A stretch of DNA of 64,000 nt, taken from assembly GCA_965203555.1 (NCBI GenBank), contig CBDBCY010000004.1, positions 1,568,001-1,632,000 on the forward strand. Reading direction: 5' to 3'. The notes under the pieces were generated by a model, which had not been told where the DNA came from, made no database searches, and saw only the letters and a program-made list of their open reading frames with translations. Positions 1 to 64,000 of this stretch are shown one piece after another. Source of the DNA: Acidimicrobiia bacterium. GTDB taxonomy: Bacteria; Actinomycetota; Acidimicrobiia; Spongiisociales; ZC4RG35. The number at the start of each line of letters is the position of its first letter. Positions within the stretch are counted from its first letter, which is position 1. The position numbers and the translations under genes were made by a program.

Positions 1-523
1 TGATGATGACATCTCTGGGGTCGGGAATCTCGTTGTTGAAAATCGCCTGGCTGATGCGGGTCCTGACGAACTGTACCCCACCTCCTCCTGCGGCGCCGTT
101 GAACAGTTCCGCGCGTCCCTTGGCGCGAGCCAGCGTCCAGTAATCGCCGTCGTGGTGTTCCAGGATCCTCAGGTCGACCAAGCGATCCAGAGTCGAATCG
201 ATGATCGACTCCGCATGGGGAGCGAGCCGTTCGATCCAGTACTGAGCGTTCCGTTCGACCGACTCACCCGCGATTTCCTCCAGGATGGGGTCCAGGGCGG
301 GATTCCCCGTTTCTGTCGGGTCGAGAAGGAAAAGGGAGTCCATGTCCGTGTCGATGCGGGACCGCAGCGACAGTTCCGCCAGAACGGCGCCGACGACGGC
401 GCAGTTCAAATCCCAGCCGGGCACCTGGTGAAAGTAGCCGTTCTCCTCGTTGAGGAGCATCAGCACGAGTTCTTCCGGCAAACTCAGCGGATTGGCCGTC
501 ACCTCTGTTGCCGAAGTAACCAT
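1..523 (-). CDS. GPP34/GOLPH3 (Vps74)-family domain protein, N-terminal part; runs off the window edge
   Basis: Not in the ORF track because it has no stop in the window. Hand translation from ATG 523: MVTSATEVTANPLSLPEELVLMLLNEENGYFHQVPGWDLNCAVVGAVLAELSLRSRID... has the LPEEL.LL / GAVLAEL.L..RI pattern of GPP34. Purine-rich RBS upstream. Confidence 0.7.
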   Translation of the reverse strand, partial: MVTSATEVTANPLSLPEELVLMLLNEENGYFHQVPGWDLNCAVVGAVLAELSLRSRIDTDMDSLFLLDPTETGNPALDPILEEIAGESVERNAQYWIERLAPHAESIIDSTLDRLVDLRILEHHDGDYWTLARAKGRAELFNGAAGGGGVQFVRTRISQAIFNNEIPDPRDVII

Positions 524-599
524 GACTTACCTCTCTCAAACGGCCTCGAAACCCCGACCAACGGAGGTTGCTGCTGTGAAGGGAAGTATAGGGCGGGAC

Positions 600-869
600 C
601 CCGACCGGGGTACGGAAACAGCTTCAGAAACGCCACTATCAAACCGGCCATCGCCATCATCGCCCCACCCAACCAAACAGTCAGCCGGCAACTCCATCTC
701 CTTTCAAGGCCAGTTCCATATCCTTGAAAGCCGCGTACAGAGTCGTATCCGGATACGTCTTGGTCACCAGATCCTCGTGGCGGGCATCTATCACCCCGAT
801 CGTCGCCGCGGCCTGCGAATCGGTGAAACCCGCCTCCATCAGCCTTCGAGCCTCCTGGTAGGCGTCCAA
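600..869 (-). pseudogene. DUF1640/CCDC90-like coiled-coil membrane protein, frameshifted
   Basis: N-terminus MDAYQEARRLMEAGFTDSQAAA. The typical C-terminal TM helix LTVWLGGAMMAMAGLIVAFLKLFP lies in another frame after ~690. Confidence 0.55.
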
Positions 870-1028
870 CCTTCCCTCCGTTCTCCCGTCCTCTTACCGC
901 TCATGTCATATCACCCCCTGCGGTGGGAGGCCTCGTTCGGCGGCGGGATTGCCGCTCTCCCGCCGAACGCGCCCGATTCTGACACCGACATCCCCTCTCA
1001 CCGCGGCGAGTTGTCGCCGGTGATTCTC

Positions 1029-2417
1029 TCAGGCCTTCGCTTTCTTGAAACGCCAGCCGTGCATGAGGCTCCCGTAATGGTTGAACGACCGCCTCACCTC
1101 GAGATCGTCGAAGGGATAATCCGCGCCGATCTGGGTGGCGGCGGCCAGTCCGCTCACGAAACAGGTCTCCTGGCTGTTGACCAGCGTATGGGCCCCGCAG
1201 TGCCAGGTTCGTCTCCTGCCCTGGATGAAGCGGAACAGATAGACGAGCCACGCAACTTGACGCACATCATGCACGATGTGTTGGAACCACCACCTTCCGA
1301 TGATCTTCTGCCCATCGATCCGGCTGATCGGGTTGTAGGTCACCAGACAGGGCTTGTCGGACCGATTGGCCCATGGCTGCTGGTTGTGCATGATGTAGGT
1401 GATTTCATAGTTGTCCGGCCTGGCGCCGTACTGTTCGATATGGTTGCTCCGCGTCTTCAGGGGACTCGCTTCGTTGTCCGGAAGTACCGAGGAGTCCGAA
1501 TGCACGATCGTATGGTTATGGAGTTCGCTCTCGTACCGGATCGACGAGAGGATGTATCGCTCCAGCATCGTGGGCTGGTCGAGAATCATCAGCGTCTGGT
1601 TCGCATTGCATGCGAAAATCACGTCGTCGAACGTCTCCTTCACGCCGTCTTCGTCCTCGACCACAACGCCCGACGACCGCCGATACACTTTCCGGACCGC
1701 CCGGTTGAGGTATATCTTGTCCTCGAAATCGGCTGACAGGTTTTCATAAATGCGTCTCGTCCCCTGGTCCCACGTCTGCATGGGGGTGGCGGTCTCGATA
1801 TCGAAGAACTCGAGATACCTGGAAAAGAGCGCCGCGGGCATATCGAACACGTTCGTCGCCATCAGGAAGTTGACGAACATGGGCTTCAGTATTTTGTACC
1901 GGAAGTCCCCGGAGAATCCGCCCAGATTCAGAACCGTCCCCATGCTGATGTAGTTGAACGGGTTGAGGGCGTTCAGAAACTTCGACCGGGAACGGGTCAG
2001 GGCGCCAAACCTATGCAGACGTTTCAGGACTCGTTGAAACTTTGCAATCTCGGATTGAAGCTGCTCTCTGATCTCGGAGTCGAAATCGTGGGCGTAGACC
2101 TGGCCGCGGTACTTCACGCTGTAGCTGAACCTGGTGTCGATCAACTCAATGCCGAACCGTTTCATCAGCGAGACGATGTGCTGATACACCGATGGAATAC
2201 AGGCGGTGACCGAAATGTCAAAGGGAATCGAGCCGCCGTCATCCTGCGGCATGTCAACCGTGACCGCATTTCCGCCGATTCGATCCCCGGCCTCGAACAG
2301 CCGGAAGTCAAATCGACCCGGGTGGTGATGCAGTCCCCATGCGGCGCCCAGCCCTGAAATCCCCCCGCCGACAATGACTACACGCCGAGGCTTCATCCCG
2401 GGTTCGCCGGTTGCCAT
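1029..2417 (-). CDS. FAD-dependent oxidoreductase (amine oxidase / COG2907-like)
   Basis: VVIVGGGISGLGAA Rossmann motif, FEAGDRIGGN, C-terminal HCGA...QE..FVSG. Alternative start at 2396. Confidence 0.85.
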   Translation of the reverse strand: MATGEPGMKPRRVVIVGGGISGLGAAWGLHHHPGRFDFRLFEAGDRIGGNAVTVDMPQDDGGSIPFDISVTACIPSVYQHIVSLMKRFGIELIDTRFSYSVKYRGQVYAHDFDSEIREQLQSEIAKFQRVLKRLHRFGALTRSRSKFLNALNPFNYISMGTVLNLGGFSGDFRYKILKPMFVNFLMATNVFDMPAALFSRYLEFFDIETATPMQTWDQGTRRIYENLSADFEDKIYLNRAVRKVYRRSSGVVVEDEDGVKETFDDVIFACNANQTLMILDQPTMLERYILSSIRYESELHNHTIVHSDSSVLPDNEASPLKTRSNHIEQYGARPDNYEITYIMHNQQPWANRSDKPCLVTYNPISRIDGQKIIGRWWFQHIVHDVRQVAWLVYLFRFIQGRRRTWHCGAHTLVNSQETCFVSGLAAATQIGADYPFDDLEVRRSFNHYGSLMHGWRFKKAKA

Positions 2418-2562
2418 GAGTCCCTCATCCTACCGGTGTCGCTCCATCAGGGTCCGCACATGCCGGTTCAAGCCGGAAGGCGCCACAAACCGGAGGTGTT
2501 GTCGTTTCGGGTGACGACGGGTCCCGATTCTCCGCCCCTGGTGGCCTGTCCCCGTTTGGACG

Positions 2563-2817
2563 CTATTTCGGTCTGAGATGCTCCAATATCTCTTGGAATC
2601 CTCGATCGAGTTTTTGGTCCGTGGCTCTCTGATTAACATCCACTTTGACGTCGAGCAGGTGAACGTCGTGCTTCAGTTCGGCCACGTCCCCCTTCAGTTC
2701 GGCCATGTCCTCCCCGATGCGTCTCTCCAGGCTGTTGAGCGCCCCAGCGGTCATCGAGGCGAAATCCCTGGCGTCCATGTTCCCGACCATAGCGCAAATC
2801 GGAAGCTTCCGGGACAA
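2563..2817 (-). CDS. small coiled-coil hypothetical protein
   Basis: Heptad repeat DMAELKG/DVAELKH encoded by a 21-bp tandem duplication at ~2671-2712. True start probably later (MDARDF). Confidence 0.5.
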   Translation of the reverse strand: MSRKLPICAMVGNMDARDFASMTAGALNSLERRIGEDMAELKGDVAELKHDVHLLDVKVDVNQRATDQKLDRGFQEILEHLRPK

Positions 2818-2926
2818 GCAGCCGATGGCGATCCTCGCACACCGACGGCTTGCCCACCAGGTGGGGAGACAAGTCGGCGACGGTGAGACGGCGCACCCCA
2901 GGGAGAGGACTTGCGCCCGGTCGTGG

Positions 2927-3035
2927 TTATTGGTTGCGGGCTCGGTTGAGGAAGGTGGCCATCTGGGCGCGGGTGGTGGGCTGGTCGGGACAGACCCTCA
3001 AGATAATGCCGGCTGTTCCCACCGGGACTGCCTCA
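2927..3035 (-). pseudogene. S-layer homology (SLH) domain fragment
   Basis: CPDQPTTRAQMATFLNRA* is the canonical end of an SLH repeat; no intact upstream ORF. Confidence 0.5.
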
Positions 3036-3318
3036 CTCCGGCAGGCCCCCGGCCATGATTGGCCTGCAGAGAAGACTCCAGATCCCAACTCGGCAGTTCG
3101 GTCATCCCCTCCAAACGCTCCGGTCGTCGCACTCGGTGTTCCCTCAATGGCCACATCGAGGGAGACATGCGGTTTGTGGGAGTGGGAATGATCCAAAATG
3201 GCATTCCCCGAACCGGGTTTCCGCAACATGGGTAAGAGCAACCTTGTATTCCCCAACCGGGGATCGGCCTACAATTGTGCCTACAGAGGTGTTTCGGTAT
3301 GAAGGGGAGAGAAGTCCG

Positions 3319-3684
3319 ATGAGCACGACGGCCGACACATCGGCGAGTGACTCCCCAAGGGGAAGGTACCATGGGTGCCTTTCCTCTCCGTCGATCCGTA
3401 GGAACGACGTGTTGGTGACTCACCGCGCCGCGATCGTCAAAGCGGCGAAGCGCAGGAACTTTCGCGGTGTCGCCTTGGTGGGTTCCGTTGCCCGGGGGGA
3501 GAACGCGTCCGACAGTGATGTGGACTTTCTGGTCGAGTGCGACCCGGAAAGGTCGACCCTCTTCGATTTGAGCGGATTGGTGTCCGACCTCCGGCAGCTG
3601 TTGGGCGTGGATGTGGATGTCGTGCCGAAGGGCTATGTGCGGCCCTCGTGTCGGGGTATGTTCGAGAATGCCATACCCTTATGA
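3319..3684 (+). CDS. minimal nucleotidyltransferase (MNT) antitoxin
   Basis: LVGSVARGE...SDVDFLVE (GSx10DxD) and VDVDVV motifs; ATGA overlap with the downstream HEPN gene. Confidence 0.8.
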   Translation: MSTTADTSASDSPRGRYHGCLSSPSIRRNDVLVTHRAAIVKAAKRRNFRGVALVGSVARGENASDSDVDFLVECDPERSTLFDLSGLVSDLRQLLGVDVDVVPKGYVRPSCRGMFENAIPL

Positions 3685-4003
3685 CCAGGGGAGACCGGGA
3701 TAGGGTCGAGGACATTCTTCGGGGCATCGACCGGCTACGCTAGATTAGAAATCTGGGTCGCTCGGCGTTCAATGGGAACCGGATGGTCAGAAGCGCCGCG
3801 TGCTACGGGCTGCTGGTGATAGGTGAATGGCTCAACGCCTTGTCCGACGAGTTCGTGACGGCATATTCCGATTTGCGGTTAGCGATGCCGTAGACCTCCG
3901 CAACGTGCCGGCGCATGAATACTTTCGAGCGGATGACGATATCCTGTGGAACACCATCTCCATCGACATACCGGGCCTCGCGGAGATGCTGGCCGGAGCC
4001 TAG
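3681..4003 (+). pseudogene. HEPN/DUF86 (HepT-like) toxin, disrupted
   Basis: MTRGDRDRVEDIL... with an in-frame TAG at 3741, then LLVIGE, a frameshift near 3890, then RNVPAHEY (Rx4H) and DILW. Confidence 0.8.
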
Positions 4004-4044
4004 GTGTACTTCCAAAAGACGTGGCTGACAGATGCGCTTCGTTA

Positions 4045-5043
4045 TCAATCGAGAAGACCGTCCACCAGGTGACAGGAAACCAGTCGACGGCCGCCTTTGT
4101 CCTCCAACGGTGGGTGAGGAGTCGTCCGGCAGATGTCGGCCGCCTGGGGGCAGCGATCGACGAACCTGCATTCGGGCGCCGGGTTGACAGCTTTGCCGAT
4201 GCCTCCCTTGATTTCGACCTGTGGCGGAGGCAGTGCCGGGTCGGGAACCGGTACTGCAGAGAGAAGCGCCTGGGTATAGGGGTGCAGCGGGTTGGCGAGC
4301 AGTTGTTCGGTCTCTCCTATCTCCACCACCTTCCCCAGGTACATGACCGCGATCCGGTCGCACATGTAGCGGGCCACCGCCAAGTCATGGGTGATATACA
4401 GGTATGAGACACCCATTTGCCGAGCCAACCTGGACATCAACTCCATGATGGAGATGCGGATGCTGACATCCAGCATGGAAGTGGGTTCGTCGGCGACCAC
4501 CAGACGGGGCTGCAGGATGAGGGCGCGGGCGATGGCGACCCGCTGGCGCTGCCCGCCGGACAGTTCGTGGGGGTAGCGAAACATGAATGACTCCGGAGGG
4601 CTCAGTCCGACCTTGCCCAGCATCTCCCTGATCTGTTCTTCACGGGTGCTCAGATCGCCGATCCCGTGAATGAGAAGCGGCTCGGCGATCGTCTCGTACA
4701 CGGTCCGCCTCGGGTTGATCGACTCGTAGGGGTCCTGGAAGATCATCTGCACCTGGCGGCGAAATTCCGTCCTCTGATCGGCCCTCAGATTGACGACATC
4801 CATCCGGGTCCCGTCGGCCTGGCTGAGAACGATGCTTCCCTCATCGGGATTCTCCAGGCCGACCAACATGCGGCCGGTGGTGGTCTTTCCGCACCCGGAT
4901 TCCCCCACCAGCCCGAGACTCTCCCCTGCCGCGATCTCGAAATCGAGATCGTCCACCGCGTGCACGAATCCCGTGTTGCGACGAAACAATCCCGGCGAGA
5001 CGGGGAACAATCTGCGGAGCCCTTCCACCCTCACCAGGCTCAT
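4045..5043 (-). CDS. oligopeptide/dipeptide ABC transporter ATP-binding protein (OppF/DppF-like)
   Basis: [28 protein letters not shown], oligo_HPY C-terminus; ATGA overlap with the upstream gene. Confidence 0.93.
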   Translation of the reverse strand: MSLVRVEGLRRLFPVSPGLFRRNTGFVHAVDDLDFEIAAGESLGLVGESGCGKTTTGRMLVGLENPDEGSIVLSQADGTRMDVVNLRADQRTEFRRQVQMIFQDPYESINPRRTVYETIAEPLLIHGIGDLSTREEQIREMLGKVGLSPPESFMFRYPHELSGGQRQRVAIARALILQPRLVVADEPTSMLDVSIRISIMELMSRLARQMGVSYLYITHDLAVARYMCDRIAVMYLGKVVEIGETEQLLANPLHPYTQALLSAVPVPDPALPPPQVEIKGGIGKAVNPAPECRFVDRCPQAADICRTTPHPPLEDKGGRRLVSCHLVDGLLD

Positions 5044-6071
5044 GGGAGTTGCTCTCCCATCTCGGGAACCTGCTCGGAGTTCCAGCACGCCGCCCATTGA
5101 GAAGGTCCGATCGGCATCATCGGCGGCGTCTCCTGGCGACACTGTTGCGTCGCCCACGGACACCGGGGATGGAATCGGCAGCCTGCCGGAGGCGCCAGCA
5201 GGTTGGGCGGCGTCCCTTCCAGCGACATGGGCCTGCGGCGGGGACCGGTCACCGACGGAATGGAGGACAGGAGCAGATACGAGTACGGATGGCGGGGCCG
5301 GTGGAAGACTTCCCGGGTGGACCCGAATTCCACCAACTTCCCGGCATACATGACTCCGATGGTGTCCGTCACCTGGGCGATCACCGCCATGTCGTGGCTG
5401 ATGTAGAGAATCGAGAGCCCCAGGTCCTGCTGGATCTCTTTCAACTCCTCGAGGATCTGGGCCTGAACGATCACGTCCAAGGCGGTGGTGGGCTCATCGG
5501 CGATGATCAATTTGGGCTCGCACGACAGGGCCATGGCGATCACCGCCCGCTGGCGCATCCCCCCCGAGAGCTCGTGGGGATAACGGTTCTGCACCGCCGA
5601 ATCAAGCCCCACCAGCCGGAACAATTGGTCAATCCGCCGGTCTGTCTCCGAGGAACCGAGCGGAGGATCGAAGTGCTGATCCATCGCCTCGCGAATCTGC
5701 GCTCCCACCCGGTACACGGGATTCCAGGCGTTCATCGCCCCCTGGAAGACCATCGAGATCTCCGCCCACCGGTACTCCCGCATCTGCTTGTCAGAAAGCT
5801 TCAACAGATCCACACCCTCCCAACGAACCGACCCCGATTTGAACCGGGCGTTGTCGGGCGCCAGGCGCAGCAGGGAGAGCGCCACGGAAGTCTTCCCGCA
5901 ACCCGACTCCCCCACCAGTCCCATCGCCTCTCCGCGGCCCAACGAAAAACTCACATTCTCCACGGCCGAAACCTCGCCGGCTTCGGTGTCATAACGCATC
6001 ACCAGGCCGTCGACCTCCAGCAGGCTGGGGCGGACACCGGAGTCTTCCAAGGGGACCTTCTGGGTGGTCAT
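5040..6071 (-). CDS. oligopeptide ABC transporter ATP-binding protein (OppD/DppD-like)
   Basis: [37 protein letters not shown]. Confidence 0.93.
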
Positions 6072-7189
6072 CGTCTACGCAACCTCGGATTGACGATCTC
6101 GTCCATCCCCCTTCCCACCAGAAAGAAAGCCGCGGACAGAAGAGTCACCGCCAAACCCGGCGGGATCGTGAGCCACCAGAAATCGGTCACCTGCAGCAGG
6201 TAACCCTGGGTCCTGGCCAGATTCATCATCAGGCCCCAAGAGGTGTCGGTGTTGAGAATCCCCAAGAAGGACAGGATCGCTTCGGATTGAATGGCGCCGG
6301 TGACGGTGAACATCATGTAGAGGACGCTGAGCGGCATCACGTTGGGAATCAGGTGATAGAAGATGATGTGACTTGCAGATCCCCCCGCCACCCGGGCAGC
6401 GTCGATGAACGGTTTGATCTTCACGGCCAGCGCCTGGGATTTGAGCACGATGGCCGTGCCGCCGAAGCCCGACAGTATGCCGATCACCACCGCCAGATGC
6501 CACAGTTGGAAGGTGAACAGCCCTCCGATCACGATCAGCAGGGCCACGCCGGGAATCATGATCAGCAGGTCGGCGAACCGCATCAGGGAAGCGTCCACGA
6601 TCCCCCCGAAATAGGCGGCCACCGATCCGATGGTGGTGCCGATCACCACCGTCACCACCGCCGCCAGGATTCCCAGGAAGAACGAGGCGCGCGCGCCGTG
6701 CATCAACTGGGACATTATGTCCCGTCCCAGGGGATCGGTCCCCAGCCAGTGCCGACCGTCGGGGGGGGCAGGCTGCAGGGGAAGGTCGAAGGTGTCGCCT
6801 ATTTGGAGAGTGTCGGGAATTCGCCCGTCCAATAACGCCGCGCGGCGATCTATCTCGGTGTTGGGATCGGATATACGCTCCACCATGGTCATCGTGCGGG
6901 TAGGGGGATCGAGTTCCAGGCCGGTGACCGGGTCATACACCGCCGGATTCCAGAACCCGGTGGCGAAGAACACGGTGGGCAGGGTCGCCATGATCGCCCA
7001 GAAGGCGATGATCACCAATCCAAAGACGCCCACCTTGTTGCGGCGAAAGATCCTCCAGTTCTCCCGGAAGGACCGTCGCATCAGGGCCAGGCGGATCTTC
7101 CACCAGGAATCCACATCCTGAACGATGGCTTCCGAGATGAAGGGATCCTCTGTGCGAGTCTCCTCCGGGGCGTTCATCATCTCAGCCAT
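6068..7189 (-). CDS. oligopeptide ABC transporter permease (OppC-like)
   Basis: HWLGTDPLGRD, EAA-like loop FIDAARVAGG, multiple TM helices. Confidence 0.92.
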   Translation of the reverse strand: MAEMMNAPEETRTEDPFISEAIVQDVDSWWKIRLALMRRSFRENWRIFRRNKVGVFGLVIIAFWAIMATLPTVFFATGFWNPAVYDPVTGLELDPPTRTMTMVERISDPNTEIDRRAALLDGRIPDTLQIGDTFDLPLQPAPPDGRHWLGTDPLGRDIMSQLMHGARASFFLGILAAVVTVVIGTTIGSVAAYFGGIVDASLMRFADLLIMIPGVALLIVIGGLFTFQLWHLAVVIGILSGFGGTAIVLKSQALAVKIKPFIDAARVAGGSASHIIFYHLIPNVMPLSVLYMMFTVTGAIQSEAILSFLGILNTDTSWGLMMNLARTQGYLLQVTDFWWLTIPPGLAVTLLSAAFFLVGRGMDEIVNPRLRRR

Positions 7190-8360
7190 GCTCGGTCACC
7201 CGAATGCGAGGATCGAGCACCCCATAGAGCACGTCCACCACGAAATGCCCGATCAACGCCATTATCCCGATGAAGGAAAAAGCCCCCACCGCCAGGGGTA
7301 TGTCCTCACTCAGAACCGAGGAGATCAGAATCTCGCCCATGCCCGGCCAGGAGAAAACCGCTTCGGTGATGACTCCCCCGTCGATCACAGTCGCCACCGC
7401 CAGGACCAGGGAGGTCGCCACCGGTAAAAGCGCAGTCCGCGCCGCGTGGCGATCCCGGACAACTCCCTCCGGCAGGCCCTTGGCCCGGGCCGTGAGAATG
7501 TAGTCCTCCCGCAACGTCTCCAGCATGGAACTTCGGGTCAAAAGCATCACCCCTGCGAAGTTGATCAGGGTGAGAGTCAATACCGGAAGGATCATGTGAA
7601 AGCCGATGTCGCCGGCGTACACTCGCATATCCTGGCCAGATTCGGTGCCGAACCAGTAGAAGAGTATCCAGACCGCTCCCAGGGCAATCCCTCCCCACCG
7701 TAGGGCCCGTTCCAGCCGACGATTGTTGGTCCGATGCGATGCGAAACTTGCCGCGAATATCGCGATTGCGCCGATAAGAGTCACCCAGAAGAGACGCATG
7801 AACACCTGATTCGCTCCGAACGGGGCATCCCGCCACTGCTCGGGATCCAGGAACTTGGAGAGCGGCAGCAGACCCAACTGGACACTGAAGAACCAGATCA
7901 GCATCAGGGCGAAGAACGGCAGGAACATCGAATAGAGCCCTACCCCGGAAACCGTCACCAACATCTCGCCTCGATTCCCTCGGCGCCAGGCCAGATATTT
8001 GCCGGCCAGGAATCCGGCCCAGTAGTAGGTGACCAGCGCGGCCAGGAACAGGACCAGGGTGCGCGGGAGCCGCTCGCCGATGATCTCGACGACGGGCCGC
8101 GGGTATTGATTGAAGGAGACTCCCAGATCTCCTTGGAAGAAGTTGAACATGTAGTCGCGGAACTGGATGAGCACCGGTTTGTCCAGACCCAGTCGCTCCA
8201 GCGCCACTTCCCGGGCCTCGGGCGGGATGTTGGGGTTGCCGGCATACTTCAGCGCCACCGCATCGCCGGGAAGGATGTAGAGGAGGAACCATGTCACCGT
8301 CAGGAACACCAGAAACAGCAGCACCATCTGGATCAAACGGCGTGTCACATATCGGATCAC
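7182..8360 (-). CDS. oligopeptide ABC transporter permease (OppB-like)
   Basis: GLDKP...GDLGVS, EDYILTARAKGL, EAVFSWPGMG. Confidence 0.92.
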   Translation of the reverse strand: MIRYVTRRLIQMVLLFLVFLTVTWFLLYILPGDAVALKYAGNPNIPPEAREVALERLGLDKPVLIQFRDYMFNFFQGDLGVSFNQYPRPVVEIIGERLPRTLVLFLAALVTYYWAGFLAGKYLAWRRGNRGEMLVTVSGVGLYSMFLPFFALMLIWFFSVQLGLLPLSKFLDPEQWRDAPFGANQVFMRLFWVTLIGAIAIFAASFASHRTNNRRLERALRWGGIALGAVWILFYWFGTESGQDMRVYAGDIGFHMILPVLTLTLINFAGVMLLTRSSMLETLREDYILTARAKGLPEGVVRDRHAARTALLPVATSLVLAVATVIDGGVITEAVFSWPGMGEILISSVLSEDIPLAVGAFSFIGIMALIGHFVVDVLYGVLDPRIRVTEHG

Positions 8361-8401
8361 GTTCCTATACCGTCAACTTCTCAGTCCCTCTTGCCAGAAC
8401 C

Positions 8402-8436
8402 GTGGGGAGCCGTCGCCGCAAGTGACGGCTCCCCAC
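8402..8436 (-). terminator. stem-loop between the substrate-binding gene and the permease (terminator or mRNA stabiliser)
   Basis: 13-bp perfect inverted repeat GTGGGGAGCCGTC / GACGGCTCCCCAC ~20 nt after the stop codon. Confidence 0.6.
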
Positions 8437-8455
8437 AGTCGCGTTCGGTAGATGA

Positions 8456-10534
8456 TCAGCCGATCGTGACCACTCCCGTCAACGCTCCCACGGCTTGCAA
8501 ACCGTCGAGGATGCTCGTGTACGGGAAGTTGAGTTGGTTCGAGTATGCCTCGATCAACGGTGTGTTGAACAGCGTCACGTAAGGCAGATCCTCGGCAATC
8601 ATGGCATCGGCCTGGTGGATCAGATCACGCGCCTCTGCCAGGGTCTTGGCCCGATCGAACTGATCGGCCAACTCGTCGAAGGCGGGATTGGAGTATCCCG
8701 GCGTGTTGAATCCACCCAGGGCGGAGTCGTTCGCGGAGCGGAAGAAGTCGAAAACGTGATCCGGGAACGGAGTGAGTCCCCACCCCAGGATGTAGATGTC
8801 CCAGAGCAGCGGATCGCCCACGAAGACCTTGTCCACGATCACCGAGAACCCGGTGGGTTCGGCATTGAGCGGTATGCCCAGATCGGTGGCCCACTCCTCG
8901 ATGAAGAGCGAGTAGGTGGCCCTCATGGGGTCGTAACCGGGTCCGGGAGCGAGCAGGGTCAGGGGATCGATGGTCTCTCCGCCGGGACCCAGCAGGCCTT
9001 CACCCTTGGGGATCACGTCACGGTTGCCCTCGTCCCAGGCCGGCTCCACCTCCCAGGTCCAGCCGCCGTCCTTGAGGATCTGCACCGCCGATGCGACCCT
9101 CTCCTGTGAACTCTGGCCAGCGCACGGCGCGGTGATATCGGGGTTGTACCAATAGGCGTTGCCGGGTGGGACCAGCGAGTTGATCGAGTAGGCCGTGCCT
9201 CCCAGCACCGTGTTGGCCACGAAGTCCTTGTCGATCATGCAGGCCAGCGCCCGCCGGAAGGAGGCGTCGTTCATCGGGAACTTGCGAGTGTTGTAAGCGA
9301 GATACCTCATACCGTTCTGATCGTTGACCGCCACTTCGAGACTGGGCGCCGCCAGGATCTCGTTGCGCAGACCGGCCTGCAGACCGAGCGGGTTCAGCAG
9401 GAAGTCCACCTCGCCCTCGGTGAGCGCCAGCACCGCGGCGTTCTGATCGGTGTAGATCGAATAGAGACTCTCGGCGATGAACGGACCTTCGGTGTAGTCG
9501 GCAAGGACGTCACCGCCGGGTTCTCCACCCCAGGTTTCGGTGGCGCCGTCCTTGGTGTACTCCACAGCTCCCGAGCTGTAGACCGTGTACTGGCTACCGG
9601 AGTCCCAATAGGAATCGATTGCCACGTTGCGCCAGAATGCGCCCGGTTCCCACTCCGAGGAGTTGAAGGCGGAAGCGTTGGGAGCACCCAGTCCAGAGGC
9701 GGCGTAGAGCGTCTCGAAATCGTCGGACTCGTCGACGATCGGTCCCCAGAAAGCCTCCTGGAAGATGGAAGCCAGACCCACCGACAGCGGCCAGATGGCC
9801 AGCCCCGGCTCAAAGTTGAAGGTGATCTTGACTGTATGGTCGTCAAGGGCCTCCACCGACGAGACGCCCTGGGAGGATTCGTCGTCCTCGGTGTCGGGAT
9901 CGTCGTCACGGGCCAAAGGCCAGATGCTGGGGAAGTTGCCGCCCAGACCGTTGTACTTCTTGATGGTGTTGAAGGTGAACACCGCGTCGTTGGCCGTGAT
10001 GGGGGACCCGTCCGACCAGGTGATACCTGACAGCAGATTCACAGTGACGGAGAAACCGTCTCCGTCAGCCTCGACCTGGGGGGGGCTCGGGTCTGCCGCC
10101 AACACCGGCACCACCGTGTAGGTCGGACCCTGGTAGGTGTAGAGGGAAATCTGACCGGGAATCACATAGGTGTTCCAGATCTCTGCCTCGGTGTCGAGCG
10201 CCGCCCACGGGTTGTCGGTAGTGGGCGCCGAGAAGATACCCAGCCGGTAGGTGGCGCCCATCGGCATCTCCTCAGGTTCATCCATCTCCTCAGGCTCATC
10301 CATCTCCTCAGGCTCATCCATCTCCTCAGGCTCATCCATCTCCTCAGGCTCTTCCATCTCCTCGGGCTCTTCCATCTCCTCTGGAGCAGAGGTGGTTTCC
10401 GGAGCGGGCGCCTCGGTGGTCGCGGGGGCGTCCGTGGAAATGGTCTCGGTATCTTCGGCGCCGTCCCCACAGGCCGCCGCCACCAAAGCCAGTGCTGCCA
10501 TCAGACAAAGCAAACGTAAAGTTGTGGTTCTCAT
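8456..10534 (-). CDS. ABC transporter substrate-binding lipoprotein, family 5 (OppA/DppA-like)
   Basis: Lipobox VAAAC, WSDGSPITANDAVFT motif, first gene of the opp operon. Confidence 0.92.
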   Translation of the reverse strand: MRTTTLRLLCLMAALALVAAACGDGAEDTETISTDAPATTEAPAPETTSAPEEMEEPEEMEEPEEMDEPEEMDEPEEMDEPEEMDEPEEMPMGATYRLGIFSAPTTDNPWAALDTEAEIWNTYVIPGQISLYTYQGPTYTVVPVLAADPSPPQVEADGDGFSVTVNLLSGITWSDGSPITANDAVFTFNTIKKYNGLGGNFPSIWPLARDDDPDTEDDESSQGVSSVEALDDHTVKITFNFEPGLAIWPLSVGLASIFQEAFWGPIVDESDDFETLYAASGLGAPNASAFNSSEWEPGAFWRNVAIDSYWDSGSQYTVYSSGAVEYTKDGATETWGGEPGGDVLADYTEGPFIAESLYSIYTDQNAAVLALTEGEVDFLLNPLGLQAGLRNEILAAPSLEVAVNDQNGMRYLAYNTRKFPMNDASFRRALACMIDKDFVANTVLGGTAYSINSLVPPGNAYWYNPDITAPCAGQSSQERVASAVQILKDGGWTWEVEPAWDEGNRDVIPKGEGLLGPGGETIDPLTLLAPGPGYDPMRATYSLFIEEWATDLGIPLNAEPTGFSVIVDKVFVGDPLLWDIYILGWGLTPFPDHVFDFFRSANDSALGGFNTPGYSNPAFDELADQFDRAKTLAEARDLIHQADAMIAEDLPYVTLFNTPLIEAYSNQLNFPYTSILDGLQAVGALTGVVTIG
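10266..10381 (-). repeat. 18-bp tandem repeat encoding (EPEEMD/E)n acidic linker
   Basis: About 6-7 copies of CATCTCCTCAGGCTCATC on the + strand. Confidence 0.9.
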
Positions 10535-10808
10535 GTTGGCGTCTCCTTTCTCAATCTGTTCGGATATTTCTTCTGTCAGTTCGGATCGTCCTATTTTGCT
10601 AAAGCAAAAGATAGCCGATTACCAGGCTAAATGTTCCCCGTAGGGGCAGTGGATATATCAATTGCCCATTTCTTCCAACGAATATACGCGGCCAAGGCCA
10701 ACCCTACGCGACCAACTCACTTTCCCCAAACACCTAAACGCAAGATCCTCCTGGTGATCGCTCCCGGCGGACCACTGTCGAAAAGAGGGGCTAACGCCAG
10801 ACGCGAGC

Positions 10809-10830
10809 AATGCTATCATTGATATCATTG
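10809..10830 (+). promoter_or_regulatory. putative FitA operator
   Basis: AATGCTATCATTGATATCATTG contains TGCTATCA, the Neisseria FitAB half-site, ~40 bp upstream of a fitA-like gene. Confidence 0.5.
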
Positions 10831-10854
10831 TCGCGGATTAGCAAAGGAGAAGAC

Positions 10855-11097
10855 GTGGCCAGCATCACGGTCCGTAATCTCGATGAGAGTCTGGAGCGGC
10901 GACTCCGCATCCGGGCGGCCCAGAACGGGCATTCCATGGAGCAAGAGGCGAGAGAAATCCTAAGCGAGGCGTTGCGGAAACCTCTGACAGGCAAGGATCT
11001 GGTGGATGCAATTCGTTGGACTTTCGAGCCCCTCGGGGGGGTTGAGTTGGAACTGCCACCCCGCGGGCCCATGCGCGAACCGCCCACATTCGACTGA
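10855..11097 (+). CDS. FitA-like ribbon-helix-helix antitoxin, copy 1
   Basis: ASITVRNLDESLERRLRIRAAQNGHSMEQEAREIL; GTG start after AAGGAGA. Confidence 0.85.
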   Translation: MASITVRNLDESLERRLRIRAAQNGHSMEQEAREILSEALRKPLTGKDLVDAIRWTFEPLGGVELELPPRGPMREPPTFD

Positions 11098-11176
11098 GCC
11101 AGGGCACTGATCATCCTCGACACCAATCCGTTCGATCAAGCGGCGCATTGACTCCGATAGAGCAGGGAGAAGCAAT

Positions 11177-11422
11177 ATGGCCACCATCACAGTGCGCAAC
11201 CTGGACGAAGACCTGAAGCGACGACTCCGCATCCGGGCAGCCCGGAACGGCAACTCCATGGAACAGGAAACCCGGAACATTCTGAGAACGGCCCTCTACC
11301 AGGAACCCTTGACGGGTGCAGACTTGGTGAAAGCGATCCGTGCCCGATTCGAGCCCCTCGGCGGCGTTGAACTGGAGTTGCCGTCCCGCGAGCCCATGCG
11401 CGAGCCTCCCACATTCGATTGA
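11177..11422 (+). CDS. FitA-like antitoxin, copy 2
   Basis: MATITVRNLDEDLKRRLRIRAARNGNSME; directly upstream of a PIN toxin. Confidence 0.9.
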   Translation: MATITVRNLDEDLKRRLRIRAARNGNSMEQETRNILRTALYQEPLTGADLVKAIRARFEPLGGVELELPSREPMREPPTFD

Positions 11423-11431
11423 GCCAGGGCA

Positions 11432-11866
11432 ATGATCATCCTCGACACCAATGTCGTATCCGAACTGACGCGTCCCGATCCGGATATCGGCGTTATCGAC
11501 TGGGTCACCCGGCAAGCACCTTCGAACTTGTACGTCTCGTCCATCAGCGAGGCCGAAATGCGTTACGGTGTCGAGATCATGCCAGCAGGCAAGCGCCGTG
11601 ACAGATTGCGCGCCGAGATCAAGGGAATGCTGCGGGAAGACTTTGCGGGGCGCATCCTTCCCTTCGACAGCAACGCCGCTCGATCCTATGCCGCAATAGC
11701 CGCCGACCGCCGCTCTGCCGGACGCCCCATAAACCAGGCCGACTGCCAGATCGCGGCGATCGCCCATTCGCTGGGAGCATGGCTCGCAACCCGAAACACA
11801 ACCGACTTCGCAGGATGCGGCATCGACGTGATCGATCCCTGGTCGGACACCCGGGTCAGGGACTAA
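11432..11866 (+). CDS. FitB/VapC PIN-domain toxin
   Basis: MIILDTNVVSE, ADCQIAAIA, LATRNTTDF, IDPW. Confidence 0.92.
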   Translation: MIILDTNVVSELTRPDPDIGVIDWVTRQAPSNLYVSSISEAEMRYGVEIMPAGKRRDRLRAEIKGMLREDFAGRILPFDSNAARSYAAIAADRRSAGRPINQADCQIAAIAHSLGAWLATRNTTDFAGCGIDVIDPWSDTRVRD

Positions 11867-12054
11867 CCCGTGAGTCGCCACTCCTTCAACATCCCAACCC
11901 GGCCGGTTACAGATAGCGGGCGTGAAACACTATGCATAGTTCGCGTTCGGCCCGATGGTCGAGACGCAGTCCTACTGTGCACCCCACGTTTCAAAGCAGA
12001 TTCAAGGAACCGGAACAGGGCGTTTTCGGTCGGTCAATAGGCCCTCGGCACCTT

Positions 12055-12429
12055 TCAGCCCACGGCGGGAGCGGAAGGTCGGATCTCTCCCAGCAGGGGA
12101 ACAAGCCCCTCGACGGGATCCCGATAATACTTGAGATACTCCTCCGTACCGCGGCGGTGGGAGTAGGCGAGGCGTTCTCGTTCGCTCTCCGGGTAGCCAC
12201 ACTGGGTGATGATGTCATCCAGGGTTGAGGTCAGATAGTTGAATTTCACCCACCGATCCTCCTGCCGGTGATGAACCCAGAAAGTGGGATCATCGACATC
12301 GTAGGGACCAAACTTCTCCAAGTCATCCGCCCACCTGCTCACCAAAATGCGCTCTTCTTCACCGAGTGGGTAGGGAGGGCACTGGTGACCGGTCTCACCG
12401 TGTTTGGAACTGTCCATGGGAACCCACAT
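12055..12429 (-). CDS. hypothetical protein downstream of the Type ISP cassette array
   Basis: 124-aa ORF with protein-like composition, co-oriented with the RM gene; family not recognised. Confidence 0.45.
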   Translation of the reverse strand: MWVPMDSSKHGETGHQCPPYPLGEEERILVSRWADDLEKFGPYDVDDPTFWVHHRQEDRWVKFNYLTSTLDDIITQCGYPESERERLAYSHRRGTEEYLKYYRDPVEGLVPLLGEIRPSAPAVG

Positions 12430-12813
12430 TAATCCGCCGCTCTGGATTCACTCCTCCCCATATCCCTGTTTGGCTATACCCGTTCCCGGGGTACCGCCCT
12501 GCCGGCGGGATCGACGGTGTGGAGGTCGGGCAGCATCCCCGCCGCCAAAGCCGCGAAACGGGTTCGGTTGGAGGGGCTGGCGATCAGGATGGCCGTCTGG
12601 GCAGGCTTCGGGTGGGTCGGCCCGTCACATGCAGGTCGGTCAGCGTCGTGGTCACGAGTGTCGCGAACGGGAGTTGCTGGTCTCTCATGATCAGGATGGC
12701 GGTCGTCTGGGTGCGCATCGGGTCTGCCGCCCGGTGGCGCACAGGTCGAAGAGACGGTCGGTTGCGATGATCCCGAACGGAAGTTGGCGGGTGAGGCTGA
12801 CCAGGATCGCCGA

Positions 12814-12825
12814 CCCCCCCCCCCC
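12814..12825 (-). repeat. poly-G tract 3 (G12), selects among C5/C6/C7
   Basis: C12 on the + strand immediately before cassette 5. Confidence 0.9.
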
Positions 12826-13067
12826 GGTCGGTTACCGGGGCATCACCCGGGTCTGCTGACCCGGTCCCATGGCGTGCAGGTCCGGAATCAGACCGGTCGC
12901 CATCACCCCGAAGATCGCCATGTTCGACGGCCCGGTCATCGCTATCGCCTGCGGGGAATAGCCCGGCTCGGCTGGTTGACTCCGGCGGCGCTGAGGTCCG
13001 GAAGGCAGGTTGTGGCAAGGGATCCGAAGATCGCCCGGTTGTTCGGGGAGGTGACGACGAACGCCGG

Positions 13068-13077
13068 CCCCCCCCCC
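13068..13077 (-). repeat. poly-G tract 2 (G10), selects C3/C4/bypass
   Basis: C10 on the + strand immediately before cassette 3. Confidence 0.9.
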
Positions 13078-13196
13078 GGTTTATCGTGCCAGACTGCGTG
13101 GTATCACCCGCGTCTGCTGCGACCCCTTGATCGCCGCCAGGTCTGGCAGAGTCGTCGCGGCCAACGCCTGAAAGGTCATGTTCGAGGTCCCCGAGA

Positions 13197-16100
13197 TCAG
13201 GATCGCCGACGGGGTATGACCCGGCAGGCTTGTGATATTCCTCCCCCTTTGAGATCGCAGATCCGAGCGGTGGCGAGGACTGAGAAGATGGTGGAGTTCG
13301 ATCCCGTGGAGACGAGAATTCCCCGAGCCCCCCCCCCCGCTTCCCTATTTGTGCTTTCCTCGCGTGGGAACATCTTGGAAACGGTCTTCACAGACGAGAG
13401 GATGCGGTCATCCTCATACAGCCACAGTTTGGTGAACGGGCGATAGAGCACCTCCCTAACGCGAGATTCGTCAAATATGATCTCCTTGTTCGCTTTCAGG
13501 GCCTGCTTCAAGGTGGCGGTCCATTTGATGGTTTTGAGATTGTCGTTCCTAGTGGCTTGCCGGAAGGTGATTTCACCCTCCTCAACAAAGAACCGCATAT
13601 CTTCATACTCGTCAATGAGCGCCTTGATTCTGGCAATCAGATCGTCCCGAGAAAACGAATACACGTAAGTATCGCAATTGGTTTTCACGCCCGATGCGTG
13701 CTCCGCAACAGCACTACGCTCCTGCTTGTTCGTGGAACAGACCGGCAGCAGCTTCTCAAAGGTACCGTCGGTCAGGTTCACCCAGTCGTGGCGATCGTTG
13801 ACCGGCACCGTCTCGAACTGATCGCTGGTCACGTCCCCCAGTTCCGCCAGCCAGGCGAACTTCTGATCCAAGGTGGAGTATTCGGGTACTTCCGCGTAGC
13901 GGAGAGCGCCGGAGCCGGTCAGGCCCTCCCGTGGATTGCGGACCAGGACGGTGATCTGCACGCCGTTGCGCGATCCCCCACCGAACAGTTTGTCACCCTC
14001 TCGACGAAACTCCTCACCGCTCTTGTAAGCGTCCCCCCGCAGGTTGACCACATAGAGGTCGGTGAATTCGTCGCGTAACGCGGCCCGCATGCCCGCCAGG
14101 GCGGTACCCGTAGCGAGGGAATTGGGATGGATGAACGCCAACACCCCCCCCCCCCGCGGCGCGTCTGGAGTCGCCCAGTCGGTCCGAGGCCCACCGGAAC
14201 GACTTCACATACATATTGCCCGCCGCGTTGCCGCCCGGGGCGCGTCCGGTGACTTCCTTGTGCCGTCTTCCGTAGGTGTCTCTGACCCGTTGTTCGACGT
14301 CCTCATGGACGATGTTCGGGTTGTCGTCCCCGGCAGACTTCTGCCCGGCCGACCAGGGAGGATTCGCCGCTATCACCCGGATGTCCCGCTCGTCCTGGGA
14401 GACCGCCCGTCGAGGGTTCCGGTCCAGGCCGAGCCTTCCCGTCACCGCTCCGGCCAGCGTGTCCCGCAGAACTATGCCCTCGAACGGACGATACCCATCC
14501 TCGAACACTCCGCGAGAGGCGGCGGCCTGCTCGATCTTGAGAGCGGCGATGTAGTAGGCCAGCAGCACCAGATCGTTGGCGTGCAGTTCCTGTTCGTATT
14601 TGCGGACCGCGTCCCGGTCGGATATGAGCGGTTCCCCGTCGGTGTCCGCCAGGGTCAGCAATCTGGAGATGAAAGTGCCGGTCCCGGTGAAGGGATCGAG
14701 TATCTCCACGGCCGGTTCGCTCAGGGAGTAGCCGAAGTGCTTCCGGCACACCGCCTGGGCGCTGCGGAGCATGAAGTCCACCAGGGGAATCGGGGTGTAG
14801 ACGATGCCCAGACGCGCCACCACCTCGGGAACCGCCGATTTGAAGAACCCCTCGTACACGTCCTGGAGGACCTGCAGCTTGGAGGCGACGGGATCGGCGT
14901 CCTCGGAGACATCCTCGAACACCCTGGCAATGCGGTCGTAGGAGCGCTGCAGGGGCTCGATCAGATGATCGAAGTCGAGCCCGGCGTCCCTCAACTCCTC
15001 CATCACCGCGTTGAGGTGTTGGGAAACCGGATTCCGGTCAGCGAAGAGGTGCTCGGCGAAGAAGGCGTCGAACACCGGGATGGTGACCGCATGCTGGGCG
15101 ATCATCTCGGCAGCCTCGGCGCGGCTGAAGGTGGGTATGACGGTTTCTCGGATCTGTTCGGCGAAGGTGTCCAGGGCTTCCGCCGCCCGCCCGTGGCCGG
15201 TTTTGCTCCGAATCTCCGAAAGCACCTTCCGGTAGACCCCGGCGGCCCGGTTGCCCCAGGACGCCCAGTAGTGCCGGTCGCCCACCTGTTCCACCAGCAC
15301 CGACGCTATCTTCGGCAACAGATCGATCTCGGGAAGAGTCGGCTGGTCAGGTTTTCCGGCTGAGGGGTCGTCACCGGTCTTGTCGATGATTCGCAACGGC
15401 GCCTTCTCGGCCAGGCCGGGAGCGTTGACCAAGGCGTCGAAACGCTCGTCGTGGGCGCGGAGTGCCCGGCAGACCCTCCACACCTGTTGGAATGCGGAAC
15501 TTTTCAGAAACTCCTCGGATTGGAGGGTTTCCCCGTCGGGCACCAAAACCGGCACCACGATATAGCCCCTCTGCTTGCCGGGAGCGCGTCTCATCACCCG
15601 CCCCACCGCCTGCACGATATCGATCTCCGACTGACGGGGCGCCAGAAACAGCACGGCGTCCAAGGCCGGGATGTCCACCCCCTCGGAGAGGCAACGGGCG
15701 TTGGTCAGCACCCGGATGGTGCCGGGCGGCTGATCGGCGCCCTTCAACCATCCCACCCGTTCCGACCGCACATAGGCGTTCTGCTTGCCGTCGATGTGTT
15801 CCACGTCCAAGGCCAGCACCGCTCGATTCCGATAATCCTTGGAACGGTCCTGCTGATAGCTGTCGCACAGCCGGCGCCAGTGCTCGGCGACCTTCTTGGA
15901 GTTGACGATCTTGTTGGTGAAAGCGATCGCTCTGCGGCAGTGGTAGTCGGGGTTGAGCATCCCGGCGGCCCGGTCTCTTTCCACCCCCAACGTGGTGGGA
16001 TCGGCCAGGGCGTCCCAGCACCCCACCAACTGCACCCAGTCCTCGGCGTTGAGAATCTGCGACCGGGGCACTTTGCCGGTGGTCTCCCCGTACTGTTTCT

Positions 16101-17361
16101 GGTAATTCTCATAGCTTTCTATGGCATGCTGCTCGCGGTAGGCGATCACCACCACCTGGTAGTCCGACAGCAACTCCGCCTCGATGGCGTCATAGAAACT
16201 CTGCTCGTAGAGAAGCGGCCCATAGAGGAACTCGTCGTCCATGGAATACACCTCCCGCCCTGACCTCCTCCAACCCGCCGCGTAGATCCGCTGGGTGGCG
16301 GTCATGAACAGGCGCCTCCGAGCGTCGAGGCGAGCGGGGTTGTGCACCAGTTGGAAGGGACTCTCCTTTTCTTTGGACCGTTCCACGCCGGTGGTGCGGT
16401 GGGCCTCGTCGCAGATCACCAGATCGAACTCGGGCACGCCCAGGTACTGAGCGTCGCAGACCACCGGCAGCGACTGGTAGGTGGAAAAGACCACGGTCAT
16501 CGCCTCCGGCGCCTCCCGTTTGAGCTTGGAGGCGATCCTCTCGGCGCTGGTGGTGGGTGGCATGGCCAGTTCCATCAGATCGGCGTCCTCGGAGTCCCGG
16601 CCCGACCGGGCGTCCGAGCAGACCGCCAGGTAACGGTGCGGAATCTCCGGATCGCCCTGATATGCCCAGGTCCGCATGGTCTGGCTCATCAGGGCGATGG
16701 AGGGAACCAGATAGAGCACCCGGCCACCCAGACCCACGTTGCGCTCCGCCGCCCACAATCCCACCTCCGACTTTCCCGACCCGCAGGGCATGAGCACCCT
16801 CCCCCGGCTGGAGGGGTGCGAGCCGAACAACCCGTTGCCGATCGCATCCAGCGCTTCTTCCTGGTGCGGGCGGGGAATGTGACGTTCCTCGCCCCAGCGC
16901 AGAGTCTGATCGGGGCGTTCGATAAGATTTCGCCAGTCCCCCACCGGCCAGTTGTCGAGATCGTTCTTGGTGATGATCTGGGTGGAGGCGTCGTTGAGTT
17001 TCTTGCGGGCATTGGCGGAATAGTTGCCGGTGGCCACAAAGATGCGCTCCTCCCACACATCCGCCACCGTGTTGGACAGGAACTTGTTCACCTCGGTGAT
17101 ACTGACCGAACCCGACTTGTAGAACTTGCACTGAATGGCGCACAGCCCGCCCTCTTTCAGTTCACCCACCAGGTCGATGCCGATATCGCCGCCGCCCCGG
17201 CCGGGCCACTCCGACCACAGCCACAGTTTGTCGAAGCGATCCCGGTACTGCGGATTGACCAGGAGGGCTTTGCGGATCAGCTTCTCGAAGGCCCGACCTC
17301 GCTGATACCTCCCGGTGTGATCGGCTCGCAGGCGATCCAGCGCTTCGGCGAGATGCGGCAT
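13197..17361 (-). CDS. Type ISP restriction-modification enzyme (LlaGI/LlaBIII-like: Mrr nuclease, SF2 helicase, N6-MTase, partial TRD); frameshifted at poly-G, probably phase variable
   Basis: FEKL..DIGIDLV..AIQCKFY nuclease; PCGSGKS and DEAH helicase; LGIVYTP, DPFTGTG and NPPW MTase; GVKTNCD, LYRPFTK TRD start. About 1387 aa if the tract is G11. Confidence 0.92.
13328..13338 (-). repeat. poly-G tract 1 (G11), selects C1/C2/bypass
   Basis: C11 on the + strand immediately before cassette 1. Confidence 0.9.
14144..14155 (-). repeat. poly-G ON/OFF tract (G12, OFF) inside the Type ISP methyltransferase domain
   Basis: C12 on the + strand at the junction of ORFs 14014-17361 and 13197-14144; G11 joins them in frame. 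Confidence 0.9.
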
Positions 17362-17452
17362 CAGACTCTTTCTATCAAGTTCTGGCTACTGTCGAATACA
17401 TTGAACACAAGGGTACAATGAGAAGACCGTCCGCATATTTCTCCCGTAGCCC

Positions 17453-18187
17453 ATGTCCGTTCCCCCCGGCACGCTCATCGAACTGCCTCCCGAGCAGCAC
17501 GACCGCGACAACATCACCGACTGGTGCCTTGACCAATTCCGGGACCACTATGGAGACGGGGCCATCACCAAGGACGACATCTGGGAGTATCTGTACGGGG
17601 TGATGCACGCCCCCGACTGGCGGGAGCGATACCGGCACGACCTGCAGCGCAACCTGCCGCGGGTGCCGTTCGCTCCCGACTTCGAGGCATTCGCCGCGGC
17701 GGGCCGTCACCTCATGGATCTGCACATCAACTACGAGACCGTCCCCGAATGGCCGCTTACCTGCCTGGTGGACGATCAGCCCGACGAGGGCGGTTCCGAT
17801 CCCGACGCCTACCGGATCACTCAGAGGAAGATGAGGTGGGGGAAAGACGCAGCCACCAGGACCGCGGACCGCAGCGTGTTCATCATCAACGACCGGTGCC
17901 GGCTGGTGGGCATACCACCCGAAGCCCACGAATACACGGTTTCGGGACGTTCACCGCTGGAATGGGCCATCGACAGCCTGCGCTGGAAACACAACAAGGC
18001 GTCGGGGATAACCGACGATCCCAACGGCTGGCATGCCTGGGCGGACGAGCCGTTCAACCTGATCCGCCACCTCCGCCGCCTCGTCCACATCTCGATCCAC
18101 ACCGCCCGAACCGTGAAGTCCCTGCCGCCTTCGCTGGCGGAACCACAGTCCCCGGGCTCGGCAGACAACCCAACCCCCGAACACTGA
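17453..18187 (+). CDS. stand-alone C-terminal part of the Type ISP specificity domain
   Basis: DNITDWCLDQFR..ITKDDIWEYLYGVMHAPDWRERY..DLQRNLPRVP..LMDLHINYE..GIPPEAHEYTVSGRSPLEW..SGITDDPN: the region that follows the variable segment in single-chain Type ISP enzymes. Confidence 0.88.
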   Translation: MSVPPGTLIELPPEQHDRDNITDWCLDQFRDHYGDGAITKDDIWEYLYGVMHAPDWRERYRHDLQRNLPRVPFAPDFEAFAAAGRHLMDLHINYETVPEWPLTCLVDDQPDEGGSDPDAYRITQRKMRWGKDAATRTADRSVFIINDRCRLVGIPPEAHEYTVSGRSPLEWAIDSLRWKHNKASGITDDPNGWHAWADEPFNLIRHLRRLVHISIHTARTVKSLPPSLAEPQSPGSADNPTPEH

Positions 18188-18436
18188 TGTGATCACCTGA
18201 AAGACACCGGTACTTCCCTTCCCATTTTTGGGCACGGAATACCTCGGTCCGTCTTCACATCCACCAGGACCACTATCGGAATCCCCCCTGTGGTGAACCC
18301 TCCGATTGCCGCGCGACATCTTTGCGAGGAAAGTCCATCTCCACTCCGTACGGCCTGGCAAGGACTCCGCGGATTTCTGTTTCGGAGAACCTCTTCAGCG
18401 CTGAGGCGAGGACCTCGGAAACGCCGAGGGGTGCGA

Positions 18437-18751
18437 TCAAGAAACGCCGGCGGGTATCAGCGCGGTGATCTCTTTCGCCAAGTCGGCCGGCATGAGAGAG
18501 AGGATGGCTGACCGCTTCTGGTCGGACATTCGTGCCAGTCGCCTTGCCGATATGTGAGCCGGCAGCTCACGGGTGTCCCCGATCTGCTCTTCGAGGGAGC
18601 ACTGGTAGAACAGGGAGTCCGCAAGGTCAGCCAACCAGGCGCGCTCTTCCGGAGTGGCAGGCCGACTACGGACATCGTCGAAGGACACATTCGGGTCCTC
18701 ACACAGCGCGATGATCTCCTCATGATCGAGCTTCCCCATAGACCAAAACAT
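18437..18751 (-). CDS. hypothetical protein
   Basis: 104-aa ORF with protein-like composition; unrecognised. Confidence 0.4.
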   Translation of the reverse strand: MFWSMGKLDHEEIIALCEDPNVSFDDVRSRPATPEERAWLADLADSLFYQCSLEEQIGDTRELPAHISARRLARMSDQKRSAILSLMPADLAKEITALIPAGVS

Positions 18752-18867
18752 AGTGGTCGGTCGAGACCGGACAGGCCGGTGGTTGGCTGGCGTCGCAAAT
18801 GTCGCCGCCCAGAGGACCGAACACGGCGTTTTCCCACGCGGTCACAACCGCGCTGTTTTCGGTCTTT

Positions 18868-19185
18868 TTATCGAACCGCGGTCACCTCGAGGTGGACGCC
18901 CTCGTGCTGCTGGATGCGGCTGATGACCTCGAACAGGTTGCGGGCATGGGGATTGCCGTCCGGTCCGAACATGCGCATGAGACTCTTGGGATGCTTATTC
19001 GTCAGAGAGCCAAGCTTCTCGAACCCCATGGTGGCGTTTATGTAGTCGCGCAGTACGATCTTGCCCGCATCTAGGTCCCCCGCCAGCAGACATTCGACAC
19101 TTTCTTTGAGCAATTCTTCTCGAAACGCCGGGTCACCCTCGGCGCGGGCCTGCACAGTCTCTTTGAAGTCACAGGTTAGTGGCAT
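18868..19185 (-). CDS. HigA-like (HI1420-type) addiction-module antidote, HTH
   Basis: LRDYINATMGF..L..MFGPDGNP..NLF; overlaps the upstream toxin gene. Confidence 0.85.
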   Translation of the reverse strand: MPLTCDFKETVQARAEGDPAFREELLKESVECLLAGDLDAGKIVLRDYINATMGFEKLGSLTNKHPKSLMRMFGPDGNPHARNLFEVISRIQQHEGVHLEVTAVR

Positions 19186-19517
19186 CTTTTACCTCCTGTT
19201 TCTTGCGATGCTTGTACTCTTGCCAAAGTTCACGAGCGCTTTCAATGTCCCTTTGCCGGCGCGCTTTGGTCCCACCGCCGAGCAGGATTATCAATGCGCC
19301 TCCGTCTTGGCCGAAATAGACCCGGTAGCCCGGGCCGACTTGTATGCGGCGCTCCAGCACACCGCTGCCGACACCCTTCACATCGGACAGATTTCCCGCC
19401 TCCAGAACGTGCAAGAACCGTCCTCACCCTGGATGCGGCACTGGCGTCGAGCCTGCCGAACCAGCGACCGAACGGACTGCGGCCCCAGTAATCGACGTAT
19501 TCCCTGACCTCCGTCAT
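19169..19517 (-). pseudogene. RelE/HigB (HI1419-type) toxin, frameshifted near 19405
   Basis: MTEVREY..GRSPFGRWF in one frame; EAGNLSDVKGVGSGVLERRI..GPGYRVYFG..LLGGGTK in another. Confidence 0.82.
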
Positions 19518-19579
19518 ATGGTAACGCTACCGTTACCGTCATGCAGAAGCTGGATGTTCGGCATGCTTCATCCTCCACT

Positions 19580-19806
19580 CTTCCGCCCCTCGAGTGGGCG
19601 ATCGACAGCCTGCGCTGGAAGCACGACAAGGCATCAGGAATAACCGACGATCAGAACGGATGGCCTCCTGGACCGACGAACCGTTCAACCTGATCAGACA
19701 TCTGCGGCGGCTCGTGTACGTGTCGGTCGAGACCGCCCGGATCGTGAAATCGCTACCGCTCCCCCTGGAGCCTCAGCAACCCGACTCCTCCGAAGAGAGT
19801 TGCTGA
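19580..19806 (+). pseudogene. 3' remnant of a second Type ISP C-terminal gene
   Basis: Diverged nucleotide copy of ~17950-18150 (PLEWAIDSLRWKHDKASGITDD...DEPFNLIRHLRRLV) with a frameshift. Confidence 0.85.
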
Positions 19807-19892
19807 AGCTCTGAACATCGCTCCCGGCGGTACGTCCGGCGGTGATAAGGTCATGGTCGAGGGGGCCCCGATACGAACAGAAGGAGCGTCTG

Positions 19893-20900
19893 ATGACCCC
19901 TATGTACTTTGAGGAGGATTCCGACCTGAGGCATCTCGCAGGCCGGACCATCTGCATCGTCGGATACGGCAACCAGGGTCGCTCGCAGGCCCTCAACATG
20001 CGGGACAGCGGGCTCGGGGTAATTGTGGGGAGCCGTCGGGACGCCTCTTACCAGACAGCCCTGCAGGACGGCTTCGCGGTGTTTCCGGTTGGGGAAGCGG
20101 TAGCGCGTTCCGATGTGATCTTCCTTCTGGTTCCCGACGAGGTGATGCCCCAGGTCTACGAGGAGGATGTCGCCCCCAACCTCGTGCCCGGCAACATGCT
20201 GGTTTTTGCCAGCGGCTACAACATCGCCTTCGGCCTGATCACACCCTCCTCCGATGTGGACGTGGTCTTGATCGCTCCTCGAATGATCGGCGCAGGAGTC
20301 AGGGACACCTACCTGAGCGGAGAGGGCTTTCCCAGTCTCGTCGCCGTTCACCATGCCGCCACCGAGACGGCCTTCGAGCGGATGCTGGCCCTCTGCGAAG
20401 GGATAGGGTCCACCAGGATGGGCGTGATCGAATCCAGTTTCCTGGAGGAGACGACCGTGGACCTGTTCGCCGAACAGGTGGGCTACCTCTACGCGGTGCG
20501 CCGCTATTGCGAAGTACTGGTGGAGGCCGGTTGCAGTCCCGAGGCGGCCATGCTGGAATTCTATGCCTCGGGTGAGGGCATCGAGACCGCCAAAGCGTAT
20601 CGTGACATCGGGCTCTGGGACCAGATCACCCTGCATTCCCGCACCAGCCAGTACGGGCAGGAAGTGACCAGCCGACTCTCCGCCGAGGAGGAGGAAACCG
20701 AGCGGGACAGGCTGAGAGCGATCATCGCCCACATCCAGGACGGGTCTTTTGCCCGGGATTGGACCGCGGAACAGCAGTCTGGATTCCCCGAGTTCAACCG
20801 GGTCAGGGCGCTGAACATGGCCCATGAAATGCGAACGGCCGAGAGAAGGCTCTACCAAGTGCTGGGACGGATACCGGACAACGGGACAGCTCTGTCCTAA
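19893..20900 (+). CDS. ilvC: ketol-acid reductoisomerase (class I IlvC-like, divergent)
   Basis: IVGYGNQGRSQALNMRDSG, LVPDE, EETTVDLFAEQ, HSRTSQYG, IQDGSFARDW. Confidence 0.8.
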   Translation: MTPMYFEEDSDLRHLAGRTICIVGYGNQGRSQALNMRDSGLGVIVGSRRDASYQTALQDGFAVFPVGEAVARSDVIFLLVPDEVMPQVYEEDVAPNLVPGNMLVFASGYNIAFGLITPSSDVDVVLIAPRMIGAGVRDTYLSGEGFPSLVAVHHAATETAFERMLALCEGIGSTRMGVIESSFLEETTVDLFAEQVGYLYAVRRYCEVLVEAGCSPEAAMLEFYASGEGIETAKAYRDIGLWDQITLHSRTSQYGQEVTSRLSAEEEETERDRLRAIIAHIQDGSFARDWTAEQQSGFPEFNRVRALNMAHEMRTAERRLYQVLGRIPDNGTALS

Positions 20901-20941
20901 GCCCAGGTCTACGGGGTTTTCGAATAGGGTGAGGTGGGTGT

Positions 20942-22078
20942 CTATGACGGCCAGAGCAGACCGTCCCTCAGGACCCGGTGAAAGGTGGCCAACGGCCAAA
21001 CCTGGATACCGTCCTCGGACTGGAAGGACCGCCGCCCGTTATAGACCAGAATGCGGCGGGTTAGCCCAGCCAGGCCTGCTATTGCCCGCAGACCCTTGAG
21101 CATGGTGAGGTTGTATTGACTGGTCGATTTGACTCCGATCGCCAGCCGCTCGTTGTCGCGGGTCAGAACGAAGTCGACCTCGGTCTGGGATTGAGCCGGC
21201 GCCCAGTAGGCGATGTCATCGAACAGAGGCTGCCACTGGGCATGGGCGCGAATCGCGCCGAACACCCACCCCTCGAACAGGGCACCGCGTTCCTCGGGGG
21301 TGACCGGCCCGAATTGCCGCTTCACGGCCCGCACCAAATCGGGATCCACCCAGTAGAGCTTTGGACGGCGCCTTTCCCGAACTCTCAACTTGGTCTCCAG
21401 TGCCGACAGTCGGGTGATCATGAGAGTGTCCTCCAGGATTCCCAGATAACCGGCCACCGTCGATCGGGCCACGCGGGCATCCCGGGCCAAGCTCGCCGAG
21501 TTGACAGTCTGGGCATCCATGAGGGCAGCAACCGGAAGGAATCGAACGAACCCCGGGAGGTTCCGCACGGCCGCCTCCGCCCTGACTTCCTCGCGCAGAT
21601 ACAGCTGTGTGTAGCTCTGAAGCACCCGTCGGCGGTCACCGGACGTCCACACCAAAGGGCTGGTTCCGTACCGGAGCGCATCGACGAGTTTGAAGTCCTT
21701 GCCCAGTTCGGCGGCGGTGGGCGGATGCATCTCCACGTGGAGAGCCCGCCCGGCCAGCAGGTTGGTCCCCGCCGTCTTCAGTTTGTGCGCGCTGGAACCC
21801 AGCAAGGCAAACCGGATGCTCCGGGTCTCGATCAGCCTGTGGATCTCGTTGAGCAGACTCGGGATGCGCTGGACCTCGTCGACCACCACCCATTCGCCAC
21901 CCCGTCGTTGTGAAACCAGATCACGGAACAACACCGGATCGGCCAGCAGATCGGTGAACAGGGCTTCGTCCAGCAGGTCGAAATAGATGGCGTCCGGAAA
22001 GGCGGAACGAGCCCACGTACTCTTTCCAACCCCTCTGGGACCGAACAGAAAGAAGCTTCGGTCGGGAATCCCGGTCAA
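20942..22078 (-). CDS. AAA+ ATPase, AAA_14/DUF4143 family
   Basis: GPRGVGKST, VDEVQR, LAGRA, KLYWVD, EVDF C-terminus. Confidence 0.88.
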   Translation of the reverse strand: MTGIPDRSFFLFGPRGVGKSTWARSAFPDAIYFDLLDEALFTDLLADPVLFRDLVSQRRGGEWVVVDEVQRIPSLLNEIHRLIETRSIRFALLGSSAHKLKTAGTNLLAGRALHVEMHPPTAAELGKDFKLVDALRYGTSPLVWTSGDRRRVLQSYTQLYLREEVRAEAAVRNLPGFVRFLPVAALMDAQTVNSASLARDARVARSTVAGYLGILEDTLMITRLSALETKLRVRERRRPKLYWVDPDLVRAVKRQFGPVTPEERGALFEGWVFGAIRAHAQWQPLFDDIAYWAPAQSQTEVDFVLTRDNERLAIGVKSTSQYNLTMLKGLRAIAGLAGLTRRILVYNGRRSFQSEDGIQVWPLATFHRVLRDGLLWPS

Positions 22079-22217
22079 CCTCGGATAGATCGCAGTTGGA
22101 GAGAATTGTGCGTCATACCGTCAAAAAACGCCGATAAGTGACGGCTATGTATGCATTTTGCACAATGCGTGAGGGATCCGGAAGGCCTGATCCGGGTCCC
22201 GGCCACCTGCGTATCTT

Positions 22218-23504
22218 CTAAACCTCCTGAACGAGTCCTTCGCACCGCCTGCGGGTCCCTTCCTCAGTGACTGCCGGTTCTGGACGTTTCCATAGGCGTA
22301 CGATGAACCGATGTTCCTCTTCGATCAAGTCGGGCTCGGTTCCATTGTGAGCCAACATGGCCGGGATCACCTTGCATCGTATCCCCATGCCGCGGGCGTC
22401 CACATACCGATAGTCGCGCATCACGTTGACCAGCGTCTGGTTCCGGGCGTAGCGCATGCCCGATTTCATTCCCTCCAACGTAACGGTGTTGGGCAATCTG
22501 CCCGGGCTGTGAACCTCGAGCCGGTCGGAGAAGATCAACAGGGTTACGTCCGTGCCGACGATGCTGTAATCTCGATGGACCAGGGCGTTGACCAGGATTT
22601 CCCGGACCGCTTCTTCAGGAAACTCCCAACCGTCGATCCGTCTGGGCCCTTCCAAACGAGCAAACGGTGTGGTGTTGCGCCGAACGAAGTCCCACGCCCC
22701 CTCGACAACCCCGGTTTCGACAATCCGGCCGTCCCTGGAAAGCAGAGGAACCAAGGCGCCCTTGATCGACTCGTCCGCCCGCACCGTATAGTCCGGTTCC
22801 TCGCCGGGATAGCATATGGCCCGGATTCCGGACTGCGGCAGGAAGCGTCCCGTGTTCAGCCCGAAGATGAGCATCCCATCGACAGTGGGCACGGTTTTCC
22901 CTCCCGAAACCACCGCAAAACCCAGGTTGCGCAACAGCGTCTCCCATCCGTCAGAACCTTGAGAGGGAATGTCGCCGTAGTCCAAAACGCGGGTGAAGTA
23001 ATCCTGCAACCGGCGATGATCCACATCTTCGATGTCAGCACCCAACACGGGTTTCAGCCCGTAACGAAGCCCTCCCGACTGCTGATACAGTCGTTGCTCC
23101 TCTTCACGGGAGGCGTCTCGAGTGGTCGTCCCCGCTCGTACCTTGGTTATCCACCCACCTCCCTGTTTGACCTTGTAGGGCTTGTCCGGCGCATTCTGAG
23201 CCAGGTAGATGACACCGATGCCGATACCCGACCCCAACTGCAACACCTGCCACGAAGGTATCAGGGCGGGCTGAATATGATCCCTGGCCACTTGCATGAT
23301 CCATTCTTCAGTTTCTTTCGACTCACGGGCAAGACCGGTGATCGTTCCGTCGTCCTCGACCCCCAGAAGGATGTGTCCGCCTTCCAGGTTGAGCAGAGCA
23401 GCCACTTCGGCCGCAAGCTTCCCTGGGCGGACATCGTCACGCTTGAACTCAACAGCAGAACTCTCGCCGTTTCTTATCATCTCCAGCAGGTCGGTTCTGT
23501 TCAT
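22218..23504 (-). CDS. AlbA_2 (Schlafen-like) + HATPase_c_4 domain protein
   Basis: GESSAVEFK..LNLEGGHILLGVEDDG..G; REILVNALVHRDY; SPG; RN..L..G.G. Confidence 0.85.
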   Translation of the reverse strand: MNRTDLLEMIRNGESSAVEFKRDDVRPGKLAAEVAALLNLEGGHILLGVEDDGTITGLARESKETEEWIMQVARDHIQPALIPSWQVLQLGSGIGIGVIYLAQNAPDKPYKVKQGGGWITKVRAGTTTRDASREEEQRLYQQSGGLRYGLKPVLGADIEDVDHRRLQDYFTRVLDYGDIPSQGSDGWETLLRNLGFAVVSGGKTVPTVDGMLIFGLNTGRFLPQSGIRAICYPGEEPDYTVRADESIKGALVPLLSRDGRIVETGVVEGAWDFVRRNTTPFARLEGPRRIDGWEFPEEAVREILVNALVHRDYSIVGTDVTLLIFSDRLEVHSPGRLPNTVTLEGMKSGMRYARNQTLVNVMRDYRYVDARGMGIRCKVIPAMLAHNGTEPDLIEEEHRFIVRLWKRPEPAVTEEGTRRRCEGLVQEV

Positions 23505-23557
23505 GAGCCGGTCCCCGACACCAGGGCGTGTTGACGCTTTTGGGGGGGCAGACTTCT

Positions 23558-24775
23558 TCATTTTCGTTGTTTGATCGGGCGTCGGCGCGTGGATCGGCGT
23601 CGGCCGCTCCGGTACTTAGGTCGGGGTGGGCGTCCCCATTGGGTGGGTGGCGGGCGGAGCCGGTAGGCGCCGGTTGTAGTGCGTTCAACCTGCCAGTCAT
23701 TGTCGTGTACTTTGTGGTGGCATCTGCTGCACAGAAGACACATGTTGTCCAGGTTGGTGGGACCCCCGTCTTGCCAGTGGACAATGTGGTGGGCCTGGCA
23801 CCAGGAGGCTTTGGCGCCGCAACCGATGCAGGCCCGGTCGCGGGCGACCAGCGCGGCCCGTTGGGAACCGCTGGCCGTCCGCCGGGCCCGTCCCAAATCC
23901 AGCGGTACCGACGGTCCCGAGAAGATGGCCGGGAGGACTTGCGCGTCGCAGGCCAACTCGCGTAGCGTCTGGGCGGGGAGGGGGGTTCCGTTCTCTAGGC
24001 GAGGGTTGCCCAACTGTTGGCTGACCGCGTCGTAGTCGGCGATCAACAACAACCTCACGTCCTGAGACCGACCGTCTTTTCCTTGGCGGGTGACCAGTTC
24101 GGCTATGGCGTCGGCCATCCGCTGACCCGCAGTAGCCCGATCGGTGGGGTCCTCTTTGTGCCACAGATCCTTCATCATGTGAGACACCGCCGTCTCGACC
24201 CGGGCACCGGTGACCGGGTCGAAACGCCCATACAACACGGTCATTCCGTCGTCTTGGTCGGTGGTGAGCTTGGCGAACCGGCGGGAACGCTGATGCTCCA
24301 ACTTCGACACACCATCATCCTCTGAACGCTTCTGTTCGTGTTTGCGGACCATGCGGGCGAACTTGTCAGGAGACTGGGAACGGGCACCGTCCAACAATTC
24401 ATTCTCGTCAATGGTTCCCCTCTGGTTGGCGCCCGCCAGGATACGCGCGTTGTCAGCAGAGATCTCTCCCTTTTGGAAACCTTCCCGCGTCTTGGGCAGT
24501 TCCTCCAACCCCCGGGCGGTCTCCACCTCCGACCGGGCCTTCCGACGGCCCAACAGCCCGTCCTCCCGCAATATCGTTTCCACCTTCTCCGTTCCCTGGC
24601 GGCGGCGCAACTCCGACACCGCCTGGGCGCGGACCGCCGCCACTTGGTTCTGGACGCGGATGGTGGACTGTATACGCTGTTTCAGTTCTTCGACCGACGC
24701 CTCCACGACCGGCATGGTGGGTGACAGCAACTTGGCCAGGTTGGCGGACCGCCGACGGTTGACTGCTTGTTTCAT
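23558..24775 (-). CDS. DUF222-HNH endonuclease (13E12/REP13E12-like)
   Basis: QRMADA, LACDA, RDRACIGC..CQAHHIVHWQDGGPTNLDNMCLLCSRCHHKVH; likely leaderless start at ATG 24775. Confidence 0.9.
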   Translation of the reverse strand: MKQAVNRRRSANLAKLLSPTMPVVEASVEELKQRIQSTIRVQNQVAAVRAQAVSELRRRQGTEKVETILREDGLLGRRKARSEVETARGLEELPKTREGFQKGEISADNARILAGANQRGTIDENELLDGARSQSPDKFARMVRKHEQKRSEDDGVSKLEHQRSRRFAKLTTDQDDGMTVLYGRFDPVTGARVETAVSHMMKDLWHKEDPTDRATAGQRMADAIAELVTRQGKDGRSQDVRLLLIADYDAVSQQLGNPRLENGTPLPAQTLRELACDAQVLPAIFSGPSVPLDLGRARRTASGSQRAALVARDRACIGCGAKASWCQAHHIVHWQDGGPTNLDNMCLLCSRCHHKVHDNDWQVERTTTGAYRLRPPPTQWGRPPRPKYRSGRRRSTRRRPIKQRK

Positions 24776-24781
24776 GCCTAC

Positions 24782-24804
24782 AGTATGCACAGGGGGTGTG
24801 ACAA
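24782..24804 (-). promoter_or_regulatory. RecA-NDp/PafBC-like promoter motif
   Basis: TTGTCAC-ACCCCCTGTG-CATACT, 6 nt before the ATG; near-identical motif at 35252. Confidence 0.55.
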
Positions 24805-24983
24805 AACATCACCAAGTTGTGAAAACAAACACTAAAATACCGAAAAATCTCACCCCAGAGGTCTACGGCTACCGAAAAGCACCCACCGGGCGCCAGCGAC
24901 AAAACCGGCCTCCCGGTCGGTCAAGATTCCTCCCTCTTATCACCTCCACCTCATCCGCGGCGCGTTTGTAATGTGAACCCGCC

Positions 24984-25859
24984 CTACCCTGTCCACCCTT
25001 CGGCGGGGCGGTCGAACCAGACGTGGACCTGGCCGGTGCCGGTGGCGTTCTCGTAGTCGGAGAATTGGCGGCCCGGCGCCCGGCACCGCTCTCCGCCGAC
25101 CGAGGCGACCATGGCCAGGTAGTGGCCGAACCCCGCTTCCGGCTCATGGGGGAGGTACTCGGGCATCGTCCCGATGATCCGGGCATGATCACCATCCGCC
25201 ATCCACGCTAGGCGCTCCTCGTCGGCGGCCCGAGCCTCCGGAGTGAAAATGTGAACCGGATCGGATGCTTCATGGTCGATCAACTGCCGAAGCGGCCAGA
25301 ACCGATGGGTCATTCCTCCTGACGCCAGCACCACCACCCGCCGGTCCACCGAAGCAACGGCTCTGCCGAGCGCTTCCCCCAGGTGCAAGAAATCTTCGGT
25401 CTCCCCGGTCTGCACCATGCTGACCGACAACACCCTTTCGCTGCGGCACAGATAGTGGACCAGGTTGATCGTCCCGTAGTGGACCGGCAGGTAGGGATCG
25501 GAGATAGGGGTGCCTTTCACTCCGTTCCCGGTCACCTCCTCGGCAGCGGCTTCGGCCAAATCCGGGTCTCCCCGATAGTCGTAGGGAAGCTGGGAGATGC
25601 CGCGGGGAAGTTCCTCGGAGGTGTACCTGCCGCTGCGCCGCTCGTGGGAGGCGAACACATGCTCCACGGTGGTGTGCCAGTGGGTGTCGAATATCACGAT
25701 CGTATCCGGGGAGAGAGCGTCCAGCACCTCAGAGCGCAGCCTCCTCAGACCGGGCACCAGGCTGATCTCCTTGCCCTCGTTCAGTTCGTATCTCACCTCC
25801 CGGGGAAGCATCACCGTCGGAGCGTGGGAAATCAGTCCCACTCCCACTATCTCACCCAT
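24984..25859 (-). CDS. LigB-family extradiol dioxygenase (HpaD-like)
   Basis: SHAP, DTHW, YGT, LASGGMTHRFW, E..FGHY, YENATGTGQV. Confidence 0.85.
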   Translation of the reverse strand: MGEIVGVGLISHAPTVMLPREVRYELNEGKEISLVPGLRRLRSEVLDALSPDTIVIFDTHWHTTVEHVFASHERRSGRYTSEELPRGISQLPYDYRGDPDLAEAAAEEVTGNGVKGTPISDPYLPVHYGTINLVHYLCRSERVLSVSMVQTGETEDFLHLGEALGRAVASVDRRVVVLASGGMTHRFWPLRQLIDHEASDPVHIFTPEARAADEERLAWMADGDHARIIGTMPEYLPHEPEAGFGHYLAMVASVGGERCRAPGRQFSDYENATGTGQVHVWFDRPAEGWTG

Positions 25860-27327
25860 GATCGGTCTCCTCTCTCCAGCCCCCAGGACCGAGGACCGTG
25901 TTGTTCAGATCGCAGTAGAAGTCAAAGCTGTACGCGCCACCCTCCCGACCGATCCCGGAATGCCGGCTTCCGCCGAACGGGGCTCGCAAATCACGCACAT
26001 AGAAGCAATTTACCCAGGTGGTGCCCGACACGATCTGGTCGGACAACCGTCGGGCACGATCCGGATCGCCGGTCACCAACGCCGCCGCCAGCCCGTACCT
26101 GGTCGAGTTGGCCATTTCCACCACCTCTGCGTCCGAAGCGAACGCCTGGAGGGTCAGCACCGGACCGAACACTTCCTCGGTCAGAATCTCCGAACCCGGC
26201 GGCGCGTCCAGAAAAAGGGTGGGGCGATAGTAGAGACCTCCCAGTGCCCGGTTCGGCCCACCCCCCAGCACCGGCCGCGCCCCCCCGGCCGCGGCTCGGC
26301 GGACAAAGCCATCCACCCGCTCCAGGTGAGCCCGGGAAATCAGCGGACCCAGATCCGTACCGGCGGAGCGGGGATCACCCTGCACCAAACTCCCTGCCTT
26401 TGCAAGGAACCGATCCAAGAAATCGTCGAACAGAGACTGGTGAACCAGGAGCCGGGTGGCGGCCAGGCATACCTGTCCGGCATTGTCATACTGCTCCACC
26501 GCCAGATCCACCGCCATGTCGAAATCGGCGTCGTCCAGGATCACCAGCGGGGATTTTCCTCCCAATTCCAGGCTGAGCGGGACCAGGTTGGCGCCGGCCG
26601 CCGCGCCTATCAGTCGGGCCGTTTCCACCGATCCGGTAAAGCTGATCCTCGCCACCCGGGGATCGGAGACCAGCGCCGCGCCAGCCTCCTCCCCGTAACC
26701 CTGCACCACATTGAAAACCCCCGGAGGAAGACCGGCCTCCTCGGTGATGTCGGCCAGGAGTGAGGCAGTGAGCGGCGACCATTCGGCGGGTTTCAACACC
26801 ACCGTGTTCCCGGCTGCCAGGGCGGGCGCCACCTTCCAGGTCGCCAGCATCAACGGAGCGTTCCAGGGAGTGATGAGAACCGTCACTCCCGACGGTTGAT
26901 GGGAGACCCGGTTGCGGTGACCGCGGGTGTCGAACTCGGGGTAACCGAGTTCCAGGAGGTAGTCGGCGAAGAACCGGAAATTGTACGCCGAGCGGGGCAT
27001 GAGCCCTCGAAGATTGGAACGCAGCAACGAGCCGTTGTCCATCGTCTCGACCGCCGCCAGTTCCCCGACCCGCTTCTCGATCCCCTCGGCGATCCGGTGG
27101 AGCGTCTCCGCCCTTTCCTCCCGGGACGTGCGACCCCAGACCGAAAACGCCTGCTCGGCGGCTGACACCGCCGCGGAGGCCTCATCCGCCCCGCCCCGGG
27201 CCACCGAAGCCAGATGCGACTCGTCGATGGGAGAAAAATCGGGGAAGATCCCATCGGAGGCAACCCTCCGACCCCCTATCCAATGATCGAGAGCGATCTG
27301 CGCCCCCGCCACCGAAGCGGTTCTCAT
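25852..27327 (-). CDS. aldehyde dehydrogenase (HpaE / hydroxymuconic semialdehyde dehydrogenase-like)
   Basis: ITPWNAP, KPAEWSP, FTGS, LELGGKSP, GQVC, EEVFGPV, DLRAPFGG. Confidence 0.88.
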   Translation of the reverse strand: MRTASVAGAQIALDHWIGGRRVASDGIFPDFSPIDESHLASVARGGADEASAAVSAAEQAFSVWGRTSREERAETLHRIAEGIEKRVGELAAVETMDNGSLLRSNLRGLMPRSAYNFRFFADYLLELGYPEFDTRGHRNRVSHQPSGVTVLITPWNAPLMLATWKVAPALAAGNTVVLKPAEWSPLTASLLADITEEAGLPPGVFNVVQGYGEEAGAALVSDPRVARISFTGSVETARLIGAAAGANLVPLSLELGGKSPLVILDDADFDMAVDLAVEQYDNAGQVCLAATRLLVHQSLFDDFLDRFLAKAGSLVQGDPRSAGTDLGPLISRAHLERVDGFVRRAAAGGARPVLGGGPNRALGGLYYRPTLFLDAPPGSEILTEEVFGPVLTLQAFASDAEVVEMANSTRYGLAAALVTGDPDRARRLSDQIVSGTTWVNCFYVRDLRAPFGGSRHSGIGREGGAYSFDFYCDLNNTVLGPGGWREETDHG

Positions 27328-27669
27328 CTGGAACCTCCATCACCCGCAGGCCGGCCACCGGCCGACACTCGCGAAAACCCATCCCTATCCCGCGAAACCC
27401 GGCTGACCCCTCCTACCCGTTGGGCCCCGCCCCCGCCACCACCTTTCCGTTGATGAAAGCGCGCTCCGCAGGTCCCGCCAGGGGTCGCTTTCGAGGATAT
27501 GACCTCCTGTTTCTGCCGCGGTCCGATCGACGCCGGGAACGGACCGGGAGGTGTTTTTCGTGACATTGCCAATATGTGACGAAGCTGAGACACAATCAAC
27601 ACCCTGTCCTTCGTTTCCTGCGCGATTCTGTCATGTTTTTCACACCCCAATGGCATTCTGTCCGCTCTC

Positions 27670-28863
27670 TCAGCCGGATGAGACCCGCGCCATCTCCAGC
27701 GAGGCCCGGACTCTCTCCCCGGCTGCCCGCAACGCGCGGTTTTCCTCTTCGGAAAGGGTCATCTCCACCACTTCGATCAAACCGCCCCTGCCCAGCAGGG
27801 CCGGCACGCCCAGCACTATCCCCTCCATGCCGTATTCGCCCTCCAGCATCACCGACACCGGCGTCATTCCGGCCCTTTGGCCCCGCAGAGCATCCAACAC
27901 CTCACAGATGGCGTGTCCGGGGGCCAGGAATGCCGACCCGGTCCGGCGCAGGGACACCACCGCCCCACCGCCGCCTATGGTTCCCTCGACGCACCTTGCG
28001 ATCTGTTCGGAGGACAGCACCCGCCCCACCGGACGTCCCCTGATGGTCGCCCGGGACAGGACCGGCACCATCTCCGGACCGTGGCGGCCAAGGCAGAATG
28101 CCTGAACATCACGGGGAGCAACCCCGGCCTCCCGGGCCAGCAGGTAGCGAAAGCGGCTGGAATCCAGGGTGCCGGCCATTCCCAGGACCTGCCTGCGTCC
28201 AAAGCCCGACGCCGAGAGGGCCTCGACGGTCATTTCGTCCAACGGGTTGGTCACCACCACTATCACCGCCTGCGGGGCGTGGGCCGCCACCTCCTCCGCC
28301 ACCGAACGGACCACCCTCCCGTTGACGGCGATCAGCCCGGCCCGGTCCATTCCCGGAGAACGGGGACGACCGGCAGTGATCACCACCACTTCCGCATCGG
28401 CGAGCAGCGCCGACTCGGACCCACCCCTCACCCTGACCGAGGCGCCGGTTATCCCGGAGGTGTGCTCCACGTCGAGGGCCACCGAGGCGGCAAGTCCCGA
28501 CACCACATCCACCAGGGTGATTTCCGATGCCATATCCGAGACGGCGGCCAGGTGGGCAACAGTGGTTCCCACATTCCCGGCGCCGACCACCGCCAGCCTG
28601 GTCAGACGCCGCGGTCGCATTCCCACCGGAGGATCCGGCGCCATCCAACGGGGAGCGCTTCGGTACAGGACCCGCCGTACCGCGGTGGCGGGATCGACAG
28701 CCCGCGGCTCGGGGACGGGCACCGGCCCCTCCACCAACTCCAAGCCGAGGGTGGCGATCACCTCCCGGGCCTGGGGAGTGATGATATCCCCGGGTAGGAA
28801 GACGATCTCGCGGCGTCCCCTCCTCGCCTCCTCCCGGACCAGGGACTCACCGATCACAACCAT
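27670..28863 (-). CDS. malate/lactate dehydrogenase-family enzyme with EutQ-like N-terminal extension (BMC-associated)
   Basis: VVGAGNVG, ITAGRPRSPGMDR, VTNPLD, GTLDSSRF; ~75-aa N-terminus containing IITPQAREV. Confidence 0.85.
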   Translation of the reverse strand: MVVIGESLVREEARRGRREIVFLPGDIITPQAREVIATLGLELVEGPVPVPEPRAVDPATAVRRVLYRSAPRWMAPDPPVGMRPRRLTRLAVVGAGNVGTTVAHLAAVSDMASEITLVDVVSGLAASVALDVEHTSGITGASVRVRGGSESALLADAEVVVITAGRPRSPGMDRAGLIAVNGRVVRSVAEEVAAHAPQAVIVVVTNPLDEMTVEALSASGFGRRQVLGMAGTLDSSRFRYLLAREAGVAPRDVQAFCLGRHGPEMVPVLSRATIRGRPVGRVLSSEQIARCVEGTIGGGGAVVSLRRTGSAFLAPGHAICEVLDALRGQRAGMTPVSVMLEGEYGMEGIVLGVPALLGRGGLIEVVEMTLSEEENRALRAAGERVRASLEMARVSSG

Positions 28864-28871
28864 GTTCGCGC

Positions 28872-29495
28872 CTAGCGGCCTTCCACCGCCTCCACCGCCT
28901 CCACCGCCGCCTCCAAAGCGGTGGCCACGTTCTCCTCGGATCCGCTGATGAAAAGCCGCCCGTAACGACCCACCGCTCGGACCTGCACGATGCTGATCAG
29001 CGCCGACTTCTCGGCTGCATTGGCGCCGATGGCGATATACCCGGCGGGAGCGCACTCCACGATGCCCAGGGTCTCCCCCGGCACCACCATGCTGCCCCGG
29101 CGCCACTTGTTCAGCAACTGGGCCTGGTAGGGCTCCACCGAATTGATGCGCTGGACACTTTCGATCCGGGGTTTGAGCCGGTCATGAAGCGACATGCCCA
29201 GATGAGCCAGAATGGCTTCCCGGGCCACCGTTATCTCCGATGGAACCCGTGAGCGAAGAATGAAAAACCCGAATTCCCGTTCCACGATCTGGCTGGTGGC
29301 CTCCACCGTGGCAGCTTTGAGGGCGATATCCACCAGTCGGAACACCTCGTTGCCCGGCGCCATCTCGCCCACCAGCACCGAGTCGCCGGCCAGGGGAATC
29401 GATCCCTGCACGGTGGCCCCGTTGTAGGCGGCGAATTTGGGCTGCAGGCCGTCCAGTTGGAAAAAAGCGCGGATGGTCAACGAGTTGTCCGTCAC
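28872..29495 (-). CDS. BMC-T shell protein (CcmP/CsoS1D-like double-stacking type)
   Basis: LQPKFAAY..P..GD..EMAPG..DIALKA..QIVEREFG; second domain with GRYGRLFISG. Confidence 0.88.
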   Translation of the reverse strand: MTDNSLTIRAFFQLDGLQPKFAAYNGATVQGSIPLAGDSVLVGEMAPGNEVFRLVDIALKAATVEATSQIVEREFGFFILRSRVPSEITVAREAILAHLGMSLHDRLKPRIESVQRINSVEPYQAQLLNKWRRGSMVVPGETLGIVECAPAGYIAIGANAAEKSALISIVQVRAVGRYGRLFISGSEENVATALEAAVEAVEAVEGR

Positions 29496-30877
29496 CGGAC
29501 CCCTCCGAACTCATCCCACAGGTTGCGCCACGGACGGTTCTGGTAGGCAATCCGTTTGATGTTGATCAGATGCAAGGCGGTGATGTTGTCGGAGGATATC
29601 GAGCCCGACCAGGTGCCGGTGCCCAGCATGAAGCTCGGCTCCAGATCCACCGAATAGCCCATGCCGCCGTAAAGGCAGGGAGTGTTTACCAGGATCCGCC
29701 CGGCGGGGAGTTTTCCGAACAACGCCACCTCGTCGGGGTCGTGGGAATGAACCGCCAGCGTGTGGCCGATCCCACCGAAGTCCAGAATCTCCTCACACCG
29801 CCGAAACCCGGCCGCCCGATCGGCTTCCTCGTAGAAGGCCAGCACCGGATTGAGCTTCTCGTGAGACAGCAGGTGCTCCCGACCCACCGCTTCCAGTTCG
29901 GCGATCAGCACCCGCGTACCGGGCGGGGTGTCGAAGCCGGCCAGTTCGGCCAGCCGGACCGCCGATTGGCCCACCGTGGAGGGAATGATGCTTCCCCTCT
30001 GCCCGAAGATCACCCGTCCCAGCCGATCCGCTTCCCTCGGCGTGCAGAAGTATCCACCCGCCAGCCGCAGTTCGGTTCGAAGGGCGGGGGCTATCCGCCG
30101 GTGAGCGACTATCGCCTGCTCGGCCACGCAGGCGGTGCCGTAATCGAAAGACTTGGAGTTGATGATCTGCTCGGCCACCTCATCCAACTCGTTGACCATG
30201 GAAGGACCCACATACACGGGGACGTTCCCCGGTCCCACCGCCAAGGTGGGCTTTCCGGACGAGTAGGCGGCCCTCACCATGGCGGTGCCGCCGGTGGCCA
30301 TCACCACCGACGTGCGGCGATGGCGCATCAACTCGCCGCTTCCCTCCAGAGTCACCTCGGTGAGACAGTTGATCAGACCCTTGGGCGCCCCGGCCGCCTC
30401 CGCAGCTTCGGCCATGATTCGGGCGGTCTCCGCGCAGCACCGCACCGCTCGGGGATGGGGAGCGCAGACAATCGCATTACCCGCCTTGACCGCGGAGAGT
30501 ACCTTGAAGATCACGGTCGAGGTCGGGTTGGTGACCGGGATTAGAGCCGCCACCACCCCCATCGGCTCCCCCACCGCCATCACCTTGGTGGTCTCGTCAT
30601 GCCACAGCACTCCCACGCACCGGATCTTGCGAAGCCACTCCCACACTCCCAGGGCGTTATAGAGATTCTTGTACAGCTTGTCCTCGGCATTGCCGTACCG
30701 GGTCTCGACGGCCGCCATCTCTCCCAGCCGACCGCACTCCGGTTCGATGGCCACCACCATCGCTTCCACTATCCGGTCGATGGTTTCCTGGGATGCGCCG
30801 CGGAATCTCTCGAAGGCCGACCGGGCCGACGTAACCGCCTGCCGGGCCTGGGCGATGCTGCGAAGATCAGCGTCCAT
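29492..30877 (-). CDS. acylating aldehyde dehydrogenase (EutE/PduP/AdhE-N family)
   Basis: IPVTNPTST, PHPRA, ATGG..MV..AYSSGKP..VGPGNVP, SKSFDYGTAC, EKLNPVL. Confidence 0.9.
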   Translation of the reverse strand: MDADLRSIAQARQAVTSARSAFERFRGASQETIDRIVEAMVVAIEPECGRLGEMAAVETRYGNAEDKLYKNLYNALGVWEWLRKIRCVGVLWHDETTKVMAVGEPMGVVAALIPVTNPTSTVIFKVLSAVKAGNAIVCAPHPRAVRCCAETARIMAEAAEAAGAPKGLINCLTEVTLEGSGELMRHRRTSVVMATGGTAMVRAAYSSGKPTLAVGPGNVPVYVGPSMVNELDEVAEQIINSKSFDYGTACVAEQAIVAHRRIAPALRTELRLAGGYFCTPREADRLGRVIFGQRGSIIPSTVGQSAVRLAELAGFDTPPGTRVLIAELEAVGREHLLSHEKLNPVLAFYEEADRAAGFRRCEEILDFGGIGHTLAVHSHDPDEVALFGKLPAGRILVNTPCLYGGMGYSVDLEPSFMLGTGTWSGSISSDNITALHLINIKRIAYQNRPWRNLWDEFGGVR

Positions 30878-30882
30878 TGCTC

Positions 30883-32013
30883 CTATCCCGCCCTTCCCAC
30901 CGACCGCCGCACCGCGTCCAGATCGGCGTCGGCCCATCCCAGGGCCTCCAGACGACGGCCCTCGGCCATCAGATCACGTCCGCACATGGCCGACACCACC
31001 GTCACCAACGACGAGGTGACCGGCACCGGGACGGAAGCCAGTGCGGCCGCCGAGCAGAGCGACACCAGCGACCCCGCCGCACCATCCAGCACCGAACGAC
31101 GCAGAGCCTCCCCCTCGGATCCCGCGGCGGTGTTTGCTATCGGCGCCTGAGGAGCGCGAACTCCCCAGCGGGCCGCGACCGATGCCCGCTCCCCCCGGAG
31201 AGCCTCCACCAGGGCTTCGGTCTCAGGTGAAGGCGCGGCAGGACGCGCCAGGGGGGTTGCGCCCGGCAGCAACTCCCCGGGAGTCTCCCGGGTCAGGGGG
31301 CCGTCCAGAATCCCTCCGGGCACCACCGACCAGGAACTCTCGGTGAGACTGGTGTGCAGGACGGTGGGCAACAGGTCCATCGCCGGGAAGAATCCCGCCA
31401 ACGATTGGCGAGCCCCCTCGCCCCGGTCAGCCGGGTAGGCCGCCAGGGCTGCTCCGGAAGGGGAGTCCGACCACCGTAACCGACCGGTCCCCGAGGCAAC
31501 CACCGAGAACGGACAGGATTGCAACTCGACCAGGGTTATCGCTTCGTTTGACCCTCCCGTACGCAGCCACCAGGCCATCTCCAAGGCCCCGAAGGTGCGG
31601 CCCGGCGATATTGCCACGGTTTGCCCCTCGTTCAGCAGGCCGGCCAGCCGCATTCCCACCGCTCGCTGGTCGGTCAGAGATCCCACCACCAGCACCAGAT
31701 CGGTCCCGGCCACGGCCTGATCCATCCAGGGGATGGGACGAATGGCGTGATCGGCTTCGGGATCCACCCGGTAGTTTCCCACCGGACCGCCGTCCCGCAC
31801 CGAGATCCCGGAAGAGGTGAGCCGGGCTGCTTCTTTCCCCCTCGACGTCCACCAGCGGACCCGGGCGTCGCCGGCCGCAAATCCGGCCGCATACGCCCAC
31901 GCCTGGGCACCCGATCCCAATACCGCGATCTCGCTCCACGCGGGAGCGGGGACCGGGTGTTCGGACGTGGTGGCGCTCAGAGCGGCTACGACCGCCTCAA
32001 AGTCAGACAACAC
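30883..32013 (-). CDS. NAD/NADP octopine/nopaline (opine) dehydrogenase-like protein
   Basis: IAVLGSGA Rossmann start, PGRTFGALE, C-terminal VPVPVT.....S...GRDL..EGR.LEALG; divergent. Confidence 0.65.
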   Translation of the reverse strand: MLSDFEAVVAALSATTSEHPVPAPAWSEIAVLGSGAQAWAYAAGFAAGDARVRWWTSRGKEAARLTSSGISVRDGGPVGNYRVDPEADHAIRPIPWMDQAVAGTDLVLVVGSLTDQRAVGMRLAGLLNEGQTVAISPGRTFGALEMAWWLRTGGSNEAITLVELQSCPFSVVASGTGRLRWSDSPSGAALAAYPADRGEGARQSLAGFFPAMDLLPTVLHTSLTESSWSVVPGGILDGPLTRETPGELLPGATPLARPAAPSPETEALVEALRGERASVAARWGVRAPQAPIANTAAGSEGEALRRSVLDGAAGSLVSLCSAAALASVPVPVTSSLVTVVSAMCGRDLMAEGRRLEALGWADADLDAVRRSVGRAG

Positions 32014-32032
32014 TCAGTTCCGAAAGGTGTTT

Positions 32033-32317
32033 TCAGGACCTTCCGCCCAGTTGTGGCAGCATCTCGACCCCCGCATCGGGACGGGCAATCACGTGGACAG
32101 CCACAACTTCGCCCACTTTGTTGGCGGCGACTGCGCCCGCGTCGGTGGAGGCTTTCACCGCTCCCACTTCTCCTCGTACGAAGACCGACACCAGGCCGCC
32201 TCCGATCTTTTCCAGCGCCACCAAATCGACGTTGGCGGACTTCAACATGGCGTCAGCAGCTTCCACGGCGGCAACCATGCCCCGGGTCTCAATCATGCCT
32301 AAAGCTATTTTGTCCAA
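32033..32317 (-). CDS. BMC-H shell hexamer (EutM/PduA/CcmK-like)
   Basis: [47 protein letters not shown]. Confidence 0.96.
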
Positions 32318-32380
32318 GGCTTCTCTCCTTAGTGTTCGGCTGTTGGCGGGGCCACTGGGGGTCCCGGTTTTGGTCTGTTG

Positions 32381-32641
32381 TTACTTGGCTCTCTTGACAT
32401 CGTCAACGATCATCACCGCCGCCGCATCGGTGGGAAGACCCCGGAGAGCGGCGGCCTGGCGGGCCGCCGATCCCTCGGCGACCAGGATCAATTCTCCCGC
32501 CCCCGCTCCGACCGCATCGGCCACCACCGTCTCCTCACCGCCCTCGTCTTCCACCGACTCGGCCAGCAGCAGGGTCACCCCCTGGAGGCCGGGGTCCTTG
32601 ATGGTCCCGGTCACCTTGCCCGTGACACGGCAGAGACGCAT
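32381..32641 (-). CDS. BMC-P vertex pentamer (EutN/CcmL)
   Basis: MRLCRVTGKVTGTIKDPGL.G..VADAVGAGAGE..EGSAAR..DAAAVMIVD. Confidence 0.93.
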   Translation of the reverse strand: MRLCRVTGKVTGTIKDPGLQGVTLLLAESVEDEGGEETVVADAVGAGAGELILVAEGSAARQAAALRGLPTDAAAVMIVDDVKRAK

Positions 32642-32645
32642 CTGA

Positions 32646-33956
32646 TCAAAAGGCTTCCAGATAACGGTCCCGCTCCACTTGGGTGACATCGTTCTGCCAT
32701 CCTTCCGGGTCGGACTCCACCATGAAATTGTGTTCCCGCTCGGCTTGCTGGACCAAGGTGATGCGCAGCGGCTCGGGAAGGACTTCGGCGATCAACTCGG
32801 AGCCTTGGAACAACTCCACGGCGGTCGGGATATCGCTGGGAAGACGTTGGTGGCGAGTGGCGCCGTAGCCGTCGCTCAATTCCTTCTCGGTGGGCTCGGC
32901 GCCTTCGGCGATTCCCTTCAGGCCCGCCGCAAGTTGCACGGCGGTCAACAGGTAGGGATTGGCGTCGGAGGATCCGTCCCGCTGCTCGATGCGGGTGGAA
33001 CTTTCGCTGCCCTCGATCACTCTCAGTCCCACCGTGCGATTGTCCCCGCCCCAGGCGTTGTTGGCGGGGCAGAAGGTGTAGTCTTGCCGACGCTTCATGG
33101 CGTTGGGAGTGGGAGCGGATATGAGGGCGGTCTCCGCCATGTGCTGCTGGAGTCCCCCCAGATAGGAACGTCCCAGCGCCGACAGGCGACCCGCGTCGGA
33201 GAAGACGTTTCTTCCGTCCTTCCACAGCGACTGGTGCATGTGGAAACTGTTTCCCGATTCCATGAAGAAGGGCTTGGCCATGAAAGTGGCCAGGTATCCG
33301 TGGTTGTAGGCGATCTCCTTGACCGCGTTGCGAAACAGCATGGCGTTGTCGGCGGAGACCATCGCCTCCCGGTAACGAAGGTTGATCTCGATCTGCCCGG
33401 GGGCGTATTCGGGATTGGACATCTCCACCTGGATGCCCATCTCGGTGCAGAGATTGCGGATCGGCCCCACGACATGCTCGAACATGGCGCCCCGGGCCAG
33501 TCCGTAGACGGAGATCCCCGAATCCACCAGGTTCTTGGTCTCCAAATCGAGCAGGTAGAACTCGAATTCCACCCCGGTCATCACCTCGTAACCCTGGTCG
33601 GCGGCCCTGTCGAGCTGCTCAACCAGGACGTTGCGCGGGTCACAGACCACCGGACTCCCGTCCGTCTCCTCCGCTCGGCCGACTACCAGCACGACTCCTT
33701 CCTCCCAGGGGACCCGTCTCATGGTCTCGATCATCGGAACGACGTGGAAGTCGGCGTAGCCGTTCTCGAAGTTGGCGTACGGAGTGTCCCAGATGTCGTT
33801 GGTCACATCCATCTGGAAGATCGCGTTACACATTCCTATCCCGTGCTTGAATTCCTCCCACACCCCGGCGTGCATCCGCTTGCCCCGGGCGATCCCATTC
33901 AAGTCCCCCAGAGCGACGATTACCGTGTGAGTGCCCTTCGGCAACGATTTAGCCAC
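32646..33956 (-). CDS. glutamine synthetase-family gamma-glutamyl:amine ligase (PuuA/GlnA2-4-like)
   Basis: DLNGIARGK, GVEFEF, EYAPGQIEIN, ATFMAKP, GNSFHMHQS, WGGDNR, RIEQR, ANPYL. Confidence 0.88.
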   Translation of the reverse strand: MAKSLPKGTHTVIVALGDLNGIARGKRMHAGVWEEFKHGIGMCNAIFQMDVTNDIWDTPYANFENGYADFHVVPMIETMRRVPWEEGVVLVVGRAEETDGSPVVCDPRNVLVEQLDRAADQGYEVMTGVEFEFYLLDLETKNLVDSGISVYGLARGAMFEHVVGPIRNLCTEMGIQVEMSNPEYAPGQIEINLRYREAMVSADNAMLFRNAVKEIAYNHGYLATFMAKPFFMESGNSFHMHQSLWKDGRNVFSDAGRLSALGRSYLGGLQQHMAETALISAPTPNAMKRRQDYTFCPANNAWGGDNRTVGLRVIEGSESSTRIEQRDGSSDANPYLLTAVQLAAGLKGIAEGAEPTEKELSDGYGATRHQRLPSDIPTAVELFQGSELIAEVLPEPLRITLVQQAEREHNFMVESDPEGWQNDVTQVERDRYLEAF

Positions 33957-34079
33957 GGAACTCTCCTCTCTGTACCGTGTTTGATGTTCTTGGTGGGATT
34001 CTGCTTCTTCCTGCCTCCCAACAAGTAGCGGTATACCATCATAGTGGAATCTTCATCAACCGGGGGTTGGAGGAAGCCC

Positions 34080-35222
34080 TTGAGACGAGCCGTCGAAGCG
34101 GTGGTGGTGGGCGCGGGAATAGCCGGGGCCATGACCGCCCTGTATCTGCGCCGCGCCGGACTATCGGTGTGCCTGGTCGACGCCTGGGATCCCGGCCACG
34201 CCAGAGCCGCTTCCTCCGGAGTCCATCGGCTGATCCGATCCACCCACGGGACCGACGAACTCTACACCCTGTGGAGCAGAGAAGCCCGCCTGCGCTGGAT
34301 GGAGTTGTCCCAACAACTCGGACAACAGTTCTATTACGAATCGGGGGTGGTGATCCTGGCGGCGGAGGGTCACTCCCAGTGGGAGGATGCCACCCAGGAC
34401 ACCTTTTCGCGACTGGGCATACCTTTCTTCATCGTTCCCCCTCACGAACTGCCTATCAGGTTGCCGGTGGTAAACCCCCGGGGGATCTCCTACGGGCTGT
34501 GGGAGCCCGAGGCCGGATTCATCATGTCCCGGGACGCCTTGGTGGCGACGGTGGACCTGTTCAGATCCGAAGGAGGCACGTTCATGCGAGGCAAGGTGGA
34601 AACCGACGAGAACGAGCGTCCCATCCTCAATGGAAAACCCCTGCAAGCCGATCTGGTGGTCATGGCCTGCGGGGCCTGGATGGGCAGGCTGTTCCCCCGC
34701 ACGCTGGGCAGGCTTCTGGCCATTGTCCGGCAGGATGTGATCCTGGTATCCCCGTCGGCAGGCGATACCCGGTACGACTGGCGGAACATGCCCGGATGGA
34801 TCGACCACGGTTACCCCGCCTACGGAGTGCCCGCCGTCAAGGGTCACGGTTTCAAGGCGGCCTTTGCCTGGCACCACGGCATGATGGACATAGACAGTTC
34901 CGACCGGGTGACCGATCCCTCCACCGTGGCGAGGTGCCGCCGCTACCTGGCCACCCGCTTTCCGGAGTTGGCCGACTCGGTGATAACCGACCAGAAGGTG
35001 TGCCAGATCGTCAACACGCCGGATCGGCACTTCGTCATCGATCGCCACCCCGACCATGAGGACCTGGTGCTGGTTACCGGCGGGTCGGGACACCTCTACA
35101 AGCACGGACCGGTGCTGGGCGATTTCGTAGCGGGGTTTGCTCTCGGCAAGCACGGGACCAACCGGCGTTTCCGGCTGGGCCACGCCCGCACCGCTTCATC
35201 GGCTTCCGACGACCCTCAATAG
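34080..35222 (+). CDS. FAD-dependent amine oxidoreductase (sarcosine oxidase/DAO family)
   Basis: VVVGAGIAG, TPDRHFVIDRHP, GGSGH.YKHGPVLG; divergent from the BMC operon. Confidence 0.85.
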   Translation: MRRAVEAVVVGAGIAGAMTALYLRRAGLSVCLVDAWDPGHARAASSGVHRLIRSTHGTDELYTLWSREARLRWMELSQQLGQQFYYESGVVILAAEGHSQWEDATQDTFSRLGIPFFIVPPHELPIRLPVVNPRGISYGLWEPEAGFIMSRDALVATVDLFRSEGGTFMRGKVETDENERPILNGKPLQADLVVMACGAWMGRLFPRTLGRLLAIVRQDVILVSPSAGDTRYDWRNMPGWIDHGYPAYGVPAVKGHGFKAAFAWHHGMMDIDSSDRVTDPSTVARCRRYLATRFPELADSVITDQKVCQIVNTPDRHFVIDRHPDHEDLVLVTGGSGHLYKHGPVLGDFVAGFALGKHGTNRRFRLGHARTASSASDDPQ

Positions 35223-35251
35223 ACATCCCGGTCGCGCCGGGCCGGCGGGAG

Positions 35252-35274
35252 TTGTCACACCCCCGTCGTACATT
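35252..35274 (+). promoter_or_regulatory. RecA-NDp/PafBC-like promoter motif upstream of dnaB
   Basis: TTGTCAC-ACCCCCGTCG-TACATT. Confidence 0.55.
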
Positions 35275-35462
35275 CGGAACTGTGAAAAAATCTCCCGAAA
35301 GTCAACAAAAAACCTCCTAAACCGTCAAAAGTCCAAACTACCTGCTAGAACCCCTCTGCTGATTCAAAGTTGCGAAAGCCGATGCTAAGTCGGGAAAACT
35401 CGTCATTTACTTTTCGTTAATGGACACAACTTGTAACCGGTGCGATAAGAGACTCCATCCAT

Positions 35463-36872
35463 ATGGCATACGACAGATATCCCGAAGATGAATACCCGGA
35501 CCACCCACCCCCGCGGGGAAGGGTAGGGCGAGTACCTCCACACTCCAGGGAGGCCGAGGAGTCGGTGCTGGGAGCGATCCTGTTGAGCCGGTCCGCCACC
35601 AACCAGGTAATGGAACGGCTGGAAGCCGACGACTTCTACGAGCCGATCCACGGGTTGGTGTTCGAAGCCGCCCGCCGACTCTTCGACGAAGGCAGGGCCA
35701 TTGATGTCCTGACCCTGGCCGAGGAACTGCGGCGCACCGATTCCCTGGAGAAAATCGGGGGGCATGAGAGACTGGCCGATCTCAGCCAAAGCGTCCCCAA
35801 CATTTCACATGCCGACCGGTATGCGGCCATCGTGCTGGAACACGCCCAGAGAAGGCGACTGATCGAGGTGAGTCAGCGGGTCACCGATCTGGCCATGAAC
35901 CTGGACCAGACCACCGACACGGTGATCGATCAGGCCGAGCGGATGATGCTGGAAGTCAACGACGAGTCGGTCGAGGAAGGACTCCAGCCGGTCAGGAACC
36001 TGATGAAGGGCGTCTTTGAGGGAATAGAGCGCCAGGGGAACGAACTTCCCGGACTGGCGACCGGGCTGAAGGATCTCGACGACAAGCTGATGGGTCTCAA
36101 CCCGGGAATCTTCCTGGTGGTGGCGGGCCGTCCCTCGATGGGCAAATCGGCCTTCGCCCAAACCCTCGCCTCCCACACGGCGCAGGAAGGGGGCGTAGTC
36201 GCCCTGTTCTCGCTGGAAATGTCGAAGGAGGAGGTCTTGACCCGCCTTCTGTCCATGGTCGGCGAGGTGAACTCGTCTCGCCTCCGGTCAGGGGTGGCGA
36301 ATAACCAGCGGCTGTGGGACAGACTCTTGGAGGCGGGAGGAAAGATCCACGATTGGAAGCTCTACCTGGACGACACGCCGGATCCCACCGTTACGGAGAT
36401 ACGGGCAAAGTGCCGCAGGCTCCGCCACGACGAAGGCCTGGATCTGGTAGTTGTGGACTACCTGCAGTTGATGCCCTCCGGCGGCAGTTCCTCTTCAAGA
36501 AACCCCGAGAACCGCCAACAGGAAATAGCCGAGGTGTCCCGTTCCCTGAAGGCCCTCGCCAGGGAGTTGGACGTGCCCGTTATCGGCATCTCCCAACTGA
36601 ACCGGGCAGTCGAGCTTCGCAAGGACAAGCGACCCATGCTGTCGGATCTGAGGGAATCAGGCGCAATCGAACAGGATGCCGACATCGTGCTGTTGCTGTT
36701 CCGGCCCAAGTACTACGACAAGAATATGCAGGACGACGTGGCTGAAGTCATCGTCGCCAAACACCGGTCCGGCCCCACCGGCATGGTGCGAACCGCTTTC
36801 GCCCAGGAATACACCCTCTTTCGGAATTACACCGGAGAACTCCCCCCGGACGAGGACCAGGGCTACCGGTAG
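35463..36872 (+). CDS. dnaB: replicative DNA helicase
   Basis: PPHSREAEESVLG, GRPSMGKS, FSLEM, VDYLQL, SQLNR, SDLRESGAIEQDAD. Confidence 0.97.
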   Translation: MAYDRYPEDEYPDHPPPRGRVGRVPPHSREAEESVLGAILLSRSATNQVMERLEADDFYEPIHGLVFEAARRLFDEGRAIDVLTLAEELRRTDSLEKIGGHERLADLSQSVPNISHADRYAAIVLEHAQRRRLIEVSQRVTDLAMNLDQTTDTVIDQAERMMLEVNDESVEEGLQPVRNLMKGVFEGIERQGNELPGLATGLKDLDDKLMGLNPGIFLVVAGRPSMGKSAFAQTLASHTAQEGGVVALFSLEMSKEEVLTRLLSMVGEVNSSRLRSGVANNQRLWDRLLEAGGKIHDWKLYLDDTPDPTVTEIRAKCRRLRHDEGLDLVVVDYLQLMPSGGSSSSRNPENRQQEIAEVSRSLKALARELDVPVIGISQLNRAVELRKDKRPMLSDLRESGAIEQDADIVLLLFRPKYYDKNMQDDVAEVIVAKHRSGPTGMVRTAFAQEYTLFRNYTGELPPDEDQGYR

Positions 36873-36927
36873 ATACCGGTCCCATCCGAAAGTTTCGCCA
36901 CCCGGCTGTCATCCCCCGGGTCCGGTG

Positions 36928-39219
36928 TCAACCCGCGGTAGTGGTGGTCGTCTCCTCCGGTTCGCCGCCCGGCTCTCCCGTGGTGGGGGTGGTGTCCTCG
37001 GATCCGGTCTCAGGGTCCCCGGTGGTGGGGGTGGTGTCCTCGGATCCGGTCTCAGGGTCCCCGGTGGTGGAAGTCGTCTCGCCGACCCCTTCCGAGACAA
37101 CCACCAGCACCGGACTTCCGGCTTCGATGCTCTCCCCCGCCCCCGGCTCGGTCCGGACAACCCCCCCGGCGGGCACCGACTCGGAAACCTCCGTCGCCTC
37201 CACCCAGCCCAGACCCGCCTCTGACAAGGCCACCAACGCATCGCTGCTTGCCAACCCCACCACGTCGGGTATCACCAGGAAGCCCAAGCCTTCGGAGATC
37301 ACCACCGAAACCTGGCCGCCGGACTCCACCCTCTCTCCCGCCCCCGGCTCGGTCCGGATAACCCCCCCGGCGGGCACCGACTCGGAAACCTCTCTCACCT
37401 CCACCCACCGCAGTCCCGATTGCGCGAGAACAACCAGGGCCTCGCTGCTCGGCAGCCCCACCACATTGGGAACCACCACCAATCCCACCTCGGGCGCCGG
37501 CTCGGTACTTGCGGAAATGACGACCACCACCTGATCGGTGGCGGCGATTCCACCACCAGCGCCCGGTTCGGTCCGGATGACCTGACCGGCGGGCACCGTC
37601 TCCGAACTCTCGATGGTCTCCACCCATCTCAAGCCTGATTGAGCCAACACCGAGAGAGCCTCGCTGCCGGGCAATCCCACCACGTCGGGGACGACCATCA
37701 AGCCGGGACCGGTTGCCACCACGAGGTCGATCGGCGTCCTTGTCGGCAGGAGCGGTCCGGGCAGGGGGTTCTGGTCCACAACAGTCCCCACCTGGCGGCC
37801 GCTGTTCTCCATGAATTCGACTTGGCCCACCAAGAATCCCTGGGCGAGTATCAGGTTCTCCGCGGTGCCCTGCGTCTGGCCGATGACCAAAGGAACGTCG
37901 AATCTCTCCAGACCGCTGGAGACCACCACCTCCACCTCGGTTCGAGATTCCACCCGGACCCCGGCCGCAGGATTGGTGGCGATCACCCGGCCCTCCGGCA
38001 TTTCCTCGCTGCTCTGACGCACCACCCGCACGATCAACTCCGACTCCTGGATGGAGGCGAAGGCATCCGTTTCCCATCTGCCCACCACATCGGGGATGGC
38101 GACCATCACCGCGCCAGGCTGCGGCGCCGGCGCCTGAAGGAGATTCCACACCACCCAGCTCAGGCCGGCCAGGGCCACAAGCAGCACCAGGACTCCCATC
38201 ACGAACGGCAGCGGCACAGAACGCCGCTCCTGCATGGGCGAGTGGTAGCTCTGGGAGAGCAACCTTCCCCCGCGGGGCGCCCGGGCAGGCATTCTCGTGG
38301 CGGGAACCGGTTGCCTGACCATCACCGGAGGCTGTTGGGGAGCAGGGGGGGCAACCGAAGGCTGTTCCCCGGCGGCGCCGGGCAAATCCTCCCCCCTCAG
38401 CCATGCCTCCAGATCCTGGAGGAAGGGCTCCGTGTCCTGGTAGCGATTGTCGGGATCCTTGCTCAGCGCCCTGAGCACGATTAGATCCAGCTCCGGAGGC
38501 AGATCCCGATTGCGATGCGAAGGCGGTGGCACCTCCGCCGAGACGTGCTGATAGGCGACCGACATCGGTGTCTCACCCCGGAAGGGGGGGCGACCCACCA
38601 GCATTTCGTAGAGAACGACCCCCAACGAGTAGATGTCCGAGCGCATGTCCGCCGGTTTTCCCTGGGCCTGTTCGGGGCTGAAGTAAGTGGCGGTCCCGAT
38701 CACCGATCCGGTTTGAGTCAGTTCCGTCGCTTGATTCCAGGCCCGCGCTATTCCGAAGTCGGCCACCTTCACGGTTCCGTCCGAGGTAAGCATGATGTTC
38801 CCCGGTTTCACATCGCGATGAATCACGCCCAATCGGTGGGCAATGGCCAGGGCCAGAACAACCTGGCGGACAATTTCGACCGCCCTCCGAGGCGGGAAGG
38901 GCTTCCCATCGCCGGTGATATCCCGCAGACAATCCCCTTCCACCAATTCCATGACCATGAAATAGGCGCCCTCCGCCTCTCCCCAGTCGTAGATCCCCAC
39001 TATGTTGGGATGGTTCAGGTTGGCCGCCGATTGGGCCTCGCGGCGGAACCTTCTTACAAAGGATTCATCCTCGCTGTGAGATCTGGGGAGGAGTTTGACG
39101 GCCACTCGTCTGCCCAGGGCCAGATCCACCGCCAAATAGACGTCGGACATGCCCCCTCTAGCCAAATGGCTTACCAATCGGTAGCGATCAGCCAGGGTAT
39201 AGGGGAGTTCCATCTCCAT
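36928..39219 (-). CDS. pknB: Ser/Thr kinase with five PASTA repeats (PknB-like)
   Basis: HRDVKPGN, DFGIAR, GTATYFSPEQAQG, TM helix, VPDVVG-type PASTA repeats. Confidence 0.92.
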   Translation of the reverse strand: MEMELPYTLADRYRLVSHLARGGMSDVYLAVDLALGRRVAVKLLPRSHSEDESFVRRFRREAQSAANLNHPNIVGIYDWGEAEGAYFMVMELVEGDCLRDITGDGKPFPPRRAVEIVRQVVLALAIAHRLGVIHRDVKPGNIMLTSDGTVKVADFGIARAWNQATELTQTGSVIGTATYFSPEQAQGKPADMRSDIYSLGVVLYEMLVGRPPFRGETPMSVAYQHVSAEVPPPSHRNRDLPPELDLIVLRALSKDPDNRYQDTEPFLQDLEAWLRGEDLPGAAGEQPSVAPPAPQQPPVMVRQPVPATRMPARAPRGGRLLSQSYHSPMQERRSVPLPFVMGVLVLLVALAGLSWVVWNLLQAPAPQPGAVMVAIPDVVGRWETDAFASIQESELIVRVVRQSSEEMPEGRVIATNPAAGVRVESRTEVEVVVSSGLERFDVPLVIGQTQGTAENLILAQGFLVGQVEFMENSGRQVGTVVDQNPLPGPLLPTRTPIDLVVATGPGLMVVPDVVGLPGSEALSVLAQSGLRWVETIESSETVPAGQVIRTEPGAGGGIAATDQVVVVISASTEPAPEVGLVVVPNVVGLPSSEALVVLAQSGLRWVEVREVSESVPAGGVIRTEPGAGERVESGGQVSVVISEGLGFLVIPDVVGLASSDALVALSEAGLGWVEATEVSESVPAGGVVRTEPGAGESIEAGSPVLVVVSEGVGETTSTTGDPETGSEDTTPTTGDPETGSEDTTPTTGEPGGEPEETTTTTAG

Positions 39220-39258
39220 AGGCGATGATAGAAAGGCCAACTTTGCCAATAACCCTTC

Positions 39259-40641
39259 TTACCCGCGTACCTGGATTCGCTGAAACCAATACGAGAACAA
39301 TTCGGAGGCGACCGGAGCGGCGGCGGTTCCCCCGGTAACGGACTCACCGAATTCCCCTCCCGGTTCGATCATCACCGCCAGGGCGATGGTGGGGTCCTCC
39401 ACCGGGGCGAACCCCACGAACCAGGCGTGGTTGCGCCCCTGGGTGTCCCGCCCGGTCCCGGTCTTTCCGGCCACACGGTGCCCGGCCACCGTGGCATCCA
39501 TGCCGGTACCTTCGGTAACCACCCGCTCCATCATCCTGGCCATCTCCGAGGCCGTTTCCTCGGAGATCGCTCGCACTCCGGGGACAGTGCCTCTCACCTC
39601 CAGGACCTCGCCGTCCGCATCGGTCCAGGCAGCGGTCAGGTACGGAGCGATCATCTCGCCTCCGTTGGCCACCGCGGCAGCCACCACCGCCATGTGAAGA
39701 GGAGAGGACATGGCCAGCCTGCCGGCGCCGGCGGAAGCCAATAGCGCGGTATCCGAGGATCGCTCGCCACCGAACAGCGGCGCCGGAGCAGGGAGTGGGA
39801 ACTCGATCTCCACCCCGAATCCAAAAGCTGTGGCGTAGCTCTCCAAGATCTCCGGCCCCATCTCCAGAGCCAGCTCCGCGAAGACCACATTGCAGGAAAG
39901 GACAAATGAGGTAAGCAGGCTGACCTGGGGAGCATCACCACATGGAACATTCCCGGGATTGACAATGGCAAAGGAGCCTTCGGGAATCTGCCACGAAGCT
40001 CGGTCTTCGAACGAGCTCTGCGCATCGGCGACCTGTGTGTCCAGGGCAGCCGCGGCGGTGACGATCTTGAATGCCGACCCCAGCGGATAGCGGTCACCGG
40101 CGGCTCTCTCCGCCAGTGACGGTCCCGGTGAGGAAACCAGCGCCAGGACTGCTCCGGTATACGGGTCGACGGCCGCCAATGCCCCCCGGCGCCCCGCCAG
40201 AATGTCATAAGCGGTCTGCTGAAGGTCGGGATCCAAGGTGATTTGAAGACCGCGGGGACGGAGGTCTTCGCCAAAGAACGCCGCCATCAGATCCGAGACA
40301 CTCAGGTCCCGGCGGGAACGAAGCTCGTCTTCATACACGTCCTCCAACCCTCCGGTCGATGCTCCCGTGCCCATAACCGCGGCGAAGGCTTCCCCCGCCG
40401 GATACCGGCGGACATAGGACCGGGGACTTTGAGGGTCCTGCGCGGAGTAGGCCAGGACGGTCCCCGACACCGTGCTTATCAAGCCCCGTTCCTTGCCGGC
40501 CTGGAAGAGTGCGATCCGACGATTGTCGGGATGGCCTCGGTAACGATCGGCCATTACCCCCTGATGCCAGGTGGCACCCACCACCAACACGGCCATTCCC
40601 GTCAACAGAAAGAGGGCAAGGCTGCGGATGGGCCGATTCAC
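39259..40641 (-). CDS. pbpA: class B penicillin-binding protein (PbpA-like)
   Basis: SAFK, SCN and KTG motifs; synteny with rodA/pknB. Confidence 0.85.
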   Translation of the reverse strand: MNRPIRSLALFLLTGMAVLVVGATWHQGVMADRYRGHPDNRRIALFQAGKERGLISTVSGTVLAYSAQDPQSPRSYVRRYPAGEAFAAVMGTGASTGGLEDVYEDELRSRRDLSVSDLMAAFFGEDLRPRGLQITLDPDLQQTAYDILAGRRGALAAVDPYTGAVLALVSSPGPSLAERAAGDRYPLGSAFKIVTAAAALDTQVADAQSSFEDRASWQIPEGSFAIVNPGNVPCGDAPQVSLLTSFVLSCNVVFAELALEMGPEILESYATAFGFGVEIEFPLPAPAPLFGGERSSDTALLASAGAGRLAMSSPLHMAVVAAAVANGGEMIAPYLTAAWTDADGEVLEVRGTVPGVRAISEETASEMARMMERVVTEGTGMDATVAGHRVAGKTGTGRDTQGRNHAWFVGFAPVEDPTIALAVMIEPGGEFGESVTGGTAAAPVASELFSYWFQRIQVRG

Positions 40642-41912
40642 AGGGGACCCCGTTCTTCATCACTGATTCTTAGTAGCAGGCCTATCACCAGCCATCCCGC
40701 CAGCAGGGAAAAGCCGCCATGAGCCAGAAAGGGCAATGTCATCCTGGTGGGTGGCGTCAGACGCTCCAGTCCACCCGCTCCAGCCAGGAACATCAAGCCC
40801 AGGAGAGCAGTCAAAGACCCTGCGGCCACCTTGCTGAAGAGATCACGAGAACCCAGCGCCACCCCCATTCCCACTGCAATCACCAACGCATGGAGCGCTA
40901 TCACCGCCACGGTCCCGGCCAACCCCAACTCCTCGCCCAGGGCAGCCAGAATCCAGTCGCTAGCGGCGTGAGGCACCAGATCGGGATCACCCATTCCCAG
41001 CCCGGAGCCGGACAGGTTGCCGCTGCCCCAGGCCAGCAGGCTCTCTCGCAGACCGATGTCTCCCTCAGCCCTTGAAAAGGGATCCAGCCAAACCCCAATC
41101 GTCTCCCTCACCCGAGATGAAGTTAGACCCAAAAGGGCCCCGCCTCCCACCAGGACCAGGGCGGTCCATGCCACCCGATACTCTCCCGTCGCCAGGAAAG
41201 CAACGCAGGCGGAGAGAACAACCACCGTGATCCAGGCGGTGAGATCACCGGTGGCCCACAGCATAGGAAGGGTCGCCAGCCACACTGCGGCGATCACCAA
41301 CAGATGGCGCCACCTCAGAAGCCAGATTCCAGATTGCGTCGTCGCCGCGACATCCGCCGCCCATCGAGAATGGATACCGGCCAGGCCGACCGCCAGGAGG
41401 ACCAGGCCCAAGCCGAAGGGTTGGATCAGGAATCGTTCTCCTCCCCGGTCCAACGACAACCACAGACCGAGATCGTCATCGGGGAGACTCCTGAACAGAC
41501 GGGAGAGAAACGGCACGACGATCAGGAACAGCCCGCCAATGGCCAACGGGTAGCCTGCTGACACAATCCTTCCCACTCCCCACCGGAAGGCCAGGAGCAC
41601 ACCTGTCGCCGCCACGACACCCGCAACCACCCACCACATTTGCAGGGAACCCGCGCCAGGATCGATGCGATAGATTTCCACGAGGCCCAGGGCCACCAGC
41701 AGAGCGGTGGGCGGTAGCAGGAAAGGAGAGGCGTCGGGGGCCCAACGGGCCACCGACGCCAGCAGACCCGCCAGGGCGCCGGCGTACACGAGCAGAAACA
41801 CCAACGGCGTCCACCCGATCTGCCCGCTCTTCCCGAAGTCGACCAGCGCCGCTCCCAAGCCGGCGCCTGCTGCCGAACCGGCCAGCAGGGCCGCCTCGGT
41901 AATCCTTCTCAT
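40638..41912 (-). CDS. rodA: SEDS family protein (RodA/FtsW)
   Basis: GSGLG.G..P....D......GEELG, LPFLAHGG; synteny. Confidence 0.82.
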   Translation of the reverse strand: MRRITEAALLAGSAAGAGLGAALVDFGKSGQIGWTPLVFLLVYAGALAGLLASVARWAPDASPFLLPPTALLVALGLVEIYRIDPGAGSLQMWWVVAGVVAATGVLLAFRWGVGRIVSAGYPLAIGGLFLIVVPFLSRLFRSLPDDDLGLWLSLDRGGERFLIQPFGLGLVLLAVGLAGIHSRWAADVAATTQSGIWLLRWRHLLVIAAVWLATLPMLWATGDLTAWITVVVLSACVAFLATGEYRVAWTALVLVGGGALLGLTSSRVRETIGVWLDPFSRAEGDIGLRESLLAWGSGNLSGSGLGMGDPDLVPHAASDWILAALGEELGLAGTVAVIALHALVIAVGMGVALGSRDLFSKVAAGSLTALLGLMFLAGAGGLERLTPPTRMTLPFLAHGGFSLLAGWLVIGLLLRISDEERGPL

Positions 41913-42610
41913 AGGGTTATGTCAGCAACAACTGCGGTGACGTTGTCCGAGGCGCCTCTACCCAACGCCGACTCCACCAGACTCCACACACACTCCTCGG
42001 TATCGCCGGTGGCGAGGATTCTCTTCAGTCGGCGATCAGAGAGCATCCGGTAGAGCCCGTCGGAACAGACCAGCCACCGGTCGCCATCCAGCACACCGGT
42101 CTCCGTCTCCTCCACCTCGAGCCACTGATCGAATCCCAGGACCCTGACCAGGCTCCCCGCCTTGGGCATGTTGTGGGCCACCCTCGGGTCAACCCCTTGC
42201 TTGATTCGCTGCCATGCCGCGGTGTGATCGTTGGTCAGCACCGTGATACGGTTGTTCCGAAGTAGATACGCTCGGGTATCACCGACATGGGCAATACGGG
42301 CCATCCCTTCGCCAAACTCCATCAAAGTCAGGGTGGTGTAGGTCCCGGTCCAGCGGGGCTCCTTCTCAACCAGGTCCAGGATGGCCTGGTTGGCCGCTCT
42401 TGCCCGATCAGAGGGAGATCCGTCGGCGCCCTGGGCAGTGTTGACCGCCAGATCTGCAGCCACATGTCCGAACTTCTCCCCTCCCAAGCCGTCGGCCACC
42501 ATGACGACCACCGGCGCCTCGGAACTTCCCGAGCCAAGCGGGAACATCCGATCCTGGTTGATTTCAGGACCGAATCCGATGTGGGTAGCCGAAGCCCACG
42601 TGCAGTTCAT
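41909..42610 (-). CDS. PP2C-family Ser/Thr phosphatase (PstP-like, no TM)
   Basis: NQD, VADGLGG, HVGDTRAY, CSDGL, DNVT. Confidence 0.9.
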   Translation of the reverse strand: MNCTWASATHIGFGPEINQDRMFPLGSGSSEAPVVVMVADGLGGEKFGHVAADLAVNTAQGADGSPSDRARAANQAILDLVEKEPRWTGTYTTLTLMEFGEGMARIAHVGDTRAYLLRNNRITVLTNDHTAAWQRIKQGVDPRVAHNMPKAGSLVRVLGFDQWLEVEETETGVLDGDRWLVCSDGLYRMLSDRRLKRILATGDTEECVWSLVESALGRGASDNVTAVVADITL

Positions 42611-43020
42611 CTGACCTCCAGCACCGTTCTCCCCACTTGCAGGGCGTCTCCCCGCACCAAGTCAACCGGGTTTCGCAGTTTGCGTCCGTTGAGATAGGTA
42701 CCGCTGGCGCTACCCAGGTCGCTGGCCGACAGCTTTCCCCGACGACGGCTGATCCGAAGGTGGAACTCCGACGCGTAGGGGTCATCAATGGGAATGTCGG
42801 CGTCAGGGCTTTTGCCCAACACCACTGAGTCCGCCACCGCAAAATGCATACCCGCCTGGGATTCGGAGCGAACAAACACCAGCCTGGATCCACGCCGGGA
42901 AACGCGGGTGGGGATGCGCAGTCCCATGTATTCGACAAGGGCCCGAGCCACGTACCAGACGAAAAGGTAAATCAACGCCAAGAAGATGAAGCGAAGTGCG
43001 GTAAGCAAGAAATCCGTCAC
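42607..43020 (-). CDS. FHA domain protein (FhaB/FipA-like)
   Basis: N-terminal TM helix, GK..DDPYAS..H, DLGS..GTYLNG. Confidence 0.88.
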   Translation of the reverse strand: MTDFLLTALRFIFLALIYLFVWYVARALVEYMGLRIPTRVSRRGSRLVFVRSESQAGMHFAVADSVVLGKSPDADIPIDDPYASEFHLRISRRRGKLSASDLGSASGTYLNGRKLRNPVDLVRGDALQVGRTVLEVR

Positions 43021-43155
43021 CGATGGCTTCTCCCTGACCAGTCCGCACGGCACATAATCCCCAATTGTATGTCTTCGGGAAAGTCAGACACCCTCCCTTT
43101 GATCGATATCTTTCTTCACACCCGGTCAGGGCAGGTTACAATCAGAAATCCGTAG

Positions 43156-43244
43156 GGGCGAGTGGCGAAATTGGCAGACGCGCAGGATTCAGGATCCTGT
43201 GGGCTTTAAAACCCGTGGGGGTTCAAGTCCCCCCTCGCCCACCA
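43156..43244 (+). tRNA. tRNA-Leu(CAG)
   Basis: GGGCGAG/CTCGCCC acceptor stem, CAGGA-TTCAGGA-TCCTG anticodon arm, long variable arm, TTCAA loop, CCA. Confidence 0.96.
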
Positions 43245-43562
43245 CGGGGTCTTAGCGATTCAGCGGGGACGCGCCGGTGTTTGCCTGGGTTTGGGGACTG
43301 TGACCGTTTCGGGCGTGTTTGAAGCTGGTCGGCAGCGGTGTGGTGGTTGCCCGTTGAGTGAGGTTTGTGTTTCCGGGGGCGTGAGGTTGCGCCTTGAACC
43401 CGTGGAGGATCGCGCCCTGGGCGCATAACTGTCCGGCACCGGATCTCCCAGCAGGGATCGGCGTCGACGAAAGCACTGCCCTTGGCAATGCAGGACAGAA
43501 GATTAGTCTCCAAGCTTTACCGGTACCGTAGCAGTCATCCCAAACGGAGACGGAGGAGCAAC

Positions 43563-44234
43563 ATGTTGAAGGTTTCGCTGGACAGGCTTGGCGGATGGTC
43601 TCTGATCTGCGGCCCCTTGCTGGCCATAGTCTTCTTCCTGGTCGAACCCGGGGGCCTGCTGATCGACACAGCCGATCCGTTGGACCCGGTGGAGGCTGCC
43701 ACGGCCCTGGCGTCCAACTCCGTACTGACGGACATTACGGCGCTGGGGGCTGCGCTCGGGACGGTCTTGGGGTTGTTCGGGCTGTTCGTTGTCCAACGTC
43801 AAGGGAGGTCCACTGACGAGGGATACGCCCTGTCGCTCCTGGGCTTCTTCTTCGTGGCCATCGGCATAACGGGGTCGGTCATCATCCAGGGGCTGAACCA
43901 CGTAGTCGCGCACGCGAAGAGCGTGGAAGCGGCTTTGCCCGTATACCAGGTGAGTTGGGGCATGGGACTGACAACGGGGATCTTCCTCGCGGTGGGGTTA
44001 CTGGGATTCAGTCTTGGCCTGGCCTGCCGGGACGACATCAACAGGACAATGGCCCTGCTGGTGGCCCTGGCTTCAGCGTTGTCCCTGGTCTGCCTGGTCA
44101 TCGGAGTGGTTGCTCCGGCAGACTCGCAGTTGAGCAACCTGATACTGATTGCGGGCGTGGCGTATGTCGTATGGATTCCCTGGACGGTGGTGCTGGGAGT
44201 CGGACTGATCAGGAGCGAAGCGAATACTCCATAG
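43563..44234 (+). CDS. multi-pass membrane protein, unknown function
   Basis: About six hydrophobic segments; GGAGGAG RBS. Confidence 0.7.
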   Translation: MLKVSLDRLGGWSLICGPLLAIVFFLVEPGGLLIDTADPLDPVEAATALASNSVLTDITALGAALGTVLGLFGLFVVQRQGRSTDEGYALSLLGFFFVAIGITGSVIIQGLNHVVAHAKSVEAALPVYQVSWGMGLTTGIFLAVGLLGFSLGLACRDDINRTMALLVALASALSLVCLVIGVVAPADSQLSNLILIAGVAYVVWIPWTVVLGVGLIRSEANTP

Positions 44235-44354
44235 CCGGAAGAACGGTGGTTTGTGGGGTGGGCGAGGGTGAAATGCTGTGAAGTGCCTCTCTGACCTGGG
44301 AAAGTAGCCGTAAGCAAAACAGAGCTGTGCCCTGGGCAGAGGAGGCACTTCTCA

Positions 44355-44620
44355 TGGGAATGACAGCCAATTCTTTGACCGGTTGGAGGTGAGGTTCGAC
44401 GAGGGGTCCTTGGTGGCGGGAAGTCTTCTGTCCCGGTTGGGTGTGGAACGGTTGGTGGACGACACGGTGAGCATGGACGGTCGCCCGGGCGGCGCCCGTC
44501 GGGTCGCAAGATACTGTCGTTGGTGGCGTCGATGCTGTTGGGCGGCACCCATATCGATCATGCCGATCGGCTGGGGTCCGCAGCCACCCCGTAGGGTGCT
44601 GCCGTTTCGGGTGATGGATT
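44355..44620 (+). mobile_element. IS1380-family transposase remnant
   Basis: RLEVRFDEGSLV...LVDDTV...GRKILSLVASMLLGGTHIDHADRL...VLPFRVM across frameshifts and a stop. Confidence 0.65.
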
Positions 44621-44946
44621 CCCGCCGCGGGATGACGAAAACAACCTGTCGCGATTGGCCGACGAGCCCATCTGCACACCTCGGACCGATGCCGGAGGCA
44701 AATGCGCGGCGTCCCATCAGCACCGTGGTCTAACCGGAACCTGTTCTCAGGTCCGAGATACGCCGACCGCCCGCAGGCAGGCGGTCGCCCGGTCCCCCAG
44801 GAAGATGAAATCTCATCGTCATCTAAACTGACACACCTGGTCGCGCTATTGTGGTTGGCGGCCCCCAACCTTGTGGTAGCCGGAGGAAACCCGAACCGGC
44901 CCGAGACGCAAAGCCCCGATTACAGCCCTGCTAAAATTGCCGCTAA

Positions 44947-44965
44947 AGTGATAATGATTATCACT
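44947..44965 (+). promoter_or_regulatory. Zur/Fur-family box upstream of znuA
   Basis: Perfect 9-1-9 palindrome AGTGATAAT-G-ATTATCACT. Confidence 0.8.
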
Positions 44966-45025
44966 ATCGGCGATTCGCCCGCGAATACGCCGATGAGCGA
45001 AATGGAGTAAAAGGAGAAACCTGAA

Positions 45026-46414
45026 GTGTTGAAAATGCTAGATCGCTATATAGGCCCCGGACGTCTGGTTCGGGCGTTGACTGTGGGCCTTGTCATACTG
45101 GGTGCGGTTTTCCTGGCTGCCTGCGGGGATGACCAGGACACGCAGACAACGGAAGAACCGCAGCAAACTACCACCACGGAAAGTGCCCCACCCTCCGAGC
45201 CCCCCATCCAGGTGGTGACGACCACCAACTTTGTGGCTGACTGGGCTCGGATAGTAGGTGGAGAAAGGGTGGAGGTCTTCGGCCTGCTGCCACCGGGTGG
45301 CGACCCGCACTCATTCCAGCCGGGAGCGCGCGACGTTGCCAGGGTGGCGGATGCGGATGTCGTGTTCACCGTCGGTCTCGGCTTGGAGGCCGTCTGGCTG
45401 GAAGAACTGGTACACAGCGCCAGCGCCGATGAGTCCAAGATTGTGGCGCTTGGTGAGGTGGTCGATCCCATGGAGTTCGCCACGGCCGATATGCATGACG
45501 ACCACGCCGACCACGACGATGAGGCCGATATGCATGACCACGAAGACGAGGCCGACCATGACGACCACGCCGACCACGACGACGAGGCCGATATGCATGA
45601 CCACGACGACGAGGCCGACCATGACGACCACGCCGACCACGACGACGAGGCCGATATGCATGACCACGAAGACGAGGCCGACCATGACGACCACGCCGAC
45701 CACGACGACGAGGCCGATATGCATGACCACGACGACGAGGCCGACCATGACGACCACGCCGACCACGACGACGAGGCCGATATGCATGACCACGACGACG
45801 AGGCCGATCACGACGACCACGCCGACCACGACGACGAGGCCGATATGCATGACGACGGGCATGACGATCACGGACACGCGCACGGTCCTTTGGATCCCCA
45901 CTTCTGGTTCGATCCGATCCGGGTGAAGGCCGCGGTCAATGAAATAGCCAACCGGCTTTCGGCCATAGATGCCGAGAACGCGGATGTCTATCGTCAGAAC
46001 GCCTCGGATTATGGGAAGCAGCTCGACGAGCTTCACGCCTGGATCCAGGAGCAGGTCGGTATGTTGGCGCCGGAGCGCAGACTGCTGGTCACGTCGCATG
46101 ACAGCCTCTCGTACTTCGCAGAGGTCTATGGATTCGAGGTGGTCGGACTGGTGATACCGTCCTTGGCGACTCATGTCGAGCCCTCTGCGGAGCACATTGC
46201 GGGGCTGGTCGACGTGGTACGGGAACACAACGTTCCGGCCCTGTTCGGCGAGACAACGGTCAGCGACAAGTTGGCGCAAGCCGTGGCGAATGAAACCGGC
46301 GCCAGCCTTGTCCAGCTCTACTCGGGCTCCCTCGGGGCGGAGGGCAGCGGCGCTGACACTTACCTAACCATGGTGCGAACCAACGTGGAACGCATTGTCG
46401 GGGCATTGAAGTAA
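45026..46414 (+). CDS. Zn/Mn ABC substrate-binding lipoprotein (ZnuA/AdcA-like) with very long His/Asp loop
   Basis: Lipobox LAAC, DPHSF, DPHFW, HDSL.YF. Confidence 0.93.
   Translation: MLKMLDRYIGPGRLVRALTVGLVILGAVFLAACGDDQDTQTTEEPQQTTTTESAPPSEPPIQVVTTTNFVADWARIVGGERVEVFGLLPPGGDPHSFQPGARDVARVADADVVFTVGLGLEAVWLEELVHSASADESKIVALGEVVDPMEFATADMHDDHADHDDEADMHDHEDEADHDDHADHDDEADMHDHDDEADHDDHADHDDEADMHDHEDEADHDDHADHDDEADMHDHDDEADHDDHADHDDEADMHDHDDEADHDDHADHDDEADMHDDGHDDHGHAHGPLDPHFWFDPIRVKAAVNEIANRLSAIDAENADVYRQNASDYGKQLDELHAWIQEQVGMLAPERRLLVTSHDSLSYFAEVYGFEVVGLVIPSLATHVEPSAEHIAGLVDVVREHNVPALFGETTVSDKLAQAVANETGASLVQLYSGSLGAEGSGADTYLTMVRTNVERIVGALK
45524..45838 (+). repeat. five 63-bp tandem repeats encoding ADMHDH(E/D)DEADHDDHADHDDE
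   Basis: Unit starts at 45524, 45587, 45650, 45713 and 45776, plus partial flanking copies. Confidence 0.92.
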
Positions 46415-46424
46415 TAGGGGCATA

Positions 46425-47192
46425 TTGATCACCGATCCGACCTCGCACCGGGCGACCATGTCGCTTCAGGGCGTGACCGTCGAGTTCGACGGGTACCAGG
46501 CCCTGAGCGATGTCACCTTCGAGGTTGATGCGGGCACCCTGATGGGTGTCGTGGGACCGAATGGCGCCGGCAAGAGCACTCTTTTCAATGCGATTGCCGG
46601 CGTCCTTCCGGTCCGCCGGGGCAAAGTAACCCTCCACCATGCGGGAGAAGAAGGCGGAGAGTTGGCGTACGTGCCTCAACGGGAAAGCGTCAACTGGCGG
46701 CTGCCGGTGACCGCGGAGGAGGTCGTGATGATGGGCCGCTGCTGCAAACTGGGATGGTTCCGGCGGCCCGGGAAGAGAGATCGAGAGATCGTCCATGCCT
46801 GCCTGGGTCGAGTGGGCCTGTGGGATGAACGCTCCACTCTGATGACGGAGCTGTCGGGAGGGCAGCGCCAGAGGGTGTTCATCGGCAGGGCGCTGGCCCA
46901 GGAGGCAAGCGTGCTCCTGTTGGATGAGGCCTTCAGCGGGGTTGACGCCGGCGCCCAGGAAGACCTGATCGAGGTCCTCCAGACCCTCCGAGACGAAGGG
47001 CGAATCATCCTTGTGGCGACCCACGACCTGACCAACCTGGCCGGTCGCTTCGACCAGGTCCTGTGTCTGAATCGCCACGTGTGCGCCTGCGGTCCTCCCA
47101 ACCAGGTGTTCACGTCCGAGGTCATGGAGGAGATGTACGGCGCCCACGGTGTGCACCTCACCACGGACGAGGAGCGCCAACCCTCGACGTGA
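46425..47192 (+). CDS. metal ABC ATP-binding protein (ZnuC-like)
   Basis: GPNGAGKST, YVPQR, LSGGQRQR, LLDE. Confidence 0.92.
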   Translation: MITDPTSHRATMSLQGVTVEFDGYQALSDVTFEVDAGTLMGVVGPNGAGKSTLFNAIAGVLPVRRGKVTLHHAGEEGGELAYVPQRESVNWRLPVTAEEVVMMGRCCKLGWFRRPGKRDREIVHACLGRVGLWDERSTLMTELSGGQRQRVFIGRALAQEASVLLLDEAFSGVDAGAQEDLIEVLQTLRDEGRIILVATHDLTNLAGRFDQVLCLNRHVCACGPPNQVFTSEVMEEMYGAHGVHLTTDEERQPST

Positions 47193-48007
47193 TGGATTTC
47201 CTCGTCGTACCACTGGAGCACAGCTTCATGGTGAGAGCCCTGATCGGCTCGATTCTGGTGGGCGTGATGTGTCCCCTGGTCGGAGCGTACGCCGTCACCA
47301 GGAACCTCGCCTTCATCGGGGACGCTCTCGCCCACGCCGTGCTTCCGGGAATTGTGCTCGGGTTCATAGTCGGCATCAACCCGGCGATAGCCGCAGTCCC
47401 GACCGGGGTCGCCGTCGCCATGCTGGTCAGGACATTGAGCCAGCGGGCGGGTCTCAGCTCGGATACTTCCATAGGCATTCTGTTTGCGACCATGTTTGCC
47501 CTGGGACTGGTGATGCTGGCGACGTCAAGGACGATCACGGTCGATATTGAAGACCTGCTTCTCGGGCAGATCCTGGCAATAACCCCCTCCGACATCTACG
47601 TGTCGCTGGTGATAACCGTGATGGTCATCCTGGGGCTGTTCGCCTTCCACCATTGGCTGCTCTTTACCAGCTTTGACCCCCTGGGGGCGCAGGTCGTCGG
47701 CGTACGCGCCAACATCGTGGAGTACGCATTTTTGGTCCTGCTCGCCCTCGTCATAGTGATAGGGATTCAGGCGGCGGGCATCGTCTTGGTCATGGCAATG
47801 CTGGTAACACCCGCCGCCACCGCCTACCTGTTGGTGAAGCGTTTTGTAACGGTCATAATGACGGCCGCGGCGTTGGGGACCGCGGCCGCCGTCACCGGCC
47901 TCTACGCCTCCTACTATTTCAATCTGCCGACCGGTCCGGCCATGACCCTGGCGGCAAGCGGGTTCTTCGTACTGGTCGTCTCATTCAGACGAAGAGCCCC
48001 GGTGTGA
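47189..48007 (+). CDS. metal ABC permease (ZnuB-like)
   Basis: GDALAHAVLPG, LLGQIL, SFDP. Confidence 0.92.
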   Translation: MMDFLVVPLEHSFMVRALIGSILVGVMCPLVGAYAVTRNLAFIGDALAHAVLPGIVLGFIVGINPAIAAVPTGVAVAMLVRTLSQRAGLSSDTSIGILFATMFALGLVMLATSRTITVDIEDLLLGQILAITPSDIYVSLVITVMVILGLFAFHHWLLFTSFDPLGAQVVGVRANIVEYAFLVLLALVIVIGIQAAGIVLVMAMLVTPAATAYLLVKRFVTVIMTAAALGTAAAVTGLYASYYFNLPTGPAMTLAASGFFVLVVSFRRRAPV

Positions 48008-48122
48008 GAGCCCTCTGATTCGAGAGCAGTTCATGGTCGGGGTCCCGCATTCGGGCCGATCGAGTCCCCCGCCCATGGCGGCTGCAATGCCCTTGACGCA
48101 GGTCGCGTAGGGCTTGAACCGT

Positions 48123-49934
48123 CTATTCGGTGGAAACACGCCGGGCAGCCTCGGTCTGTGCCGCGATCAGCGAAGGGTAGGCAAAGCCGTGAGCAAGAAG
48201 GTGGTCGTGGGTGCCCTGTTCCACGACTCGCCCTTCCTCGAGGACGACAATACGGTCGGCGCTGCGAATCGTCGACAGCCGGTGAGCGATGACCAGTGTC
48301 GCCCGCCCCTCACGCACGGCTTGGAGCGCCAGGTTGAGTTCCTGCTCGTTGCGAGTGTCCAGACTCGAGACGGCTTCGTCGAGGACCAGCACCGGTGAGT
48401 CCTTCAGCAGGGCGCGGGCGATCGCGATACGCTGGCGCTGGCCGCCGGACATCTGGACGCCGCGCTCGCCTGCGACAGTGTCGTAGCCCCGGGGCATTTC
48501 GGTGATGAACTCATGCGCCTGGGCCGCCCGGGCTGCGTTCTCCACCTCGGCGTCGGTGGCGCCGGGGAGCGCCATGCGAATGTTCTCCCGTAGGCTCGTA
48601 TTAAAGAGGTAAATGTCCTGGGGCACCCAGGCGATGGTCTCTCGAAGGAAATGCTGGGGCAGGTGGCGCACGTCGTGTCCCCCGACGGCAATGGTCCCGG
48701 CGTCAGCGTCCCAGAATCGCATCAGCAGACTGGCGCAGGTGGTCTTCCCGGCCCCGGAATGGCCCACCAGCGCCACGGTTTCCCCGGGTGTAATCTCGAA
48801 TGAGACGTCCTGGAGCGCGGGATCCCCGCCGCCGGGGTAGCCAAATGTCACCCCTGCGAAAGTGACACGGGGCTCCACGTCGAAATCTGGAGGTGTGGCC
48901 CCCGGCGCGTCCGTTACCGGCGCCGGTTCGCGCAACAGGTGGAAGGCGCGATCGGCTGAGGCGAAGACGATCCCCAGGTTCTGGGCCACCGAGGCGATGG
49001 CGTGAATCGGGCCGAAGACGAAGATCGCCAGCGTAACGGCCACCGGATAGTAGGCAGGATCGAGCTCACCTTGGTTGACCTGGACTGCGGCAACCGCCAC
49101 GACGCCCAGCATGCCGCCGCTCACGAACGCCGCCACGGCAGCCTGCTCGACCCCGGCCCGCATCCCATGGGCCAGCTGGGAGCGGACCAACCGGTTGCTG
49201 TGGGACTCGAGGTTGGCGAGAAACCTCCGCTGGTACCCGAAGGACACCAACTCCCGCAGACCCTGAACGCCGTCCACAACCTCGGCGTTCAGATTGCCCA
49301 GGTCGGCCCTCAGCGCTCCTCCCTGCCTGGCGGCGCGGCGGCGCAGCACGAATGGCACGGTCGCCACCAGCAGGGCGAACGGGAGAAGCGTGAGCGGCAG
49401 GGTCCAGTGCATCAATCCCAGCGTCACGAATGCCATGAGCGGCACAAGGACAGCCACGAAGAACGTTCCGACAGTATGGGCATAGAACCACTCGACGGTT
49501 TCGATGTCGGCCATGGCGGCAGACGCCACGTCGCCGGACCGCCGCTGCATCAGGTACCCGGGGGCGAGCCTTTCAATTGCGTCATAGAGGTGACCGCGCA
49601 GGTCGGCAAGTATCCGGTAGGCCAAATCGTGCGACAGCCACATCTCCGCCCAGGCCATCACGGCCCGAAGGATGACGGCAGCCGCCAGGGCCGCCGCAGG
49701 CCCACGAAGGTCGGCGGCCGTGGCGCCGCCGGCGACCTGGCCGACCATATAGGCGCCGAGCGCGGCAGAGGCAATCGTGGCGCCGTGGTTCAACACGCCT
49801 GTCACCATCGAGAGGGTCATCAGGCCGAAGTAGCCTCGGATCATCCACAGGAGCTGCCAGAACCCCGAGGAGAACCGTGTCTTTTTCTCTGCGTTCTCCG
49901 TCCGCTCGGTCATCCGGTTGGTCATGGTGCTCAC
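48123..49934 (-). CDS. ABC transporter permease/ATPase (YbtQ/IrtB/CydC-like)
   Basis: TMD plus GHSGAGKTT and MSGGQRQR; paired with the next gene. Confidence 0.88.
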   Translation of the reverse strand: MSTMTNRMTERTENAEKKTRFSSGFWQLLWMIRGYFGLMTLSMVTGVLNHGATIASAALGAYMVGQVAGGATAADLRGPAAALAAAVILRAVMAWAEMWLSHDLAYRILADLRGHLYDAIERLAPGYLMQRRSGDVASAAMADIETVEWFYAHTVGTFFVAVLVPLMAFVTLGLMHWTLPLTLLPFALLVATVPFVLRRRAARQGGALRADLGNLNAEVVDGVQGLRELVSFGYQRRFLANLESHSNRLVRSQLAHGMRAGVEQAAVAAFVSGGMLGVVAVAAVQVNQGELDPAYYPVAVTLAIFVFGPIHAIASVAQNLGIVFASADRAFHLLREPAPVTDAPGATPPDFDVEPRVTFAGVTFGYPGGGDPALQDVSFEITPGETVALVGHSGAGKTTCASLLMRFWDADAGTIAVGGHDVRHLPQHFLRETIAWVPQDIYLFNTSLRENIRMALPGATDAEVENAARAAQAHEFITEMPRGYDTVAGERGVQMSGGQRQRIAIARALLKDSPVLVLDEAVSSLDTRNEQELNLALQAVREGRATLVIAHRLSTIRSADRIVVLEEGRVVEQGTHDHLLAHGFAYPSLIAAQTEAARRVSTE

Positions 49935-51667
49935 GCGACGCCCTCCCGCTGGGCGCGGACCAACTGCGCGTAGTGGCCGTCGCGCGACACCAGATCGCCA
50001 TGCAGTCCCGACTCGGCGACCCGTCCGTTGTCCAAGACCACGATGCGGTCGGCGTGGACGACCGACGAGAGGCGATGGGCGATGACGATGGTGGTCCGAC
50101 CTCGAGTGAGGAGGCCGAGCTCCTGCCGGATGGCGGCCTCGTTGGCGCTATCGAGGTTCGAGGTAGCCTCATCAAGAATGAGCACCGGCGCATCCTTCAA
50201 CAGAGCCCGGGCGATGGCGATGCGCTGGCGTTCGCCGCCCGAGAGCTTGGCGCCCCGCTCCCCGACGATGGTTTCGTAGCCATTCGGAAGCGACAGGATG
50301 AAGGCGTGGATGTTCGCCTTCTCGGCGGCGTCCCTGATCTCGTCCGGGCTGGCGTCGGGCCGACCGATCCGCAGGTTGTCCTCGATCGTCCCGTAGAAAA
50401 GGTACGTGTCCTGGGATACGTAGCCGATCTGGTACCGCAGGTCCTGCAGGGGAACGTCGCGGAAGTCGGTTCCGCCGAATGTCAGCGTGCCCTCCTGCGG
50501 ATCAAAGAATCGAAGGAGGAGCGATGCGACCGTGGTCTTGCCGGCGCCGGAGCGGCCGACGATCGCTACCGTCTCGCCCTCGCCGATCTCCAGGGACACA
50601 TCGGAGAGAGCCGGGCGGGCGTCATCTGAGTAACTAAAAGTGACATCGTGGAGGGCGATCGCTCCTTCCGGCGATGCGGCGGCGCCGGTCCTCCCGGCGG
50701 GGGCGGCAGGGACCCCCGGTTCGGCGTCGAGCAACTCGAAGATGCCCGTAGAAGCCGAAATCCCCATGTAGCCGGCGTGCCAGTAGACGTCCAATTCGAC
50801 GAGAGGGCGGAAGCACTCGGCCGAAAGGAAGAGAATGATGAGCAGCGCGGCGATACCCAACTCCCCGCCGGCCACTTTGAAGCTTCCTATCCCGACCGCG
50901 AGGGCCACTCCGGCGCTCATCGCGAACCCGACCAGTCCGTTGCGGATCATCGAGATCGAAAGCTGTGCCATGGTGGCTCGGTAGAGCGCCTGGCTGGCGC
51001 CGCGGAGTTCTTCCCCTCGCCGTTCGCTGGCATTGAGCGCTTTCAGCGTGACCATGCCCTGCATGGAGTCGACGAACCGGGAATCCAGCGACGAATAGGC
51101 GGCCCAGTGCCGCTGGCCGTACTCCCCCAGGAGGCCGTCCCAGATTCGGGGGATTAGCGGCACGGCCAGCGCGCAGGCCAGGACGACCACGCCGATGAGG
51201 GGATCGAGAAACACGACGACGCCGACAATGCAGATGGGAACGACGACCGACACCACGGCCTGGGGCAGGTAGTAGCCAACATACGACTCGAGCGCCTCGA
51301 CCCCATCCACCAGGGCCGATTGCACCTTGCCCGTTTCGGTGTGCTCCAGGTAACCGGGTCCAAGCAGGAGCAGCTGAGCGAACAGCCGGCCGCGCAGTTT
51401 GGTCTTGACAACCGCCGCGACCTTCTTCGCCATGACCTCGCGGGCAAAGAGCAGCCCCGCGCGGAGCAAAGTCAGGCCGGCCACCACGGCGACGAAACCC
51501 GCGATCGCAGTCCAGCCGCCGCCTTCGAGGATTCGCCGCACGATGATGGCGATGAACACCCCTTGGGCGACCCAAGTGGCGGAGATCGAAAGGCCAAGCG
51601 CAACCGAGAGGGCCAGGAGCGGACGCACGCCGGCAGTCAGCCCCACAATGCGCCGGTGGATCATCAT
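49931..51667 (-). CDS. ABC transporter permease/ATPase (YbtP/IrtA/CydD-like)
   Basis: TMD plus GRSGAGKTT, LSGGERQR, DEATSNLD. Confidence 0.88.
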   Translation of the reverse strand: MMIHRRIVGLTAGVRPLLALSVALGLSISATWVAQGVFIAIIVRRILEGGGWTAIAGFVAVVAGLTLLRAGLLFAREVMAKKVAAVVKTKLRGRLFAQLLLLGPGYLEHTETGKVQSALVDGVEALESYVGYYLPQAVVSVVVPICIVGVVVFLDPLIGVVVLACALAVPLIPRIWDGLLGEYGQRHWAAYSSLDSRFVDSMQGMVTLKALNASERRGEELRGASQALYRATMAQLSISMIRNGLVGFAMSAGVALAVGIGSFKVAGGELGIAALLIILFLSAECFRPLVELDVYWHAGYMGISASTGIFELLDAEPGVPAAPAGRTGAAASPEGAIALHDVTFSYSDDARPALSDVSLEIGEGETVAIVGRSGAGKTTVASLLLRFFDPQEGTLTFGGTDFRDVPLQDLRYQIGYVSQDTYLFYGTIEDNLRIGRPDASPDEIRDAAEKANIHAFILSLPNGYETIVGERGAKLSGGERQRIAIARALLKDAPVLILDEATSNLDSANEAAIRQELGLLTRGRTTIVIAHRLSSVVHADRIVVLDNGRVAESGLHGDLVSRDGHYAQLVRAQREGVA

Positions 51668-51742
51668 ATGAGTTCCCTGTGCTTTCCGCGCCTGTGTGCC
51701 GGAAGGTCGGCGCGAACCGTGTGATTATGATACCGAATGACT

Positions 51743-51761
51743 GAGAATGATAATCATTATC
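51743..51761. promoter_or_regulatory. Fur box in divergent promoter region
   Basis: GAGAATGATAATCATTATC, 18/19 match to the classical Fur consensus. Confidence 0.85.
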
Positions 51762-51794
51762 ATCACCCGGGACTGACAATTCACTATCCATCGA

Positions 51795-52892
51795 ATGGAG
51801 GACCAGAAGATGCCTGGACGACTGCTACTTACACTGATTGCGGCCGTGGCATTGCTGACGGCCGCGGCTTGCGGCGGGGAAACCGACGACAGCGCAACCA
51901 CGGTGGCCACCACCGTAATGGCCGAGACCACAACCACGACCTCCGCACCCCCAACGACCGAAGACCACGAGGACGAAGCCGACGACCACCACGAGGACGA
52001 AGCCGCGGATGCAGCGACGCCTGACCAGCCCATTGCTGTCGAGGACGCTACCGGTGAGTTGGTCACGCTGGAGGCGCCGGCGGTCCGGGTCGTCTGCCTC
52101 ACCGGACTCTGCGTCGATACGATGTTCGTGCTCGGGGTCAAGCCGGTGGCTGCCAATGACTTGCTCCACCGGGATCCCGCCTACTGGGGACCGGAGGAGA
52201 GTGAAATCGGACCCGTCAGCGGTTCGTTCTTCGAGCCAAGCCTGGAAGACATCGCGGTGGCGAACCCCGACATAGTCATCGGGCTCGGCGGGGTTCATGA
52301 CGGCCTGCGCGCCGGCCTTGAGAGCATCGCACCACTGTTCATCGTCAACCCGATCGGCGTCGACGGGATGCTCGCGCATGTCGCGGAGGTCGGCACCCTT
52401 CTCGGCATGGAAGAGGAGGCCGAGCACGCAGTGACGGAATTCGCATCCCGGCTTGAGGAATATGTTGCGGGAGTTACCGCCAAGAGGTCTGTGATGGTGG
52501 TGTACGGGTCCGATGTCAATATCGGGGCCGATACGGTGTGCACACCGGCGGTTGATGCGGTGGCTCATGCAACGGTATATCCCCCGGAGTTCTCCGGATG
52601 TGATGTCCACCAGCCGTTCCCGAGCTTCTCGGTGGAGCAGTTGCTGGGTATCGATCCCGATGTCATCTTCGTCCAGACGTACGGATTCGGCCCAACACCC
52701 CCGGAGCCGGTGTCCGAGCAACTCGTTGACCATGTGATCTGGAGGGAGCTGGCGGCGGTGCAGAACGGCGAGGTATACGAGGTGGACTTCTTTATCTGGG
52801 GCACCTCCCGAGGTATTAACGGCACGAACTTCGTGCTTGACGAGGCGATGCCGAAGATCTACCCGGAGGTATTCCCGGCACCTCTGCCTTGA
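51795..52892 (+). CDS. Fe-siderophore/cobalamin-type ABC substrate-binding lipoprotein
   Basis: Lipobox AAAC, LGVKPVA, PSLEDIAVANPD, W..L.AVQNGEVY. Confidence 0.88.
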   Translation: MEDQKMPGRLLLTLIAAVALLTAAACGGETDDSATTVATTVMAETTTTTSAPPTTEDHEDEADDHHEDEAADAATPDQPIAVEDATGELVTLEAPAVRVVCLTGLCVDTMFVLGVKPVAANDLLHRDPAYWGPEESEIGPVSGSFFEPSLEDIAVANPDIVIGLGGVHDGLRAGLESIAPLFIVNPIGVDGMLAHVAEVGTLLGMEEEAEHAVTEFASRLEEYVAGVTAKRSVMVVYGSDVNIGADTVCTPAVDAVAHATVYPPEFSGCDVHQPFPSFSVEQLLGIDPDVIFVQTYGFGPTPPEPVSEQLVDHVIWRELAAVQNGEVYEVDFFIWGTSRGINGTNFVLDEAMPKIYPEVFPAPLP

Positions 52893-53929
52893 GCACACAC
52901 CCGGGCCAGGCGGCGACACCGGGCCGACCCTGGTTCCTGGTGATCGTCGCCGCAGCGATACTGGTGGCGCTCGCCGCCCTTGCCGTAGTACACCTGAGCA
53001 CGGTTGAGCCGAGGGTGGCGCCCGGGCAACTGCCCGGCATCCTGTTGGGCGAGTCCGGCGACCGGATCGAACGGCTCGTGGTCCGCGAGTTGGGGTTGCC
53101 GCGGCTGATCCTGGCGCTTTTGTCCGGCGCGGCGCTCGGGCTCTCCGGGGCCATCCTTCAGGTCGTCCTCAGGAACCCGCTGGCCTCGCCGGGTCTGCTC
53201 GGCGTGTCGGCCGGAGCATCACTGGCAATGGCGATCATCCTGCTGCTGAACGCACCGGTGCTGTTCGCGCTTCATCCCGTCGTGGCTCTGGCCGGGGGGC
53301 TCGGCGGCGGACTGATCGTCCTGGTGGCGTCCCGGGGAGCGCGAACCCCGGTGGAGGCGGCGCTGACCGGCGTCGCGGTTGCGGCGCTCCTCAATGGGAT
53401 CATCCTGGCGGTGATCGGCCTCGCCGCCTCATCCGGCGCGGTGCGGGTCTTCTTCCTCTTCACGGTCGGCAACCTATCGGGAAGGACCTGGGATCATGTC
53501 CAGCTGGTGTGGCCCTGGGTCCTGGCGGGGGTTCCCGCAGCCTTCATCCTCGCGCGAGGCGCCAATGTGCTCCAGTTGGACGAGGATGTCACCTCGTCGC
53601 TGGGGATGCAGGCCAAACGCATGCGCATGCTCTTCATCACCCTGGCGGCGTTGCTCGTCGGGAGCATTGTGGCCGTCGCCGGGCCCATCGCCTGGGTGGG
53701 GCTCCTGACGCCACACATCGCTCGCCTGATCGTCCCACGGTCGGATGCGAGGCTTCTCTTTCCGGTGTCCACGCTGATCGGAGCGCTCCTGTTACTGGCC
53801 TCCGACGTGCTTGCCAAGGTAGTCATCTATCCGGGCGAGATTCCGGTGGGGCTGTGCACGACCCTCCTGGCCGCCCCGCTGATTCTCCTGCTCCTCCGCC
53901 GTTCAAACCTGGGACTGAGCCGCTCGTGA
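52889..53929 (+). CDS. FecCD-family permease
   Basis: LPR, RNPLASPGLLGVSAGA, GEIPVG. Confidence 0.9.
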   Translation: MSTHPGQAATPGRPWFLVIVAAAILVALAALAVVHLSTVEPRVAPGQLPGILLGESGDRIERLVVRELGLPRLILALLSGAALGLSGAILQVVLRNPLASPGLLGVSAGASLAMAIILLLNAPVLFALHPVVALAGGLGGGLIVLVASRGARTPVEAALTGVAVAALLNGIILAVIGLAASSGAVRVFFLFTVGNLSGRTWDHVQLVWPWVLAGVPAAFILARGANVLQLDEDVTSSLGMQAKRMRMLFITLAALLVGSIVAVAGPIAWVGLLTPHIARLIVPRSDARLLFPVSTLIGALLLLASDVLAKVVIYPGEIPVGLCTTLLAAPLILLLLRRSNLGLSRS

Positions 53930-54951
53930 CTTCGACGCGCTCGTTCGTGGCCCTCCTGGTGCTCACCGGCATGGCGGCTGTTGCGCTCTTCATCCTCCAC
54001 CTCGGCCTGGGCACCGTCTGGATCCCACCGGATCGGGTCATCGGCGTCCTGGTGGACGGACTGGCGGATTCCACGGATCGGACGATCGTGTGGGACCTGC
54101 GGATGCCTCGGGCGATTCTCGGGCTCCTGGTGGGTGGCATGCTGGGCCTTTCGGGGGCGTTGCTGCAGGTCGTCATGCGCAATCGTCTCGCCGAGCCCGG
54201 ACTCACCGGCGTCTCCACGGGGGGTATCCTGGCGGCGGTGCTGTTCCTGGCGGGCATCTGGGGACTGCCACAACCCGGCCGCCTGCTTCCTTTCGTGGTG
54301 CTCGTGGGGGCCCTGGCGGGGGGCATACTGGTGCTCTTGGTGACTTCGCGGCGCGGACGCATCGATCCCTTGCGAATGATCCTTACGGCAGTAGTCGTCA
54401 ACGCCATCCTCGGATCGCTGACTGCGATCGTCATGCTGCGCTCCAATTATGCGCTGGGAAACATCCTCTCCTGGCTCATCGGGTCGCTGCATGGCCGGGT
54501 CTGGGATGATGTCTGGCTGGCGCTGCCGTGGGCTGCCGTCGCCATCCCCGCGGGATTGCTGGCTGCCCGCGCCGCCAACATCCTTCAGCTTGACGACGAA
54601 TCCGGCCGCGCTCTGGGCCTGCCGTTGCAGCCTGCCCGGGTGGCGCTGTTCGGGCTGGCCGGGGTCCTGGCCGCCGGAGCTGTGACTGTATCCGGCGCCA
54701 TCCCATTCGTCGGCCTGATGGCCCCGAACGCGGCGCGGGCGGTCGTCGGCGCCGACGCCCGTCGTGTCCTGCCCCTGGCCGCTCTCATCGGCTGCCTGCT
54801 CCTGTTGGCGGCCGACCTCGTTGCCCAATCATTTTCCATCAAGCCGCCGATCCCCTCCTCGGCCTACCGGGTGGGCCTTCCCGTCGGCGCAGTACTGGCC
54901 ATCTTCGGGGCGCCACTGCTCATCATCCTGATTCGGCGGAGCACGAGATGA
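53926..54951 (+). CDS. FecCD-family permease
   Basis: LRMPR, RNRLAEPGLTGV, FVGLMAP, LPVG. Confidence 0.9.
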   Translation: MTSTRSFVALLVLTGMAAVALFILHLGLGTVWIPPDRVIGVLVDGLADSTDRTIVWDLRMPRAILGLLVGGMLGLSGALLQVVMRNRLAEPGLTGVSTGGILAAVLFLAGIWGLPQPGRLLPFVVLVGALAGGILVLLVTSRRGRIDPLRMILTAVVVNAILGSLTAIVMLRSNYALGNILSWLIGSLHGRVWDDVWLALPWAAVAIPAGLLAARAANILQLDDESGRALGLPLQPARVALFGLAGVLAAGAVTVSGAIPFVGLMAPNAARAVVGADARRVLPLAALIGCLLLLAADLVAQSFSIKPPIPSSAYRVGLPVGAVLAIFGAPLLIILIRRSTR

Positions 54952-55745
54952 ACGACATCGAACCGATCAGGCTGGAACAGGTCAGCGCCGGCTATGGGCA
55001 GCGCATCGTGCTCGAGGGTCTCGACTTGGGGCTCCAACAGGGGGCTATCACCGCCATCGTCGGGCCGAACGGGTCGGGGAAATCCACGGTGATCCGGACA
55101 ATGGCCCGGCTGCTCCCGGCGCGAAGCGGCGTCGTGCTCCTCGACGGGCGAGACATCCGGAACTTCGGATCTCGCGATGTCGCCCGCCTGGTCTCCGTTC
55201 TTCCCCAATCTCCATCGAGCCCGCCAGGGCTGACGGTTCGCGAACTCGTCGAGTTGGGTCGCTTTCCCCATACCGGGCTGTTCGGACGACTCGGCGCCGA
55301 GGGCAGACGCGCCGTGGAGTCTGCGCTCACCCTCACGGGTCTGGGCAGTTTCGCGGAGCGACCCCTGGACGAACTCTCCGGGGGCGAACGCCAGCGCGCC
55401 TGGATCGCGCTCGCTCTCGCTCAGGGCGCAAGCACTCTACTTCTGGACGAGCCGACCACATTTCTTGATGTCCGGCATCAGTTCGAGGTCCTGGACCTCG
55501 TTGCATCCCTCTGCGCGAGCGGCGGTATGACGGTCGTAATGGTGCTGCACGACCTCTTGCATGCCGCCAACTACGCCGACCGGGTGGTGGTGGTGGACGG
55601 TGGCCGAATCGTGGCGGACGATGCGCCTTCCGCGGTGCTCACCGTCGAGCTGATGCGGTCGGTGTTCGGCGTGGCGGCAAGGATCTTCACCGACCCCGAA
55701 TCCGGCCGGATGATCTGCCTGCCGATCGGTCCCGGCGGGGGTTGA
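54948..55745 (+). CDS. Fe-siderophore ABC ATP-binding protein (FepC/FecE-like)
   Basis: GPNGSGKST, LSGGERQRAWIA, DEPTTFLD. Confidence 0.92.
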   Translation: MNDIEPIRLEQVSAGYGQRIVLEGLDLGLQQGAITAIVGPNGSGKSTVIRTMARLLPARSGVVLLDGRDIRNFGSRDVARLVSVLPQSPSSPPGLTVRELVELGRFPHTGLFGRLGAEGRRAVESALTLTGLGSFAERPLDELSGGERQRAWIALALAQGASTLLLDEPTTFLDVRHQFEVLDLVASLCASGGMTVVMVLHDLLHAANYADRVVVVDGGRIVADDAPSAVLTVELMRSVFGVAARIFTDPESGRMICLPIGPGGG

Positions 55746-55877
55746 TCTCCGGTTCCGGCCGGCTACCGCGGCCGCCCTTTGGCGGTGCAGGTTCTGCAGG
55801 AAAGTGCTGCGGTGGGACGGACCCCACCCTCCCGGCAGAACGAGACCGCTATTCCACCCTGCCGCTACCGCCACCGG

Positions 55878-56960
55878 TCACGACTGCCGGGCACCGCCAC
55901 GCCCGGTGGCCAGATGACGAACGACCGCCAAGGTCGCGATCAAGCCTACGATGGCTATTCCCAGCAGGATGGTCCCGGCCGTGGAAGCCGCCCGATCCGA
56001 CTGATCCGCTTCAGATGCTGCGTTCCGTTGAATCTCCTCGACGAGTCCGTCGATTTCCGCACCGAGCCTGTCCAGTATCTGTTGATTGAGGGCGATCAAC
56101 TCCCGCTCGGCCACCGCCAGGGACAGTCTCGCTCTAATCTCATCAAAATAATTGATCGGGTCGGGGCCCGTCTGGAACAACTGTTCGGCAAGAGGAATGA
56201 CCGATTCATCAATCTCCGGTCCGCCTTCAGCCGAAAGGAATTCCATGCTCAGTCTGGCCCGGTGCCGCTCGGAATCGAACGCCTCTTCCAGGCTGGTGAC
56301 CAGGGTCGGATCCGTCATCCTGCTGGCGGATTGCAGAACCAGATACCCATTGGTGGTGGCAGAAGCCAGGGTGTTGAAGTGACGGAAGCGTAATACTTCC
56401 AGGTTGTTGAGGCTGTCCGCTTCCGTATCCCGGAACTCGCTCCTGCCGGTCATCATGTAATAGGTCTGGTTGTCCACGCTATTGGTGAGGGCGAGGGTGA
56501 GGTTCCTGGAGGCGGCGTCTCTCAGTTCCACGCGTTTCGCCTCCCCGGCCAGAATCGCCCTCAACAATTCAGGCCGTCCCGCCTCGATTAGATCGACATT
56601 GGAGGTCAGGAGGCCAACCTGCTCTGCCAGGTTCTCCACCCTGGCCGCATAATCCCCACCGGCCAGAATTGACATCTGCTCATCCAGTTCGGCCTCGTGT
56701 TCGGCTATGGCGGCCCTGCCCGCAATCACGCTGTCTCTCGTCATACCAAGGTTGCTCTCCACCGCTCCCAGCAAAGCCAGGGCGTCGGCGTGGCGAGCGA
56801 CCCCCAGAACAGCACTCAAAGCCTGGGTATCGCCATTGCTTTGGTCCTGACCCTGCAAGCCCCCCACAATCCGCCATCCAACCGCCGATGATGCAGTAAT
56901 GAGTATCAGGGCAGCTGCTACGGCTATCACCAACGGGGCGCGACCGGTCCGGGCCATCAT
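55878..56960 (-). CDS. two-TM protein with large helical extracytoplasmic domain and no cytoplasmic output domain
   Basis: TM helices at both ends; TorS-like sensor-domain character (inference). Confidence 0.6.
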   Translation of the reverse strand: MMARTGRAPLVIAVAAALILITASSAVGWRIVGGLQGQDQSNGDTQALSAVLGVARHADALALLGAVESNLGMTRDSVIAGRAAIAEHEAELDEQMSILAGGDYAARVENLAEQVGLLTSNVDLIEAGRPELLRAILAGEAKRVELRDAASRNLTLALTNSVDNQTYYMMTGRSEFRDTEADSLNNLEVLRFRHFNTLASATTNGYLVLQSASRMTDPTLVTSLEEAFDSERHRARLSMEFLSAEGGPEIDESVIPLAEQLFQTGPDPINYFDEIRARLSLAVAERELIALNQQILDRLGAEIDGLVEEIQRNAASEADQSDRAASTAGTILLGIAIVGLIATLAVVRHLATGRGGARQS

Positions 56961-58222
56961 GGCGTTCCTCCTAAACGTTCAACCTGATGAAATCTCCCAT
57001 CATCACCGATAACCGTCACAAATACGGCATCGGATCCCTGATTGTCGTCGGGGCCGTATAAGAGCTCCCACCCATCAATGTCAATAGTCCCGGCATCCCG
57101 AACTGCGCTGAGGAAGCAGGCCCGGCTGAGATCGGCGCCGCAACTCCTGAGACCTTCGATAGCCAGCCGTCCGGCCAGGTATCCCTCCAGGGAACCGAAG
57201 CCAGGTACCGCGTCGGCTTGGTACGCCTTCAGTGCCTTCTGATAGGCCGCCACCACGGGCACACCCCCATCCTCGGGGAGAGGAACGACTTGAGTGATGT
57301 AAACGCCGACGCCTTCCGGCCCCAACTCTTCCGCCATAGCTCTGCTGCCCACGAAGGAGACGGACATGAACACCGGGTCGATATCCTGGCGGACCATCCT
57401 GATTGCCTTGGCAACCGGAGAGTACGCTCCGATCATGATGATCGCCTCGGGATCATGTTGCACGATGTGCAGTACCCCGGTCTTGACGGCGGTCGTGTTG
57501 CGCCGGTAATACCAGGATGCCACGGGCTCCAGACCTCGGCGTTCCAAGGCGAGACGCGTTCCCTCGAGTCCGTCCTGCCCGTAGGAGTCGTTCTGGTACA
57601 GGACCGCCACTCTGGTAATACCCAGATCTTCGGTGAGGCGCTCCACCATTTCCTCGGTCTCCTGGTGGTAGGAGGCGCGCACATTCAGGACATTGGCCAG
57701 GCCAGGATCACGAAGGAAAGCCGCACCTGTGAAGGGACCGACAAAAGGCACCCCCTCCGCATTGGCCAGCGGCGAGACGGAACGGGAAGTAGGCGTACCG
57801 ACTTCCCCGATCAGGGCGAAGACCCCTTCGCGGTTGATGAGGCGCCAGGTGTTGGCGAAGGCGGAGTCCGGCTCATAGCCGTCGTCCAGTGTTACAAGAT
57901 CCAGCATCCGCCCGTGAACTCCGCCGGCTTGGTTCTGCTCCTGGAACGCCGCCTGGATACCGAGCCGCATTTCCTTGCCAAGTTCCGCCGCCGGCCCGCT
58001 GAACGCGGCGGATTGTCCGAACAAGATCCGACTGTCGGTGATGCCGGGGTCGCTCAGCTCGGCCTCAGCCAACGCTTCTTGAGATTCTCCGGAACTCTCA
58101 GGGGGAGGCGCGGTACCTTCATCCGACCCCTGGCACCCGGCGAGAAACGCCATCAAACCCACAGACAGCACAACCGCTTTGAGCAACAGACGCAACGACA
58201 ACCGGTGCCTGGTGTCGGCCAT
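56957..58222 (-). CDS. LivJ-type (Peripla_BP_6) substrate-binding lipoprotein
   Basis: Lipobox LAGC, GQSAAFSGPA, GGVHGR..L..LDDGYEP, VGTPT. Confidence 0.88.
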   Translation of the reverse strand: MADTRHRLSLRLLLKAVVLSVGLMAFLAGCQGSDEGTAPPPESSGESQEALAEAELSDPGITDSRILFGQSAAFSGPAAELGKEMRLGIQAAFQEQNQAGGVHGRMLDLVTLDDGYEPDSAFANTWRLINREGVFALIGEVGTPTSRSVSPLANAEGVPFVGPFTGAAFLRDPGLANVLNVRASYHQETEEMVERLTEDLGITRVAVLYQNDSYGQDGLEGTRLALERRGLEPVASWYYRRNTTAVKTGVLHIVQHDPEAIIMIGAYSPVAKAIRMVRQDIDPVFMSVSFVGSRAMAEELGPEGVGVYITQVVPLPEDGGVPVVAAYQKALKAYQADAVPGFGSLEGYLAGRLAIEGLRSCGADLSRACFLSAVRDAGTIDIDGWELLYGPDDNQGSDAVFVTVIGDDGRFHQVERLGGTP

Positions 58223-58937
58223 AGCCGATCGGGCACCCGTGTGCATACCGGATCCCTGGTATAAGTGAAACAGTCGCTTCAACGTTGACCCTGCCTTTCG
58301 TCTTTCGGAGCGCCCCATCCGTCGCCCGCCCCGGCCGATCCGGCGCACACACTCGCGGTGGGCGCTCTCCAGGCCGGTGAGGCCATCGCCGCGGTGGTTT
58401 CCGTGGGCGGTCGTGTTCGGTTCAGGCCTTGTCCTCATTTGGTATAGGTTTAACCTCTCATCAATAATCATATAGTAGCTAAGTATTCTCAAAACGTGGA
58501 GTATTCTCGAAACACCCCGCCGAGGTGCGGGTTCAGAGGACGTCGCCAACAGCCCTCCACCCGCCCACAACCACTCGACGTATGCAACGGGTCATTGTTT
58601 CTCTCAAGGGGTGGGAATACCGGCCAAGCTCACCGCGACGGCGCAGGGGTAGCACCGGCTTTACCGGTCCTGTCCAAATCGCGCTTCCCCATGTGGCGTC
58701 GCCTCTTTTTGAATGTGGACCCCACCTGGCAATCCCCGCAGGGGGGCAGTTCAGAGGTGGGGCTTCCACCCGTCCCCGGCGGTGTCACCGCAGTCGGCTC
58801 AGCGGCCATCGGCGGTGCTTTTCGTCCGGTCTGATCTCAATCAACCCGGCAGGCGCTAGCGACGCCAACCGCCTCAGGAGGGCGCCCGCCGACCCGGAAA
58901 GGCCTGCGTTCACAGATCGTCCGGTTCAACCCAGGGC

Positions 58938-59636
58938 TCAGAAGGGAAGACCGACCGCGGTTGTCAGGAACTTCACGTAAGGGACGGCTTGGCGGCAGAC
59001 ATCGGCAAATCCCTCCAGGAAACCGGGCGATGTCGCCTCCTGCTCATCGAACTCGACCCAGGCGATGTGATCCTTGCGCTTGAGATCATCGATTCGGGGG
59101 TGGTTCGCATCGAAGCCTCTCGGCGAGCGTTTCAGGGAGTCTCCGATCACAGAGAACACGCTCAGAAACTCCGGTTCCTTTGAAGCTTGTTCCCATCTGT
59201 CCGGATCATCGACGATGGCGGTTCGGATCTTGAGCAGCGCGGGGCCGCCGGGCCGCCACAGGCCGACACCCGCCCCCACCTCCCCGGGCGCCAGGTGGAG
59301 ATAGAAGCCGGGCGCATGCGCCGTCCTGCCGGCCTCATGCCGGAAATGGGCGGCGGCCTGGGTCTTGTAGGGACTCTTGTCCTTGCTGAACCGCAGGTCA
59401 CGATAGATGCGGAACATCGATCCGCCGTTGGAGCGAGAGTCCGCGACGAAGTGCTCACTGATGGAATGCAACAACGGCCCGAAGTCTTCAATGAAGCCGA
59501 GCATCGGCTCCTTGACATGCTGCTCGTAGCGGTCTCTGTTGACCTTGAACCATTCACGATCATTGTTGGCTCGCAGGTCCAGCAGAAACTCGAACAGGTC
59601 CGGTGTGAAATGGGTTTTCATGATCATCGCCCTCAT
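58938..59636 (-). CDS. DUF2461 (TIGR02453) family protein
   Basis: NNDREWF, FRIYRDLRFSKDKSPYK, PGFYLH. Confidence 0.9.
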   Translation of the reverse strand: MRAMIMKTHFTPDLFEFLLDLRANNDREWFKVNRDRYEQHVKEPMLGFIEDFGPLLHSISEHFVADSRSNGGSMFRIYRDLRFSKDKSPYKTQAAAHFRHEAGRTAHAPGFYLHLAPGEVGAGVGLWRPGGPALLKIRTAIVDDPDRWEQASKEPEFLSVFSVIGDSLKRSPRGFDANHPRIDDLKRKDHIAWVEFDEQEATSPGFLEGFADVCRQAVPYVKFLTTAVGLPF

Positions 59637-59830
59637 TTCATCGGCGGCGGCAATAGGAAAGTTGCGGGTGCGCCTTCGTCTGACCGAATATCGAACTCTA
59701 CCTGTTGGCAGGACGATCCCGGTTGCCGGCCCTTGCCGCGTTTGCCGATGAAGGAACCTGCCTGCTGGGGTGAACCCCCAGGTAAGGGAAGTGCGATGTT
59801 TCGACAATCGCCATAACCTACTATCGAGAA

Positions 59831-60817
59831 GTGACCTCTTATCGCACCCAACCGACCCGGTCCCGCGGCAAGTGGTGGCTTCTCGCCCTCGTACTGGTGC
59901 TGGTGCTGGGGTGGGCATTCAATTCGCTTCTCAACACCACACGAGCCGAGACCACCCTTGCCGAGGAGCTTCGCAGCCACACGATCACCTTGGATCGAGC
60001 GGCTCGGTCATTCGTCAGGCTGATCGAACAAATCGACACCATGGACCGTTCCGAGCTTGCTTCCACTATCACCCAGTCCAGGGACTCTCTTGCTGCGGTG
60101 GACGCCGCATTGGATCAGGCGACCGACTCCGCCAGCAGCCTGATCGGTCTCTTCGGCGCCTCTCTCGATCTGTGGGACCAGGGTCTGGCCGACTTTGAGG
60201 AGGCCTTCCTGTCGGCGGTCGACGATCCGTTCAACTACGTAGTGGAGGAACAACTGATCGCCTCGTTGGTGAGCATTCGCAGCGGCGACCGCATATTTCA
60301 GGCTTTCCTGGAGGAAACCGCCGCAGATCCCGACATCCAGACCTTCTCCGACTTCCGGACGGTGGTCTTCCTGCCTGCGCAGTACCCGGTGGTGGACACC
60401 GCCGAGTTCCTAACCACCTACGCGCGTCTGTCCCGGCCATCACTGGAGTTCAATACGGACTTGGCCATAGAGCAGATCACGTCCCATCCAGAATGGATCT
60501 CCGACCTGGAGGGCCGTCCGGTCGTCGTTCCCACCGACAGTTTCGACCTGTTGGTAGTGGTGGCCAATCGGGGCAACGTGGAGATAACGGCTGAAACTTC
60601 TCTGGAGTTGGGCATCTGGCCACCGGGCGGGGCCATCCGGACCCGGGTCCTTGACGTGCCGCCTCTGCAGCCCGGAGAAAAGACCACGGTTACGTTCTAC
60701 GAACTGGCGGTGACCCCCGGAACTTCCTATCAGGTGGAGGTGCGTCTGAGTTATGTGGAAGGAGATCAAACCCCCGATGACAACAGTTACGGATTCACCC
60801 TGCAGGTTGGCGGCTGA
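59831..60817 (+). CDS. membrane-anchored hypothetical protein with C-terminal CARDB-like domain
   Basis: N-terminal TM; VANRGN..LQPGE..DDN beta-domain pattern. Confidence 0.6.
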   Translation: MTSYRTQPTRSRGKWWLLALVLVLVLGWAFNSLLNTTRAETTLAEELRSHTITLDRAARSFVRLIEQIDTMDRSELASTITQSRDSLAAVDAALDQATDSASSLIGLFGASLDLWDQGLADFEEAFLSAVDDPFNYVVEEQLIASLVSIRSGDRIFQAFLEETAADPDIQTFSDFRTVVFLPAQYPVVDTAEFLTTYARLSRPSLEFNTDLAIEQITSHPEWISDLEGRPVVVPTDSFDLLVVVANRGNVEITAETSLELGIWPPGGAIRTRVLDVPPLQPGEKTTVTFYELAVTPGTSYQVEVRLSYVEGDQTPDDNSYGFTLQVGG

Positions 60818-60863
60818 GATCGCCGGACGGTGGAAGGCTCTCCGCCGGTAGCATCTTCTCGCA

Positions 60864-62123
60864 GTGCTTGACATTGCCCTGCTCCGCACCTGCCCCGAGG
60901 TGATCAACCGTTCCATGGAGCGGCGCGGGCTGGACATTCCCTTGAAAGACCTGGTGGGAATGGAGGCCCGGATCAGGCAGTCGCGCCACCAGGCCGATCA
61001 ACTCAGAGCGTCCCAGCGGTCCCTGGGCAAGAAGATCGCCACCCTGAAAGGGGACGAAAAGCGACAGGCCATCGTAGATGCCGGCGCTCTCTCCAGCCGG
61101 ATCAAGGATCTGAACTCGCAGGCAAGCGCTCTTTCCGAACAGTTCTATCAGCAGTGGCATACCCTTCCCAACCTGGTTGATCCGACTGCCGCCGACGGAC
61201 TTACCGATGAGGACTCCGAAGAGATCAAGCGGGTGGGCGAGATCCCCCGGTTCGACTTCGAACCCGCCGATCACGAGACACTGGGCGAGACACTGGACGT
61301 TATCGACACGAAGAGGGCCGCCAAGATGGCGGGATCACGATTCGGATACCTGAAGGGCAAGGCGGCGCTGTTGGAGTTTGCGCTCATCCAATGGTCCATG
61401 GACCATTTGGTGGAGGCCGGCCTGGTTCCCATGGTCACGCCGGTGCTGGTGAGGGAGATGGCCCTGTTCGGCACCGGTTTCTTTCCCGGGGACCGGCAAC
61501 AGGTGTACGAAGTCCCCGCCGACGACCTATTCCTAGCCGCCACGTCGGAGATCAGCTTGGCCGCCTATCACGCCGATGAGATCCTGAACCCCGATGATCT
61601 CCCCCTCCGCTACGCGGGGTTCTCCAGTTGTTTTCGGCGAGAAGCCGGAACCCACGGCAAGGACACCGGGGGGATCTTCCGGGTACACCAGTTCGACAAG
61701 GTGGAGATGTTCTCCTTCACCCGGCCGGAGGACTCGGCCACCGAGCACGAGCGAATCCTGGGGCTGGAGGAGAAGCTGGTCCGGGAACTGGAACTTCCCT
61801 ACCGGGTAGTGAACGTAGCGGCCGGGGACCTGGGCGCCTCCGCCGCCAAGAAGTACGACATCGAGGCCTGGTTTCCCTCCTGGAGCACCTACCGGGAGAT
61901 AACCTCCTGCTCCAACACCACCGACTATCAGGCCCGAAGGCTGCGGATCCGGACGAGAGAGCCGGGAGGCAACCGATTGGTCCATACATTGAACGGCACG
62001 GCGGTGGCCATCGGCAGGGTGATCATCGCAATGTTGGAGAACCACCAGCAAAGCGACGGTTCGGTGGTCATGCCCGAGGCGCTGCGGCCTTACCTGGGCT
62101 TCGACCGGATAGATCCCCCCTAG
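60864..62123 (+). CDS. serS: serine--tRNA ligase
   Basis: TSE, CFRREAG, FRVHQFDKVE, EITSCSN, HTLNGT. Confidence 0.97.
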   Translation: MLDIALLRTCPEVINRSMERRGLDIPLKDLVGMEARIRQSRHQADQLRASQRSLGKKIATLKGDEKRQAIVDAGALSSRIKDLNSQASALSEQFYQQWHTLPNLVDPTAADGLTDEDSEEIKRVGEIPRFDFEPADHETLGETLDVIDTKRAAKMAGSRFGYLKGKAALLEFALIQWSMDHLVEAGLVPMVTPVLVREMALFGTGFFPGDRQQVYEVPADDLFLAATSEISLAAYHADEILNPDDLPLRYAGFSSCFRREAGTHGKDTGGIFRVHQFDKVEMFSFTRPEDSATEHERILGLEEKLVRELELPYRVVNVAAGDLGASAAKKYDIEAWFPSWSTYREITSCSNTTDYQARRLRIRTREPGGNRLVHTLNGTAVAIGRVIIAMLENHQQSDGSVVMPEALRPYLGFDRIDPP

Positions 62124-62130
62124 GGACGGC

Positions 62131-62781
62131 ATGCCTGTGACGGGGCTTTCACCCGACCACATCTTCTCGCGCATCCACCGACGCTACGACCGGCTGAACC
62201 GGGTCCTCTCTCTCGGCCAGGATCAAGCCTGGAGGAAGCGGGGCATCGATCTACTCCCCGATGGCCTGATCCTGGATCTGGGCGCCGGCACCGGGGTGGC
62301 AATGTCGCTGTTCCGGGCGGACCACCGGGTTGTGGCTCTCGATCCGGTCTGGCCGATGCTCTCTGTCAATCCCTCGCCTCATCGGGTGGTGGGGAAAGGA
62401 GAGCATCTACCTTTCGGGAATGAGACTTTCGACGGCATATGGTCCGCTTTCGTATTCCGCAACCTCGAATCGGTGGACCAGACCCTGGAGGAGGCAGCGC
62501 GCGTGCTGCGTCCGGGAGGGAAGATGGTGGTGGTTGATGCCGCCAGGCCCACCGGTCGGCTGGCCAGGACGCTGCACCGGATGGGAACCTCCGTCTTCAG
62601 CCCACTGGTGGGGCTGATGGCGGGGGCGGTCCGGGAGTACTGGTATTTCCACCGCTCTTTGGACAAACTCCCTCATCCCGAAGAGATGTTCAACCACGGA
62701 GAACTGCGGGTCGACAAGCTGTGGAGAATGGGGCTGTTGGGCGGGGTGTACGGAGTGATCCTGGTGAAACACCGGGATTGA
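62131..62781 (+). CDS. class I SAM methyltransferase (UbiE/MenG-like)
   Basis: YDRLNRVLSLGQDQAWR, LDLGAGTG, RVLRPGG. Confidence 0.85.
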   Translation: MPVTGLSPDHIFSRIHRRYDRLNRVLSLGQDQAWRKRGIDLLPDGLILDLGAGTGVAMSLFRADHRVVALDPVWPMLSVNPSPHRVVGKGEHLPFGNETFDGIWSAFVFRNLESVDQTLEEAARVLRPGGKMVVVDAARPTGRLARTLHRMGTSVFSPLVGLMAGAVREYWYFHRSLDKLPHPEEMFNHGELRVDKLWRMGLLGGVYGVILVKHRD

Positions 62782-62807
62782 AATCGCACAGACGCTTCTC
62801 GATTAGA

Positions 62808-63078
62808 AGCGTGCACCCCGCTTTCGGGCTCGACACCTCCGGTCGGTCGACAAACCGCTCGCTCGGACCAGGCACCCCCGTGGCGCCCGGGCAATTCGCT
62901 TAGGGCTGCTTCCTTCCGGACCTGACCCGGTTCACGACCACCCTGACTCACGGGACCCGGTCGTCATCGCCGCGCTTTTGCCTCCAAACCAGGGCTCGCC
63001 ACCCTCCAGCGGGGAGTTCGGCCCCGCATGTAGAGGATTTCAGGTTCAGGGAACCCCTAGCGCCCCGCTTAGCACGCC
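62808..63078 (-). ncRNA. ffs: large (Alu-domain-containing) bacterial SRP RNA
   Basis: S-domain GAACCGGGTCAGGTCCGGAAGGAAGCAGCC; 5' GGCGTGC pairs with 3' GCACGCT; Alu-like 5' region; ~270 nt; follows tadA. Confidence 0.9.
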
Positions 63079-63111
63079 GTTCAGACCCTACCACGCTCCG
63101 ATGTGGCAGGA

Positions 63112-63585
63112 TCAGCCATTACCGCCTCGTTTGCTGCTGAAGAAGGACCGCAAAAGCTCGGCGCTTCGAACGGCGCCCACTCCCGCCACTATCTCGCACC
63201 GGTGGTTGAGGCGCTGGTCGCCGGGGATGTTGTACAGACTCAAAGCCGCCCCCGCCTTCGGGTCGGCCGCTCCGTACACGATCCGCCTGATCCGACCGGA
63301 GACGGCGGCGCCGGCACACATCGAACAGGGCTCCAGGGTGACGTACAGGGTGTGTCCCAGCAAACGCCACGAACCCAACCGCCGGGCCGCCTCGGACAAC
63401 ACCAACACCTCGGCATGGGCGGTGGGGTCCTGCCGTTCCTCCCGCCGGTTGTGATCCGAAGCCACCACCTCACCGTCGGCGTCAACTATCACCGCCCCCA
63501 CCGGCACGTCGCCATGCTCCGGCGCCAGGGCCGCCTCTGCCAGCGCCACTTCCATGAAGCGCATGTGATCAGTCGAATCTGGCAT
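63112..63585 (-). CDS. tadA: tRNA adenosine(34) deaminase
   Basis: VPVGAV, PTAHAE, TLEPCSMC, DPKAGA. Confidence 0.95.
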   Translation of the reverse strand: MPDSTDHMRFMEVALAEAALAPEHGDVPVGAVIVDADGEVVASDHNRREERQDPTAHAEVLVLSEAARRLGSWRLLGHTLYVTLEPCSMCAGAAVSGRIRRIVYGAADPKAGAALSLYNIPGDQRLNHRCEIVAGVGAVRSAELLRSFFSSKRGGNG

Positions 63586-63670
63586 ATTCTCCGAGTCCTC
63601 CGGCGATCTGCTTTGCTAATGTTCGGGTCGAACTGAAGCGTTCTTAAAACATATCCGAATTATGGATGCT

Positions 63671-63764
63671 GGAGGGATCGCATAGTCTGGTCTAGTGCGC
63701 GGCACTGGAAATGCCGTTGGGGGTGACCACCCCCTCGTGGGTTCGAATCCCACTCCCTCCGCCA
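63671..63764 (+). tRNA. tRNA-Ser(GGA)
   Basis: CGGCA-CTGGAAA-TGCCG anticodon arm, long variable arm, GTTCGAATC, CCA. Confidence 0.96.
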
Positions 63765-63804
63765 GCGTCAAGGAGTAACCACTCCGTTCGAAGCTAAACC
63801 GAAA

Positions 63805-63897
<93 letters not shown>

Positions 63898-64000
63898 AGC
63901 CTGCCATGGCCCATCTAGGCCCGTTCGTGTAGTCCATGAAACACACAGCAGATAAGATCCTTCGTGTATGACCACAAGGTCCAAGCGGCCGCCAAGAACA

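What the first reader, a model, noticed from the sequence alone, without database searches (positions are those of the whole stretch)
12474..13338. Seven-way specificity switch: serial poly-G frame selectors choose among overlapping Type ISP target-recognition cassettes
Seen: the Type ISP ORF ends in a ~40-aa segment (C1) followed by six paralogous variants, C2-C7 (consensus A-I-h-h..S/N..F..h-A-T..h-P-D-L....R..P-R-stop). They are grouped 2+2+3 behind poly-G tracts at 13328 (G11), 13068 (G10) and 12814 (G12). Within a group each cassette lies in the -1 frame of the previous one. Hand translation gives the same code at every tract: G11 = first cassette; G12 = read through the first out of frame into the second; G10 = read through both to the next tract (or into C7 at the last tract). 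Track ORF 12584-13018 is one such read-through, ending in C6. Established: this segment lies in the target-recognition domain of LlaGI/LlaBIII-type enzymes, and long homopolymers slip at high frequency. Simple SSR ON/OFF or two-state switches are known in RM genes (e.g. NgoAV hsdS), as is recombinase-driven hsdS inversion. Inference: slippage alone gives seven alternative C-termini on 0 to ~240-aa P/R/S/G-rich linkers, and so up to seven DNA specificities without a recombinase. I know of no description of such a ternary decision tree.
Basis: partly seen in the sequence, partly recalled or inferred. Interest (0 to 1): 0.97.

Follow-up and report, generated by a model that had tools for sequence, protein, structure and literature searches.

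The report
Repeat-selected recognition loops in a restriction enzyme
A bacterial anti-phage restriction enzyme carries seven alternative copies of the small loop that reads one base of its DNA target, stacked in different reading frames behind slippery runs of G, so that gaining or losing one G should swap which loop the enzyme ends with.

Summary
On the minus strand, a Type ISP restriction-modification gene (17361->13197) ends in seven paralogous ~40-aa cassettes. A fourth tract (14144-14155, G12) is a plain ON/OFF switch and is OFF in this assembly. Each cassette aligns to the LlaGI beta-hairpin plus Loop VI, the element that reads target position +3. The rest of the recognition domain is a separate gene (17453-18187). 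The same layout (repeat, then 2-3 abutting cassettes each in the -1 frame of the one before) occurs in 72 of 79 related loci, mostly sponge-associated Acidimicrobiia. The selector there is poly-G, poly-C, or di-, tetra- or penta-nucleotide repeats. Cassettes are under purifying selection in their own frame only (pN/pS 0.30 against 1.27 and 1.96). They fall into about six conserved types that almost never repeat within an array, and the in-frame cassette differs between genomes. The most likely reading is a recombinase-free, multi-state phase-variable specificity switch. Still untested: that specificity changes, and that tract lengths vary within one population. I found no published description.

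The parts
17453..18187 (+). TRD-C gene (244 aa): second half of the Type ISP target-recognition domain (conserved core helices plus guide subdomain), encoded as its own gene and transcribed divergently
   Evidence: Pfam Type_ISP_C E 4.8e-50, profile positions 165-341 of 342. Aligns to LlaGI chain 1231-1401 and DrdV-like 7lo5 824-1026. Present beside the ISP gene in all 6 relatives examined first.
17362..17452 (.). 91-nt spacer between the two divergent start codons; presumed promoter region
   Evidence: Sequence read. The sigma-70 consensus scan found 0 sites in 12200-18400, so promoters are inferred only.
14156..17361 (-). Large subunit, part 1: Mrr-type nuclease, SF2 helicase, coupler, and N6-adenine methyltransferase up to and past motif IV
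   Evidence: Pfam Mrr_cat_2 1.9e-22, ResIII 2.9e-14, Helicase_C 3.7e-07, ISP_coupler 1.3e-22, N6_Mtase 0.002 (18.0 bits, below the 20.4 cut-off). GSGKS at residue 194, DEAH at 318, NPPW at 1000.
14144..14155 (-). Tract 0: G12 on the coding strand; ON/OFF switch, OFF in this assembly (11 or 14 G would be in frame)
   Evidence: Two of three exit frames stop after 42 and 74 codons without a cassette; the third runs on into the TRD. Contigs of run X2 (same organism, another sample) have 11; X3 (related strain) has 10. Same-genus relatives have 10 or 11.
13339..14143 (-). Large subunit, part 2: end of the methyltransferase and first half of the TRD, including the Loop V equivalent
   Evidence: Type_ISP_C E 5.5e-23, profile 5-150. 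Aligns to LlaGI chain 918-1179 and LlaBIII 1081-1334.
13328..13338 (-). Tract 1: G11; selects C1 (11 G), C2 (12 G) or bypass (10 G)
   Evidence: Frame map.
13197..13322 (-). Cassette C1 plus stop (residue after the invariant D-L is K)
   Evidence: Cassette profile 73.1 bits; alignment.
13081..13209 (-). Cassette C2 plus stop (A after D-L); -1 frame of C1
   Evidence: pN/pS 0.24 in its own frame over 7 orthologues.
13068..13077 (-). Tract 2: G10; selects C3 (11 G), C4 (12 or 9 G) or bypass (10 G)
   Evidence: Frame map.
12942..13067 (-). Cassette C3 plus stop (S here, C in most orthologues)
   Evidence: pN/pS 0.44.
12832..12951 (-). Cassette C4 plus stop (H after D-L); -1 frame of C3
   Evidence: pN/pS 0.24.
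12814..12825 (-). Tract 3: G12; selects C5 (11 G), C6 (12 G) or C7 (10 or 13 G)
   Evidence: Frame map. Contigs of runs X1 and X4 carry 11 here, against 12 in the window.
12691..12813 (-). Cassette C5 plus stop (C after D-L)
   Evidence: pN/pS 0.25.
12584..12703 (-). Cassette C6 plus stop (H after D-L); -1 frame of C5
   Evidence: pN/pS 0.25.
12474..12596 (-). Cassette C7 plus stop (H after D-L); -1 frame of C6
   Evidence: pN/pS 0.31. As a free peptide it is modelled docking between the TRD-N and TRD-C halves.

Best explanation
This is a two-gene (split) Type ISP restriction-modification enzyme with a repeat-addressed library of recognition loops. The large subunit (nuclease, helicase, coupler, methyltransferase, first half of the TRD) can end in any one of seven alternative ~40-aa modules. 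Each module supplies the TRD beta-hairpin and Loop VI, the element that reads target position +3 in LlaGI and LlaBIII. The rest of the TRD is made from a separate gene (17453-18187) and assembles with the large subunit. The split lets whichever cassette is C-terminal complete the domain. Cassettes abut, and each lies in the -1 frame of the previous one; the stop of one overlaps the first codons of the next. A frameshifting repeat ahead of each group therefore offers three outcomes. At an inner repeat these are cassette 1, cassette 2 or read-through to the next repeat. At the last repeat they are three cassettes. Slipped-strand changes in tract length during replication then switch a lineage heritably and reversibly between cassettes. 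A fourth tract in the methyltransferase switches the whole enzyme ON or OFF. The expected result is a clonal population that keeps several restriction/methylation specificities in rotation against phage, without a recombinase. Shown here: the anatomy, its conservation, purifying selection on every cassette, homology to Loop VI, different in-frame cassettes in different genomes, and tract-length differences between relatives and between samples. Inferred: slippage within a population, assembly of the two subunits, and a change of DNA specificity.
For: Anatomy and frame code.
Loop VI identity: the profile of 37 cassettes hits only LlaGI chain 1183-1215 among 177,635 PDB sequences (E 0.0058). With an offset of +164, LlaGI H1368, G1372 and Q1373 fall on H, G and Q of that stretch. 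The paper gives these as the contacts to position +3 (PMC4872093, sections 16 and 18).
Split: the large subunit covers Type_ISP_C profile positions 5-150 and the 244-aa ORF covers 165-341. The small gene lies beside the ISP gene in 6 of 6 relatives examined first. Across 77 arrays it occurs in three gene orders: colinear 37, TRD-C upstream on the same strand 21, divergent 10, other 9. This argues against an inversion artefact.
Stand-alone TRD-C proteins: 486 clusters at E <= 1e-10.
A fused relative (P0123, 65% identity) has one C3-type cassette running straight into TRD-C.
Conservation of the layout: cassettes occur in 72 of 79 related loci, and 69 of 77 arrays have a repeat by my pattern. Of 152 repeats, 54 give three cassettes and 47 give two cassettes plus read-through. 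In 190 of 194 abutting cassette pairs the step is -1 frame.
Selectors differ but sit in the same place: poly-G 62, poly-C 39, tetranucleotide 26, dinucleotide 22, pentanucleotide 3 (examples read). Loci 89-97% identical in their flanks carry different repeat units or lengths.
Selection: pN/pS is 0.24-0.44 in each cassette's own frame and 1.07-3.39 in the other two.
Repertoire: 285 of 348 cassettes fall into six types. Only 2 of 76 arrays repeat a type, against 46.8 expected from random draws (minimum 35 in 2000 draws). Type-defining, within-type-conserved columns are the hairpin turn and Loop VI.
States: 53 of 77 arrays have a cassette in frame with an ORF of 900 aa or more, and its type varies: type 3 in 11, type 4 in 10, type 7 in 9, type 2 in 5, type 5 in 4, type 6 in 2, others in 12.
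Tract lengths: window 12,11,10,12; G006 10,11,9,11; G009 10,10,10,12; G007 10,10,10,11; G008 11,10,10. In contigs of public runs, tract 0 is 12 (X1), 11 (X2) and 10 (X3); tract 3 is 11 in X1 and X4 against 12 in the window.
Docking model: C7 as a free peptide with the two TRD halves scored 0.92, with the best of 3 controls at 0.40. That mark was reached by 58 of 80 solved complexes and 2 of 110 mismatched pairs. The runs share at least 92% of contacts, and partner pLDDT is at least 86.
Against: No methylation motif, cleavage assay or per-read tract count exists for any state, so the change of specificity is inference from homology.
The read evidence is from Logan contigs at depth 2-7, where a one-base homopolymer difference can be an error. 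No raw reads were on offer.
Loop VI reads one position in LlaGI and LlaBIII, so seven cassettes need not give seven targets.
Three window cassettes (C4, C6, C7) share H at the H1368 position.
Bypass products carry out-of-frame linkers up to about 240 aa long between the TRD-N half and the cassette. Whether these fold is unknown.
An open bypass frame is weak evidence by itself in this 62% G+C genome: the +2 off-frame of the ISP ORF has only 7 stops in 1066 codons.
The docking model may reflect memory of the solved LlaGI, LlaBIII and DrdV-like structures, and my own alignments were outside its calibration.
The genomes compared are kin, so the counts across arrays are not independent.
8 of 77 arrays had no repeat by my pattern, and 24 of 77 have no cassette in frame with a long ORF.
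A sudden change of specificity risks self-restriction. How that is avoided is unknown.
Confidence: 0.62

Rival explanations
1. The architecture is the same, but the choice is made mainly at the RNA or protein level. RNA polymerase or the ribosome slips on the long repeats, so each cell makes a mixture of enzyme isoforms from one genotype. The result would be a constitutively multi-specific enzyme pool rather than heritable switching.
For: Tracts of 10-27 nt and repeats up to 128 nt are long enough for slippage during transcription (general knowledge). A 2026 preprint reports frame-dependent leaky expression from out-of-frame (AG)n repeats of a Mycoplasma bovis mod gene (10.64898/2026.04.01.715767, abstract only). 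A mixture would ease the self-restriction problem.
Against: Tract lengths, and therefore the in-frame cassette, differ between genomes and between samples at the DNA level. That is what heritable switching leaves behind. The ON/OFF tract 0 makes little sense if frames are freely mixed. The two modes are not exclusive.
Confidence: 0.15
2. The cassettes are selected by repeat length as described, but they do not change the DNA sequence recognised. They tune activity, stability or assembly with TRD-C (graded ON, weak or OFF states), or act as decoy ends.
For: No specificity data exist. The scaffold residues that dock the cassette are shared by all types (columns 3, 4, 14, 18, 24, 25, 35, 38, 39). 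Three window cassettes share H at the key position.
Against: The residues that define the types, and are 90-95% conserved within a type, are those aligned to the base-contacting Loop VI positions and the hairpin turn. Arrays collect different types and almost never two of a kind (2 of 76 arrays). This fits a repertoire better than a dimmer. Tract 0 already provides a separate ON/OFF switch.
Confidence: 0.13
3. The cassettes are exchanged by recombination (gene conversion, deletion between repeats, or an invertase), and the repeats are incidental.
For: The cassettes are direct repeats 40-50% identical at protein level. Array content and order differ between genomes, so recombination does reshape arrays over evolutionary time.
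Against: No inverted repeat links the array to the TRD-C gene; the best arms in 11000-19500 are 17-30 nt at 70-94% complementarity. No recombinase family appeared among the neighbouring ORFs scanned. This reading does not explain the strict -1 frame stepping (190 of 194 pairs). It also does not explain the recurrent placement of unrelated frameshifting repeats ahead of each group.
Confidence: 0.04
4. The array is junk or an artefact: a decaying tandem duplication at the end of a broken gene, or an assembly error at homopolymers.
For: In this assembly the gene is out of frame at tract 0. Homopolymer lengths are error-prone in assemblies.
Against: Purifying selection acts on C2-C7 in their own frames. 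The layout occurs in 72 of 79 loci from many species, including closed long-read assemblies. The cassette types are conserved across families.
Confidence: 0.02

Closest known systems
[quoted passage not shown]
   Same: Same domain series: Mrr nuclease, SF2 helicase, coupler, gamma-class N6-adenine methyltransferase, TRD. There is direct sequence similarity to both solved structures. The cassette aligns to the LlaGI beta-hairpin 1347-1358 and Loop VI 1365-1374 (PMC4872093, sections 16-18 read).
   Different: LlaGI and LlaBIII are single polypeptides with one fixed Loop VI. Here the TRD is cut just after Loop VI into two genes, and the hairpin-Loop VI module exists in seven frame-addressed copies behind repeats.
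NgoAV Type I system of Neisseria gonorrhoeae (poly-G tract in hsdS1)
   Same: A homopolymer inside the specificity determinant changes the C-terminal part of the protein and thereby the DNA specificity, and it is phase-variable (PMC9577141, passages read, which cite Adamczyk-Poplawska 2011).
   Different: NgoAV has one tract and two active forms (truncated or fused HsdS) plus inactive forms. There is no set of alternative modules in overlapping frames, no serial tracts and no split domain.
Type I hsdS invertons and shufflons (e.g. pneumococcal SpnIII; surveys PMC7672463 and PMC7394358, seen as search listings only)
   Same: Multi-state switching of restriction-modification specificity within a clone by choosing among alternative recognition modules kept at the locus.
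   Different: Those use a site-specific recombinase and inverted repeats to swap whole TRDs. Here no recombinase or inverted repeat was found. The selector is repeat length, and the module is a 40-aa loop element.
Repeat-driven ON/OFF phase variation of Type III mod and Type IIG genes (phasevarions; e.g. PMC5909438 and PMC4889913, search listings and abstract starts only)
   Same: A repeat in the coding region whose unit is not a multiple of three. Tract 0 at 14144-14155 works in exactly this way.
   Different: Those switches are binary. In this locus all three frames after a repeat are productive or lead to the next switch.
Unsplit relative P0123 (metagenomic protein, 1122 aa)
   Same: 65% identical to TRD-C, with a single C3-type cassette at the same place.
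   Different: One cassette, fused in frame to the TRD-C part, with no array. It shows what the domain looks like before the split and multiplication.

Membership tests
Type ISP restriction-modification enzyme | Mrr-family nuclease, SF2 helicase-like ATPase and coupler domain in one chain | tested here: met
   Pfam Mrr_cat_2 1.9e-22, ResIII 2.9e-14, DEAD 2.5e-10, Helicase_C 3.7e-07, ISP_coupler 1.3e-22. GSGKS and DEAH motifs.
Type ISP restriction-modification enzyme | Gamma-class N6-adenine methyltransferase with the NPPY/W motif | tested here: met
   NPPW at residue 1000. The methyltransferase C-terminal part aligns to LlaGI 918 onward. The Pfam N6_Mtase hit is weak (E 0.002, 18.0 bits, below the 20.4 cut-off).
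Type ISP restriction-modification enzyme | Type_ISP_C target-recognition domain | tested here: met
   Profile positions 5-150 in the large subunit (E 5.5e-23) and 165-341 in the 244-aa ORF (E 4.8e-50).
Type ISP restriction-modification enzyme | All functions in a single polypeptide (the 'SP' of the name) | tested here: not met
   The TRD is divided between two genes here and in all relatives with arrays. I therefore call it a split derivative that works like a Type ISP enzyme, not a canonical member.
Type ISP restriction-modification enzyme | ATP-driven translocation and collision-dependent cleavage; one-strand methylation | not testable with these tools
   Biochemical properties; none measured.
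Repeat-driven contingency (phase-variable) locus | Simple repeat in the reading frame whose unit is not a multiple of 3, far longer than the genome's background | tested here: met
   Four G tracts of 10-12 nt. Genome-wide G/C runs: 1571 of length 6, 161 of 7, 10 of 8, 1 of 9, then 18 of length 10-13.
Repeat-driven contingency (phase-variable) locus | Tract length varies among close relatives and within populations | tested here: inconclusive
   Tract length varies among species and among contigs of runs of the same organism. Those contigs are at depth 2-7 with no raw reads. No strain-level pairs were found.
Repeat-driven contingency (phase-variable) locus | Measured reversible switching at high rate | not testable with these tools
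   Needs culture or deep single-molecule reads.
Recombinase-driven specificity shufflon or inverton | Inverted repeats flanking alternative modules, plus a nearby site-specific recombinase | tested here: not met
   All cassettes lie on one strand. There is no convincing inverted repeat. No recombinase family was found in the ORFs scanned around the locus.

The most novel reading that the evidence does not exclude
A whole family of split Type ISP enzymes, common in sponge-associated Acidimicrobiia and passed to other symbiont phyla, uses reading frame as an address. Serial slippery repeats pick one of up to seven (three per repeat) Loop VI modules, and each module gives a different base preference at target position +3 (perhaps also +2). 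A clonal symbiont population would then rotate its restriction and methylation specificity without any recombinase. The recognition domain was split in evolution to make its loop module C-terminal and so swappable by frameshift. The same genome carries long repeats in at least four other restriction-modification-type genes, so the principle may extend beyond Type ISP.
Probability: 0.5. Interest if true: 0.93.

Novelty: new variant of a known kind. Interest (0 to 1): 0.9.

Why it matters
Known ways for a clone to change its restriction specificity are recombinase-driven shuffling of whole recognition domains and, rarely, a single repeat that toggles between two forms. This locus suggests a third way. 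It is a compact, recombinase-free, multi-state switch in which all three reading frames after a repeat are used and repeats are chained into a decision tree.

If the cassettes do change the base read at one target position, three things follow:
- They form a natural, pre-sorted library linking Loop VI sequence to base preference. That speaks to the open problem of a recognition code for these enzymes, and of engineering them (the aim stated in PMC4872093).
- It gives a functional reason for a split gene: a module must be C-terminal to be swappable by frameshift.
- It would show that uncultured sponge symbionts, which live in water rich in phage, run repeat-based bet-hedging of defence on a scale so far described mainly in host-adapted pathogens.

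It also matters for annotation. These genes are called as broken ORFs and hypothetical proteins (names), and methylome motif callers would see mixed motifs.

Tried and rejected
Inversion hypothesis. When Pfam showed the second TRD half on the opposite strand upstream, I first suspected an invertible segment. I rejected this for two reasons. No inverted repeat links the array and 17453. The split also persists in three different gene orders.

Promoter and terminator scan of 12200-18400: 0 promoter-like sites and 2 terminator-like sites against 3.3 expected. Uninformative.

Open bypass frames as a statistic: dropped as weak, because off-frames are often open in this G+C-rich gene.

Strain-level comparison of tract lengths:
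- No locus pairs at 95% identity or more (nothing printed).
- The closest pairs are 89-97% identical over about 0.9-1.6 kb.
- The metagenome-contig scan gave 1 locus at 73% identity.

RNA evidence: no RNA holder was listed. Only Logan contigs were available, so no per-read tract counts could be made.

Single-linkage clustering of cassettes at 55-65% identity chained nearly everything into one cluster. I used 70%. One search's count of 93 groups came from a crude position binning and is replaced.

NCBIfam gave no useful family for the TRD parts.

Supplementary files of PMC4872093 (Supplementary Text and data on the amino-acid/base code) could not be seen. They may bear on which base each cassette type would read.

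Literature. Eight searches found no description of repeat-selected alternative recognition cassettes or of a split Type ISP enzyme. That holds only for the library searched.

Full report
WHAT IS IN THE WINDOW. The minus strand carries a large ORF, 17361->14014 (1115 aa). Pfam finds an Mrr-type nuclease, SF2 helicase domains, the Type ISP coupler and the start of an N6-adenine methyltransferase. The motifs GSGKS, DEAH and NPPW are present. At 14144-14155 a run of 12 G (coding strand) throws the frame. The sequence continues in another frame as a 315-aa ORF (14144->13197) that matches Type_ISP_C profile positions 5-150 of 342. On the plus strand, 91 nt beyond the large gene's start codon, a 244-aa ORF (17453-18187) matches positions 165-341 of the same profile (E 4.8e-50). 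The recognition domain is therefore divided between two divergent genes. Both halves align to the solved Type ISP enzymes LlaGI and LlaBIII and to a DrdV-like Type IIL enzyme.

Three-frame translation and a cassette profile show seven ~40-aa paralogues, C1-C7, between 13322 and 12474. Each is followed by a stop within 0-2 codons of the cassette match. They are grouped 2+2+3 behind G tracts of 11, 10 and 12 nt. At the first two array tracts, one exit frame ends in the first cassette, one in the second, and one stays open to the next tract. At the last tract the three frames end in C5, C6 and C7. With the entering frames, 11 G gives the first cassette, 12 G the second, and 10 G the bypass (C7 at the last tract). 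The tract at 14144 differs: two of its three frames die without a cassette, so it is a plain ON/OFF switch. With 12 G it is OFF in this assembly, and 11 or 14 G would be ON. If it were ON, the present lengths would give C1. In the whole 3.4-Mb genome the cassette profile hits only these seven places. G/C runs fall tenfold per added base to a single run of 9, and then 18 runs of 10-13 appear, four of them in this gene.

WHAT A CASSETTE IS. A profile of 37 cassettes from the window and six relatives has one hit among 177,635 distinct PDB sequences: LlaGI chain residues 1183-1215, E 0.0058. Adding 164 converts chain index to the numbering of Kulkarni et al. 2016. The check is that H1368, G1372 and Q1373 then fall on H, G and Q. 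The cassette is therefore the beta-hairpin 1347-1358 plus Loop VI 1365-1374. In that paper (PMC4872093; sections 15, 16 and 18 read, plus passages of 17), Loop VI reads target position +3. LlaGI H1368, and the equivalent LlaBIII N1360, contact the top-strand base. G1372 and Q1373 contact the bottom-strand base. The hairpin packs on Loop VI and touches the backbone. Loop V, which reads +5/+6, lies in the constant part of the large subunit. The residue at the H1368 position is K, A, S, H, C, H, H in C1-C7, and the loop that follows differs in sequence and length. The 244-aa protein begins to align at the conserved core helices (LlaGI I1395) and includes the guide subdomain. The polypeptide is thus cut directly after the one module that exists in several copies. 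I infer that this is the reason for the split: a module can be swapped by frameshift only if it is C-terminal, so the rest of the domain has to be supplied in trans.

RELATIVES. Nine of 61 related genomes (the window's own included) have a match to the 315-aa part. Five same-genus genomes and one from another family carry the same gene with an array. The small TRD-C gene is beside it in 6 of 6. In the other-family genome it lies upstream on the same strand. Tract lengths on the coding strand are:
- window: 12, 11, 10, 12
- G006: 10, 11, 9, 11
- G015: 10, 10, 9 (the contig then ends)
- G008: 11, 10, 10
- G009: 10, 10, 10, 12
- G007: 10, 10, 10, 11
The main ORF ends in C1 in G006 and reads through to C5 in G009 and G007. 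In four of these genomes the first array tract lies inside a half-cassette, and its third outcome is a 9-11-residue tail that ends the protein just after that half-cassette.

A WIDESPREAD FAMILY. A scan of one genome per species with TRD-C found 276 relatives, and I studied the 79 loci returned. Most are MAGs labelled Acidimicrobiia, under Candidatus names such as Poriferisocius, Poriferisodalis, Spongiisociaceae and Aldehydirespiratoraceae. A few are labelled Dehalococcoidia or Caldilineaceae. Cassettes occur in 72 of 79 loci, as 77 arrays of 1-7 cassettes, most often 5 (26 arrays) or 3 (20). Gene order is colinear (ISP-array-TRD-C) in 37, TRD-C-ISP-array in 21, divergent as here in 10, and other in 9. 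In the three colinear loci I read, the stop of the last cassette overlaps the TRD-C start codon.

THE SELECTOR IS ANY FRAMESHIFTING REPEAT. Of the 77 arrays, 51 hold a homopolymer of 7 nt or more. With di-, tetra- and penta-nucleotide repeats included, 69 of 77 hold a repeat. Among 152 repeats found there are 62 poly-G, 39 poly-C, 26 tetranucleotide, 22 dinucleotide and 3 pentanucleotide. A few 12-nt tetranucleotide matches inside cassettes are false. Examples read directly are about 19 AG units in L048 and a GGAC-type repeat plus an AG repeat in L036. One search lists spans of 128 nt (CGAC unit, L077) and 95 nt (GGAGC unit, L080). By outcome, 54 repeats give three cassettes, 47 give two cassettes plus read-through, and 19 give one cassette, read-through and a stop with no recognised cassette. 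Thirteen are open in all frames to the next repeat and 13 give two cassettes plus a dead frame. The remaining 6 fall into five rarer classes, two of them with a stop and no cassette in all three frames. Loci 89-97% identical in their flanks carry different repeat units or lengths at the same place. Unrelated repeats recurring at one position point to selection for frameshifting itself.

WHY ALWAYS THE -1 FRAME. In 190 of 194 cassette pairs with no repeat between them, the second lies in the -1 frame of the first. The median distance between profile matches is 0. With a repeat between them the steps are spread (23, 29, 18). The conserved junction word found as a direct repeat (family D3) can be read two ways: in one frame as the end of one cassette with its stop, in the next as the first residues of the following cassette. 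Its copies lie 107 and 110 nt apart, both 2 modulo 3. Tandem copies of such a unit fall in turn into the three frames, which fits the fact that no repeat gave more than three cassette outcomes.

THE CASSETTES ARE USED. For orthologous cassettes across 4-7 genomes, Nei-Gojobori pN/pS is 0.24-0.44 in the cassette's own frame and 1.07-3.39 in the other two. Pooled values are 0.30 against 1.27 and 1.96. C1 was left out because it has only two orthologues, and the pairs are not independent. Of 348 cassettes, 285 fall into six types at 70% identity. These correspond to the window's C7 (63), C3 (57), C4 (57), C2 (46), C5 (39) and C6 (23). Only 2 of 76 arrays with two or more cassettes hold a type twice. 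Random draws give 46.8 on average and never fewer than 35 in 2000 trials (kin are not independent). The columns that differ between types but are 90-95% conserved within a type are the hairpin turn and the Loop VI positions. These include those aligned to H1368, G1372 and Q1373. The docking scaffold is shared by all types. In 53 of 77 arrays a cassette is in frame with an ORF of 900 aa or more. Its type and its rank in the array differ from genome to genome (type 3 in 11, type 4 in 10, type 7 in 9, type 2 in 5, type 5 in 4, type 6 in 2, others in 12).

READS. Eleven public runs hold parts of the stretch, all as Logan contigs, and none is on record as RNA. Laid on 12400-14300:
- Tract 0 is 12 in X1, 11 in X2 (same organism label, another sample; 11 is the in-frame length) and 10 in X3 (a sponge metagenome with a related strain).
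- Tract 3 is 11 in X1 and X4, against 12 in the window.
Depths are 2-7, and the tool warns that a difference in a single contig under depth 5 may be an error. This agrees with unstable tracts but does not prove heterogeneity within a population.

THE TWO SUBUNITS. Stand-alone TRD-C proteins of about 224-250 aa form 486 clusters at E <= 1e-10, named hypothetical, 'type ISP restriction/modification enzyme' or 'damage-inducible protein'. Ordinary fused Type ISP proteins are 50-54% identical to TRD-C. One closer relative (P0123, 65%) has a single C3-type cassette running straight into the TRD-C part. The cassette and TRD-C are thus one domain in the unsplit state. A three-chain model was run with the first TRD half without any cassette, TRD-C, and the most distal cassette C7 as a free 40-aa peptide, each with an alignment. 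It scored 0.92, with the best of 3 controls at 0.40. That mark was reached by 58 of 80 solved complexes and 2 of 110 mismatched pairs. The runs share at least 92% of contacts, and partner pLDDT is at least 86. The peptide touches both halves. Because LlaGI, LlaBIII and a DrdV-like enzyme are solved, this may reflect likeness rather than binding, and my own alignments lie outside the tool's calibration.

MECHANISM AND ODDS. I think the most likely account (0.62) is a split Type ISP enzyme whose hairpin-Loop VI module is chosen by repeat length. Slipped-strand mispairing would produce heritable, reversible switching among cassettes and hence among targets that differ at position +3. A separate ON/OFF tract sits upstream. 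Shown: anatomy, conservation, selection, Loop VI homology, differing states among genomes. Inferred: switching within populations, subunit assembly, and the change of specificity. By analogy with the paper, cassettes with H at the key position might read G, and the rarer N types (seen in G008 and G056) might read A. That is a lead only.

The rivals are:
- Slippage in transcription or translation that gives isoform mixtures (0.15; not exclusive; compare 10.64898/2026.04.01.715767, abstract only).
- Cassettes that tune activity rather than specificity (0.13).
- Recombinational exchange (0.04).
- Junk or artefact (0.02).

COMPARISON AND NOVELTY. The enzyme works like a Type ISP enzyme but fails the single-polypeptide criterion, so I file it as a split derivative. 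Tract 0 is an ordinary phase-variation switch. The nearest precedent for a repeat that changes specificity is NgoAV, with one poly-G tract and two active forms (PMC9577141, passages). The nearest precedent for many states is the recombinase-driven hsdS systems (search listings only). I found no description of serial repeats addressing alternative recognition modules in overlapping frames, or of a split Type ISP enzyme, in eight searches. I rate it a new variant of a known kind (repeat-driven phase variation of restriction-modification systems), with an architecture that a specialist would not expect. Interest 0.9.

Noticed in passing
window 19586-19782 (+): Remnant of a second TRD-C copy. Two adjoining pieces, in different frames, match residues 168-193 (92% identity) and 195-234 (72%) of the 244-aa protein. 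No large subunit lies beside it.
   Followed up: partly
G000 contig C4, 14 further tracts and 4 other repeats (loci L101-L114): The genome has 18 G/C runs of 10-13 nt and 4 long di- or tetra-nucleotide repeats. Several lie in restriction-modification-type genes. L102: helicase plus N6_Mtase/MmeI_Mtase ORF with C11. L104: Eco57I-type methylase with C10 and an AG repeat of 36 nt. L113: Eco57I/N6_Mtase ORF with GTCT and GACT repeats. L114: Eco57I-type ORF with a CT repeat of 32 nt. L106: a DUF499 ORF with C11. Overlapping ORFs at the L104 and L114 repeats might be alternative C-termini of the same kind.
   Followed up: partly
L108:400-3763 (G000:C4:2326344-2329707): A G12 tract lies where a GPP34-plus-cytochrome-P450 ORF and an acyltransferase ORF overlap. 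GPP34 was reported as a sponge-symbiosis-associated family in Actinobacteriota (PMC11706023, search listing only).
   Followed up: no
window 20942-24790 (-): Downstream of ketol-acid reductoisomerase lie three defence-like ORFs: AAA_14/DUF4143, Schlafen AlbA_2 plus HATPase_c_4, and DUF222 plus HNH. This may be a small defence island near the restriction locus.
   Followed up: no
window 11000-11127 and 11325-11452: A 128-nt direct repeat, 82% identical, 325 nt apart, just downstream of the array (family D1). The ORFs there (11111-11881, 12055-12429) have no Pfam or NCBIfam match.
   Followed up: no
L083, L084, L027, L093 (related loci): Some relatives carry two arrays within 16 kb, so one TRD-C gene may serve two large subunits, or there are tandem systems. 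L027 and L093 hold short or fragmentary second arrays.
   Followed up: no
P0124 (1714 aa, metagenomic): A fused Type ISP protein whose single cassette is joined to the TRD-C part by a long low-complexity linker that includes an S-L repeat, as if read through a dinucleotide repeat. It may be an intermediate between fused and split forms.
   Followed up: no
L058 and L088 (related loci): Split systems with a single cassette and no array. The split therefore occurs without multiplication of the cassette.
   Followed up: no

What the first reader, a model, noticed from the sequence alone, without database searches (positions are those of the whole stretch)
12584..13322. Codon choice keeps exactly the needed alternative frames open (triple-frame coding)
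Seen: all nine out-of-frame segments the switch model needs (two frames each of C1, C3, C5; the -1 frame of C2, C4, C6; ~350 codons) contain no stop. The unneeded +1 frames of C2, C4 and C6 contain 3, 5 and 5 stops, while the needed +1 frames of C1, C3 and C5 contain none. C1 and C3 use no NTG codons at all. C2, C6 and C7 start ATC CTG ATC and C4 starts GCG ATA GCG, so the start of each supplies the TGA/TAG that ends the previous cassette. First-in-group C5 starts ATC CTG GTC and avoids it. Inference: selection for read-through, which favours frame selection over a passive donor array for recombination.
Basis: seen in the sequence. Interest (0 to 1): 0.85.

Follow-up and report, generated by a model that had tools for sequence, protein, structure and literature searches.

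The report
Repeat-slippage switch choosing restriction-enzyme specificity

Summary
On the minus strand, 13322..12477, seven ~40-codon cassettes (C1-C7) follow three poly-G tracts. All nine out-of-frame segments that the switch model needs (357 codons) have 0 stops. The unneeded +1 frames of C2, C4 and C6 have 3, 5 and 5. Given the peptides and genome codon usage, the exact probability of this openness is 4.6e-5.

[quoted passage not shown] A fourth tract in the methylase acts as an on/off switch. Each cassette aligns to the beta-hairpin and recognition Loop VI of the LlaGI target-recognition domain (TRD). The rest of the TRD is a separate 244-aa gene, 17453..18187 on the plus strand.

The 33 loci from species-representative genomes (named to three phyla, partly from my own knowledge of the taxa) have the same layout. 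Needed frames carry 1 stop in 6630 codons against about 123 expected; unneeded frames carry 216 against about 191. The repeat in front of the array can be poly-G, poly-C, (GA)n, (CA)n, (CT)n or a 7-nt unit. Contigs of the same organism differ from the window only in tract length.

The best reading is phase variation by repeat slippage among up to seven specificities plus off. The closest precedent is the two-state Helicobacter pylori Type IIG switch. Change of specificity and switching rate were not measured.

The parts
14156..17361 (-). Large subunit, first part: Mrr-type nuclease, SF2 helicase-like ATPase, ISP coupler and the start of the N6-adenine methylase, up to tract 0.
   Evidence: Pfam: Mrr_cat_2 1.9e-22, ResIII 2.9e-14, Helicase_C 3.7e-07, ISP_coupler 1.3e-22, N6_Mtase 0.002 (below the cut-off). 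ORF list.
14144..14155 (-). Tract 0, poly-G of 12 inside the methylase. It acts as an on/off switch. At G12 the assembled gene is out of frame; G11 would join the two parts.
   Evidence: A contig of run X10 (same organism) has one letter fewer here, and related strain X1 has two fewer.
13339..14143 (-). Large subunit, second part: the end of the methylase and the N-terminal half of the target-recognition domain (TRD). This part is constant.
   Evidence: Type_ISP_C profile positions 5-150 of 342, E 5.5e-23. Aligns to LlaGI, LlaBIII and DrdV.
13328..13338 (-). Tract 1, poly-G of 11. The frame after it selects C1, C2 or pass-through.
   Evidence: the three frames end at the stop of C1, at the stop of C2, or run on past tract 2.
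13200..13322 (-). Cassette C1 (frame 2, 41 codons). Its stop at 13199-13197 lies inside the start of C2. Both off-frames are open.
13084..13206 (-). Cassette C2 (frame 1, 41 codons). The -1 frame is open; the +1 frame has 3 stops.
13068..13077 (-). Tract 2, poly-G of 10. It selects C3, C4 or pass-through.
12945..13064 (-). Cassette C3 (frame 2, 40 codons). Both off-frames are open and there are no NTG codons.
12835..12948 (-). Cassette C4 (frame 1, 38 codons). The -1 frame is open; the +1 frame has 5 stops.
12814..12825 (-). Tract 3, poly-G of 12. It selects C5, C6 or C7.
   Evidence: Contigs of runs X9 and X11 (same organism) have one letter fewer here.
12694..12810 (-). Cassette C5 (frame 1, 39 codons). 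Both off-frames are open.
12587..12700 (-). Cassette C6 (frame 0, 38 codons). The -1 frame is open; the +1 frame has 5 stops.
12477..12593 (-). Cassette C7 (frame 2, 39 codons), the last one. No off-frame is needed here.
17453..18187 (+). [quoted passage not shown] It is encoded divergently from the large subunit.
   Evidence: Type_ISP_C profile positions 165-341, 1.5e-49. Aligns to DrdV 824-1026 and LlaBIII 1403-1573. 486 stand-alone relatives of similar length. Predicted to dock on the cassette-bearing half.
17362..17452 (.). A 91-bp divergent intergenic region. It presumably holds both promoters; this is inferred and was not tested.
   Evidence: Sequence.

Best explanation
The locus encodes a split Type ISP restriction-modification enzyme whose DNA specificity is set by reading frame.

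The large subunit (nuclease, translocase, methylase, first half of the TRD) ends in one of seven alternative ~40-residue cassettes. Each cassette is a different version of the TRD core beta-hairpin plus recognition Loop VI.

Four poly-G tracts change length by slipped-strand mispairing:
- Tract 0, in the methylase, turns the gene on or off.
- Tracts 1, 2 and 3 each offer three frames.
- After tracts 1 and 2, the frames lead to the first cassette, to the second cassette (read across the first out of frame), or past both to the next tract.
- After tract 3, the three frames lead to C5, C6 and C7.

Each cassette's stop codon lies in the first codons of the next cassette. Out-of-frame stretches are translated as polar, probably disordered tethers, which is why they must be stop-free.

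Nothing after a frame-selected cassette can be in a fixed frame. The constant C-terminal half of the TRD is therefore a separate gene and joins in trans.

Shown here: the anatomy, the stop-codon asymmetry, its conservation, the homology of the cassette to the recognition loop, and tract-length differences between assemblies.

Inferred: that the switching is heritable and reversible, that each cassette gives a different recognition sequence, and that long-tether forms are active.
For: 1. Anatomy. From each of tracts 1-3, every frame ends exactly at the stop of a different in-frame cassette or passes to the next tract.

2. Stop avoidance in the window. There are 0 stops in 357 needed codons. The exact P is 4.6e-5, and 0 of 5000 resamples were stop-free.

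3. Replication in other genomes.
- 33 of 33 loci from species-representative genomes have 3-7 cassettes.
- Of 62 G/C tracts, 37 have 3 of 3 frames ending at a cassette stop, 17 have 2, 8 have 1 and none have 0.
- Over 32 arrays (L026 and L052 dropped for masked letters), needed frames carry 1 stop in 6630 codons against 122.7 expected. Unneeded frames carry 216 in 5518 against 190.9 expected.

4. Different states are populated. Assembled open frames end in cassette 1 (12 genomes), 2 (4), 3 (3), 4 (5), 5 (3) or 7 (1). Sixteen of the 33 first cross 1-6 cassettes out of frame.

5. Any slippery repeat that is not a multiple of three will do. The element before cassette 1 is a G/C tract in 20 loci and (GA)n, (CA)n, (CT)n or a 7-nt repeat in the 12 others examined. 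G056 uses poly-C where the window uses poly-G.

6. Tract-specific variation. Contigs of the same organism with 0 other differences over up to 1.9 kb differ from the window by one letter at tract 3 (X9, X11) or tract 0 (X10).

7. The genome's G/C run lengths are bimodal: 161, 10 and 1 runs of 7, 8 and 9, then 4, 6, 4 and 4 runs of 10-13. Four of these 18 long tracts lie in this gene.

8. Each cassette is a working coding unit. Orthologue differences concentrate at own-frame third positions. There are nine major cassette types, and with two exceptions each occurs once per array: 26 in 26 arrays, three types at 22 in 22, two at 8 in 8, 9 in 9, 6 in 6. The exceptions are 33 in 32 and 22 in 21.

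9. Role of the cassette.
- The profile alignment places it on LlaGI chain 1178-1215, LlaBIII 1335-1362 and DrdV 777-809.
- DrdV base contacts D803 and K807 fall in it (passage read in bioRxiv 10.1101/2021.01.06.425610).
- LlaGI hairpin 1347-1358 and Loop VI 1365-1374 map onto it (PMC4872093). This uses an offset of about 164 that I derived.

10. Trans assembly. Complex prediction scored 0.86 with the best of 3 controls at 0.00. The tool's calibration gives 58 of 80 solved complexes and 2 of 110 mismatched pairs reaching the mark. Runs agreed in at least 19% of contacts and the partner's pLDDT was at least 76. Cassette residues 159-199 lie in the interface. Single-chain relatives have been solved, so the pass may reflect that likeness.

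11. Where the small gene lies just downstream, its start overlaps the last cassette's stop (ATGA or GTGA) in 6 of 9 loci.
Against: - No raw reads were available. All four laid runs are contigs at depth 2-7, so heterogeneity within a population and the switching rate are unmeasured. Homopolymer length is also the commonest sequencing and assembly error.
- The window's own assembled state is off at tract 0.
- No methylation motif or enzyme activity is known for any cassette.
- It is untested whether the enzyme tolerates tethers of 40-208 junk residues.
- Switching to a new specificity exposes the host's unmethylated sites. How self-restriction would be avoided is unknown.
- There is one exception: in L048 a stop in a needed frame cuts off its fifth cassette.
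- 8 of 33 assembled genes have shorter open frames (173-1133 aa), so they are off or broken upstream.
- The arrays are related to one another, and the window's P value is post hoc.
- G000 codon usage was applied to the other genomes.
Confidence: 0.8

Rival explanations
1. The same architecture is read by slippage of RNA polymerase or the ribosome on the repeats rather than by heritable DNA changes. Every cell would then make a mixture of cassette isoforms and have several specificities at once.
For: - Stop-free needed frames and a split TRD are equally required under this reading.
- Long repeats can slip during expression. A 2026 preprint reports frame-dependent leaky expression from frameshifted (AG)n constructs of a Type III mod gene (abstract of 10.64898/2026.04.01.715767).
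- A mixture would avoid the self-restriction problem.
Against: - Tract lengths differ at the DNA level between contigs of the same organism and between species.
- Assembled genomes sit in many different frames.
- No RNA run holds the stretch: 0 of 11 listed runs are RNA on record. Nothing speaks for RNA-level heterogeneity.
- The two modes could coexist.
Confidence: 0.12
2. The cassettes are a silent donor array. Specificity changes by recombination or gene conversion into one expressed copy, and the open frames are incidental.
For: - The cassettes share short direct repeats of 16-49 nt at 73-94% identity.
- Arrays differ in cassette number between species (3-7), so recombination has gained and lost cassettes over time.
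Against: - All copies lie head to tail directly behind the gene, and each ends with its own stop.
- There is no separate expression site, no inverted repeats and no recombinase among the 10 neighbours scanned.
- Silent donors would not need 6630 codons of stop-free off-frames.
- Silent donors would not need non-triplet repeats of six different kinds at the same spot.
Confidence: 0.04
3. The array is a decaying remnant of tandem duplications in a broken gene, with no present function.
For: - The window's gene is frameshifted at tract 0.
- The TRD is in two pieces on opposite strands, which at first sight looks like an inversion.
Against: - The split and the array are found in 33 of 33 loci, named to three phyla.
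- There are 486 stand-alone small-subunit clusters.
- Every cassette shows own-frame third-position bias.
- Cassette types are conserved.
- 25 of 33 assembled genes have open frames of at least 1390 aa.
Confidence: 0.03

Closest known systems
Helicobacter pylori Type IIG enzymes JHP1272 (Hpy99XIV) and HP1353-HP1354 (HpyAXVI). Source: PMC3936762, section 25 and passages read.
   Same: - It is a restriction-and-methylation enzyme in one gene with two homopolymer switches.
- The first switch turns the gene on or off.
- The second changes recognition by changing which small TRD-like segment ends the protein.
- That segment is a short beta-strand module with the recognition residues in its turns.
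   Different: - The H. pylori switch has two states. An extra C-terminal copy is added and displaces the resident one.
- It is an MmeI-family enzyme without a translocase, and its TRD is not split.
- Here there are up to seven mutually exclusive cassettes addressed by three nested three-way frame choices. Upstream cassettes are read through out of frame.
- Here the rest of the TRD is supplied by a separate gene.
[quoted passage not shown] Sources: PMC4872093, sections and passages read; PDB 5ffj and 4xqk.
   Same: - The domain order is the same: Mrr nuclease, SF2 ATPase, coupler, N6-adenine methylase, TRD.
- The cassette motif is present once in LlaGI, at the hairpin and Loop VI.
   Different: - LlaGI and LlaBIII are single polypeptides with one fixed copy of this segment and no repeats.
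- Here the gene is split after the segment, and the segment is multiplied and frame-selected.
Phase-variable Type I hsdS systems that switch by inversion (invertons or shufflons). Only the search listings of PMC7672463 and PMC7394358 were seen.
   Same: One locus holds several alternative recognition modules and expresses one of them at a time.
   Different: - Those systems use inverted repeats and a recombinase.
- Neither was found here.
- Selection here is by reading frame.
On/off phase variation of Type III mod genes and of Campylobacter Type IIG cj0031. Only the search listings of PMC5909438 and PMC4889913 were seen. That cj0031 uses a poly-G tract is recalled, not taken from a call.
   Same: A repeat inside the open reading frame changes length and shifts the frame.
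   Different: - Those systems are binary on/off.
- Tract 0 behaves like that, but tracts 1-3 choose among products.

Membership tests
Type ISP restriction-modification enzymes | N-terminal Mrr-family nuclease | tested here: met
   Mrr_cat_2 E 1.9e-22, residues 36-147.
Type ISP restriction-modification enzymes | SF2 helicase-like ATPase followed by the ISP coupler domain | tested here: met
   ResIII 2.9e-14, Helicase_C 3.7e-07, ISP_coupler 1.3e-22.
Type ISP restriction-modification enzymes | Gamma-class N6-adenine methylase domain | tested here: inconclusive
   Pfam N6_Mtase scores 18.0 bits, below the 20.4 cut-off. The part after tract 0 aligns to the methylase-TRD unit of LlaGI at 1.4e-29. 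Catalytic motifs were not inspected.
Type ISP restriction-modification enzymes | Type_ISP_C target-recognition domain | tested here: met
   Profile positions 5-150 lie in the large gene and positions 165-341 in the small gene.
Type ISP restriction-modification enzymes | All activities in a single polypeptide | tested here: not met
   The TRD is split after the cassette. The C-terminal half is its own ORF in the window and in 32 of 33 related loci; none was found in L032.
Repeat-driven contingency (phase-variable) locus | A repeat that is not a multiple of three, inside the coding sequence, long enough to slip | tested here: met
   G10-G12 tracts. Runs of 10-13 form a separate class in the genome.
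Repeat-driven contingency (phase-variable) locus | Repeat length differs between otherwise identical genomes | tested here: inconclusive
   Contigs of three runs of the same organism differ from the window only by one letter at tract 0 or tract 3. These are low-depth contigs, and homopolymer errors cannot be excluded.
Repeat-driven contingency (phase-variable) locus | High-frequency reversible switching within a clone | not testable with these tools
   No raw reads and no cultures; the runs are contigs only.
H. pylori-type two-switch Type IIG system | One homopolymer switches on/off and a second changes the C-terminal recognition segment | tested here: met
   Tract 0 is the on/off switch and tracts 1-3 are the selectors. 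The actual change of recognition sequence was not tested.
H. pylori-type two-switch Type IIG system | MmeI-family architecture, with the added domain displacing a resident copy | tested here: not met
   The Type ISP domains include an ATPase. The cassettes are alternatives, each ended by its own stop.
Recombinational specificity shufflon | Inverted repeats flanking the modules, and a nearby site-specific recombinase | tested here: not met
   The longest inverted pairs are 17-29 nt at 70-94% and are not at module borders. 0 of 10 neighbouring ORFs carry a recombinase family.

The most novel reading that the evidence does not exclude
This is a frame-addressed multiplexer.

- Nested slippery repeats, each with three frames, route translation to one of up to seven conserved recognition-loop modules.
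- Those modules are drawn from a pool of at least nine types.
- The enzyme's gene has been split so that the variable module can sit at a C-terminus.
- Each module type would encode a fixed piece of a DNA recognition code. One cell line could then cycle through seven restriction and methylation specificities plus off, without any recombinase.
- The design has spread among symbionts of three phyla and has recruited six different kinds of repeat.
Probability: 0.6. Interest if true: 0.9.

Novelty: new variant of a known kind. Interest (0 to 1): 0.84.

Why it matters
- **Phase variation.** If true, repeat-driven phase variation of restriction systems extends from binary or two-state switches to a many-way choice made purely by reading frame, in uncultured high-GC symbionts rather than host-adapted pathogens.
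- **Gene fission.** It gives a reason for the split: a frame-selected module must be C-terminal.
- **Recognition code.** It supplies a natural library of interchangeable Loop VI modules. This could make the recognition code of Type ISP and Type IIL enzymes directly testable, a problem that PMC4872093 describes as unaccomplished.
- **Annotation.** These genes will look like frameshifted pseudogenes with junk downstream.

Tried and rejected
- **Inversion or misassembly as the cause of the TRD half on the opposite strand.** Rejected. There are no inverted repeats at 12440 or 17450. The small gene is separate in every related locus where it was found. It lies upstream and divergent in 8, upstream on the same strand in 15, downstream on the same strand in 9, and was not found in 1. 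My notebook entry that G056 is divergent was wrong; it is upstream on the same strand.
- **Tandem Repeats Finder.** It found nothing relevant because the cassettes are too diverged.
- **NCBIfam.** It gave no family for the TRD parts.
- **The 124-aa ORF at 12055..12429 as part of the system.** Rejected. It has 0 hits in the 39 related loci searched and 11 other copies in the genome.
- **Single-linkage clustering of cassettes.** It chained 164 of 167 into one group, so I replaced it with average linkage.
- My first rule marked both off-frames of single-cassette groups as needed. The +1 frame there holds 2-3 stops. One search then showed that in four same-genus genomes tract 1 sits inside a C1-type cassette. 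The short third frame there is the tail of that cassette and not a dead end.
- **Sequencing runs.** Only contigs were on offer. Parts of the stretch without cover in X10, X11 and X1, and contigs that end at tracts, are not used as evidence.
- **Literature.** Searches listed no paper on a phase-variable Type ISP enzyme or on frame-selected cassette arrays. I saw listings only, apart from the papers cited by passage. Supplements were closed; the 552-sequence Type ISP alignment of PMC4872093 may include split forms.
Full report
**What is at the coordinates**

The finding lies on the minus strand, in the tail of a large gene. [quoted passage not shown] The ORF 17361..14014 carries Mrr_cat_2, ResIII/Helicase_C, ISP_coupler and a weak N6_Mtase match. 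The next ORF, 14144..13197, carries the first part of Type_ISP_C (profile positions 5-150 of 342).

Four poly-G tracts lie on the coding strand:
- G12 at 14155-14144
- G11 at 13338-13328
- G10 at 13077-13068
- G12 at 12825-12814

No other run in the 64-kb window exceeds 8.

Behind tracts 1-3 lie seven related segments of about 40 codons. They are arranged 2 + 2 + 3. Each next cassette sits in the -1 frame relative to the one before. Each cassette's stop codon lies in the first codons of its successor.

**Check of the observation**

- The nine needed out-of-frame segments (357 codons) have no stop.
- The unneeded +1 frames of C2, C4 and C6 have 3, 5 and 5.
- C1 and C3 have no NTG codon.

From each tract, each frame ends exactly at the stop of a different in-frame cassette or runs on to the next tract.

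**Is it more than chance?**

In about 1000 long genes of this genome, the +1 frame holds 0.032 stops per codon and the -1 frame 0.014. Only 15.6% of 11617 41-codon windows are open in both.

Keeping the peptides and drawing codons from genome usage gives these results:
- The exact probability that all needed frames stay open is 4.6e-5, or 8.7e-5 with the gene's own usage.
- Per cassette the values are C1 0.031, C3 0.044, C5 0.113, C2 0.57, C4 0.73, C6 0.72.
- In 5000 resamples none was stop-free; the mean was 7.3 stops.
- The unneeded frames (14 stops in 195 codons) sit near expectation at 10.0.

So it is the needed frames that are depleted. The unneeded frames behave normally.

Part of the avoidance is in the choice of amino acids. 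C2 and C4 cannot be +1-open under any codon choice.

The hypothesis was built on these same data, and the cassettes are paralogues. The window alone is therefore suggestive. The test lies in other genomes.

**Related genomes**

Of 61 genomes searched, 9 matched, G000 included. Seven of the 8 others are in the same genus and 1 is in another family. Six loci were fetched. All six have the same array, and each frame from each tract again ends in a cassette.

A scan of one genome per species gave 33 loci. Their records name Acidimicrobiia of several families, a Caldilineaceae and a Thermoanaerobaculia. Assigning these to three phyla draws on my own knowledge of those taxa.

- All 33 have 3-7 cassettes.
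- Of 62 G/C tracts in or before the arrays, 37 have all three frames ending at a cassette stop, 17 have two, 8 have one and none have zero.

I defined 'needed' only from cassette order, cassette frame and spacing. Over 32 arrays (L026 and L052 dropped for masked letters), one search gives:

| Frame class | Stops observed | Codons | Stops expected |
|---|---|---|---|
| Needed +1 | 1 | 2164 | 60.0 |
| Needed -1 | 0 | 4466 | 62.7 |
| Unneeded +1 | 196 | 3910 | 162.5 |
| Unneeded -1 | 20 | 1608 | 28.4 |

The single exception is in L048.

The genomes are related to one another, and G000 codon usage was applied to all of them. The flanking protein, however, is only 50-81% identical among the loci, so there was ample opportunity for stops to arise.

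**Assembled genomes sit in different states**

Following the frame of the constant part gives this picture:
- 28 of 33 genes end at the stop of an HMM-detected cassette: number 1 in 12, 2 in 4, 3 in 3, 4 in 5, 5 in 3 and 7 in 1.
- 16 of them first cross 1-6 cassettes out of frame.
- L024 is a 1682-aa open frame that crosses six cassettes and ends in the seventh.
- Of the other five, three have cassette-like tails by eye, one contains masked letters and one ends elsewhere.
- 25 of 33 open frames are at least 1390 aa. The other eight are shorter (173-1133 aa), so they are off or broken upstream.

The window itself is off at tract 0; G11 would restore the frame.

**The repeat is what matters, not its sequence**

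- Before the first cassette, 20 loci have a G or C tract.
- The 12 others examined have (GA)n in 7, (CA)n in 2, (CT)n in 2 or a 7-nt unit in 1.
- L026 was not examined.
- G056 has poly-C where the window has poly-G.

All of these repeats have units that are not a multiple of three. This speaks for slippage and frameshift. It speaks against a protein-binding site or a coded poly-glycine.

In G000 the numbers of G/C runs fall as 161, 10 and 1 for lengths 7, 8 and 9. They then rise to 4, 6, 4 and 4 for lengths 10-13. Long tracts therefore form a separate class, and four of the 18 lie in this gene.

**Direct signs of length change**

Only contigs of public runs could be laid. Three runs come from the same organism.
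- X9's contig over 12508-14400 has no base differences from the window and one indel: one G fewer at tract 3.
- X11 shows the same change at tract 3.
- X10 has one G fewer at tract 0, which is the 'on' length.
- A 95-99% alike strain in X1 has two fewer at tract 0.

Depths are 2-7, and homopolymers are error-prone. This is a hint and not a measurement.

**What a cassette is**

A profile of the constant tail plus the first cassette aligns through the cassette to LlaGI (chain 1178-1215), LlaBIII (1335-1362) and DrdV (777-809).

In DrdV the TRD residues that contact bases are N673, R721, Y764, D803 and K807 (passage read). D803 and K807 fall in the loop just after the conserved D-L of the cassette.

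In LlaGI the TRD recognition elements include Loop VI (1365-1374), and a beta-hairpin (1347-1358) packs on it. With a chain-to-full-length offset of about 164, which I derived, both lie inside the cassette.

The 167 cassettes fall into nine major types.
- They differ mainly in these two loops.
- They are conserved across distant genomes.
- With two exceptions each type occurs once per array. The exceptions are 33 members in 32 arrays and 22 in 21.

Between orthologous arrays, changes concentrate at each cassette's own third codon position: 44/29/114 and 39/31/73. All seven cassettes are therefore under purifying selection in their own frame.

The off-frame peptides are poorly conserved and polar, with a hydrophobic fraction of 0.19-0.21 against 0.44. 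This fits flexible tethers.

**The split gene**

The second half of Type_ISP_C (profile positions 165-341) is a 244-aa ORF at 17453..18187 on the plus strand. It is divergent from the large gene. It aligns to the end of the core and the guide subdomain of the solved enzymes.

Stand-alone relatives of 134-427 aa number 486 clusters. The best 120 listed are 198-287 aa long.

Among the 33 loci the small gene lies in these positions:
- upstream and divergent in 8
- upstream on the same strand in 15
- downstream on the same strand in 9
- not found in 1

In 6 of the 9 downstream cases its start overlaps the last cassette's stop as ATGA or GTGA.

Complex prediction supports docking of the cassette-bearing half on the small protein.
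- The score was 0.86 and the best of 3 controls was 0.00.
- The tool's calibration gives 58 of 80 solved complexes and 2 of 110 mismatched pairs reaching the mark.
- Runs agreed in at least 19% of contacts, and the partner's pLDDT was at least 76.
- Cassette residues lie in the interface.
- Because single-chain relatives have been solved, the pass may only show that likeness.

The split makes sense of the design. After a frame-selected cassette nothing can be in a fixed frame, so the constant remainder must come from a separate gene.

**Comparison with what is known**

The nearest precedent I found is in Helicobacter pylori (PMC3936762, section 25 read). Two Type IIG genes have two homopolymers. 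The first is on/off. The second adds a small TRD-like domain that changes recognition at two base positions.

The present system shares that logic. It differs in four ways:
- It is a Type ISP enzyme.
- Its TRD is split.
- It offers up to seven mutually exclusive modules through nested three-way frame choices.
- It reads upstream modules out of frame as spacers.

Six literature searches listed nothing that describes this. Supplements could not be read.

I file it as a new variant of a known kind.

**Rivals**

- Expression-level slippage giving a mixture of isoforms cannot be excluded and may coexist. The DNA-level differences argue that at least part of the variation is heritable.
- A silent donor array and a decaying pseudogene are both contradicted. 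The evidence is the stop-free frames, the repeats, own-frame selection on every cassette, the lack of inverted repeats and the lack of a recombinase among 10 neighbours.

**Verdict**

Still unmeasured:
- the switching rate
- the recognition sequences
- the activity of long-tether forms
- how self-restriction is avoided after a switch

Noticed in passing
G000:C4:1049000-1055000 (L054), outside the window: An Eco57I-like methylase gene has a C10 tract at the junction of two open frames and an (AG)18 repeat near its end. After the (AG)18, all three frames encode a similar short motif, and two of them stop soon afterwards. This may be a second frame-selected ending in another enzyme class.
   Followed up: partly
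G000 contig C4, tracts at 393304, 1430061, 3137411 (L057, L058, L059): Other G/C tracts of 11-13 lie in open frames that carry an MmeI-like N6 methylase, DUF499 and an SLH domain. The genome seems to hold a set of repeat-controlled genes, several of them defence genes.
   Followed up: partly
window 12508 and 12055-12429: Contigs of runs X9 and X1 leave the window's sequence at 12508, inside C7. They continue with a variant C7 tail that is not in the assembly. The 124-aa ORF just downstream has 11 other copies in the genome and is absent from the 39 related loci searched. The region downstream of the array may be an insertion that varies between strains.
   Followed up: partly
L017-L020 (G008, G015, G009, G007), tract 1: In four same-genus genomes tract 1 lies in the middle of a C1-type cassette, at the place where the window's C1 has three glycine codons. 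The repeat has moved relative to the cassette during evolution.
   Followed up: partly
L052 and L026: One locus has clusters of very long tracts between cassettes (G22, C15, G17, C11, G12). Another has four tracts within 90 nt plus masked letters. These may be hyper-expanded switch regions or assembly trouble.
   Followed up: no
window 10810-11866: There are two FitA-like antitoxin genes (95 and 81 aa); the second is followed by a PIN-domain gene. An AAA/DUF4143 gene, an AlbA_2/HATPase_c_4 gene and a DUF222-HNH gene lie beyond the small subunit. The enzyme therefore sits among toxin-antitoxin and defence-like genes.
   Followed up: partly
window 8456-10534 (-): The solute-binding protein has an N-terminal run of PEEM(E/D)E repeats after its signal sequence.
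   Followed up: no

Follow-up and report, generated by a model that had tools for sequence, protein, structure and literature searches.

A predicted two-subunit Type ISP restriction–modification enzyme with a split specificity domain and a repeat-linked array of alternative C-terminal cassettes

Two divergently transcribed genes in the 64,000-nucleotide stretch of Acidimicrobiia DNA analysed here (the window) likely encode a two-subunit Type ISP restriction–modification enzyme whose specificity is chosen by repeat slippage. In Type ISP enzymes all activities reside in one polypeptide, which is the 'SP' of the name (PMC3936762, available text). That trait is absent here, and likewise in about 70 related loci: nuclease, SF2 ATPase with ISP coupler and gamma-class methylase are present in the large gene, but a complete specificity domain (TRD) needs both genes. 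The evidence consists of the anatomy and conservation of the locus, the enrichment of repeats in it, selection on its cassettes, and differences in tract length between samples. The split is most readily understood as the cost of switching specificity through repeats. With less assurance, we also favour a more specific reading, in which a clade of sponge symbionts uses nested repeats as a decision tree, giving one gene up to seven base-reading loops (2-10 in relatives) with the constant half of the domain supplied in trans.

The large gene lies on the minus strand and is read in two frames. The first (14156-17361) encodes an Mrr-type nuclease, an SF2 helicase-like ATPase, the ISP coupler and the N-terminal part of a gamma-class N6-adenine methylase (NPPW). 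Pfam searches of the large ORF matched Mrr_cat_2 (E 1.9e-22, residues 36-147), ResIII (2.9e-14), Helicase_C (3.7e-07) and ISP_coupler (1.3e-22), and DEAD too. The N6_Mtase family by itself scored 18 bits, under the cut-off of 20.4; the product of the ORF (P0001) contains an ANPPW motif in a region that aligns with the methylase parts of LlaBIII and LlaGI, and its residues 18-1065 correspond to LlaBIII 30-1078 (E 1e-177). The second frame (13339-14143, minus strand) encodes the remaining, C-terminal part of the methylase, then the constant N-terminal half of the TRD up to the loop before the cassette. Residues 2-266 of this frame correspond to LlaBIII 1081-1334 and to LlaGI chain index 918-1179, and the minus-strand frame 13197-14204 matches positions 5-150 of the Pfam family Type_ISP_C (E 6.4e-23).

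Between the two frames, inside the methylase, lies poly-G tract 1 (G12, 14144-14155, minus strand). The 1115-amino-acid ORF at 14014-17361 (minus strand) quits the true frame at this tract and runs to a stop at 14014, which accounts for the G/R/P-rich nonsense of its last 50 or so residues. By frame arithmetic, a G11 tract joins the frame of the 1115-amino-acid ORF to the frame ending RVIPRRRS. Tract 1 can thus be read as an ON/OFF switch, out of frame at G12 and in frame at G11, and on the assembled sequence the window copy would be in the OFF state. The original prediction had the large gene end at RVIPRRRS; the frame 13197-14204 does end there, but the prediction had passed over the G12 tract that breaks the gene as assembled. 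Of 63 large ORFs, 50 were uninterrupted upstream, 11 were interrupted and two reached a contig edge. Tract 1 was in frame in four of five congeners, which have a G10 tract with a different flank.

The constant C-terminal half of the TRD, comprising the rest of the core and the guide subdomain, is encoded by a gene of its own on the plus strand (17453-18187, 244 amino acids), with an ATG start and an in-frame TAG two codons upstream. The motifs DNITDW, ITKDDI, LPRVP and GRSPLEW all lie in this ORF, and its product matches positions 165-341 of the 342 in Type_ISP_C (E 4.8e-50), in agreement with the claim of the original prediction that this half forms an intact ORF. The domain is thus shared out between two genes on opposite strands, with Type_ISP_C positions 5-150 in the large one and 165-341 in the small one. 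Residues 38-226 of the small protein (P0002) correspond to LlaBIII 1403-1573 and also to LlaGI index 1231-1401, and LlaBIII is tiled end to end by three pieces (30-1078, 1081-1334 and 1403-1573). The observation of a split specificity domain therefore stands, apart from the overlooked frameshift. The best solved match to the small protein was the site-specific adenine methyltransferase 7LO5/7LVV (1029 amino acids), which we take to be the Type IIL enzyme DrdV; residues 19-226 match 824-1026 of 7LO5 with E 3.9e-33. Unlike the proteins described here it is contiguous and has no helicase, and the match implies that the constant half is a module shared with helicase-less single-chain restriction–modification enzymes.

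The two genes stand head-to-head, as predicted, with starts at 17361 (minus strand) and 17453 (plus strand). The 91-bp divergent intergenic region between them (17362-17452) is lower in G+C than its flanks and contains the sequence TACAAT about 35 nucleotides ahead of the ATG of the small gene. Sigma-70 consensus sites numbered 0 in 12200-18500 against 1.1 expected, a consensus that is uninformative for an actinobacterium. The spacer of the window is without a long G or C tract. Many relatives have further long G/C tracts within the divergent spacer, or shortly ahead of or at the 5′ end of the large or small gene (at 9914, 9917 and 9922 in L025, L026 and L027, at 5197, 5175 and 5438 in L034, L035 and L038, and at 9991 in L047), and these could be extra on/off or promoter-strength switches.

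Downstream of the constant N-terminal half, between 13319 and 12474 on the minus strand, are seven homologous cassettes of about 40 amino acids, each closed by a stop and spread over three frames. Three further poly-G tracts on the same strand are placed so as to act as three-way switches among them. At tract 2 (G11, 13328-13338) the assembled length leads to cassette c1 (ILVSTGSNST...RVIPRRRS, 13197-13319), which is in frame as assembled downstream of tract 1. One added nucleotide would lead to c2 (ILISGTSNMTFQAL...RVIPRSLAR, 13081-13203), which has orthologues in nine A-clade loci, and one lost nucleotide would lead on to tract 3 (G10, 13068-13077). There, a gain of one would give c3 (FVVTSPNNRAIFG...RAIPRRR, 12942-13061) and a loss of one c4 (IAMTGPSNMAIFG...RVMPR, 12832-12945), while no change would lead on to tract 4 (G12, 12814-12825). 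The three frames beyond tract 4 lead to c5 (ILVSLTRQLPFG...CAPRRPPS, 12691-12807), c6 (ILIMRDQQLPFA...SLPRRPS, 12584-12697) and c7 (ILIASPSNRTRFA...AVPRERV, 12474-12590). These routes follow from reading the minus strand in three frames. Four of the 18 G/C runs of at least 10 nucleotides in the genome fall within 1.35 kb at this locus.

Tract lengths in other sequencing runs were taken from Logan contigs of four runs, in which heterogeneity within a population is not visible and homopolymer lengths are prone to assembly error. With that reservation, tract 1 was 12 nucleotides long in run X1, 11 in X2 and 10 in X3, which represents a diverged strain, and lengths of 12 and 11 occurred in contigs alike otherwise over 331 nucleotides. 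For tract 4 the window has 12, and X1 and X4, both from a single sample, have contigs with 11. Public contigs break off at tracts 2-4.

Other kinds of variable element were considered. An invertible, shufflon-type element was rejected, with no inverted repeat linking the cassette ends to the spacer or the small gene and no recombinase among the scanned ORFs. One 492-nucleotide contig joins 13172 to 17563 on opposite strands. It has roughly 8 to 25 times the depth, with six mismatches and sides of 35 nucleotides; we read it as coming from a relative with collinear gene order and do not take it for an inversion within this strain. As for a diversity-generating retroelement, no reverse transcriptase was found among the scanned neighbours.

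In the mechanism that we propose, the large subunit would comprise nuclease, translocase, coupler, methylase and the N-terminal half of the TRD, with one cassette of about 40 amino acids at its end. Tract 1 would turn the whole enzyme on or off. At each of tracts 2-4 the length of the repeat would send the ribosome to the next cassette, to the one after it or to the next tract, so that every protein would end in exactly one cassette. The invariant C-terminal 240 amino acids of the TRD would be made from their own gene and would dock onto the large subunit, an arrangement that makes sense because a frameshift would ruin anything encoded downstream. Slipped-strand mispairing at replication would alter the tract lengths, and a clonal population would then mix cells of different DNA specificities with cells that have no enzyme. 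We infer the assembly of the two proteins, the differing specificities of the cassettes and the rate of switching at the DNA level from the features of the locus. A point against the proposed reading is that the distal cassettes would follow a linker of 40 to about 250 amino acids encoded out of frame. If the decision tree is correct, the locus provides many methylation and restriction specificities, one per cell lineage and a single slippage apart, and amounts to a multi-state epigenetic and defence switch without a recombinase.

The cassettes appear to correspond to a base-reading loop of the known enzymes. With P0125, a contiguous relative, as the bridge, the cassette motif D-L-x...G..Q..R..PR can be aligned with DMHVIGGQARNLPRF of LlaGI; the alignment is collinear between strong flanks and has an E value of its own of 0.035. 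With an offset of 164, the aligned LlaGI residues are H1368, G1372 and Q1373. In the LlaGI structure these are the Loop VI contacts to the +3 base pair, and a β-hairpin (1347-1358) precedes them (PMC4872093, available part). The seven cassettes vary most at the positions equivalent to H1368, G1372 and Q1373, with an indel of two residues as well. The constant part of the large subunit contains Loops IV and V, leaving the rest of the core and the guide to the small one. The best reading of these alignments is that the cassette would form the β-hairpin and Loop VI of the TRD core.

To model the complex, the last 315 amino acids of the large subunit, including the cassette, and the small protein were each supplied as an alignment of relatives. 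The predicted complex had an ipSAE of 0.91 (0.90, 0.91 and 0.91 in separate runs), compared with 0.00 for the best of three controls; the mark set by this complex is also reached by 116 of 157 solved complexes and by 2 of 215 mismatched pairs. The models contained 193-196 contacts, of which at least 92% agreed between runs, the partner pLDDT was 87-88, and cassette residues 276-314 lay inside the modelled interface. The model supports binding of the two proteins, with the qualification that its score may stem from the memory of the predictor for the single-chain LlaGI and LlaBIII. What the score would indicate is a likeness to the halves of a known fold, as expected of two halves of one domain.

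The hypothesis that slippage chooses among cassettes was examined across related loci. Nearly every split locus has an array of 2-10 alternative cassettes of about 40 amino acids, each ended by a stop. In 51 of 64 large-ORF 3′ parts there was exactly one in-frame cassette ending no more than 12 amino acids from the stop; of the remaining 13, two had two matches, three ended more than 12 amino acids from the stop, six had no match and two ran off the contig. The lengths of the 51 ORFs ranged from 307 to 624 amino acids, from which it follows that different genomes sit at different cassettes. At least one repeat with a unit that is not a multiple of three was present in 69 of 77 arrays and absent from eight. 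The array repeats comprised 100 mono-, 22 di-, 19 tetra-, 3 penta- and 1 heptanucleotide repeats, and in loci lacking homopolymers the corresponding place was taken by (GA)n, (CCGA)n, (GGAC)n, (GGAGC)n or a heptamer. The density of frame-shifting repeats was 2.75 per kb in the arrays and 0.077 per kb elsewhere in the same loci. The locus thus has two traits of a contingency locus, namely coding repeats with units not divisible by three, far over background, and lengths that differ between near-identical contigs, where assembly error is possible. According to the original prediction, the split moved the variable segment to a free C-terminus as frameshift-based cassette choice requires, and both the single terminal cassettes and the repeats in the arrays are consistent with it.

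An evenly drawn sample of the class gave the same picture. The domain was found in 25 of 401 genomes. TRD repeats or more than one cassette match occurred in none of 14 genes encoded in one stretch, a weak negative given that the cassette HMM was tuned to this clade and these contiguous genes are distant. Of the loci encoded in two stretches, five out of six had 2-18 cassettes together with repeats (G542 and G502:C79 were left out of this count). Splitting and cassette arrays therefore co-occur in the comparison that the original prediction had proposed. Off-frame ORFs of 216 and 317 amino acids arise by chance inside the large gene, and open pass-through frames are for that reason weak evidence alone.

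It is conceivable that slippage happens mainly in transcription or translation, so that each cell holds several specificities at once; the rationale for the split would be the same. Tracts of 10-12 G could in principle slip a polymerase or a ribosome, and a preprint on M. bovis mod1 describes, in its available part, frameshift suppression at repeats in out-of-frame constructs (10.64898/2026.04.01.715767). Against simultaneous isoforms, samples and genomes differ in the tract lengths of the DNA itself. In many loci, moreover, the repeats are di-, tetra- and pentanucleotides with as many as 33 units, and repeats of these kinds are typical of replication slippage. We therefore regard simultaneous isoforms as unlikely and prefer slippage at replication.

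The repeats might instead merely silence the enzyme, and the extra cassettes might be duplicates in decay that contribute nothing to specificity. In favour of this, restriction–modification genes often have ON/OFF tracts, tract 1 puts the window copy out of frame, and interruptions occur in 11 of 63 large ORFs. Decay is hard to reconcile with the cassettes themselves. Eight cassette types are kept across nine loci; in the reading frame of each cassette, 78 variable columns fall at first, 57 at second and 169 at third codon positions. The third-position excess extends to cassettes that are out of frame in this assembly. This comparison was made cassette by cassette, since whole-array nucleotide alignment across the loci was too noisy (50-69% identity), and the codon pattern indicates selection on the cassettes as translated sequence. 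In addition, each cassette has a stop in its own frame, and the 51 ORFs that end in one cassette do so at varying depth in the array. These results make pure on/off control a still less probable account than simultaneous isoforms, and favour a choice among functional cassettes.

A third possibility is that silent cassettes serve as donors for gene conversion or deletion, as in pilin or vls systems, with repeats acting only as on/off switches or hot spots. The cassettes of the window are direct repeats with conserved ends in common (AILI..., ...PRRR), and the content and order of cassettes vary somewhat between genomes. On the other hand, all read-through frames are open, and assembled ORFs reach distal cassettes without rearrangement. 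Repeats lie exactly at the branch points, and no recombinase family was detected among the ORFs scanned in 10.8-24.8 kb. Recombinational exchange is accordingly given little credence, less than pure on/off control, and slippage at the branch points remains the preferred mechanism.

The split architecture was found widely. A search limited to proteins of 134-427 amino acids returned 486 stand-alone homologues of the C-terminal half; the best 120 of these were 66-99% identical and all had PF18135, many on megabase contigs. Nine of 201 genomes in a sample of the family had a match. A split copy was present in five congeners at 80-86% identity, in every case head-to-head with the same tracts. Species-representative genomes yielded 79 further loci, mostly from sponge-associated Acidimicrobiia with a few from Dehalococcoidia and Caldilineaceae, which are kin and not independent samples. 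About 70 of the related loci are split, in three gene orders. The small gene followed the large gene and array in 34 of the 79, preceded the large gene and array in 21 and was head-to-head with the large gene in 11; another 11 were orphans or at a contig edge and two were fragments. As one order among three, the divergent orientation is evidently not itself required.

It is scarcely credible that the window holds a recent inversion or misassembly, or that the small ORF is what is left of a broken gene: one inversion of the block with the large gene could turn the large-then-small order into the head-to-head one, and a decayed copy of the 3′ end of the small gene lies at 19574-19800, but the same head-to-head split recurs in 11 other loci of 74-87% identity from both short-read and long-read assemblies, 29 sequences of the small protein share 74 invariant columns, and a repeat search of 12000-18800 turned up no inverted repeat between the cassette ends and the 91-bp spacer or the small gene. 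The relatives did not have the contiguous gene that either accident would predict, all five congeners and about 70 loci being split. Judged by this comparison the split is not an assembly error and did not arise by a recent accident; the locus is a real, conserved and probably functional two-gene Type ISP system.

A quick IQ-TREE tree was built from 95 C-half sequences, leaving out L095 and L098 (fragments) and L018-L020. One clade of 74 rows (SH-aLRT 99) contained all rows of the three gene orders together with the contiguous protein P0125; contiguous proteins otherwise fell outside. On this tree the head-to-head order had two origins. L018 and L020 (56% identity) resemble contiguous genes, but each has two cassettes in two frames behind an AG repeat, (AG)19 or (AG)27. 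The large ORF of L020 ends in the second cassette, with the C-terminal half in a separate frame of 350 amino acids. L018 (2647-7782, minus strand) has a 1711-amino-acid frame in which both cassettes are read out of frame and the C-terminal half follows; P0126 is alike. The pass-through frame behind (AG)n in the L018/P0126 lineage is open into the C-terminal half, giving the 1711-amino-acid 'fused' ORF. Truly contiguous proteins (P0127, P0131-P0141 and P0125) have one in-frame cassette and then DNITDW. The pattern of the L018/L020/P0126 lineage, set against that of the truly contiguous proteins, suggests that the split architecture may have arisen more than once.

In some genomes the large genes number two or three, all with cassette arrays of their own, and outnumber the small genes (L082, L083, L069 and L115); in G521 (L115) three N-terminal and two C-terminal halves lie within 14 kb. 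Several large subunits might share one constant subunit; if the decision tree is correct, the constant half would sometimes perhaps be supplied to two or three of them at once.

The enzyme resembles LlaGI and LlaBIII of Lactococcus (PDB 5FFJ and 4XQK) in domain order and in a sequence that is collinear throughout, and the cassette matches the Loop VI region which, in the parts of the structural reports available, reads bases. LlaGI and LlaBIII are single chains with one fixed Loop VI, whereas here the TRD is cut after Loop VI and seven alternative Loop VI cassettes are accompanied by repeats in the coding sequence. In principle, though not by homology, the arrangement recalls the single-chain Helicobacter pylori Type IIG enzymes JHP1272 and HP1353-HP1354, which have two homopolymer switches, the first ON/OFF and the second altering C-terminal specificity, giving two states (PMC3936762, available text); in our locus the ON/OFF tract lies in the methylase and the later tracts in the array. 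According to the same text, an extra C-terminal TRD piece is present or absent in the H. pylori enzymes and substitutes for part of the regular TRD. Here, by contrast, nested three-way switches would pick one of up to seven replacements of an internal loop (2-10 in relatives), and the downstream part of the TRD is in a separate gene.

Random switching of methylase expression or specificity in a population, by slippage of repeats or by recombination, is likewise a property of the phasevarions, phase-variable Type I hsdS and Type III mod systems (PMC7383803, PMC5909438 and PMC7394358, available parts). Type I systems use inversion or recombination between whole hsdS TRDs, or truncation; here a 40-amino-acid loop would be exchanged, and neither inverted repeats nor a recombinase were found at the locus. 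In Helicobacter canadensis a homopolymeric tract near the 3′ end selects alternative C-terminal sequences (available text of PMC2823697); those tails, so far as that text goes, differ from the ordered array of homologous cassettes and the trans-encoded rest of the domain seen here. The nested three-way switches over many loop cassettes, a TRD in two genes and the Type ISP setting are new. The literature searched, which lay outside most subscription journals and supplements, contained no description of a split or multi-cassette Type ISP enzyme.

A widespread natural two-subunit form of Type ISP enzyme shows where the recognition domain can be cut, and an exchangeable loop module of 40 amino acids bears on the re-engineering of specificity, a stated aim of the LlaGI structure paper (PMC4872093, available part). 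The proposed switch would extend repeat-driven phase variation from on/off or two-state control to an ordered choice among many states without recombination. It would also supply a reason for splitting a domain, in that a frameshift switch can rewrite only a C-terminus. Ecologically, such a system points to intense and changing pressure from phage or mobile DNA in sponge microbiomes, and multi-state methylomes are possible in uncultured Acidimicrobiia and Chloroflexota. For annotation, loci of this type get called frameshifted pseudogenes plus 'hypothetical protein', as the source names of the homologues show.

The region around the locus contains further genes. The decayed copy at 19574-19800 (plus strand) is frameshifted and corresponds to roughly the last 75 codons of the small gene (residues 164-242, 55-67% identity); it is found 1.4 kb downstream from the intact copy, just ahead of ilvC (19842-20900). 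A RelE/ParE-family toxin gene (TIGR02683) at 18868-19517 (minus strand) is broken over two frames and has an upstream partner of 105 amino acids; the same toxin pair is intact in L021 (9214-9863, minus strand), inside an 850-bp gap between divergent restriction genes. On the array side, two tandem FitA-like antitoxin genes are followed by a PIN-domain (VapC-type) toxin gene (10795-11866, plus strand). The ORFs at 18437-18837 and 12055-12429 matched no Pfam or NCBIfam family. Beyond ilvC, 20942-24790 (minus strand) encodes an AAA_14/DUF4143 ATPase, a Schlafen AlbA_2/HATPase_c_4 protein and a DUF222-HNH endonuclease; these and the restriction locus may be parts of one defence or mobile island.

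The G/C homopolymers of the genome are bimodal in length, with 161 runs of 7 nucleotides, 10 of 8, one of 9 and 18 of 10-13. Other long tracts on contig C4 include those at 393304, 1051029, 1430061, 2328445 and 3137411. Long tracts outside the locus lie in or beside genes for a helicase with N6_Mtase/MmeI_Mtase, an Eco57I-type methylase, a DUF499 protein, an acyltransferase-3 and an SLH-domain protein, and these are probably further contingency loci.
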